Shown here: positions 1-4,142 of the stretch, piece by piece | Position numbering within the stretch: position 1 is the first letter of the stretch | How the letters are laid out: every line of letters starts with the position of its first letter | Source: a virus | Taxonomy: Duplodnaviria; Heunggongvirae; Uroviricota; Caudoviricetes | DNA: 4,142 nucleotides | Reading direction: 5' to 3' (one strand) | IMG/VR virus record: IMGVR_UViG_2663763280_000002 | Span: 1-4,142 of that record | Program-made: the position numbers and the translations under genes | The notes under the pieces: generated by a model | Told to the model about the DNA's origin: nothing | What the model saw: the letters and a program-made list of their open reading frames with translations, nothing else | Database searches by the model: none

Positions 1-1
1 G

Positions 2-433
2 GCTGCCGGAGGCGCTCAACAGGATGACGTGCTGATGTACGTGATGCTGTGGCGCATTGATGCCGGAGATTATGCAGGGGCGCTGGAGATCGGGCGTCAT
101 GCCCTGCGTCATGGCTGGGTGATGCCGCTGGGTAACCGCAACGTGCAGACCGTGCTGGCAGAGGAAATGGCAGACGCGGCGCAGAGCGCAATGCTTGCCG
201 CCACCGGCTTTGATGCCGATCTGTTGCTGCAGACGCTGGAGCTGACAGACGGTCTGGATATGCCGGACCAGTCACGGGCGCGTCTGCATAAAGCGATTGG
301 CGCTGTCCTGAGTGAAAGCAACCCGGCTTCCGCCCTTAATCATCTCAACCATGCGTTACAGCTCGATCCTCGCTGTGGCGTGAAAAAAGACAAACAGCAG
401 CTGGAGCGCAGACTGCGCAATGACAGCCGCTGA
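2..433 (+). CDS. M: Terminase small (endonuclease) subunit, gpM-like, C-terminal part; 5' end lies outside the window
   Basis: The reading frame is open from the window edge with no in-frame stop before TGA 431-433. The first start codon in frame is GTG 29, but the frame continues upstream, so the gene is 5'-truncated by the window. Assignment rests mainly on synteny: it sits immediately upstream of the L-X-lysis-R block, as in the P2 late operon (N-M-L-X). No diagnostic motif was verified. Confidence 0.5.
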   Translation, partial: AAGGAQQDDVLMYVMLWRIDAGDYAGALEIGRHALRHGWVMPLGNRNVQTVLAEEMADAAQSAMLAATGFDADLLLQTLELTDGLDMPDQSRARLHKAIGAVLSESNPASALNHLNHALQLDPRCGVKKDKQQLERRLRNDSR

Positions 434-528
434 CAGAACGTGCCCCCGCGCACGGGCGGCACGGGGTGGCGAAAGGCACTGCCACATCAAAACCCCGTCC
501 ACCGCCCTCTATTTCAGGAGAAAGCAGC

Positions 529-993
529 ATGAAGTTTGTTGCGCCAGAACAGGCACCAGAACAGGCGGAAATCATCAGGAATACGCCGTTCTGGCCTGAT
601 GTGGACCTGTCGGAGTTTCGCAGCGTGATGCGCACTGACGGCACGGTGACGCAGCCGCGTTTAAAGCAGGTTGCGCTGTCGGCAATTTCGGAGGTCAACG
701 CAGAGCTGTATGAGTTTCGCAGACGCCAGCAGATGCTGGGGTATGCCTCGCTGGCAGAAGTTCCGGCGGAACAGCTGGACGGCAAAAGTGAGCGCATTCA
801 GCACTATTTCAACGCGGTTTACTGCTGGGCACGCGCCATGCTCAACGAACGATACCAGGACTATGACGCCACGGCGTCCGGTGTGAAGCGGGGCGAGGAA
901 CTGGCGGAAGCAAGCGGTGATTTGTGGCGTGACGCCCGCTGGGCCATCAGCCGGGTGCAGGATGCGCCGCACTGCACAGTGGAGCTTATCTGA
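529..993 (+). CDS. L: Head completion/stabilization protein, gpL-like
   Basis: ATG 529 is preceded by AGGAG at 516-520 (8-nt spacer). The GTG at 466 used by the ORF track lacks an RBS. Stop TGA 991-993 overlaps the next start by 1 nt (ATG 993). 154 aa. Position between M and X matches the P2 order. Confidence 0.7.
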   Translation: MKFVAPEQAPEQAEIIRNTPFWPDVDLSEFRSVMRTDGTVTQPRLKQVALSAISEVNAELYEFRRRQQMLGYASLAEVPAEQLDGKSERIQHYFNAVYCWARAMLNERYQDYDATASGVKRGEELAEASGDLWRDARWAISRVQDAPHCTVELI

Positions 994-1196
994 TGAAAGT
1001 GCGTGCGCATCAGTATGACACGGTGGACGCGCTTTGCTGGCGTCATTACGGGCGCACGCAGGGGGTCACGGAGCAGGTACTGAAGGCAAATCCGGGGCTT
1101 GCCGAATACGGCCCCTTTTTACCTCACGGGCTGCAGGTGGAGCTGCCGGACATTCCGACCACCACCACCGTGCAGACCGTCCAGCTATGGGACTGA
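993..1196 (+). CDS. X: Phage tail protein X, gpX-like
   Basis: 67 aa ORF with ATG 993 and TGA 1194-1196. Same length class as P2 gpX. The sequence pattern (YGRTQGV...VLKANPGLAE...LPHG..VELPD) matches my recollection of the tail X family. Translationally coupled to L. Confidence 0.75.
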   Translation: MKVRAHQYDTVDALCWRHYGRTQGVTEQVLKANPGLAEYGPFLPHGLQVELPDIPTTTTVQTVQLWD

Positions 1197-1199
1197 ATT

Positions 1200-1415
1200 A
1201 TGACGCTTGAGCGAATCAGCGCCTTTATCACGTATTGCATCGCCGTCGTGCTGGCCTGGCTGGGCGATTTGTCCATCAAGGATGCCTCAACGCTGGGCGG
1301 TCTGATGATTGGTGTACTGATGCTGGCTATCAACTGGTACTACAAACACAAATCCTACCTGCTTCTGCGCGACGGGCAGATCTCGCGGGAGGACTATGAA
1401 TCCATCAATCGTTAA
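1200..1415 (+). CDS. Small class II holin, possible pinholin
   Basis: 71 aa. Two predicted hydrophobic helices (approx. residues 6-22 ISAFITYCIAVVLAWLG and 31-49 TLGGLMIGVLMLAINWYY) followed by a charged C-terminal tail (KHKSYLLLRDGQISREDYESINR). ATG 1200 lies 3 nt after the X stop. The 3' end overlaps the endolysin start by 20 nt. It occupies the holin position of the P2 lysis cassette. Confidence 0.7.
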   Translation: MTLERISAFITYCIAVVLAWLGDLSIKDASTLGGLMIGVLMLAINWYYKHKSYLLLRDGQISREDYESINR

Positions 1416-1908
1416 ACGCTGCCTTGTCGGGGCCGTGCTGGCTATTGCTGCCACGCTGCCGGGTTTTCAGCAGCTTCACACCTCCGTGGAGGGGCTGAAA
1501 CTGATTGCTGATTACGAAGGCTGTCGTCTGCAGCCGTATCAGTGCAGCGCGGGTGTCTGGACCGACGGCATTGGTAATACATCGGGCGTCATTCCCGGCA
1601 AAACAATCACGGAACGACAGGCAGCAGAAGGGCTGATCTCCAACGTGCTGCGTGTGGAGCGGGTACTGGAAAGGTGTGTGAAGCAACTGCCACCACAGAA
1701 GGTGTATGACGCTACGGTGTCGTTTGCCTTCAACGTGGGGACGGGCAATGCCTGCAGCTCCACGCTGGTGAAATTGCTCAATCAGCGGCGCTGGGCGGAT
1801 GCGTGCCGACAGTTGCCGCGCTGGGTTTATGTAAAAGGTGTGTTTAATCAGGGGCTGGATAACCGCCGTGCGCGGGAGATGGCCTGGTGTTTACAGGGAG
1901 CAAACTGA
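1396..1908 (+). CDS. K: SAR-type endolysin, T4-lysozyme-like (GH24) muramidase
   Basis: ATG 1396 is preceded by GGGAGG (1387-1392). 170 aa. After K7-R8 the N-terminus has a weakly hydrophobic Gly/Ala-rich segment (CLVGAVLAIAATLPGF) typical of signal-arrest-release domains. The lysozyme catalytic region is DYEGCRLQPYQCSAGVWTDGIGNT (Glu41 ... Thr56). Cysteines at positions 9, 43 and 50 match the pattern of P1 Lyz-like SAR endolysins. Confidence 0.85.
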   Translation: MNPSIVKRCLVGAVLAIAATLPGFQQLHTSVEGLKLIADYEGCRLQPYQCSAGVWTDGIGNTSGVIPGKTITERQAAEGLISNVLRVERVLERCVKQLPPQKVYDATVSFAFNVGTGNACSSTLVKLLNQRRWADACRQLPRWVYVKGVFNQGLDNRRAREMAWCLQGAN

Positions 1909-1909
1909 A

Positions 1910-2287
1910 ATGAAAAAGAAATTAATCAGCGGACTGTTTCTGATGTTATGGATGGCGCTGTTAATCGCAGCAATGGTGTATCCGCAGGGGATTTTTCCGG
2001 TACTGGCAGCGTCCGGCGTTTGGGTAGCCTGTTTGCTGACATGGGCGGTAATTCCGGTAGCACTGGCTGCGTTAATTAAGAATGGCCCGCTCTGGCAGGA
2101 GTTAAGGGCATCTTTACTGAAGACAATTACCCGAAAAGAAAACGTATTTATCAGTTGGGTGATGCGATTGCTGATTGTTGTAAGTCTCGCCTGGACGGGG
2201 TGGGCTATTACCCTGGTCTTTTATCTACTGACCGTTATTGCCTTCTGGATCACCCGTAATCAGATGGCGCAACAGGTAGCAGCATGA
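1910..2287 (+). CDS. lysA: LysA-like integral membrane protein, lysis-timing accessory
   Basis: ATG 1910 is 1 nt after the endolysin stop (TGA 1906-1908), with GGGAG at 1896-1900 (9-nt spacer). 125 aa with about four predicted transmembrane helices. Located between the endolysin and LysB as in P2. The GTG at 1838 in the ORF track would overlap the endolysin by 70 nt and has no RBS. Confidence 0.6.
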   Translation: MKKKLISGLFLMLWMALLIAAMVYPQGIFPVLAASGVWVACLLTWAVIPVALAALIKNGPLWQELRASLLKTITRKENVFISWVMRLLIVVSLAWTGWAITLVFYLLTVIAFWITRNQMAQQVAA

Positions 2288-2712
2288 ACCGGTTGCTGCT
2301 GGTTGTGCTGGCGTTATTACTGGCGGCGCTGGGCTGGCAGACGTGGCGGCTGGCTGATGCCAGCCAGACCATTAGCACGCAGGCAGACGAGCTGCAGAGC
2401 AAAAGCCAGGCACTGGCAAAGAGCAACAGCCAGCTTATCAGCCTGTCCATTCTGACTGAAACCAATAACCGGGAGCAGGCGCGGCTCTATGCCGAAGCAG
2501 AACAGACCAGCGCGCTGCTGAGACAACGACAACACCGGATCGAGGAACTGAAACGTGAGAACGAGGATTTACGCCGCTGGACTGATACTCCTTTGCCTGC
2601 TGACATTATCCGGCTGCGGGAACGTCCGACGCTCACCGGAGGTGCAGCTTATCGTCAGTGGTTGTCCGCGAGTGACACCGTGTCGGCTGGATCAGGCAGA
2701 GCCGCGCACTAA
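2284..2712 (+). CDS. lysB: LysB, inner-membrane spanin (i-spanin, Rz-like)
   Basis: ATG 2284 overlaps the lysA stop (ATGA). N-terminal transmembrane helix (LLLVVLALLLAALGW) followed by a Q/A/E/R-rich, coiled-coil-like periplasmic region. 142 aa. Contains the out-of-frame start of the lipoprotein gene lysC. Confidence 0.7.
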   Translation: MNRLLLVVLALLLAALGWQTWRLADASQTISTQADELQSKSQALAKSNSQLISLSILTETNNREQARLYAEAEQTSALLRQRQHRIEELKRENEDLRRWTDTPLPADIIRLRERPTLTGGAAYRQWLSASDTVSAGSGRAAH

Positions 2713-2845
2713 CGGTGATCTGAACGCGTTGTTGGATGAAACGGAGGCCGCCTGGGCGGTCTGTGCAGACAAAGTGGACATGATTATTGCGTGTCAGGAG
2801 CAAAACAGTGAACAAACCACAATCCCTGCGCCACGCCCTCAATAA
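2555..2845 (+). CDS. lysC: LysC, outer-membrane lipoprotein spanin (o-spanin, Rz1-like)
   Basis: GTG 2555 with GAGGAA at 2541-2546. Signal peptide MRTRIYAAGLILLCLLTLSG followed by the lipobox Cys21 (L-S-G-C); the residue after the Cys is Gly, consistent with outer-membrane sorting. Pro-rich C-terminus (TTIPAPRPQ). It starts inside lysB in another frame and extends 133 nt past the lysB stop, which is the overlapped spanin architecture. Confidence 0.7.
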   Translation: MRTRIYAAGLILLCLLTLSGCGNVRRSPEVQLIVSGCPRVTPCRLDQAEPRTNGDLNALLDETEAAWAVCADKVDMIIACQEQNSEQTTIPAPRPQ

Positions 2846-3239
2846 AGCGGTGCCTTATGTCCGCAATAACCCGGACAAACTGCATCTGTTTGTGGATAAC
2901 GGTTCGCTGGTTGCCACGGGGGCCAGCTCCATGTCGTGGGAGTACCGTTACACCCTGAACGCGGTGATTGAGGATTTCAGCGGCGACCAGAATCTGCTGA
3001 TGGCCCCGGTTTTGCTGTGGCTGAGGGATAACCAGCCCGATGCCATCAATAACCCGGCGTTACGGGAAAAACTATTCACCTTTGAGGTGGATATTCTGCG
3101 CAACGATGTCTGTGATATCAGCCTGAACCTGCAACTGACGGAGCGTGTGCTGGTCAGCACTGACGGTAGTGTGTCGAGTGTTGAAGCTATAGCGGAACCT
3201 GATGAACCTGAAGAAATGTGGACGGTGAAACGTGGCTGA
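2808..3239 (+). CDS. R: Tail completion protein, gpR-like
   Basis: GTG 2808 with AGGAG at 2796-2800 (7-nt spacer); the TTG at 2787 used by the ORF track is less likely. 143 aa. The N-terminus ([10 protein letters not shown]...[14 protein letters not shown]) resembles P2 tail completion protein R as I recall it. Stop TGA 3237-3239. The last few codons lie at or near the junction with non-phage sequence, so the integrity of the C-terminus is uncertain. Confidence 0.7.
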
Positions 3240-3244
3240 ACTGC

Positions 3245-3511
3245 AGACTGATGCACTCACTGGCGGTCACTGAACAACGCGCCAGCTTCAAAGCGTGGAC
3301 ATTACTGCTGGCAATCAGTGCCTTCTCGTTGTGTCTGCTGGGGACTTTCCTGGTGCGTTCCGGCGTGCTGGTATCGGTACACGCGTTTGCCTCTGATCCG
3401 GCACGCGGTATGTTTATCCTCGCCTTTATGGTACTGGTGATTGGTGGTTCGCTGCTGCTGTTTGCCGCACGTGGACACAAAGTTCGCTCACGCGTAAACA
3501 ATGCGCTGTGG
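3245..3511 (+). pseudogene. ccmF: Internal fragment of a cytochrome c maturation heme lyase (CcmF/NrfE family); no start codon context and no native C-terminus
   Basis: Translation [88 protein letters not shown] matches my recollection of the CcmF/NrfE region just after the Trp-rich WWD domain, including a His that would be the conserved periplasmic His. About 90 of roughly 650 codons are present. The frame ends in KTGT-stop at 3524-3526, which I do not recognise as CcmF. Boundaries are approximate (about 15 nt). Confidence 0.6.
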
Positions 3512-3613
3512 AAAACGGGCACTTAGCGTGGCAAATTGCGCTACCGGGGCACAACGCTGACGCAGCGTAGCGAGCTGTCCTTCCAGTTTTTCCAGCAGCA
3601 GGGCGGTTTTCAC
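3512..3613 (-). pseudogene. priC: 5' fragment (about 34 codons) of a priC-like gene (primosomal replication protein N'')
   Basis: The minus strand reads GTG (3613-3611) then [34 protein letters not shown], preceded by GAGGT about 5 nt upstream and an AT-rich TATCAT-containing region. This resembles the N-terminus of enterobacterial PriC from memory. The frame then runs into the ccmF-like fragment and stops (PQRIVYA-stop). Identification is less certain than for the other fragments. Confidence 0.4.
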
Positions 3614-3897
3614 GATAAGACCTCAATGAAAATGATAATTGTTATGCTAAAGTAGCCACTCTGTAAGCTGACAACACTCAATATGCAACGAATCATTTTA
3701 ATCATCATGTTGAACTGGTACAGGCAACCAGCGGCACGCTGATGATTTTGCGCCATACCGCACCGCTAAGTTCGGCTGATCGCGAAAAACTGGAACGCTT
3801 TTCGCATTCTGAAGGCCTGGATCTGTATCTCGCCCCCGATAGTGAGATACTCGAAACCGTCTCTGGTGAGATGCCCTGGTATGACTCAAACGGGTTT
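3614..3897. other. AT-rich non-coding spacer between the divergent priC-like and rluD-like starts; origin unassigned, possible promoter sequences
   Basis: No recognisable coding signal; the ORFs here are short and unrecognised. Local AT-rich stretch around 3620-3720 (e.g. TATCAT about 25 nt upstream of the minus-strand GTG). This may contain native upstream regions of the flanking fragments, or a further unrecognised fragment. Confidence 0.3.
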
Positions 3898-4002
3898 ATG
3901 GCACAACGAGTACAGCTCACTGCAACGGTGTCCGAAAACCAACTCGGTCAACGCTTAGATCAGGCTTTGGCCGAAATGTTCCCGGATTATTCACGTTCGC
4001 GC
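3898..4002 (+). pseudogene. rluD: 5' fragment (35 codons) of rluD-like 23S rRNA pseudouridine synthase D
   Basis: ATG 3898 followed by [35 protein letters not shown], which matches the N-terminus (S4-like domain) of E. coli-type RluD as I recall it. After codon 35 the frame continues as [16 protein letters not shown]-stop (4051-4053), which is not RluD and corresponds to the antisense of the next fragment. Confidence 0.6.
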
Positions 4003-4142
4003 CAATCGTTCCCTGGCCAGCAATCACTTTCGGATCATCGTAAGGTGGGATAAAAATACGACCTTCCATTTCGACAATTTCGCTCACTTTAGCGATAGTG
4101 TCGTTGAAATTATCACCATGCAGAACGACTTCTGCGGAGTAG
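4003..4142 (-). pseudogene. tdcB: Internal fragment of a PLP-dependent threonine/serine dehydratase (TdcB-like), running off the window end
   Basis: The minus strand from 4141 downward translates to [47 protein letters not shown], which matches my recollection of catabolic threonine dehydratase TdcB (fold-type II PLP enzyme). Homology ends at about 4003, where the rluD-like sequence begins. About 46 codons are present. Confidence 0.6.

Follow-up and report, generated by a model that had tools for sequence, protein, structure and literature searches.

A probable P1 Lyz-type SAR endolysin with a cysteine switch in the lysis cassette of a P2-like prophage

SAR endolysins of the P1 Lyz type have been known as a class since 2004-2005. 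The catalytic triad of the lysozyme family has the form E-8x-C/D-5x-T, and in P1 Lyz the triad cysteine is kept in a disulfide until activation (PMC3556154). Small, weakly hydrophobic residues are abundant in SAR domains (PMC9239132; PMC6116005). The key residues of Lyz in the P1 genome sequence are Cys13, Glu42, Cys44, Cys51, and Thr57; residue numbers follow the P1 genome record and the PDB alignment. The P1 mechanism as used here is drawn from PMC3556154, PMC6116005, and bioRxiv 10.64898/2026.09.09.750462, and a literature search on Cys13, Cys44, and Cys51 of P1 Lyz gave no relevant match.

Other SAR endolysins are controlled in different ways. R21 of phage 21 (3HDE/3HDF) and RrrD of DLP12 (4ZPU) are homologous GH24 enzymes with an N-terminal SAR segment, and they are activated by release from the membrane. 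They make up class II, in which the triad is E-D-T, the SAR segment is free of cysteine, and disulfides play no part in control. In Lyz103 of Erwinia phage Era103, the SAR cysteine is C12, the catalytic glutamate lies in the sequence C42-E43-G44-C45, and the triad contains Asp52. According to Kuty et al. in 2010, its caging disulfide is reportedly C42-C45.

Orthologues of the endolysin analyzed here are found in Klebsiella phage KP12 (KP12.peg.319) and in phage 4LV2017, within a 3.2-kb region that shares 97-98% identity. PMC9902359 likens KP12.peg.319 to P1 Lyz (TM-align 0.83) and notes a conserved SAR domain like that of P1 Lyz; the purified protein is lytic in spot tests, and a pinholin partner was sought. 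The accessible portion of that paper contains no discussion of the cysteine pattern or of disulfide control for the KP12 endolysin. Our comparison with these systems indicates that the endolysin of a P2-like (Peduoviridae) prophage cassette is likely to be a SAR endolysin of the P1 Lyz type (class I) with a cysteine switch.

The endolysin belongs to a complete, ordinary P2-type lysis cassette of a P2-like prophage. The window, by which we mean the whole stretch of 4,142 nucleotides that was analyzed, begins with a single collinear block (1-3247) that has 97-98% identity to the late region of Klebsiella and E. coli phages and prophages of the P2-like (Peduoviridae) type. Named matches for this block are Klebsiella phage 4LV2017 (Elveevirus), KP12, and E. 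coli CP019275. Gene order was assigned from Pfam and PHROG scans (Table 1). Genes for a holin, an endolysin, LysA, LysB, and LysC lie between gpX and gpR, and the identical order is annotated in the 4LV2017 and KP12 records. The PF16080 score of the holin is above the cut-off, while its match to PF04971 (phage 21 holin S) is weak and sub-threshold. The 3' end of the holin gene overlaps the start of the endolysin gene by 20 nt, covering endolysin codons 1-7. We take the holin and the endolysin to be of families other than P2 Y and K. The LysA-like gene occupies the position of P2 lysA in 4LV2017 and KP12, and its product probably modulates the timing of lysis. The translated o-spanin has the lipobox LLTLSG|C, and the spanin genes show the overlapped arrangement.

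Table 1. Genes and endolysin elements identified in the window, in window coordinates
Feature	Position	Strand	Evidence or remarks
gpM (small terminase), 3' end only	before gpL		
gpL	529-993		
gpX	993-1196		
Class II (two-TMD) holin, 71 aa	1200-1415	+	PF16080 HP1 holin family, 33 bits; phrog_20
Endolysin, GH24 / T4-lysozyme-like muramidase, 170 aa	1396-1908	+	PF00959; phrog_7
Endolysin n-region M1-R8 (MNPSIVKR)	1396-1419	+	positive charges Lys7-Arg8
Endolysin apolar SAR-like segment C9-F24, CLVGAVLAIAATLPGF	1420-1467	+	16 residues, 44% Gly/Ala/Ser/Thr
Codon of Cys9	1420-1422		TGC
Endolysin active-site block E41-G-C43-x6-C50-x5-T56	1516-1563	+	aligns with P1 Lyz E42/C44/C51/T57
Codon of Glu41	1516-1518		GAA
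Codon of Cys43	1522-1524		TGT
Codon of Cys50	1543-1545		TGC
Codon of Thr56	1561-1563		ACC
LysA-like polytopic membrane protein, 125 aa	1910-2287	+	phrog_162, E = 8e-44; hydrophobic segments
i-spanin (LysB / Rz-like)	2284-2712	+	phrog_89, E = 1e-44; annotated as P2 LysB-like in NC_047818
o-spanin (LysC / Rz1-like) lipoprotein	2555-2845	+	PF23793 LysC, 58.8 bits; phrog_952
gpR	2808-3239		

Two further observations concern the surroundings of the endolysin gene. In the final 900 bases of the window, short fragments of E. coli core genes that are not linked to each other (ccmF, priC/ybaN, rlmD, probably rluD, and tdcB) are patched together, which indicates that the window is chimeric to the right of 3247. 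A 296-aa endolysin-LysA "fusion" was also considered as a real or programmed product. It was rejected because the frameshifts vary in position near the 3' end and most of the sequences are singletons; many 296-aa proteins in the databases are frameshift fusions of this kind, which represent errors or pseudogenes.

The endolysin combines a lysozyme domain with a single, weakly apolar stretch at the N-terminus. Its open reading frame starts with ATG. The T4-lysozyme-like catalytic domain is recognized by PF00959 over residues 39-161, with a score of 133.7 bits (cut-off 22.3), and by a fold match to 1xjt/1xju. There are seven cysteines, at positions 9, 43, 50, 94, 120, 137, and 165. The first-pass annotation had pointed to Cys9 in the SAR segment, Cys43 two residues after Glu41 in an E-G-C motif, and Cys50, and reading of the codons in the DNA confirms all three; the other four were absent from it. 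Glu41, Cys43, and Cys50 are placed as described there, but Cys50 is not a mere neighbor of the active site, since by the family definition of the triad it is the middle catalytic residue of E41/C50/T56. Cys43 is its predicted caging partner, while Cys94, Cys120, Cys137, and Cys165 may form structural disulfides.

The composition of the N-terminal stretch resembles that of known SAR domains. C9-F24 is the only apolar stretch of the protein, and Cys9 is its first residue, directly behind Lys7-Arg8. On simple hydrophobicity scales it is the shortest and least hydrophobic of the membrane segments in the cassette; these values were approximated on the Kyte-Doolittle and Hessa scales. The Lys-Arg pair is followed by a weakly hydrophobic stretch rich in Gly, Ala, Ser, and Thr, a composition that fits the published description of SAR domains. 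With 16 residues the stretch is short for a membrane span, and it also resembles the h-region of a Sec signal peptide, so that composition by itself does not tell the two apart.

Among proteins of solved structure P1 Lyz is the closest in both sequence and fold. Alignment to P1 Lyz had been proposed as a check in the first-pass annotation, and the best matches among all solved structures are its two entries, 1xjt (E = 5.5e-26) and 1xju (E = 1.4e-24). Overall identity between the two enzymes is 38%. Like the window endolysin, P1 Lyz has seven cysteines, the GH24 fold, an E-8x-C-5x-T triad, and a second cysteine at Glu+2, and both have an N-terminal Gly/Ala-rich apolar segment with a cysteine about 30 residues ahead of the glutamate. 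For the active site, the claim of a P1 Lyz-like cysteine spacing holds in both HMMER and BLASTP alignments, where E41/C43/C50/T56 fall column for column on P1 E42/C44/C51/T57 with an offset of one residue. The active-site block is identical to that of P1 at 18 of 22 residues (EGCRLQPYQCSAGVWTDGIGNT vs EGCRRDPYMCPAGVWTDGIGNT). Cysteines 43, 50, 137, and 165 align with P1 cysteines, and C94 does so in one of the two pairwise alignments.

The equivalence of the SAR cysteines is seen in the family alignment. In the pairwise alignments with P1 Lyz, Cys9 is not opposite Cys13, because there is a 3-residue gap in the query's segment. When nine family members, P1 Lyz among them, are aligned with MAFFT, Cys9 and P1 Cys13 share one invariant column. 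The two enzymes also differ in several respects. The SAR cysteine lies 32 residues ahead of the glutamate (Glu-32) in the window endolysin and 29 residues ahead (Glu-29) in P1 Lyz, and it is found directly behind Lys-Arg at the cytoplasmic edge in the former but nine residues past the last lysine in the latter. The apolar stretch has 16 residues compared with 20 in P1 Lyz, and the insertion of about 11 residues that P1 Lyz has after the FNxG motif is missing. The genetic context is different as well. P1 lyz adjoins lydD in the P1 genome and is located away from the P1 holin gene lydA (PMC9025707), whereas the window endolysin adjoins an HP1-family class II holin in a P2-type cassette.

A structure model is consistent with the sequence comparison. 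The AF2 model, built from an alignment of 45 sequences, has an overall pLDDT of 78.5. Its best fold match is 1xjt, the full-length active P1 Lyz with the N-terminal segment kept (TM 0.71), compared with a TM of 0.57 for 1xju, the secreted inactive form. Further matches are, in order, 1xju, DLP12 RrrD, and R21. Residues 11-30 are modeled as helices with a pLDDT of 76-91, and pLDDT is below 50 over the catalytic loop (residues 44-58 and 63-68).

The cysteines of the endolysin distinguish it from the other types of SAR endolysin. It has the three regulatory-type cysteines of class I, in the middle of the triad (Cys50), at Glu+2 (C43), and in the SAR segment (C9). R21 and RrrD have no cysteine in the triad or in the SAR segment, and with Cys50 in mid-triad and Cys9 present the enzyme falls outside class II. 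Lyz103 and the window endolysin share the SAR cysteine and the Glu+2 cysteine (C45 in Lyz103). However, the residue at Glu-1 is a cysteine in Lyz103 and Tyr40 in the window endolysin, and the triad has Asp in the former and Cys50 in the latter. Caging of the Lyz103 type was rejected for the window endolysin because of Tyr40 at Glu-1 and Cys50 in the triad.

All seven cysteines are highly conserved. They are invariant in 45 full-length homologues of 56-99% identity and also in 56 distinct prophage alleles from IMG/VR, a set of loci with 92-99% identity that was used for checking codon positions. The four residues of the active site (E41, C43, C50, and T56) are likewise invariant in both sets. 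Mean column identity in the 45 homologues is 80%, and position 10, beside Cys9, can be L, A, S, I, M, or T. The invariance of the seven cysteines against this background indicates that the pattern is not due to chance. M1 and R8 are found in 45 of 45 homologues and K7 in 43.

The SAR cysteine co-varies with the type of active site in more distant relatives. The 50%-identity representatives were searched exhaustively, which yielded 108 relatives that were usable and non-redundant. In 22 of them a hydrophobic N-terminus is combined with cysteines at Glu+2 and Glu+9, and 18 of these 22 have a cysteine at Glu-30 to Glu-32. The four exceptions have short N-termini with the glutamate at position 28-36, so that three of them cannot reach the cysteine position, and their N-termini look like the result of mis-called starts. 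In another six representatives the N-terminus is hydrophobic but the triad is without cysteine (five with Asp, one with Pro), and none of them has a cysteine at Glu-30 to Glu-32. The difference (18/22 vs 0/6) is significant by Fisher's test (p = 5.6e-4). No representative was found to have a hydrophobic N-terminus and a catalytic cysteine without the Glu+2 cysteine. This linkage of the N-terminal segment, its cysteine, and the Cys/Cys active site is a prediction of the P1 mechanism. On the other hand, 24 representatives that begin directly with the globular domain, and so lack a hydrophobic N-terminus, also have the Cys(+2)/Cys(+9) pair. Since the pair occurs without a SAR segment, it is not by itself a sign of caging; the argument for caging depends on finding the pair, the N-terminal segment, and the cysteine of that segment together.

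Several other explanations of these features have to be considered. The enzyme could be a SAR endolysin that is governed by topology and refolding only, as R21 is, with cysteines that are catalytic (Cys50) or structural and do not isomerize. Enzymes of the R21 type are homologous and common, as seen in the 3hde and 3hdf matches, the four extra invariant cysteines suggest structural disulfides, and the Cys(+2)/Cys(+9) pair need not have arisen for caging, given its presence in relatives that are not SAR endolysins. However, the R21 type is defined by an E-D-T triad and a SAR segment without cysteine (bioRxiv 10.64898/2026.09.09.750462), while the window endolysin has E-C-T. In addition, the SAR cysteine is invariant, keeps a fixed spacing to the glutamate, and co-varies with the Cys-type site, and a single catalytic thiol next to a second cysteine is expected to oxidize in the oxidizing periplasm. 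Control by refolding only is quite unlikely in view of these points. The N-terminus could also be an ordinary cleavable Sec signal peptide, as in Lys44-like enzymes, leaving a soluble periplasmic enzyme after maturation that is under a different kind of control. Its n-region with KR, its short apolar core of 13-16 residues, and the helix breaker at Pro22-Gly23 are all compatible with a signal peptide, and A16-I17-A18 resembles an AXA motif. This motif, however, lies midway along the apolar core, and positions 16-18 vary in the 45 homologues (GLM, AIV, and TLA are found), so no signal-peptidase site is maintained there. A cleaved peptide would leave no reason for an invariant cysteine that co-varies with the active-site cysteines, suggesting that the segment is retained in the functional protein, and the AF2 model, in which residues 11-30 pack onto the lysozyme domain as they do in full-length active P1 Lyz, also speaks against removal. 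Cleavage is thus very unlikely. The first-pass annotation had named two outcomes that would count against a P1 Lyz-like enzyme, cysteines not equivalent in position to those of P1 Lyz and an N-terminus that behaves as a cleavable signal peptide or a stable TM anchor. The sequence evidence points to neither, because the family alignment (though not the pairwise ones) matches the cysteines and no signal-peptidase motif is conserved past the apolar stretch.

The choice of start codon also affects the interpretation. RefSeq record NC_047818 (4LV2017) annotates the start of the endolysin at an internal GTG, which corresponds to window position 1435. Translation from this codon would give a protein of 157 aa without Cys9 and with half of the apolar segment, in other words a cytoplasmic, holin-dependent lysozyme. 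The spacer between GGGAGG (1387-1392) and the ATG at 1396 is only 3 nt, which is in favor of the later start. Nevertheless, GTG 1435 has no good Shine-Dalgarno sequence upstream, while GGGAGG does precede ATG 1396, and the KP12 record has the ATG start. Conservation of M1, K7, R8, and C9 extends to homologues with as little as 56% identity, and the length of the reading frame is held at 169-172 aa in the homologues. Third-position changes are the largest class among codons 8-13 in the 56 prophage alleles (4 of 7 variable sites); codons 1-7, which overlap the holin gene, hardly vary among these alleles. The start at GTG 1435 was rejected because the residues upstream of it are conserved, and we consider it extremely improbable.

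Overall it appears that the P1 mechanism can be applied to this endolysin, with export, membrane tethering, non-cleavage, release, and disulfide exchange all predicted from homology. The Lys-Arg pair and the 16-residue Gly/Ala-rich stretch would engage Sec and bring the lysozyme domain to the periplasm without the holin. The N-terminus would remain uncleaved, tethering the endolysin in an N-in/C-out orientation. In the tethered form, a disulfide between Cys43 and Cys50 would be present in the oxidizing periplasm, removing Cys50 from the E41/C50/T56 triad, and Cys9 would be a free thiol at the cytoplasmic edge of the bilayer. Depolarization of the membrane by the adjacent class II holin would then let the weak SAR segment slip free. 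Cys9 could now attack the Cys43-Cys50 disulfide, forming Cys9-Cys43 and freeing Cys50, and the active enzyme would be completed as the released segment packs against the globular domain. Lysis would be finished by the spanins LysB and LysC.

Beyond the P1 Lyz-type assignment, the Enterobacteriaceae P2-like clade might represent a distinct sub-type of cysteine-switched SAR endolysins, and the cysteine pair might at the same time be an older off-switch of GH24 enzymes. The marks of the sub-type may be its unusually short segment of 16 residues and a thiol directly behind Lys-Arg at the cytoplasmic face. Contact with the cytoplasm, and not burial in the bilayer, may keep this thiol reduced. Such a segment may leave the membrane unusually easily, giving a largely holin-independent, "leaky" lysis that is tuned by LysA. 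The presence of the pair in many relatives without a SAR segment makes it possible that Cys(+2)/Cys(+9) is of older origin and serves GH24 lysozymes with a Cys triad as a general redox off-switch, and SAR enzymes may have added the third cysteine later. Taken together, this combined proposal is unlikely.

Prophages of Escherichia coli, Klebsiella, Salmonella, Citrobacter, Enterobacter, and Pantoea very commonly carry this endolysin. Its homologues form hundreds of clusters in the databases, some of which exceed 1,000 members, and there are more than 595 IMG/VR loci. A profile search for more diverse relatives returned mainly the same clade. From PMC9902359 the orthologue's likeness to P1 Lyz, its SAR domain, and its lytic activity are already known. 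What is new here is that the cysteines are explicitly assigned, their co-variation is put into statistics, and the start codon is corrected.

The assignment has consequences for antibacterial use and for annotation. Full-length endolysin is probably toxic when expressed as an antibacterial, due to Sec export, and its activity is probably set by the redox state and by which cysteines are present. The late start in the RefSeq record of 4LV2017 deletes Cys9, the predicted regulatory cysteine. Cysteine-switched SAR endolysins are a well-described class, and the finding that the window endolysin very probably belongs to it is correct but ordinary. It adds no new principle beyond P1 Lyz, and its practical value lies in correct annotation.

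The conservation of N-terminal residues supports ATG 1396 as the probable start codon of the endolysin. M1, K7, R8 and C9 are kept in homologues down to 56% identity, and the endolysin in the Klebsiella phage KP12 record begins at ATG. In the RefSeq record of Klebsiella phage 4LV2017 (NC_047818), the orthologue is started at an internal GTG (position 2935 of that record, window 1435). This start removes M1-A13 (window 1396-1434), including the conserved Cys9 of the SAR-like segment. Four further cysteines (94, 120, 137 and 165) are all invariant in homologues of 56-99% identity. Cysteines of P1 Lyz align with C137 and C165, and one lies opposite C94 in only one of two pairwise alignments. The seven cysteines of the endolysin would allow three disulfides and one free catalytic thiol.

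Database proteins that join the endolysin to other sequences, among them P0006, P0014 and P0018, look like products of sequencing errors or decayed prophages. About 30 proteins of 296 aa consist of the endolysin fused to LysA, and in others a gpD-like or tape-measure-like sequence is attached to its residues 1-155. The LysA fusions arise by 1-nt frameshifts near codons 160-166 (window 1870-1910), and since the sites differ between these proteins, a programmed fusion was rejected.

The holin of the lysis cassette has two TMDs, the second carrying a GGxxxG motif, and matches the HP1 holin family, while its match to the phage 21 holin S (pinholin family) is below threshold. The 125-aa LysA-like protein is a polytopic membrane protein that PHROG 162 and the RefSeq record of 4LV2017 call an endolysin. 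This label is misleading because the protein lacks an enzyme domain. It adjoins the SAR endolysin, and its candidate roles are antiholin or release modulator. The o-spanin, read from GTG 2555, has a lipoprotein signal and the lipobox LLTLSG|C; the KP12 annotation (4172-4345 of that record) covers only the final 57 codons, without the signal.

Features of the window
Feature	Window position	Remark
Holin	1200-1415
Endolysin	1396-1908	+ strand
LysA-like protein	1910-2287
o-spanin	2555-2845
ccmF piece	3240-3511
priC/ybaN piece	3512-3708
rlmD piece	3735-3896
rluD N-terminus	~3897-4001	probable, identified by translation
tdcB piece	4002-4142

The right end of the window (3240-4142) is non-phage DNA, a mosaic of 100-270-bp fragments from core genes of E. 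coli that are not linked to one another. Similarity to phages stops at 3247, directly past the gpR stop codon. The source genes are megabases apart in complete genomes, showing that the window is a chimera, which arose as an assembly, library or construction artefact.

Among 108 representatives of the endolysin relatives (50%-identity clusters), 24 have the Glu/Cys(+2)/Cys(+9)/Thr motif (E41, C43, C50 and T56 of the endolysin) without an N-terminal hydrophobic segment, for example P0165, P0170, P0177 and P0182. Many of these 24, which would be cytoplasmic enzymes, have C-terminal extensions. The active-site Cys pair is therefore not confined to SAR endolysins.

Follow-up and report, generated by a model that had tools for sequence, protein, structure and literature searches.

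Pinholins open numerous pores of about 2 nm, through which the proton-motive force is lost but a folded cytoplasmic endolysin cannot pass; their genes usually adjoin those of SAR endolysins, enzymes that leave the cytoplasm via Sec, are kept inactive by an N-terminal helix and are freed on depolarisation (PMC6139136, PMC9636201, PMC9025707). The pinholin-SAR endolysin paradigm is already well established. Heptameric pores of ~2 nm that depolarise the membrane yet retain a folded soluble endolysin have been shown for S21 (PMC9636201) and, in part, for Hol of phage HP1 (PMC7312051). In S21, the first transmembrane domain (TMD1) has weak hydrophobicity and many small residues; exit of this domain from the membrane is the activating step, an extra N-terminal positive charge blocks it, and a glycine-zipper-like face of TMD2 serves oligomerisation (PMC9025707). 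Pairing with a SAR endolysin is by itself no proof of a pinholin, since these enzymes also work with canonical holins, as P1 LydA does with Lyz and lambda S with R21 (PMC9025707).

Among class II holins, Hol of phage HP1 is needed by the phage to lyse its native host and be released, deletion of hol blocks lysis, and its expression causes cell death without lysis and without leakage of beta-galactosidase; it has no dual start, its partner SAR endolysin is 49% identical to P1 Lyz, and its topology was reported as unusual, with several predictors missing the first segment as a TMD (PMC7312051). The pore size of HP1 Hol is not precisely defined by these results, given that the reporter (beta-galactosidase) is very large and the topology unusual. 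No functional test of a Fels-2-type or other P2-like coliphage orthologue of the holin described below was found in the literature searched. The present analysis concerns a 71-aa ORF and its neighbours in a stretch of 4,142 nucleotides (hereafter, the window) from the IMG/VR record IMGVR_UViG_2663763280_000002.

Host prophage and lysis cassette

Bases 1-3247 of the window showed 100% DNA identity to a P2-like prophage carried on the E. coli A28 chromosome (NZ_CP028747.1); identity to many Klebsiella and Escherichia Peduoviridae records was 97-98%. The host element of the 71-aa ORF is recognised by its sequence as a Fels-2-type (P2-like, Peduoviridae) prophage of E. coli, and the gene order of bases 1-3247 is that of the P2 late operon. 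The C-terminal part of the terminase small subunit gpM (29-433) is followed by gpL (529-993) and by the tail/baseplate protein gpX (993-1196, plus strand; PF05489, 2.2e-34), which lies directly 5' of the holin gene, as X does in the X-Y-K order of the P2 gene map. The lysis cassette then comprises, all on the plus strand, the holin gene (1200-1415), a SAR endolysin of the P1 Lyz type (170 aa, 1396-1908; PF00959, 6e-39), a homologue of P2 LysA (125 aa, 1910-2287) and the two spanins, namely LysB, an Rz-like i-spanin (2284-2712; TIGR03495, 6.7e-51; phrog_89), and LysC, an Rz1-like o-spanin lipoprotein whose gene overlaps lysB (2597-2845; NF038368, 1.5e-36; PF23793; RefSeq coordinates). The gpR gene (2808-3239) completes the segment.

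In P2, the genes Y and K occupy the same slot between X and lysA/lysB. However, P2 Y, a class I holin of 93 aa, has three TMDs (PMC3091744) and is assigned to phrog_175, whereas the window holin matches phrog_20, and P2 K is a soluble enzyme that lacks the N-terminal TMD of the window endolysin; homology of the window pair to Y and K was therefore rejected. As the two pairs are unrelated and share one position, the holin-endolysin module has been swapped in the same P2 slot. The cassettes of 186-type (Eganvirus) phages such as Midge, EtG and vB_YenM_06.16-2 resemble that of the window in the succession of gpX, holin, SAR endolysin, LysA in some, and spanins, and in phage Midge the Center for Phage Technology annotates this layout as 'holin class II / SAR endolysin / putative antiholin / spanins'. 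The HP1 cassette differs in its location, after the tail tube gene instead of after gpX.

The holin gene

The ORF at 1200-1415 (plus strand) begins with ATG and encodes the 71-aa product MTLERISAFITYCIAVVLAWLGDLSIKDASTLGGLMIGVLMLAINWYYKHKSYLLLRDGQISREDYESINR. An identical gene (100% DNA identity) is labelled 'HP1 family phage holin' in RefSeq (WP_001419996.1), and the Fels-2 orthologue (82% identical) is annotated as 'lysis protein; 2 transmembrane domains; putative holin'. The gene is already known, being widespread and named as a holin in hundreds of enterobacterial P2-like prophages, and there is little new in its detection. The length of 71 aa, the segment GGLMIGVLML and the 20-nt overlap between the holin and endolysin genes given in the initial annotation were read from the sequence exactly as described, the overlap (1396-1415) starting at the endolysin ATG at 1396. 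A Shine-Dalgarno-like GGGAGG was read at 1387-1392 (plus strand), within the holin ORF, and together with the overlap it makes translational coupling of the endolysin to the holin plausible.

The 71-aa ORF was intact in all 80 loci fetched, and 78 of them kept the identical 20-nt overlap. Homologous proteins formed 146 clusters at 90% identity, a profile search among 50%-identity clusters returned 87 representatives, and a relative was encoded in at least 572 viral contigs. When the gene was compared with three diverged orthologues, substitutions were biased to the third codon position in each case (12/4/20 at positions 1/2/3 against Fels-2, 18/12/37 against ST13phi12.1, and 19/8/29 against the Edwardsiella-like contig L092). 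The ORF list and the Rfam, promoter and terminator scans contained nothing that competes for 1200-1415, be it a minus-strand ORF, an Rfam family or a regulatory signal.

Family assignment

The holin scored 33.0 bits (E 5.9e-8, residues 6-55) with PF16080 (Phage_holin_2_3, the HP1 holin family), above the Pfam gathering cut-off of 28.8 bits, and 22.2 bits with PF04971 (phage P21 holin S), just under the cut-off of 26 bits. A precomputed PF16080 match was present in ~110 of the 120 homologous clusters listed, and two intermediate members from viral contigs (L091 and L101) exceeded both Pfam cut-offs. The protein also matched phrog_20 (E 8.9e-26), a family that is matched by S21 (1.1e-32) and HP1 Hol (9.3e-10) as well, and that also takes in the holins of phage Midge (186-type) and of the Pseudomonas podophage Ep4.

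BLASTP of the 71-aa holin against HP1 Hol and against S21 gave no pairwise similarity, because the proteins are too short and divergent, and profiles were therefore needed. Based on an alignment of 51 sequences spanning the diversity of the family, hhalign gave a probability of 96.6% (E 4.8e-10) with the S21 family over 55 columns that covered both TMDs, and of 97.2% (E 4.6e-11) with the HP1 Hol family, while an alignment of the narrow subfamily reached 57% with the S21 family. The S21 sequence used in these comparisons was confirmed by a tblastn match of 100% in Escherichia phage phi458, and the clusters nearest to it carry PF04971 under the name 'class II holin family protein'. An NCBIfam HMM scan of the holin returned no match at E <= 0.1, so the RefSeq name must stem from a rule other than an NCBIfam HMM.

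The matches to PF16080, phrog_20, the RefSeq entry and the hhalign profiles place the 71-aa protein among the class II, two-TMD holins of the HP1 family; holin superfamily II, to which that family belongs, also includes S21. The likeness to the S21 class proposed in the initial annotation thus held at the superfamily level (hhalign, 96.6%) and failed at the level of PF04971 membership (22.2 vs. 26 bits). Homology to a canonical large-hole holin family, which had been named as grounds for abandoning that proposal, did not appear: the class I (three-TMD) holin families gave no Pfam or PHROG match to the 71-aa holin.

Protein architecture

The Kyte-Doolittle profile rose into hydrophobic peaks at two places only, residues ~6-22 and ~28-48, and the C-terminus beyond them is charged; the AlphaFold2 model built on the 51-sequence alignment placed helices at residues 3-23, 26-57 and 63-69 (mean pLDDT 73.9). 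A three-TMD topology, considered as a candidate that would have excluded the pinholin proposal, was rejected, since hydropathy and AlphaFold2 both gave two TM helices; the holin is accordingly modelled as a two-helix hairpin, as first annotated. TMD1 spans residues 6-22 (ISAFITYCIAVVLAWLG; 1215-1265, plus strand) and is unusually hydrophobic for the family in terms of its Kyte-Doolittle mean and its Gly/Ala/Ser/Thr fraction. TMD2 spans residues 30-47 (STLGGLMIGVLMLAINWY; 1287-1340, plus strand) and is, as had been noted, glycine-rich, with G33, G34 and G38 in GGLMIG. The G34xxxG38 pair was invariant across 31 subfamily members and gives TMD2 a glycine-zipper-like small-residue face. TMD2 runs into the juxtamembrane motif NWYYK; in the form NWYY[KR]HK this motif was conserved across the 87 representatives, and as [VLI]NWYY[KR]HK, following TMD2, it marks the family as a whole. 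The KHK...R cluster behind this helix would be cytoplasmic according to the positive-inside rule. The N-terminus, MTLER, has a single acidic and a single basic residue, as has the MDK of the active S21-68 form (PMC9025707).

The closest known proteins share different parts of this architecture. S21 (S21-68/S21-71) belongs to the same superfamily, is likewise 71 aa long and has a SAR endolysin partner; in the alignment with the window holin, its D5-K6-I7-S8 falls on E4-R5-I6-S7 (DKIS on ERIS), S44xxxG48 on G34xxxG38, and N55, Y57 and K59 on N45, Y47 and K49. By contrast, the G40 turn of the S21 zipper falls in a three-residue gap of the window holin, which leaves a shorter motif, and the window TMD1 is six residues shorter than that of S21, strongly hydrophobic and not rich in Gly/Ser/Ala/Thr. 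HP1 Hol also carries PF16080 and phrog_20, is small, with two segments and a charged C-terminus, lacks a dual start, and its gene, in a P2-related myovirus, overlaps that of a downstream P1 Lyz-like SAR endolysin (PMC7312051); unlike the window holin, it has 78 aa, a longer helical C-terminal tail and a weaker first segment. The 186-type holins match phrog_20 and have a similarly hydrophobic TMD1, but they are merely 28-38% identical to the window holin (28% in the case of Midge). P1 LydD, a functional analogue, is a small two-TMD pinholin beside the SAR endolysin Lyz, and cannot support the soluble lambda R, yet its gene lies downstream of lyz, both of its termini are highly basic and it has no glycine zipper (PMC9025707).

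Hydrophobicity of TMD1 and start codon

The Kyte-Doolittle mean of the window TMD1 was 2.12 and its Gly/Ala/Ser/Thr fraction 0.35, against 0.49 and 0.65 in S21, 1.44 and 0.47 in HP1 Hol, and 1.02 ± 0.44 and 0.54 in 42 distant relatives, only one of which, a 186-type protein, was as hydrophobic. TMD1 was also more hydrophobic than TMD2, and its Hessa-scale sum was -0.56. Being far more hydrophobic and poor in Gly/Ala/Ser/Thr, TMD1 may not undergo the activation step of S21, and an S21-style exit from the membrane is uncertain in the 71-aa holin. Nevertheless, hydrophobicity does not tell whether TMD1 acts as a SAR domain, as the N-terminal helix of P1 Lyz, a proven SAR domain, is just as hydrophobic (Kyte-Doolittle mean 2.24, Gly/Ala/Ser/Thr fraction 0.47, scored on an N-terminal sequence partly checked against the 1XJT alignment, chain residues 11-113).

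The ORF list and the S21 alignment revealed a single in-frame start and no dual start in the 71-aa holin. Leu3 occupies the position of S21 Met4 in the hhalign alignment, and the ATG that precedes the gene, at 1187, lies in another frame and runs into a stop at 1210. Many of the 186-type relatives begin with MGL[KT]M, an arrangement that may serve as a dual start as in S21; in the window it is out of frame. It is conceivable, if doubtful, that in the Peduoviridae branch formed by the Fels-2-type and 186-type holins TMD1 shifted from an ancestral, weakly hydrophobic SAR-like state (Kyte-Doolittle ~1.0, more than half Gly/Ala/Ser/Thr) to a mean of ~2.0 and that the S21 trigger was lost. Should this be true, the protein would be a stable hairpin with a different activation route, and either timing would perhaps have been passed to a separate antiholin of the LysA type or the lesion would be of a size unlike a pinhole.

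Partner endolysin and LysA homologue

The endolysin has an N-terminal hydrophobic helix (IVKRCLVGAVLAIAATL, ~residues 5-24, Kyte-Doolittle mean 1.95) that contains Cys9, and its closest solved structure is that of full-length P1 Lyz (1XJT, E 5.5e-26). Its block EGCRLQPYQCSAGVWTDGIGNT aligns to EGCRRDPYMCPAGVWTDGIGNT of P1 Lyz, with the E/C/C/T motif conserved at E41, C43, C50 and T56, which we take to be the counterparts of E42, C44, C51 and T57 in P1 Lyz. In P1 Lyz, a disulfide cages the catalytic cysteine, and the cysteine of the SAR helix frees it. The identification of the partner as a SAR endolysin, made initially from the letters of the sequence, is borne out by the N-terminal helix with Cys9 and by P1 Lyz being the best structural relative, and the enzyme is assigned by these sequence features to the P1 Lyz type. 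This disulfide-caged type distinguishes it from the S21 partner, which is of the R21 type.

The protein encoded at 1910-2287 has four TMDs by hydropathy and matched phrog_162 (8e-44), as P2 LysA does (1.8e-67), as well as the NCBIfam family DNZ54_00345. P2 LysA is a four-TMD protein regarded as an antiholin (PMC3091744); it is non-essential and alters lysis timing (P2 record note; also PMC3091744). For the window homologue, a function as antiholin or lysis-timing regulator is putative.

Pairing of holin and endolysin across lineages

A scan of viral contigs with the subfamily alignment yielded only loci ~97% identical or more, which were of no use for co-occurrence, while a second scan seeded with distant members yielded about ten distinct lineages among many repeats. 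In 10 of the 11 distinct lineages examined, the neighbour of the family's holin was a lysozyme with a membrane helix at its N-terminus, and the lysozyme matched PF00959 in all ten. These lineages were the Fels-2 type, ST13-OXA48phi12.1, the Edwardsiella-like contig L092, Yersinia vB_YenM_06.16-2, Erwinia EtG with Escherichia Midge, the P2-like contigs L098/L099/L103, the P2-like contigs L100/L144, HP1, the podophage Ep4, and contig L101. The exception, L091, encodes a soluble endolysin (GH108 + PG_binding_3) and, adjoining the class II holin, a separate protein that matches a 'holin of 3 TMs' family. This second holin is supportive, being what would be expected if the class II protein alone cannot release a soluble enzyme. 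In a sample as small as 11, the lineage-wide pairing with N-terminal-TMD endolysins is supportive but not conclusive.

The LysA gene was absent from ST13phi12.1, YenM06.16-2, L092, L098, L100 and L144, whose cassettes consist of holin, SAR endolysin and spanins only; the class II protein is consequently the only holin candidate in these lineages.

Mode of action and alternative explanations

The 71-aa protein is probably an HP1-family class II holin that acts as a pinholin and depolarises the membrane to activate the SAR endolysin. The initial proposal of a pinholin, made from the sequence only, is supported by profile homology to the S21 and HP1 Hol families and by the genomic context; the small pore size, the depolarisation trigger, the topology and the exit of TMD1 are what we infer for this protein. 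On late expression, the holin would build up in the inner membrane as an N-in/C-in hairpin, while the endolysin would be exported by Sec and remain tethered and inactive via the SAR helix at its N-terminus. At a time that depends on concentration, holin molecules would oligomerise via TMD2 (the G34xxxG38 face and the NWYYK motif), and the oligomers would open small lesions that collapse the proton-motive force. Depolarisation would then release and activate the SAR endolysin, after which the spanins would disrupt the outer membrane.

An unlikely explanation, and the one that survives best among the alternatives, is that the class II holin makes large non-specific holes, the SAR pairing being incidental and TMD1 a stable membrane anchor. 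A TMD1 that exceeds TMD2 in hydrophobicity and lies at the extreme of the family (Kyte-Doolittle 2.12, Hessa sum -0.56) and the single start codon would suit such a protein, as would the service of canonical holins to SAR endolysins and the case of P1 LydA and LydC, which are described as class II-like holins with two TMDs and work with a soluble endolysin (PMC9025707). However, the window holin is homologous to two experimentally studied pinholin families and to no known large-hole holin, and its relatives adjoin N-terminal-TMD endolysins in 10 of 11 lineages, with a 3-TM holin exactly where the endolysin is soluble; moreover, the equal hydrophobicity of the proven P1 Lyz SAR domain (2.24) makes membrane exit of TMD1 possible. 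A variant of this explanation, to which we assign a low probability, keeps the hairpin holin and lets the hydrophobic TMD1 stay in the membrane, with a lesion or trigger unlike that of S21. The pinholin reading is thus retained for a branch that departs from the S21 model in its hydrophobic TMD1 and its lack of a dual start, a departure that bears on the pinholin label itself and on any use of the protein as a depolarising lysis-timing part.

It is very improbable that the 71-aa protein is mainly an antiholin or co-holin and that the four-TMD LysA homologue (1910-2287) is the real lesion former. Two membrane proteins do flank the endolysin, and the family member of L091 coexists with another holin, but P2 LysA is non-essential and affects timing only (P2 record note; PMC3091744), deletion of HP1 hol blocks lysis (PMC7312051), and the six related cassettes without any LysA gene led to the rejection of the LysA homologue as the real holin. 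Virtually no weight can be given to a chance ORF or a non-functional remnant of a degraded prophage, an idea to which the patchwork nature of the window after ~base 3247 might lend itself, but which conservation effectively refutes, given that many genomes carry the ORF intact and identical, its substitutions are skewed to the third codon position, the overlap and the Shine-Dalgarno-like sequence are conserved, the family HMMs match, and the prophage around the identical holin gene is complete in E. coli A28.

Sequence downstream of the prophage segment

The match to the A28 prophage ends at ~base 3247 of the window, and the A28 prophage goes on with gpS. The window instead continues, 3' of ~3247, with short internal pieces of unlinked E. 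coli core genes, namely those for CcmF, PriC (minus strand), RlmD, RluD and TdcB (minus strand). Because it is a patchwork of unlinked core-gene fragments, the part of the window after ~3247 is a composite or an assembly artefact, and the lysis cassette is unaffected by it.

SAR endolysin and its Fels-2 counterpart

On the basis of its sequence, the endolysin encoded at 1396-1908 is a SAR endolysin of the P1 Lyz subtype: its EGC...C...T block (E41, C43, C50 and T56) aligned with the P1 Lyz residues responsible for catalysis and caging. The SAR helix carries a cysteine, Cys9, and in combination with the aligned block this suggests activation by disulfide isomerisation, in contrast to the refolding mechanism of the type described for R21, the SAR endolysin of phage 21. 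In the Fels-2 reference (locus L088, NC_010463, 2397-3286) the endolysin is annotated from a GTG start, with loss of most of the SAR helix, while an ATG upstream of this GTG yields MNPSIVKRCLV..., matching the endolysin of the window. The gene at the LysA position was broken into two short hypothetical ORFs in the same annotation (L088, 2397-3286), and this division may represent a frameshift or a pseudogene.

Variation in cassette composition

The putative antiholin of LysA type is an optional component of the P2-like lysis module, since several related P2-like cassettes (viral loci L089, L084, L092, L098, L100 and L144) had no gene of LysA type separating the endolysin from the i-spanin. A two-holin cassette was found in a viral contig (L091, 458-1811), where a class II holin (PF16080/PF04971) follows a soluble endolysin with GH108 and PG_binding_3 domains and is also preceded by a member of the "holin of 3 TMs" family; by analogy with phage P1, the pair is possibly composed of a pinholin and a canonical holin.

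Holin N-terminus and first transmembrane domain

The N-terminus of the 186-type holin relatives (2195-2416 in both loci L084 and L085) reads MGLKM or MGLTM, a possible dual start similar to that of S21, the phage 21 pinholin. This candidate is created by the overlap between the start of the holin and the conserved C-terminal end of gpX (...LWD*). The window carries the same ATGGGACTGA as these relatives, but its ATG at 1187 is shifted by one base relative to the holin frame, and the reading frame of this ATG terminates at 1210 (MGLNYDA*). In the 51-sequence alignment spanning the diversity of the holin family (A4), TMD1 of Fels-2-type and 186-type holins (1215-1265 in the window) was approximately 1 Kyte-Doolittle unit more hydrophobic than that of the rest of the family, whereas TMD1 was rich in Ser, Thr, Ala and Gly both in S21 and in family members outside these two types.

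Labels in database records and the end of the window

Labels around the holin cassette in homologue records are annotation noise. Holin homologues were labelled "putative secretory protein" in phage KP12 and in several E. coli and Salmonella records, and the JGI label for the holin was "cytosine/uracil/thiamine/allantoin permease". Phage KP12 is placed in the Vequintavirinae, though its sequence is P2-like, and "endolysin" is the label of both P2 LysA and its PHROG, phrog_162.

The window departs from the prophage at about position 3248, where E. coli A28 continues with gpS and the genes of the baseplate. The remaining part (3248-4142) was a mosaic of short internal pieces from unlinked E. coli core genes, with fragments of CcmF (model positions 200-294), RlmD (210-272), the RluD N-terminus (1-35) and, on the minus strand, TdcB (138-169) and the PriC N-terminus. 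This part was matched by 5426 of 5426 E. coli genomes, at 4-6 separate places, and has the appearance of a chimera or construct, or of an artefact of assembly.

Follow-up and report, generated by a model that had tools for sequence, protein, structure and literature searches.

A chain of five core-gene fragments at the end of a draft Escherichia coli prophage contig is probably a sequencing-library chimera

Bacterial DNA that is damaged or fragmented is known to give rise to chimeric reads as an artefact (PMC7548031). In library-ligation chimeras, unrelated fragments are joined flush and in random orientation, no recombination signals accompany the joins, and a typical read links two fragments. 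MDA with phi29 also produces artefactual joins of non-adjacent genomic segments; these arise by template switching and usually connect nearby, inverted segments via short complementary stretches. Wrong adjacencies may also enter a draft contig through de Bruijn or repeat-induced mis-assembly, which needs a shared k-mer (at least 21 nt) or a repeat at the join. Among genuine rearrangements, those due to IS elements or transposons are recognised by terminal inverted repeats, a transposase and a target-site duplication, and those at prophage attachment sites by an attL or attR boundary beside the integrase, frequently in a tRNA, with a duplicated core. Finally, E. coli is without Ku/LigD, and its native end-joining, with a frequency of about 1e-5, typically yields deletions; more than 30 A-EJ events all had 1 to 3 nt of microhomology at each of their junctions, and the model of the pathway needs 1 to 9 nt (bioRxiv 10.1101/605246; PMC4872102). 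These properties of A-EJ (Chayot et al. 2010) are taken here as summarised in those two sources; A-EJ, since it works without Ku/LigD, would be the sole native pathway able to make joins such as those described below.

The window, that is, the whole stretch of 4,142 nt analysed here, is identical to the entire contig CCCB01000610.1 of the draft assembly GCA_000945835.1, which is very fragmented (at least 610 contigs). Because the window is the whole contig, the patchwork that we describe is a contig end, namely the 3′ end of contig no. 610. A literature search for CCCB01 or GCA_000945835 found no paper naming either. By local alignment against loci from complete genomes, the last 895 nt of the window (3248-4142) resolve into five native E. 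coli segments, each with 99.6-100% identity, which follow a long prophage segment:

1-3247, plus strand: late region of a P2-like prophage, 3246 of 3247 positions identical to the E. coli A28 prophage
3248-3511 (264 nt), plus strand (sense): internal piece of ccmF, codons 259-346 of 647, 263/264 identical to ccmF
3512-3708 (197 nt), minus strand: priC/ybaN piece, 100% identical to strain C10
3709-3896 (188 nt), plus strand (sense): internal piece of rlmD, codons 192-254 of 433, 100% identical
3897-4001 (105 nt), plus strand: rluD piece from 1 nt 5′ of the ATG to codon 35, 100% identical
4002-4142 (141 nt), minus strand (antisense): internal piece of tdcB, codons 166 down to 119 of 329, 100% identical

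The five segments tile the tail fully, with no leftover bases, leaving no room for a linker, an adapter or a recombination site. The tdcB piece ends where the contig ends and is therefore at least 141 nt long, and the priC/ybaN piece is one contiguous native locus made up of priC codons 1-34 (minus strand), the intergenic region and ybaN codons 1-9 (plus strand). All parent loci (ccmF, priC/ybaN, rlmD, rluD and tdcB) are single-copy core genes that are scattered over the chromosome in both orientations, and each tail piece matches its own locus at 99.6-100% in essentially all of the 5,426 complete E. coli genomes. For instance, the 263/264 match of the ccmF piece recurs in more than 1,400 genomes, and the rluD piece is found at 99% identity or more in 5,425 of the 5,426. 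The match of the tail pieces to these loci far exceeds chance.

The preliminary description of this DNA, made from the sequence alone, had proposed a mosaic of about 900 nt composed of unlinked loci in mixed orientation, with sharp joins and no complete gene. The piece-by-piece matches bear this out, and the identities that it gave (ccmF, priC, rluD and tdcB) agree with the RefSeq annotation of the matching loci; as it had predicted, no single contiguous match of the tail region to one locus was found. The map itself needed correction. Where four switches had been counted, there are five joins (3247/3248, 3511/3512, 3708/3709, 3896/3897 and 4001/4002), of which only the one between ccmF and priC at 3511/3512 had been placed exactly. 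The boundary put at 3613/3614 is not a join but the native start of priC, from which the priC-ybaN intergenic region runs on to ybaN codon 9 at 3708. The rlmD piece had been overlooked and folded into rluD, and the join at about 3708 was missed with it, while the boundaries given as 3897/3898 (rlmD/rluD) and 4002/4003 (rluD/tdcB) were each one base off.

Two observations on the pieces concern single bases. None of 5,420 complete E. coli genomes has the synonymous G>A change (GCG>GCA) that the ccmF piece carries at position 3469; the isolate may have this SNP to itself, or the base may be wrong owing to sequencing or PCR in a chimeric tail of low coverage. The rluD piece begins exactly 1 nt before the ATG, with the other nine fragment ends at arbitrary intragenic positions. 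We treat this start as a coincidence, given a chance of roughly 3% that any of ten ends would fall so.

The start of the rluD piece does bear on one possible origin of the tail, contamination by an engineered construct of concatenated pieces (for example, a multi-target standard or a cloned fragment library) that was sequenced along with the isolate. Short head-to-tail pieces of unrelated genes look like synthetic multi-target standards, and a piece opening 1 nt before a start codon might be a designed one. Nevertheless, the arbitrary position of the remaining nine ends speaks against design, no join carries vector, linker, primer-like or restriction-site sequence, the concatenation occurs in no plasmid record, and a fusion of the construct to 3.2 kb of prophage would be needed in addition. 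We consider such a contaminant extremely unlikely.

More can be learned from the joins themselves. Bases shared at each join were determined by an ungapped three-way comparison of the left parent, the window and the right parent, with the following results:

Join 1, phage/ccmF, 3247/3248: flush, 0 nt shared
Join 2, ccmF/priC, 3511/3512: flush, 0 nt shared
Join 3, ybaN/rlmD, 3708/3709, ambiguous within 3704-3708: 4 nt shared (TCAT, 3705-3708)
Join 4, rlmD/rluD, 3896/3897: flush, 0 nt shared
Join 5, rluD/tdcB, 4001/4002: flush, 0 nt shared

The exact position of join 3 is ambiguous because TCAT is common to both parents. BLAST had suggested overlaps of 8-10 nt and 2-bp gaps at joins 1 and 2, but these are extensions of the alignment ends over imperfect similarity, and the ungapped alignment is flush at both. 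Under random blunt joining, the probability of sharing no base is 0.56 per join, and that of sharing at least 4 nt somewhere in five joins is 0.08; the observed series of 0, 0, 4, 0 and 0 nt is the pattern that chance would give under such joining. No restriction site and no 4- to 6-mer common to the joins was found across the five, which fits random shearing. We also considered restriction-site ligation, as in Hi-C/3C libraries or in Sau3AI or PstI clone chimeras. The PstI site at 3241-3246 belongs to the phage itself, and the joins do not have any enzyme site in common, so this candidate was rejected.

Set against the systems outlined at the beginning, most of the described routes do not fit these joins. 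MDA chimeras are similar in joining segments that are not adjacent in the genome, but here the loci lie megabases apart, their orientations are mixed, and four of five joins are without shared bases, so that the inverted, nearby segments and short complementary stretches of template switching are not seen. De Bruijn or repeat-induced mis-assembly would likewise produce a wrong adjacency in a draft contig, but instead of a repeat or at least 21 shared nucleotides the joins offer 4 nt at most and no repeats. Rearrangements caused by IS elements, transposons or prophage att sites are alike in that the mosaic adjoins a prophage and alters gene order. Here, by contrast, there are no IS ends, inverted repeats, target duplications, att core, tRNA or integrase, and all bases of the tail belong to core-gene loci, with no transposase among them. 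No direct or inverted repeat flanks any join, the only repeats being chance ones of 11-12 nt that all lie away from the joins, and no tRNA or Rfam family match was obtained in the whole window. The repeat search thus upholds the earlier observation that IS ends, inverted repeats, target-site duplications and att cores are lacking at the joins.

The position of join 1 argues in the same direction. In the gene order of positions 1-3247, the 3′ part of the terminase small subunit gene M is followed by L, X, holin, lysozyme, LysA, LysB/LysC and the tail-completion gene R, with names taken from the alignment to the A28 prophage and from the Pfam labels of the called genes. The tail had been described as lying directly downstream of the prophage. 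Join 1 is in fact inside the phage late operon, between R and S, 8 nt past the R stop codon. Gene S starts at 3232, overlapping the end of R, and is severed after codon 5, so that it reads MAELQ and then, across the join, TDALTGGH and a stop, versus MAELQKVDDWL... in the native protein. In A28, and in 10 of 10 other contexts sampled for the identical R protein, R continues into S, V, W and J. This is not an attL or attR boundary: there is no tRNA and no duplicated core.

Three further observations concern the prophage segment. Its sole difference from the A28 prophage over 3,247 nt is at position 1360 (T vs A), in the holin gene region (1200-1415). An Rz1-like gene, LysC (2597-2845), overlaps lysB and is embedded in it; it is annotated in A28 and several other genomes, and was left uncalled in the source contig. 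The R/S region (2900-3247) has 98.3% identity to P2-like phages of Klebsiella pneumoniae of about 33.4 kb (e.g., 4LV2017 and the Kp48xx series), which suggests, at the level of sequence, that near-identical late genes are common to both genera, in the E. coli prophage and in K. pneumoniae P2-like phages.

Could the structure nevertheless exist in the cell? One proposal is a double-strand break in the prophage between R and S whose repair by end-joining took up several short fragments of degraded chromosome, leaving a dead prophage with duplicated core-gene snippets. Eukaryotes are known to capture several fragments at breaks; the assembler crossed all five joins of this deposited contig, and a duplicated copy of the ccmF piece could have diverged to give the private G>A at 3469. 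A-EJ itself is comparable: in E. coli it can link ends that lack homology, and it needs no Ku/LigD to do so. As summarised in the sources named above, however, it proceeds with 1-9 nt of microhomology and with deletions, whereas here four of the five junctions are without microhomology and the result is an insertion of several fragments; four joins with 0 nt of microhomology are thus unlike E. coli end-joining. A RecBCD signature is not apparent either. Around its two breakpoints, native ccmF has four Chi sites (GCTGGTGG) over about 350 nt, all in one orientation; one lies 16 nt outside the breakpoint on the left, and there is no Chi near the other, non-ccmF breakpoints. We rejected Chi as a signature, since ccmF is simply rich in these sites and the other breakpoints have none nearby. 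No similar structure was found in the 5,426 complete genomes or the other collections searched, and a real insertion by end-joining is, in our judgement, very unlikely. Its more specific form, in which microhomology-independent end-joining sealed the break in the prophage and took up five or more short fragments from the degraded chromosome of the same cell as ‘filler DNA’, appears more doubtful still; if true, such capture would be of a kind not described for E. coli.

The searches for the structure elsewhere were broad. The pieces are present in all of the 5,426 complete E. coli genomes, at a median of five separate places, and in none of them (0 of 5,426) are any two of the pieces adjacent. 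The concatenation was not found in phage records or in plasmid records, join 1 was not found in IMG/VR, and a 26-nt pattern spanning join 4 was not found in GTDB species-representative genomes or in JGI metagenome contigs. By exact-product look-up across the whole collection, the chimeric 91-aa ORF with an ATG start (3251-3526) is on record in one contig only, CCCB01000610.1, and the same look-up returned no record for the 103-aa rlmD-rluD-tdcB chimeric ORF or the 102-aa ccmF ORF with a GTG start.

The same genomes bear on a true multi-breakpoint rearrangement, that is, shattering and reassembly with the pieces relocated and not duplicated. Only the mosaic itself favours it. At least ten breakpoints would be needed, disrupting five core genes that are kept in essentially all 5,426 genomes, and the excised pieces of 100-270 bp would all have to gather at one prophage site. 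Furthermore, the contig stops within the tdcB piece, which is what a second occurrence of that sequence in the assembly graph would lead one to expect. We know of no bacterial precedent for a rearrangement of the shattering type, and we find it hardly credible here. Of the two readings that the preliminary description had left side by side, a chimeric or artificial sequence is thus the one favoured by the contig end, the single record and the flush joins.

The mosaic is very probably an artefact of some kind and not a feature of the genome, and its best explanation, which we regard as likely, is that short sheared fragments were concatenated in vitro and that the product was read and then placed at the end of the contig. 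The isolate's own DNA would have been sheared at random, and short pieces of it (about 100-270 bp), among them one end of a prophage fragment, would have been joined at blunt ends while the library was being made or amplified. This concatemer would then have been sequenced as one template, and the assembler may have extended the prophage contig with it until the graph branched inside the tdcB piece.

Library-ligation chimeras are the described system closest to these observations. They are alike in the flush joining of unrelated fragments, in random orientation and without recombination signals, and also in fragments below the usual insert size, single occurrence and position at a contig end. 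Here, all bases are native, with segments tiling 3248-4142 at 99.6-100% and meeting flush without a linker, the loci are unlinked, orientation is random, microhomology is at the level of chance, and no independent genome or sample in the collections searched reproduces the structure. There is one difference: typical reads join two fragments, whereas here six segments are chained, the tail alone extending over 895 nt, so the concatemer would have to have been read as one long template or amplified before fragmentation. The tail is also nearly error-free, with one private synonymous change in 895 nt, and is therefore not a raw noisy long read.

The way in which the joins entered the contig can be narrowed further. 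Because they have no common k-mer, a mis-join in a de Bruijn graph is excluded, and, without k-mer overlap, the joins were either present in the sequenced molecules or else made by flush software concatenation. In the latter case there would be no physical chimera; a scaffolding, gap-closing or extension step would have butted low-coverage islands of 105-264 nt onto the prophage contig without Ns. The assembly is very fragmented, with its 610 or more contigs, and the piece sizes (264, 197, 188, 105 and at least 141 nt) resemble islands of one to a few short reads. As the joins lack common k-mers, a graph walk was not their maker, and a concatenation step is one possibility. However, scaffolders usually fill gaps with Ns, and there is no N in the window, paired reads would not tie random loci together several times running, and flush joining of unlinked islands is not a feature of any common pipeline known to us. 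We therefore hold this route to be unlikely. A physical in-vitro concatemer is most likely the leading sub-mechanism, with software concatenation of tiny low-coverage islands as a minor alternative.

We infer, then, that the joining occurred in vitro and that one long template carried all five joins. For the assembler to traverse five consecutive joins, one long chimeric template was needed, or a chimeric molecule amplified before fragmentation, and this is the weak point of the concatemer explanation: a real structure at full coverage would explain the five-join traversal more simply.

Gene calls on the chimeric tail have consequences for public records. Three have been made: a 91-aa CcmF fragment (3251-3526) with a weak match to PF16327, a 41-aa PriC N-terminus with a nonsense tail (3488-3613), and a 74-aa TdcB fragment (3917-4141). 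Three spurious proteins from the tail of CCCB01000610.1 are thus already in public protein collections. The chief value of the present analysis is accordingly a quality flag for about 0.9 kb of chimeric sequence in this contig of GCA_000945835.1. Short draft contig ends deserve suspicion in scans for rearrangements, prophage boundaries and novel ORFs. If the structure were true, it would be evidence for microhomology-independent, multi-fragment DNA capture at a break in E. coli, which would be new, but which is unlikely on present evidence.

Follow-up and report, generated by a model that had tools for sequence, protein, structure and literature searches.

The window analysed here, a stretch of 4142 bp, is the entire contig CCCB01000610.1 of the draft assembly GCA_000945835.1, as found by the exact look-up of a 91-aa open reading frame (ORF) that it carries. 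It consists of the late region of a P2-like prophage, to which five scraps of E. coli core genes are joined end to end over the last 895 bases (Table 1). The first of these scraps, an internal piece of ccmF, adjoins the cut-off tail gene S. Altogether, it is very probable that this patchwork stems from a chimeric DNA molecule or from artefactual concatenation and not from biology, and that the ccmF piece is an inert passenger in it. We infer for the joins an origin in vitro or in silico rather than in a cell, and most probably the feature does not exist as such in a genome.

The five scraps are 105 to 264 bp in size, originate from unrelated, widely separated, single-copy loci and lie in mixed orientations. 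By our count, five of the six pieces of the contig match reference genomes at 100%, the remaining one being the ccmF piece with 263/264 nt. The priC-ybaN piece comprises priC nt 1-102 in antisense, the intergenic region of 69 nt and ybaN nt 1-26 in sense, while the rluD piece starts one base ahead of the ATG and extends to nt 104 of the 981-nt gene. The tdcB piece runs off the contig end, and the minus-strand ORF at this point gives a weak Pfam PALP hit. For RNA families, no Rfam hit at gathering score was obtained in the window. As the contig number implies, the assembly GCA_000945835.1 comprises several hundred contigs. An earlier note on this DNA had described the ccmF piece as an isolated oddity beside lysis genes. 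This description does not hold, since the fragment abuts the truncated S and is the first of five abutting scraps, which shifts the question from a phage carrying a piece of ccmF to the reason why the contig is a patchwork.

Table 1. Features of contig CCCB01000610.1 and the matches or annotations on which they are based.
Feature	Position	Strand	Basis
P2-like prophage late region	1-3247	+	3246/3247 identical to E. coli A28 prophage
Terminase endonuclease subunit M, end	to 433	+	coordinates transferred from A28 annotation
L	529-993	+	A28 annotation
X	993-1196	+	A28 annotation
Holin	1200-1415	+	A28 annotation
Lysozyme	1396-1908	+	A28 annotation
LysA	1910-2287	+	A28 annotation
LysB	2284-2712	+	A28 annotation
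LysC	2597-2845	+	A28 annotation
Tail completion R	2808-3239	+	A28 annotation; Pfam GpR E = 6e-46
Virion morphogenesis gene S, first 16 nt (5 codons)	GTG at 3232, stops 3247	+	A28 annotation
ccmF internal fragment (264 bp), sense	3248-3511	+	263/264 nt, 88/88 aa vs E2865 ccmF
91-aa chimeric ORF, a gene call of the public record	3251-3526	+	exact product on record
priC-ybaN fragment (197 bp)	3512-3708	.	197/197 identical to E2865
rlmD internal fragment (192 bp), nt 570-761 of 1302, sense	3705-3896	+	192/192, strain 504838
rluD 5' fragment (105 bp), sense	3897-4001	+	105/105 identical to E2865
tdcB internal fragment (at least 141 bp), nt 357-497 of 990, antisense	4002-4142	-	141/141, strain 503025

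The identity of the first scrap was determined by a base-by-base comparison, in which it aligned without gaps to nt 775-1038 of the 1944 nt of ccmF from E. coli E2865. The first base of the piece is exactly that of codon 259 and its last base that of codon 346, out of 647 codons, and the encoded amino acids are all identical to CcmF residues 259-346, which corresponds to 13.6% of the protein. In a megablast search of 5426 complete E. coli genomes, ccmF was matched in each genome over window positions 3240-3511 with 98.9% identity, but the extension to 3240 arises only from two gaps, opened to take in an ACTGC that is similar by chance where the prophage part ends. The same gapped ACTGC stretch accounts for the start at 3245 that had been given before: the true match begins at 3248, whereas the end at 3511 stands.

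The only mismatch to E2865 is an A at 3469 in place of G, which changes GCG to GCA at the third codon position and is synonymous. Among the complete E. coli genomes no 100% match over the 264-nt ccmF piece was found (best 99.6%), and perfect matches exist there for the other four scraps (priC/ybaN, rlmD, rluD and tdcB). The A at 3469 is a private SNP or else an error in the reads.

The search with family HMMs that had been suggested gave a positive result as well. NCBIfam TIGR00353 (CcmF/NrfE family) matched with E = 2e-40 over profile positions 206-293 of 578, at a score of 139 bits that does not reach the full-length family cut-off of 569. Together with the nucleotide identity, this confirms, well outside the range of chance, the presence of an orphan internal fragment of the CcmF family. 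In Pfam, two hits below the threshold were obtained, one to the end of Cytochrom_C_asm (171-206 of 212; score 23.9, cut-off 28.7) and one to the beginning of CcmF_C (1-30 of 323; score 18.7, cut-off 29.9). Two such end-of-domain hits are expected of a piece that straddles Cytochrom_C_asm and CcmF_C. A sensitive blastn search gave one matching place per E. coli genome, annotated as ccmF among the matches listed, which identifies ccmF and not nrfE as the source. Since only the ccmF locus was found in each genome, an nrfE origin was ruled out. Of the former designation 'CcmF/NrfE-like' the CcmF family is thus retained, while NrfE has to be dropped in favour of ccmF specifically.

In the E. coli CcmF protein, the WWD domain comprises W229-S249 (PMC10746174), and the heme ligands P-His1 H173, P-His2 H303 and TM-His1 H261 have been described (PMC8975832). 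The reference CcmF protein shows histidines at 173, 261, 303 and 491. TM-His2 of E. coli CcmF is named His461 in PMC8975832; the reference protein has a Trp at 461 and a His at 491, and His461 appears to be a typo.

The fragment, which starts at residue 259, comprises no WWD domain. It keeps TM-His1 H261 (in LMHSLAV) and P-His2 H303 (in VSVHAF), and both ligand pairs are incomplete: the partner of H303 in the periplasmic heme pair, H173, lies upstream of the fragment, and the partner of H261 in the transmembrane b-heme pair, H491 (TM-His2), lies downstream. Two assignments of the earlier note have to be corrected on this basis. The histidine in a stretch of 11 residues, which had been placed in the periplasm, is H261 and therefore TM-His1, a transmembrane b-heme ligand, and a stretch of 10 residues taken as part of a TM helix holds the periplasmic P-His2 H303 (PMC8975832). 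Its statements that start-codon context, WWD domain and C-terminal half are lacking, and that a functional heme lyase is not encodable, are in agreement with a fragment of residues 259-346 of 647 in which WWD, H173 and H491 are missing. Judged from the sequence, the fragment cannot bind periplasmic heme or act as a heme lyase, since of the 647-residue enzyme with 15 TM helices only residues 259-346 are represented, the WWD domain is missing and half of each ligand pair is absent. Natively, ccmF is preceded by ccmE and followed by dsbE/ccmG, while the flanks found here are the truncated S and antisense priC. The ccmF piece is inert under any reading considered; if the structure were real, at most read-through transcription from the P2 late operon would be expected. 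Biologically, the piece carries little weight, as it is 14% of a housekeeping gene in a dead copy.

Concerning the prophage part, the module M-L-X-holin-lysozyme-LysA-LysB-LysC-R-S is colinear with the A28 prophage over 1-3247, with S being cut after 5 codons. These bases are present at a coverage of at least 80% in 957 E. coli genomes. Beyond the equivalent of 3247, where the phage sequence of the contig halts, S, V and W follow in the A28 prophage, and related prophages and phages likewise run on normally into these genes. None of the related P2-like phages or prophages carries the ccmF fragment, which agrees with the former remark that no phage biology explains its presence.

A single base (1360) separates 1-3247 from the prophage of an E. 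coli strain isolated from an echidna, and the identity of this part to the Klebsiella pneumoniae phages 4LV2017, the Kp48xx series and KP12 amounts to ~97.7%. Going by these identities, the late/lysis module appears to have been shared very recently across genera. According to the A28 annotation, the frame of LysC (Rz1-like) differs from that of LysB (Rz-like), whose end LysC overlaps before entering the start of R; the overlap of LysB and LysC is the ordinary P2-type spanin arrangement.

The five joins are located at 3247/3248, 3511/3512, 3704-3709, 3896/3897 and 4001/4002 and show overlaps of 0, 0, 4, 0 and 0 bp, respectively, the overlap of 4 bp being TCAT (3705-3708), which is common to the priC-ybaN and rlmD pieces. 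No motif for restriction or recombination recurs among the ten native ends, and with no site common to them a restriction-fragment library was ruled out. Neither direct nor inverted repeats were found flanking the pieces, and no mobile-element signature or target-site duplications were found at them. Vector, adaptor, linker or restriction-site sequence was detected neither at nor between the joins. Around the first join, native S and native ccmF show a similarity shifted by two bases at 3233-3262 (ACTGC, then CACTGGC compared to GACTGGC), which also stretched the alignment of the KP12 phage to 3264. This shifted similarity may be due to chance or may be a weak hint of homology-guided joining.

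In the megablast search of the 5426 complete E. coli genomes, no place covered at least 80% of 3100-4142; the pieces lie there at separate places, with a median of 5 per genome. The mosaic was found neither in the plasmid collection nor in the phage collection. Exact patterns of 30-32 nt across the prophage/ccmF and ccmF/priC joins were absent from GTDB representative genomes and metagenome contigs, and the prophage/ccmF pattern was absent from viral contigs as well. Altogether, the joins are reproduced in no independent genome or assembly among the collections searched. A search of the literature on CCCB01 and GCA_000945835 yielded nothing relevant.

Blunt and sequence-independent joins are the pattern that is given by in vitro ligation or by string concatenation. 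Small sheared and end-repaired genomic fragments might have been co-ligated during library or clone construction and then read or assembled as one molecule; alternatively, tiny contigs or reads might have been abutted by software without spacers. The sizes of the pieces fit the range of sub-library-size fragments or of single short reads. A de Bruijn misjoin was ruled out by reasoning, as neighbouring pieces share at most 4 bases and comprise no k-mer overlap, and consequently the joins were either present in some physical molecule or read, or were made after the assembly by concatenation. To bridge the whole set of five joins, which takes ~760 bp plus anchors, a read that is both long and accurate, a chimeric molecule amplified beforehand or concatenation by software is required. 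Against an artefact it can be argued that in a normal assembly competition from the true path through S would be expected at 3247, and that the sequence quality of the pieces equals that of real genome sequence.

Alternatively, the patchwork might have been formed in vivo, with a double-strand break at the start of S in a resident P2-like prophage being mended by end-joining of an illegitimate or alternative kind and with chromosomal fragments being captured as filler DNA; the competition expected from the path into S also speaks for this. We consider such an event unlikely, and the same applies to its consequence, by which the tail genes of the prophage would be inactivated and duplicate, non-functional scraps of ccmF, priC/ybaN, rlmD, rluD and tdcB would be present in the genome. 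All pieces match E. coli sequence essentially perfectly, and without k-mer overlap between them the joins must have existed in some molecule or read; the TCAT overlap at one join and the shifted ACTGC similarity near the first one would also suit a repair in the cell. However, alternative end-joining characteristically uses microhomology, which is missing at four of the five joins, and a single event would have to include five captures, independent of each other, of pieces of 105-264 bp whose loci are megabases apart. In addition, a small contig in a fragmented draft is the only place where the joins were observed, and they are absent from the 5426 complete genomes and the other collections searched. 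Alternative end-joining in E. coli is, as Chayot et al. are said to have described in 2010, rare and makes use of microhomology, and to our knowledge there is no precedent in E. coli for the capture of a string of several fragments in one event. Since E. coli has neither Ku nor LigD and classical NHEJ is considered to be missing in it (PMC11297215), the prior for five consecutive blunt joins in vivo is very low. A rare RecBCD/LigA-dependent end-joining activity of this organism (Chayot et al. 2010) is cited in the same paper. If the joins were real, they would represent a chromoplexy-like or filler-DNA multi-fragment end-joining, of at least five pieces and with hardly any microhomology, in a bacterium without Ku and LigD, which would be unusual and of note.

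A laboratory origin, with concatenated fragments of a cloned or shuffled library being present as an insert or contaminant in the sequenced culture, is very improbable. While a ligation-based library does yield blunt concatenation of short genomic fragments, the traces of vector, adaptor, linker or restriction sites are missing as described above, no match to the mosaic was obtained in the plasmid collection, and the pieces, being internal or 5' scraps in mixed orientation, show no design.

Finally, the idea of a phage cargo gene (moron) or of a decayed ccm/nrf operon remnant with a residual function as a small membrane peptide can practically be dismissed: the 91-aa ORF keeps to the frame of native ccmF, is open and lies downstream of the P2 late operon, from which read-through transcription would be possible, but 263/264 identical nt point to a recent copy of a core gene and not to a diverged phage gene, the related P2-like phages and prophages all continue into S without a ccmF fragment, the flanking genes are not ccm genes, which rules out a decayed ccm operon, no ribosome-binding site precedes the ORF, and it comprises neither the WWD domain nor P-His1 or TM-His2. 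From our own reading of the sequence, we take the ORF to be one that would encode roughly three hydrophobic helices.

The 91-aa ORF starts at ccmF Met260 and comprises 87 ccmF codons, followed by 4 codons and the stop from antisense priC. Among the gene positions indexed, its product is recorded on CCCB01000610.1 only, and what else belongs to its 90% cluster are ordinary ccmF calls, either partial or frameshifted, located at the ends of contigs or on error-prone ones. Upstream of the ATG at 3251 no Shine-Dalgarno-like sequence is visible. The scans for promoters and terminators gave 3 promoter-like and 3 terminator-like sites compared to 1.2 ± 1.2 and 1.5 ± 1.1 in shuffled sequence, which is close to the shuffled expectation, and they gave nothing upstream of this ORF.

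A 41-aa ORF on the minus strand (3488-3613), which is also called as a gene, combines the first 34 priC codons with 7 codons from antisense ccmF and is the second artefactual 'protein' of the contig. Furthermore, a 103-aa ORF on the plus strand (3742-4053) leads from the native rlmD frame in frame into the start of rluD (3898) and ends in antisense tdcB. This in-frame fusion of RlmD and RluD looks like chance (one in three) and not like design.

The record therefore serves as a warning, as the public entry calls chimeric ORFs as genes, namely the 91-aa 'CcmF_C-like' product and the 41-aa fusion with the PriC N-terminus. Such chimeric ORFs are also contained in the protein collection that was searched, and can seed false findings of 'phage cargo' or 'orphan domains' in scans.

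Compared to the late operon of phage P2 (O N M L X Y K lysA lysB lysC R S), the contig agrees in its genes and in their order from M through R, whereas its S is cut at 16 nt and the remaining tail module is missing. In comparison with E. coli ccmF, the gene of the System I heme lyase, the fragment is the same in nucleotide and amino acid sequence, apart from the one synonymous base, and comprises H261 and H303. In contrast to the complete gene, it lacks H173, the WWD domain, H491 and most of the 15 TM helices, lies outside the ccm operon and has no translation start signals.

The capture of filler DNA at double-strand breaks, known from alternative end-joining in E. coli and from eukaryotic NHEJ, likewise places ectopic genomic fragments at a break. 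It differs from the present case in that E. coli has no Ku and LigD (PMC11297215) and in that four of the five joins show no microhomology. A further parallel is given by chimeric inserts, reads and contigs from library construction or assembly. Five joins in a row are a lot for a single chimera, adaptor remnants are not present, and the diagnosis is one by exclusion. The contig shares with such chimeras the blunt and motif-free joins, the unlinked loci, the random orientation and the restriction to one small contig of a fragmented draft, while each piece has its normal parent locus in all other genomes.

Follow-up and report, generated by a model that had tools for sequence, protein, structure and literature searches.

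A priC start in a 4.1-kb mosaic contig: probable in-vitro joining of short Escherichia coli fragments to a P2-like prophage fragment

On one strand of a short contig dominated by prophage genes, a start of the E. coli gene priC is followed for 34 codons and then gives way to antisense sequence of ccmF. Does this arrangement record the truncation of priC in a living cell, with a new antisense transcript and a short aberrant peptide as its products, or did it arise elsewhere? The window analysed here is the whole of contig CCCB01000610.1 (4142 bp), which belongs to draft assembly GCA_000945835.1. The contig number (610) and the 4.1-kb size suggest that this draft assembly is very fragmented.

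The priC start lies within a mosaic of unlinked blocks

The start itself is genuine E. coli sequence. A preliminary description of the locus had placed an intact translation start on the minus strand and ascribed it to priC, and both statements held. GAGGT (3624-3620) is separated by a 6-nt spacer, CTTATC (3619-3614), from GTG (3613-3611), and this GTG is the priC start annotated in E. coli ATCC 11775. The comparison of the N-terminal peptide with PriC, proposed as a check, gave a match, residues 1-34 being identical to reference PriC. Across window 3512-3708, furthermore, other E. coli records show 100% identity. The break after 34 codons, also described previously, was located exactly at 3511/3512, and the similarity of the antisense sequence beyond it to ccmF is far beyond chance (Table 1).

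What found no support was the view of a resident priC gene whose body had been replaced. When compared with its parental loci by sensitive blastn, the window instead resolved completely into a P2-like prophage segment of 3247 bp and, behind it, five short blocks from E. coli core genes placed end to end, with five consecutive junctions within 900 bp (Table 1). The priC start is the content of one of these, a 197-bp block among five unlinked blocks, and the arrangement is on record in one contig. Identity to the normal E. coli locus is 99.5% or higher for every block. In strain 504838, ccmF, rlmD and tdcB are found at 4.71, 4.02 and 3.60 Mb, respectively, at least 0.4 Mb apart.

The priC piece is a fragment, not a gene. 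Its residues and start region are those of E. coli PriC (primosomal replication protein N''), but only 34 of the 175 residues are present. Against the PriC profile PF07445, the product of the open reading frame that contains it scored 15.7 bits, under the cut-off of 23.3, and aligned to profile positions 1-32 of 174, as compared with 173.7 bits for full reference PriC. The ccmF piece matched the Pfam families CcmF_C and Cytochrom_C_asm, likewise with scores under the curated cut-offs, which its shortness explains. The G+C content of the priC-ybaN block (0.457) is lower than that of its neighbours. Two single-base differences from the references were noted, one silent in priC codon 31 (window 3521, AGT for AGC) and one in ccmF (window 3469, relative to the reference strain used); both are ordinary strain variation and no mark of decay. 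An Rfam search of the window returned zero family matches, and a structured RNA reading was dropped.

The prophage part breaks off 16 nt into gene S. Gene names in Table 1 follow the annotation of the E. coli A28 record, a strain whose source is echidna faeces. The late-gene block from M' to R is intact, with one of 3247 bases differing from the A28 prophage. Of the 5426 complete E. coli genomes, 957 have a place that covers at least 80% of window 1-3320.

Table 1. Blocks, junctions and genes of the 4142-bp window
Feature	Position	Strand	Observation
P2-like prophage late-gene block	1-3247	+	3246/3247 identical to prophage of E. coli A28, single ungapped alignment
ccmF (cytochrome c heme lyase), internal 264-bp piece	3248-3511	+	263/264 identical to E. 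coli 504838
priC-ybaN start region, 197 bp	3512-3708		196/197 identical to E. coli ATCC 11775, without gaps
rlmD (23S rRNA m5U1939 methyltransferase), internal 192-bp piece	3705-3896	+	192/192 identical
rluD, 105 bp, from 1 nt before the start codon to codon 34 plus 2 nt of codon 35	3897-4001	+	105/105 identical
tdcB (threonine/serine ammonia-lyase), internal, at least 141 bp, to contig end	4002-4142	-	141/141 identical
Junction 1, P2 gene S/ccmF	3247-3248		Blunt, 0 bp common to parents; AGA/CTG
Junction 2, ccmF/priC	3511-3512		Blunt, 0 bp common to parents; TGG/AAA
Junction 3, ybaN/rlmD	3705-3708		TCAT, 4 bp in both parents; alignments overlap by 4 bases
Junction 4, rlmD/rluD	3896-3897		Blunt, 0 bp common to parents; GTT/TAT
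Junction 5, rluD/tdcB	4001-4002		Blunt, 0 bp common to parents; GCG/CCA
Gene M, partial (terminase endonuclease subunit)	1-433	+	A28 annotation
Gene L	529-993	+	A28 annotation
Gene X	993-1196	+	A28 annotation
Holin	1200-1415	+	A28 annotation
Lysozyme	1396-1908	+	A28 annotation
LysA	1910-2287	+	A28 annotation
LysB	2284-2712	+	A28 annotation
LysC	2597-2845	+	A28 annotation
Tail gene R	2808-3239	+	A28 annotation
Gene S, first 16 nt only	3232-3247	+	A28 annotation
priC codons 1-34, from GTG 3613	3512-3613	-	Identical to annotated PriC residues 1-34
41-aa chimeric open reading frame	3488-3613	-	PriC 1-34, then PQRIVYA from antisense ccmF, stop
Native priC-ybaN intergenic region, 69 bp	3614-3682		Includes priC Shine-Dalgarno GAGGT
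ybaN start codon and first 8 codons	3683-3708	+	MQRIILII, continuing out of frame into rlmD

Nature of the junctions and occurrence elsewhere

Every junction was compared with both parental sequences. Microhomology across the five junctions amounted to 0, 0, 4, 0 and 0 bp in order. Random blunt joining is expected to give an apparent microhomology of 0 bp at 56% of joints; under this model at least four of five joints with 0 bp have a probability of 0.28, and at least one joint of 4 bp or more has a probability of 0.076. Near the junctions the parents show some imperfect similarity (ACTGC at junction 1, CTGT at junction 2), but no more than at random breakpoints within these loci (P = 0.30), and template switching through imperfect homology near the junctions was rejected on this ground. 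The junction pattern fits that given by homology-independent blunt joining.

Other sources of the joints were considered and rejected. A restriction-ligation chimera of the 3C/Hi-C type would join at a common restriction site, and the five junction sequences differ and have none in common. A mobile element (IS, transposon, integron cassette or prophage att site) was rejected in view of the absence of terminal repeats, target duplications and recombination sites at the blocks; no direct or inverted repeats flank any of them, and the parental flanks have no common motif. The parental ccmF locus has three Chi sites (GCTGGTGG) in a stretch of about 400 bp, at locus positions 545, 591 and 921, and one of them is 16 nt upstream of the left end of the ccmF block (window 3248). 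The other block ends have no Chi and ccmF is Chi-dense, so that end points set by Chi-directed RecBCD activity were judged a matter of chance. An ATG occurs within the first 6 nt at three to four of nine block ends (3251, 3707 and 3898 on the plus strand, 3708 on the minus strand); as a signal at block starts this was set aside, being post hoc and near chance when all trinucleotides are allowed for.

The same blocks were then located in complete E. coli genomes. All 5426 carry them, each block at its own locus. Window 3200-4142 was spread over a median of five separate places per genome, the best single place in the 5426 genomes covering 29% of it, which corresponds to the ccmF block alone, and in none of the 5426 were two blocks adjacent. 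Plasmid and phage collections likewise yielded separate pieces only, without joined blocks. Probes of 26-30 nt across junctions 1, 2, 4 and 5, and of 29 nt across junction 3, were searched in contig collections. Junction 2 had no match in IMG/VR viral contigs, species-representative genome contigs or JGI metagenome contigs; junction 1 had none in species-representative genome contigs, junction 4 none in JGI metagenome contigs, and junctions 3 and 5 none in IMG/VR viral contigs. Finally, an exact-product look-up of the 41-aa open reading frame returned one contig from one sample, CCCB01000610.1 itself, in a protein cluster of one.

Origin of the mosaic

Beyond the observed block map, junctions and uniqueness of the mosaic, we infer an in-vitro origin and the step at which ligation took place. 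We consider it highly probable that the contig is a chimera in which short E. coli fragments were blunt-ligated in vitro onto a prophage fragment. Fragments of about 100-260 bp from an ordinary E. coli chromosome would have been joined end to end without homology, and the resulting chain would have become attached to the end of a larger P2-like prophage fragment. The joining step was most probably blunt-end ligation of fragment to fragment during library construction or during a ligation-based amplification, after which the concatemer would have passed into the fragmented draft. One 197-bp fragment would then simply have contained the priC start with its ribosome-binding site and the intergenic region towards ybaN, and the 'truncation' would be the end of that fragment. 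In the strain itself, on this view, priC, ccmF, ybaN, rlmD, rluD, tdcB and P2 gene S would all be intact at their normal loci.

Artefacts of this kind have been documented: template molecules can blunt-ligate to each other before adapter ligation and form concatemers (bioRxiv 10.1101/245241). The concatemers of Griffith et al. (bioRxiv 10.1101/245241) consist of unrelated fragments arranged head to tail with homology-free junctions, which matches the 0, 0, 4, 0, 0 bp observed here; theirs were found in PacBio amplicon libraries, whereas the chimera described here entered a deposited assembly. As expected of a blunt-ligation artefact, the junctions are free of homology and of specific sites, the fragments are unlinked, and the arrangement was absent from the other genomes and samples scanned. 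The main weakness of this explanation is coverage, as a concatemer of about 900 bp plus 3.2 kb of prophage has to be spanned by long reads or by several that overlap. Long-read or clone-based sequencing would provide this, as would amplification of the chimera before fragmentation; replication in a cell would serve too.

The contig could instead represent a real chromosomal structure, in which in-vivo end joining repaired a double-strand break in gene S of a resident P2-like prophage and took in several short stretches of the host's own degraded chromosome. The outcome would be a dead prophage followed by a patchwork in which the priC start occurs a second time, truncated. Each piece is a near-identical copy of E. 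coli DNA, and such accurate copies, possibly all from one genome, could equally have arisen in vivo. At one junction there are 4 bp of microhomology, and a contig running through five short duplicated segments needs consistent reads, which in-vivo replication supplies. We nevertheless regard this structure as unlikely: the junctions searched were unmatched in any other genome or contig of the collections scanned, and the templates lie hundreds of kb apart, a poor fit to local template switching. In yeast and in animal transgene arrays, non-homologous end joining is known to capture stray DNA at double-strand breaks. It likewise gives chains of short unrelated fragments with blunt joints or joints of 1-4 bp microhomology, but it depends on Ku or requires a comparable system, and E. 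coli is without one. To our knowledge, E. coli lacks Ku and LigD, and its LigA is poor at joining blunt ends. That a wild E. coli captured at least five pieces of its own chromosome, independently of homology and without Ku or LigD, at a break in a P2-like prophage is very unlikely. Were it true, transcription from the duplicated priC-ybaN start could extend in antisense into ccmF and the phage sequence, and if the structure were real in a cell it would point to an undescribed activity of blunt end joining and fragment capture in E. coli. One in-vivo pathway for RecA-independent joining of unrelated E. coli ends is A-EJ (Chayot et al. model, bioRxiv 10.1101/605246), which is described as dependent on RecBCD resection and LigA (bioRxiv 10.1101/605246). 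It uses microhomology of 1-9 nt in the Chayot model, while all events sequenced in bioRxiv 10.1101/605246 had 1-3 nt, and it produces mainly deletions. Here, in contrast, several fragments have been inserted, and microhomology, which A-EJ needs at every joint, is 0 bp at four of the five.

Under a purely computational misassembly, unrelated reads would have been chained by an assembler, scaffolder or gap-filler, with no chimeric molecule at any stage. The apparent fragmentation of the assembly would favour such an error, yet assemblers join through shared k-mers or overlaps, and here four junctions have 0 bp, one has 4 bp and none has repeats. Given this lack of overlaps and repeats, reads physically containing the junctions are needed, and we consider misassembly highly improbable. 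The same low weight falls on a chimera made by polymerase template switching during multiple displacement amplification or PCR, that is, without ligation. Amplification would give a single chimeric molecule enough coverage for assembly, and the 4-bp overlap at one junction is in keeping with it; the other four junctions have no overlap, however, near-junction similarity is at the level of chance, and the partners are unlinked. Template-switch chimeras from multiple displacement amplification typically have short junction overlaps and are mostly inverted joins of nearby sequence.

Expression signals and reading frames of the mosaic

The preliminary description had also reported a promoter-like sequence upstream of the priC start, and this found no support. 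A sigma-70 consensus scan gave zero minus-strand sites in 3200-4142, a result to be read in the knowledge that a weak or non-canonical promoter could escape a consensus scan. The best sigma-70-like match found by hand search on that strand agreed at 9 of 12 positions and had a non-optimal spacer of 19 nt (16-18 nt expected). Native DNA upstream of the GTG extends for just 95 nt (3614-3708).

As to the predicted antisense RNA and aberrant peptide of about 40 aa, the sequence does hold a 41-aa open reading frame and an antisense geometry: any transcript begun upstream of priC would cross the ccmF block in antisense and continue into phage genes S and R. The biology in the organism that had been attached to them is unsupported, and the molecule is likely a chimera; such a geometry is biologically meaningless if the molecule was never present in a cell. 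Since the most likely origin is a chimeric molecule or an assembly product, expression in the organism is moot. With an in-vitro chimera as the favoured origin, neither the 41-aa open reading frame nor the antisense transcript would exist in the cell. There is no evidence of a priC truncation in the organism, and the feature is most aptly treated as not biologically real.

The contig should serve as a quality-control flag, and not as evidence of pseudogenes of priC, ccmF, ybaN, rlmD, rluD or tdcB. Neither a truncated P2 prophage nor a new antisense RNA or micropeptide should be read from it. Gene calls derived from the chimera, such as those of 41 and 91 aa, are spurious entries in protein collections. 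The latter, the CcmF piece, is a public gene call on contig CCCB01000610.1; its cluster has 17 members and consists mostly of partial CcmF/NrfE fragments found on other short contigs.

Further reading frames cross the junctions, and for these, as for the 91-aa CcmF piece, the condition set on the antisense geometry holds too: they mean nothing biologically if the molecule was never in a cell. On the plus strand, a 103-aa open reading frame (3742-4053) fuses rlmD in frame with the rluD start (...WYDSNGF/MAQRVQL...) and ends in antisense tdcB; it had no Pfam match and was absent from the recorded called products. The chimera also makes a ybaN' open reading frame of 19 codons.

Follow-up and report, generated by a model that had tools for sequence, protein, structure and literature searches.

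Does the open reading frame that runs from an ATG at 3742 to a TGA ending at 4053 on the plus strand of the window (the whole 4,142-nt stretch of DNA analysed here) encode a fusion protein, or does it only mark where unrelated DNA has been joined? The ORF listing of the window places the 103-codon frame exactly where the earlier note had put it, inside an enclosing open frame at 3667-4053, and its composition can be read off along its length. Residues 1-51 are identical (100%, BLASTP) to residues 203-253 of RlmD and are read in rlmD's native frame; residue 52 is a junction codon, TTT (Phe), in place of the native rlmD codon TTG (Leu); residues 53-87 match RluD residues 1-35 at 35/35 positions, with the third base of the last codon, CGC, contributed by the adjoining tdcB fragment; and residues 88-103 are read-through of antisense tdcB, closed by the stop codon at 4051-4053. 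BLASTP against native RluD returned nothing significant outside residues 53-87, the confinement that the earlier note had predicted, and the frame does continue through antisense tdcB to the stop codon it had named. The 52 upstream codons that it had called unrecognised and in frame by chance are indeed in frame with the rluD part, but residues 1-51 prove to be the RlmD segment in its own frame, and the rluD DNA, correctly spotted and placed at 3898-4002, in fact occupies 3897-4001, one base to the left.

Being read in its native frame, the rlmD part of the ORF is open, and the total length is unremarkable given that two of the three possible joining frames downstream of the rlmD piece stay open after 3896, for 48 and 51 codons. 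By chance the rluD fragment is joined in the same frame as the rlmD fragment, and by chance the antisense tdcB fragment offers no stop for 16 further codons. The ORF is an accidental read-through over three unrelated E. coli gene fragments and not a gene; it is one symptom of a larger, five-piece patchwork at 3248-4142.

The pieces of this patchwork were resolved by separate searches and by local alignments to the native loci. Positions 1-3247 (plus strand) hold the colinear late region of a P2-like prophage, identical to that of E. coli A28 at 3246/3247 positions (the mismatch lying at 1360), and attached to these 3,247 bp are 895 bp made of fragments of 264, ~195, ~190, 105 and at least 141 bp. 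Piece 1 (3248-3511, plus strand, 264 bp) is an internal stretch of ccmF, codons 259-346 in sense orientation, 263/264 identical to many genomes. Piece 2 (3512-3708, plus strand) is 197/197 identical to the native priC-ybaN region and comprises antisense priC codons 1-34, the 69 bp that separate priC from ybaN and, in sense orientation, the opening 26 nt of ybaN. Piece 3 (3705-3896, plus strand) is an internal, sense rlmD fragment, 192/192 identical, bounded by the third base of codon 190 and the second base of codon 254, which supplies ORF residues 1-51. Piece 4 (3897-4001, plus strand, 105/105 identical) spans -1 to +104 of rluD in sense orientation, with the rluD start codon at 3898, and its first 35 codons supply ORF residues 53-87. 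Piece 5 (4002-4142, minus strand, 141/141 identical) carries tdcB codons 119-166 and runs off the window end; read antisense it yields ORF residues 88-103 and the stop codon, and on its own strand a minus-strand ORF at 3917-4087 gives a weak Pfam match to PALP (pyridoxal-phosphate enzyme). The alignments show 3248-4142 to be a head-to-tail concatenation of five fragments from five distant E. coli loci, and the earlier note's description of the ORF as a non-functional fusion created by the joins is well borne out by the three fragments found abutted end to end within it.

The prophage segment to the left is itself unexceptional. Following the A28 prophage annotation, it contains the 3' end of the terminase endonuclease subunit gene (1-433) and the genes for head completion (529-993), tail protein X (993-1196), holin (1200-1415), lysozyme (1396-1908), a LysA-like product (1910-2287), LysB (2284-2712), LysC (2597-2845) and tail completion protein R (2808-3239), with only the first 16 nt of the virion morphogenesis gene S (3232-3247). 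The P2-type lysis cassette at 1200-2845 is intact, with holin, lysozyme, LysA-like membrane protein and the LysB/LysC spanin pair, and lysC starts inside lysB in another frame, an ordinary arrangement for P2-like phages. Two substitutions in the 4,142 nt are private to the window and could be strain variation or sequencing errors: the T at 1360 gives CTG (Leu) in the holin gene, against CAG (Gln) in the A28 prophage and in 95/95 aligned related viral contigs, and the A at 3469 turns a ccmF codon from GCG into the synonymous GCA, the best complete-genome match of that piece being 263/264.

The patchwork produces further frames and small features of the same kind. A second chimeric ORF of 102 codons (3218-3526, plus strand) starts out of frame within the end of gene R, reads ccmF codons 259-346 in frame with the native gene and terminates in antisense priC; its Pfam matches to CcmF_C and Cytochrom_C_asm are sub-threshold only, and an antisense ORF of 111 codons (3187-3522, minus strand) lies opposite it. 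At 3683-3742 (plus strand) the native ybaN start codon is kept together with the intergenic region upstream of it, and the 19-residue peptide that begins there consists of 8 native ybaN codons followed by out-of-frame rlmD. No known RNA family was matched at gathering thresholds; a small stem-loop lies at 3729-3741, 20 nt downstream of the rlmD breakpoint.

At each join, both native sequences were compared with the window without gaps. At every junction the native sequence diverges at once on the far side, with piece identities of 99.6-100%, and none of the five joins holds any filler, adapter, vector, linker or primer sequence. The partners have no bases in common at 3247|3248, 3511|3512, 3896|3897 and 4001|4002, and pieces 2 and 3 share 4 nt, TCAT (3705-3708). 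Random blunt joins are expected to leave 0 ambiguous bases with P = 0.56, and a set of five to include one or more joins with at least 4 with P = 0.076; the observed pattern of 0, 0, 4, 0 and 0 fits random abutment. An origin through restriction sites or proximity ligation was considered and rejected: a PstI site, CTGCAG, lies near 3241 and a CATG at 3706, and no site is common to the joins.

The patchwork was then sought in 5,426 complete E. coli genomes. Every one of them matches the interval 3200-4142, at a median of 5 separate places, and none (0/5,426) holds 80% or more of it in one place; the colinearity expected of a genuine gene was not found for the ORF locus in this set. The 105-bp rluD piece occurs in exactly one copy in each of the 5,426 genomes and forms the start of a full-length rluD at both native loci inspected. 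The source loci lie 0.15-2 Mb apart in a real genome, in mixed orientation: in strain 503025 the five short pieces are all present, none with more than 1 mismatch, at ~0.345, 2.29, 2.75, 2.90 and 3.28 Mb and in both directions, so that a single E. coli background can supply them all. A perfect match to all pieces was found in no genome of the set, which places the source strain outside these 5,426. No match was found for five 29-31-mers that span the junctions, each of them run against between one and three of three collections (viral, genome-representative and metagenome), and the mosaic is absent from the phage and plasmid records searched. As a positive control, the 38-mer ending at 3247 was recovered from at least 119 viral contigs, all of which continue into native gene S.

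Two records that carry the priC and rlmD regions, OR845175.1 and OR845296.1, were examined as a related patchwork or source and set aside as plain colinear host DNA. Both bear the title 'UNVERIFIED_ORG: Escherichia phage ...' and are SPAdes-style NODE contigs of 3.3 and 4.1 kb with a coverage of 3-4x. Over the stretches that the native loci cover, each is colinear with the bacterial chromosome (priC-ybaN-apt in one, barA-rlmD-relA in the other), and they look like host DNA, not phage.

Could the ORF nevertheless be a genuine, functional fusion protein gene? In its favour, the 103-codon frame is intact from ATG to stop and has the ybaN promoter region and start codon a short way upstream, and the TGA that closes the 19-codon peptide derived from ybaN shares bases with the ORF's ATG in the motif TGATG, an overlap that could permit coupled translation if the DNA existed in a cell, although it looks accidental. 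The encoded product speaks otherwise. A Pfam scan found no family in it that reached its own cut-off, and the S4 domain PF01479, which longer RluD fragments in the database do carry, was not matched even at E<=1. Only RluD residues 1-35 of 326 are present, which leaves the S4 domain cut, and PseudoU_synth_2 (PF00849), with its catalytic aspartate, is missing altogether, as the rluD DNA ends at +104 of the 981-nt gene and is followed by antisense tdcB. What RlmD (RumA) contributes is residues 203-253 of 433 with no Pfam match, a segment that in the RumA architecture presumably falls outside the TRAM domain, the Fe-S cysteines and the SAM-dependent methyltransferase domain PF05958. The predicted product, 51 mid-RlmD residues plus half of the RluD S4 domain, would thus contain no complete domain and none of the catalytic residues of RlmD or RluD.

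Nor do expression signals or homologues come to its aid. No Shine-Dalgarno-like sequence precedes the ATG at 3742, and since the rluD piece begins 1 base before its start codon, the native ribosome-binding site of rluD has been lost as well. The earlier note had held that alignment over the full length to a known protein family would overturn its reading; a search of 5.8 billion protein clusters returned no full-length homologue, coverage reaching at most 67%, and its matches fall into two non-overlapping groups, RlmD fragments (~50% coverage) and RluD N-termini (34%), with the tail left as antisense tdcB. The exact product has no record in the large public gene collection that was looked up. 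For practical purposes the fusion-gene reading is refuted, and its probability is close to nil.

How, then, did the patchwork arise? On present sequence evidence, it very probably originated by concatenation of fragments outside the cell, with the ORF at 3742-4053 an accidental read-through and not a gene; that the joins were made outside a cell, and not through bacterial recombination, is, from their anatomy and uniqueness, a conclusion we would hold with high confidence. Small DNA fragments may have been ligated blunt-end during library construction and sequenced as one molecule, or small contigs or reads may have been joined in silico without spacers, and the same anatomy would be expected of either. 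Chimeric molecules are documented to arise when libraries are prepared by ligation (PMC5600009, PMC13141652). What is found at the locus agrees with such an origin: pieces of near-100% identity extend to sharp breakpoints, the overlaps are those of random joins, and the junctions are unmatched in the collections scanned. Two observations point the other way, in that 2 private substitutions in 4,142 nt indicate very high quality, unlike a raw error-prone long read, and in that the adapter sequence often left at the joins of ligation chimeras is absent here.

The absence from public collections is also compatible with a rare, real, one-off rearrangement, in which homology-independent end joining would have repaired, in vivo, a double-strand break of the P2-like prophage a little way into gene S and taken up copies of five fragments of the chromosome (105-264 bp). 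The chimeric ORF would then be present in a living strain, still as a by-product. All pieces are compatible with one E. coli background, the sequence is clean, the genuine prophage on the left ends abruptly 16 nt into gene S, and one junction does show a 4-nt microhomology. Set against this, five successive captures within 0.9 kb would be unprecedented, the short pieces are contiguous in 0/5,426 genomes and no junction turned up in any collection scanned. Multi-fragment capture is not known as an outcome of illegitimate recombination in E. coli, a species not known to possess Ku/LigD end joining. For its illegitimate recombination E. coli depends on microhomologies of ~9 bp, as seen in the lambda Spi- assay (PMC11372144), and these are absent here, four joins sharing 0 nt and one sharing 4 nt, which leaves capture in a living cell distinctly improbable. 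Joins that are physically real and man-made would be expected of a laboratory construct, either a shotgun fragment concatemer beside phage DNA or a designed tile assembly, and blunt joins without filler would suit it, as would a ccmF piece of exactly codons 259-346 and a 105-nt rluD piece beginning 1 nt before the start codon. We considered these codon-exact bounds as a sign of design and rejected them, since the rlmD and priC-ybaN pieces are not codon-aligned and alignment of two pieces has a chance of ~1 in 9. The junctions bear no vector, linker, restriction-site or primer sequence, no plasmid record matches, and the orientations and positions follow no design logic, with one piece antisense and another spanning an intergenic region; a construct is very unlikely. 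An assembler mis-join through repeats or k-mers common to true genomic regions is rarer still in its prospects and must be regarded as extremely unlikely: chimeric junction contigs do exist, and the two 127-nt pieces of one of them, BGRG01000181.1, would suit junction k-mers at k=127, but the partners here share 0-4 nt, much too little for overlap-based or de Bruijn joining, so that the junctions must either have been in the input reads already or have been made by plain concatenation.

The preferred reading, concatenation outside the cell, is in line with comparable patchworks in public drafts. The E. coli draft contig CCBV01001618.1 (GCA_000936365.1, 1,955 nt) is a patchwork of rhaB-rhaA, rlmD, prpC-like and other pieces whose matches are scattered over 6 separate places (median) in complete E. 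coli genomes and are contiguous in none of them; its rlmD fragment is fused to a 2-methylcitrate-synthase-like fragment and has been called as a 144-aa ORF of RlmD/citrate-synthase family. BGRG01000181.1 (NCBI, 250 nt) consists of two 127-nt pieces, barA and rlmD, in an inverted join. We found no literature on the assemblies of the CCBV01 and BGRG01 patchwork contigs. A further patchwork, the metagenome contig Ga0597149_000146 (JGI 3300061153), comes from an enterobacterium other than E. coli. Over positions 1-1239 it is made of bamD-rluD segments of ~80-100 nt that recur 2-3 times, 100% identical and in either orientation, and the RluD N-terminus occurs twice in the 167-aa 'hypothetical protein' that it encodes. 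Its rluD piece (~-3 to +97) was considered as evidence of a recurrent breakpoint and dismissed as a BLAST-boundary effect between species: its rluD copies begin 8 nt or more before the ATG and stop short of where the piece in the window ends.

The rlmD breakpoints of the window and of BGRG01000181.1 lie closer together. That of the window falls at 3705-3709 and that of BGRG01000181.1 at its positions 121-130, equivalent to window positions 3708-3712, so that the two are 0-7 nt apart, and each shows a 4-nt microhomology (TCAT in the window, TGTT in BGRG01000181.1). No other protein-search match breaks at this place, the other partial matches being frameshifted or truncated native genes or chimeras broken elsewhere. 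The overlap with BGRG01000181.1 is probably a coincidence, with an estimated chance of 3-10%; it might hint at a preferred break site, which would weigh against the preferred reading.

The main value of these results lies in annotation hygiene. Neither the ORF at 3742-4053 nor that at 3218-3526 should be called a hypothetical protein, and the right-hand 0.9 kb of the window should be flagged as chimeric. Public protein collections already contain junction-spanning ORFs from other patchwork contigs, one labelled 'hypothetical protein', and the pattern seen here, namely short ~100% pieces of distant loci, blunt joins and junctions found nowhere else, can serve for excluding such sequences from family building. 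Biological interest would arise only if the joins were proved real in a cell: they would then represent a multi-fragment 'patchwork insertion' in living E. coli, for which there is no described counterpart in bacteria without Ku/LigD, and would leave a transcribable fusion ORF downstream of the ybaN promoter.

Set beside the systems it resembles, the locus shares sequence with two enzymes and its architecture with neither. RluD, the 23S rRNA pseudouridine(1911/1915/1917) synthase built of PF01479 and PF00849, is identical over its residues 1-35 to ORF residues 53-87; unlike RluD, the ORF has 35/326 residues, a cut S4 domain, no catalytic domain and no native ribosome-binding site. RlmD (RumA), the 23S rRNA (uracil1939-C5)-methyltransferase, is likewise identical over its residues 203-253 to ORF residues 1-51, and in contrast to that 433-residue enzyme the ORF has neither the N-terminal part nor any of the methyltransferase domain that follows residue 254. 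Illegitimate recombination and end joining in E. coli also join unrelated sequences without long homology, and one join of the window shares 4 nt; unlike the described pathway with its microhomology of ~9 bp (PMC11372144), four of the five joins share none. The closest likeness is to ligation and concatenation chimeras (White et al. 2017, PMC5600009; Xie et al. 2026, PMC13141652) and to CCBV01001618.1 and BGRG01000181.1, where unrelated pieces of one genome are joined directly. The window differs from the described nanopore artefacts, which are mostly two-part or inverted-repeat, in having five joins in 0.9 kb, and from the ligation and concatenation chimeras in having joins without adapter remnants; with the chimeras it has in common the random orientation of the pieces, joins that carry no biological signal, junctions unique to each record and spurious ORFs running across them.

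Follow-up and report, generated by a model that had tools for sequence, protein, structure and literature searches.

The window, that is, the whole 4,142-bp stretch of DNA analysed here, is, in exact reverse complement, the complete contig CCCB01000610.1 (4142 bp) of the draft assembly GCA_000945835.1. The contig number (at least 610) suggests that the draft is fragmented. We placed the boundaries of the pieces with a sensitive blastn comparison to six fetched reference loci, and the window split cleanly into six pieces that came from six unrelated loci, with 99.6–100% identity. The largest piece (positions 1 to 3247, plus strand) is a fragment of a P2-like prophage and is identical to a prophage of E. 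coli A28 at 3246 of 3247 nt. It contains the 3' part of gpM (terminase endonuclease subunit), gpL, gpX, a holin, a lysozyme, LysA, LysB/LysC, gpR and the first 16 nt of gpS, and Pfam families were listed for the called genes. The sole difference from the A28 prophage over the 3247 nt is at position 1360, where the holin codon is CTG instead of CAG, placing Leu54 for Gln54 in this 71-aa HP1-family holin. For the P2-like head-completion, lysis and tail module, identities of 97–98% were seen not only with E. coli prophages but also with many phages of Klebsiella pneumoniae, among them 4LV2017, the Kp48xx series and KP12, so that nearly the same phage module circulates in both genera.

The terminal 895 bp of the contig (3248 to 4142) are a patchwork of five chromosomal tiles of 264, 197, 188, 105 and at least 141 bp, the last of which is cut off by the contig end. 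Tile 1 (3248 to 3511, plus strand) is an internal part of ccmF, nt 775–1038 of 1944 (codons 259–346), and was identical to strain 504838 at 263 of 264 nt; the one difference is a synonymous GCA at 3469 where strain 504838 has GCG (Ala). No exact match over this tile was found among the best-matching complete E. coli genomes listed, so the source strain carries an uncommon allele. Tile 2 (3512 to 3708, mixed orientation) spans the complete priC-ybaN intergenic region, with priC codons 1–34 (minus strand) on one side and the initial 26 nt of ybaN (plus strand) on the other (197/197 nt, strain C10). Tile 3 (3709 to 3896, plus strand) is internal to rlmD, about codons 190–254 of 433, and its match to strain 504838 was 192/192 nt over 3705 to 3896. 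Tile 4 (3897 to 4001, plus strand) is the beginning of rluD; it runs from the nucleotide preceding the ATG to nt 104 and holds 34 whole codons and two bases of codon 35 (105/105 nt, strain 120899). The rluD sequence at 3896|3897 starts at position 1001 of the reference locus, in which the coding sequence runs from 1002; the extra T before the ATG could equally be non-templated, and the tile would then begin with the ATG. Tile 5 (4002 to 4142, minus strand) is internal to tdcB and reaches the contig end (141/141 nt, strain 504838). In strain 504838, tdcB lies at 3.60 Mb, rlmD at 4.02 Mb and ccmF at 4.71 Mb. Because these three loci are 0.4–1.1 Mb apart, the tiles are scraps of unrelated, distant loci. 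Their orientation and reading frame are haphazard across the patchwork.

The last tile had been described in an earlier note, made from the sequence alone, as a fragment of a TdcB-like dehydratase, and this identification was confirmed. Positions 4002 to 4142, read on the minus strand, were identical to the annotated E. coli tdcB gene at all 141 nt (megablast, E = 7e-67; the same by blastn against the fetched locus), and the tile was present in 5,388 of the 5,426 complete E. coli genomes. Within the 990-nt reference gene the tile covers nt 357–497, and within the 329-residue protein residues 120–166; this is 14% of the gene, without the start codon and without the C-terminal half. Minus-strand translation from 4141 gave 47 TdcB residues followed by unrelated residues and a stop at 3917–3919. 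The TdcB residues aligned to positions 100–147 of the Pfam PALP model (PF00291) with E = 6.9e-8 and 32.6 bits, which is just under the family cut-off of 35 bits because only 47 residues are present. Judged from the sequence, the tdcB identity of the tile is far beyond chance, and the nucleotide identity together with the PALP match indicates homology to tdcB and, with it, to the fold-type II PLP-dependent enzymes.

The earlier note had further stated that the region of the PLP-binding lysine is missing and that the fragment ends before the glycine-rich loop, and both statements held. The lysine, K58 (SFKIRG), is upstream of residue 120, at which the fragment starts and the contig ends, and the phosphate-binding loop GGGG184–187 is downstream of residue 166, at which tdcB ends and rluD begins. 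The tile could not encode an active enzyme, as had been expected. The break itself, put at about 4003, was borne out, although its exact place is 4001|4002, one base away, and the sequence beyond it is indeed rluD, the neighbouring tile being identical to that gene at 105 of 105 nt. The suggestion that tdcB might continue beyond 4142 did not stand: because window and contig are coextensive, at 4142 bp, the contig has no sequence past that position. In E. coli, tdcB encodes the catabolic (biodegradative) threonine/serine ammonia-lyase of the tdcABCDEFG operon and lies between tdcA and tdcC, whereas in the window its residues 120–166 lie between the rluD scrap and the contig end, without K58, without the glycine loop and without the tdcA and tdcC neighbours. 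Homology was the only feature of a TdcB gene that we found; a complete open reading frame in the context of the tdc operon is absent.

We analyzed the joins between the pieces by exact comparison with the source loci. Four of the five joins, 3247|3248, 3511|3512, 3896|3897 and 4001|4002, had 0 nt of microhomology. At the remaining join, 3708|3709, 4 nt are common to both sides (TCAT, 3705 to 3708) and can be assigned to tile 2 or to tile 3. Local similarity between the flanks and the sequence that they replaced gave scores of 2–6, with a null mean of 3.7 and a probability of 0.18 for a score of 5 or more, showing that flank similarity at the joins is at chance level. Overlaps of 8–10 nt that megablast reported at two joins were gapped over-extensions; exact analysis gave 0 nt of overlap there and flanks at chance level. 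Each tile follows ordinary chromosomal gene sequence as far as the join itself, leaving no room for an IS or a repeat element. At the tdcB join we found none of the signatures of known E. coli joining pathways, neither the microhomology of alternative end joining (A-EJ) nor IS, att or repeat sequences.

The break points have no restriction site and no other motif in common. Ligation at restriction sites, as in Hi-C-type protocols, was considered and rejected, as the CTGCAG at 3241 to 3246 is native to the prophage, being also present in strain A28, and no site is common to the break points. Polymerase template switching was rejected as well; it does not fit joins without overlap and with flanks at chance level. 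Taken together, the joins fit blunt ligation or plain concatenation, and do not fit a mis-join through k-mer overlap, template switching or E. coli end joining.

The arrangement was searched for in several sequence collections. By megablast, none of the 5,426 complete E. coli genomes (0/5,426) carried at least 80% of the window, or at least 80% of the 913-bp tail, at a single location; in every one of them (5,426/5,426) the window was matched only as 4–9 separate places. Megablast of phage records matched the prophage part only and that of plasmid records isolated tiles only, the arrangement being absent from both. Contig collections were scanned with exact 34- or 35-mers across three of the joins, gpS|ccmF (J1), rlmD|rluD (J4) and rluD|tdcB (J5). 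The 35-mer of J5 was absent from IMG/VR, from the GTDB representative genomes and from the JGI metagenomes, neither IMG/VR nor the GTDB genomes gave a match to J1, and J4 was absent from the JGI metagenomes. A genuine gene truncated by rearrangement would be expected to show recurrence of its junction or independent support for it, and neither was found in the contig collections or in the 5,426 complete genomes. A literature search on GCA_000945835.1 or its WGS prefix found nothing relevant. The contig has three features of a chimeric contig: its pieces come from unrelated, distant loci, its joins are blunt with chance-level flanks, and the arrangement is unique to one short draft contig, at the end of it. 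The earlier note had itself foreseen that the apparent junction might turn out to be a mis-assembly, and the absence of the arrangement from every collection searched agrees with that outcome.

The framing of the tile in that note, as a tdcB gene truncated at the 3' end by a rearrangement that brought in the rluD-like sequence, was not supported; the join in question is one of five consecutive blunt joins of unrelated 105–264-bp scraps. We concluded that the tdcB piece is, very probably, the last tile of a chimeric contig produced by blunt concatenation of random short fragments, during library ligation or during assembly, and that it is not a real 3'-truncated tdcB. The tile is a scrap of a well-known gene. 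From the unique patchwork and its blunt joins, which were observed directly, we infer the laboratory or computational step behind them. The patchwork itself is a chain of five short random fragments of ordinary E. coli chromosomal genes from distant loci, connected by blunt joins in haphazard orientation with frames ignored, and this chain is attached to a genuine 3.2-kb fragment of a P2-like prophage. The likeliest cause would be blunt ligation of sheared DNA, fragment to fragment, during library or clone construction; if so, all 4.1 kb of the contig could stem from a single chimeric insert or read, composed of one 3.2-kb fragment and five small ones. Faulty extension of a contig end by the assembler would be a less likely cause. 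On either account the tdcB tile would be without function, and the real tdcB of the strain is presumably intact in the tdcABC operon on another contig.

Ligation chimeras are known from shotgun-type libraries, and it is these that the patchwork resembles most. The blunt-ligation chimeras of shotgun, SMRTbell and 454-type libraries likewise consist of random sheared pieces of distant loci, set in mixed orientation and with no sequence in common, and they likewise can carry small fragments on one larger fragment, with a total equal to a typical insert size. CCCB01000610.1 differs in that it carries no adaptor or vector remnant that would prove such an origin. One caveat concerns the type of data: short reads and a single library chimera cannot alone yield an 895-bp consensus with five joins, and such an artefact would require a long read, a cloned insert or ligation ahead of amplification. 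Another is that error-free natural alleles in the tiles are equally expected of a real locus.

This bears on the possibility that the rearrangement took place in the cell, in which a double-strand break in prophage gene S would have been repaired by end joining that captured several short chromosomal fragments, so that the tdcB tile would be either a duplicated piece or one border of a disrupted tdcB. In its favour, the tiles correspond exactly to natural E. coli alleles, and the one difference each in the P2 segment and the ccmF tile from the loci compared is consistent with a single natural source strain; one join has 4 nt of microhomology, and E. coli has an alternative end-joining pathway that yields translocations (PMC11297215). 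The A-EJ translocations (Chayot et al. 2010, as cited in PMC11297215) resemble the patchwork in that they join unrelated chromosomal positions without long homology. However, in the E. coli reporter study microhomology was present at 94–96% of the end-joined translocation junctions, with 2–12 bp where a length range is given (PMC11297215), whereas four of the five joins of the patchwork have none, and the chaining of five fragments is not a described outcome of A-EJ. Furthermore, E. coli is without Ku and LigD, the arrangement occurs in none of the 5,426 complete genomes, the scans of contig collections for three joins found no match, and the patchwork sits at the end of a 4-kb contig. We therefore consider an origin in the cell very unlikely. 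We know of no described bacterial insertion made of five consecutive 100–260-bp fragments from loci hundreds of kb apart. A specific form of this possibility, that the patchwork is physically present in the isolate because the gene S break was sealed by homology-independent end joining of five shattered fragments, a small chromothripsis-like event without Ku or LigD, has in our view only a very slim chance of being correct. If the joins were true in the cell, they would be evidence that E. coli can end-join several fragments without homology; otherwise they carry little biological weight.

A graph or overlap mis-assembly, in which the assembler walked short repeats between loci or iterative gap filling extended the contig end with wrong reads, would account for a patchwork at the contig end of an apparently fragmented draft and for tile sizes (105–264 bp) that resemble short-read lengths. 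But a mis-join through overlap or k-mers needs shared sequence at least as long as the overlap or k, and the source loci share 0, 0, 4, 0 and 0 nt at the successive joins, with flanks no more alike than those of random pairs, making this explanation highly unlikely. The possibility of a deliberate or cloned construct, for example a concatenated genomic-fragment library that contaminated the sequenced sample or was part of it, arose from the join at which the reading frame of the rlmD tile continues into the rluD start codon, with the rluD tile starting 1 nt before the ATG and both genes encoding 23S rRNA modification enzymes. RlmD is responsible for m5U1939, and RluD for the pseudouridines at 1911, 1915 and 1917. 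Vector, linker, adaptor and restriction-site sequences are absent at every join, though, and the remaining joins are out of frame or antisense. An in-frame join arises by accident with a 1-in-3 chance, and we take this one as a coincidence, yet it is the sole aspect of the patchwork that does not look random. A construct is extremely unlikely to be the source. The artefact of blunt concatenation thus remained the explanation that we adopted, and CCCB01000610.1 should carry a quality flag. The contig gives no basis for calling a pseudogene of tdcB, rluD, rlmD, ccmF or priC, a truncation of the prophage or novel fusion proteins, and the tdcB tile is no evidence that the strain's own tdcB is truncated.

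Several open reading frames arise from the patchwork as by-products, at 3218 to 3526, 3488 to 3613 (minus strand), 3742 to 4053 (plus strand) and 3917 to 4141 (minus strand). The frame at 3742 to 4053 encodes a 103-aa fusion that reads from the rlmD tile through the rluD tile into antisense tdcB, and no Pfam family was detected in it. For this frame and the one at 3218 to 3526, with the starts as given here, look-up of the products returned no record. The partial frame at 3917 to 4141 encodes 74 aa, comprising TdcB residues 120–166 and 27 residues of antisense rluD before the stop. Tile 2 holds the complete divergent priC/ybaN intergenic (promoter) region and both gene starts, and as a result gene calling on the contig yielded a 41-aa chimeric N-terminal PriC product, which public protein collections now include. 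By exact look-up, the 74-aa and the priC-derived 41-aa products were on record for CCCB01000610.1 only. Like a 91-aa product also called on this contig, they are already stored as proteins in public collections.
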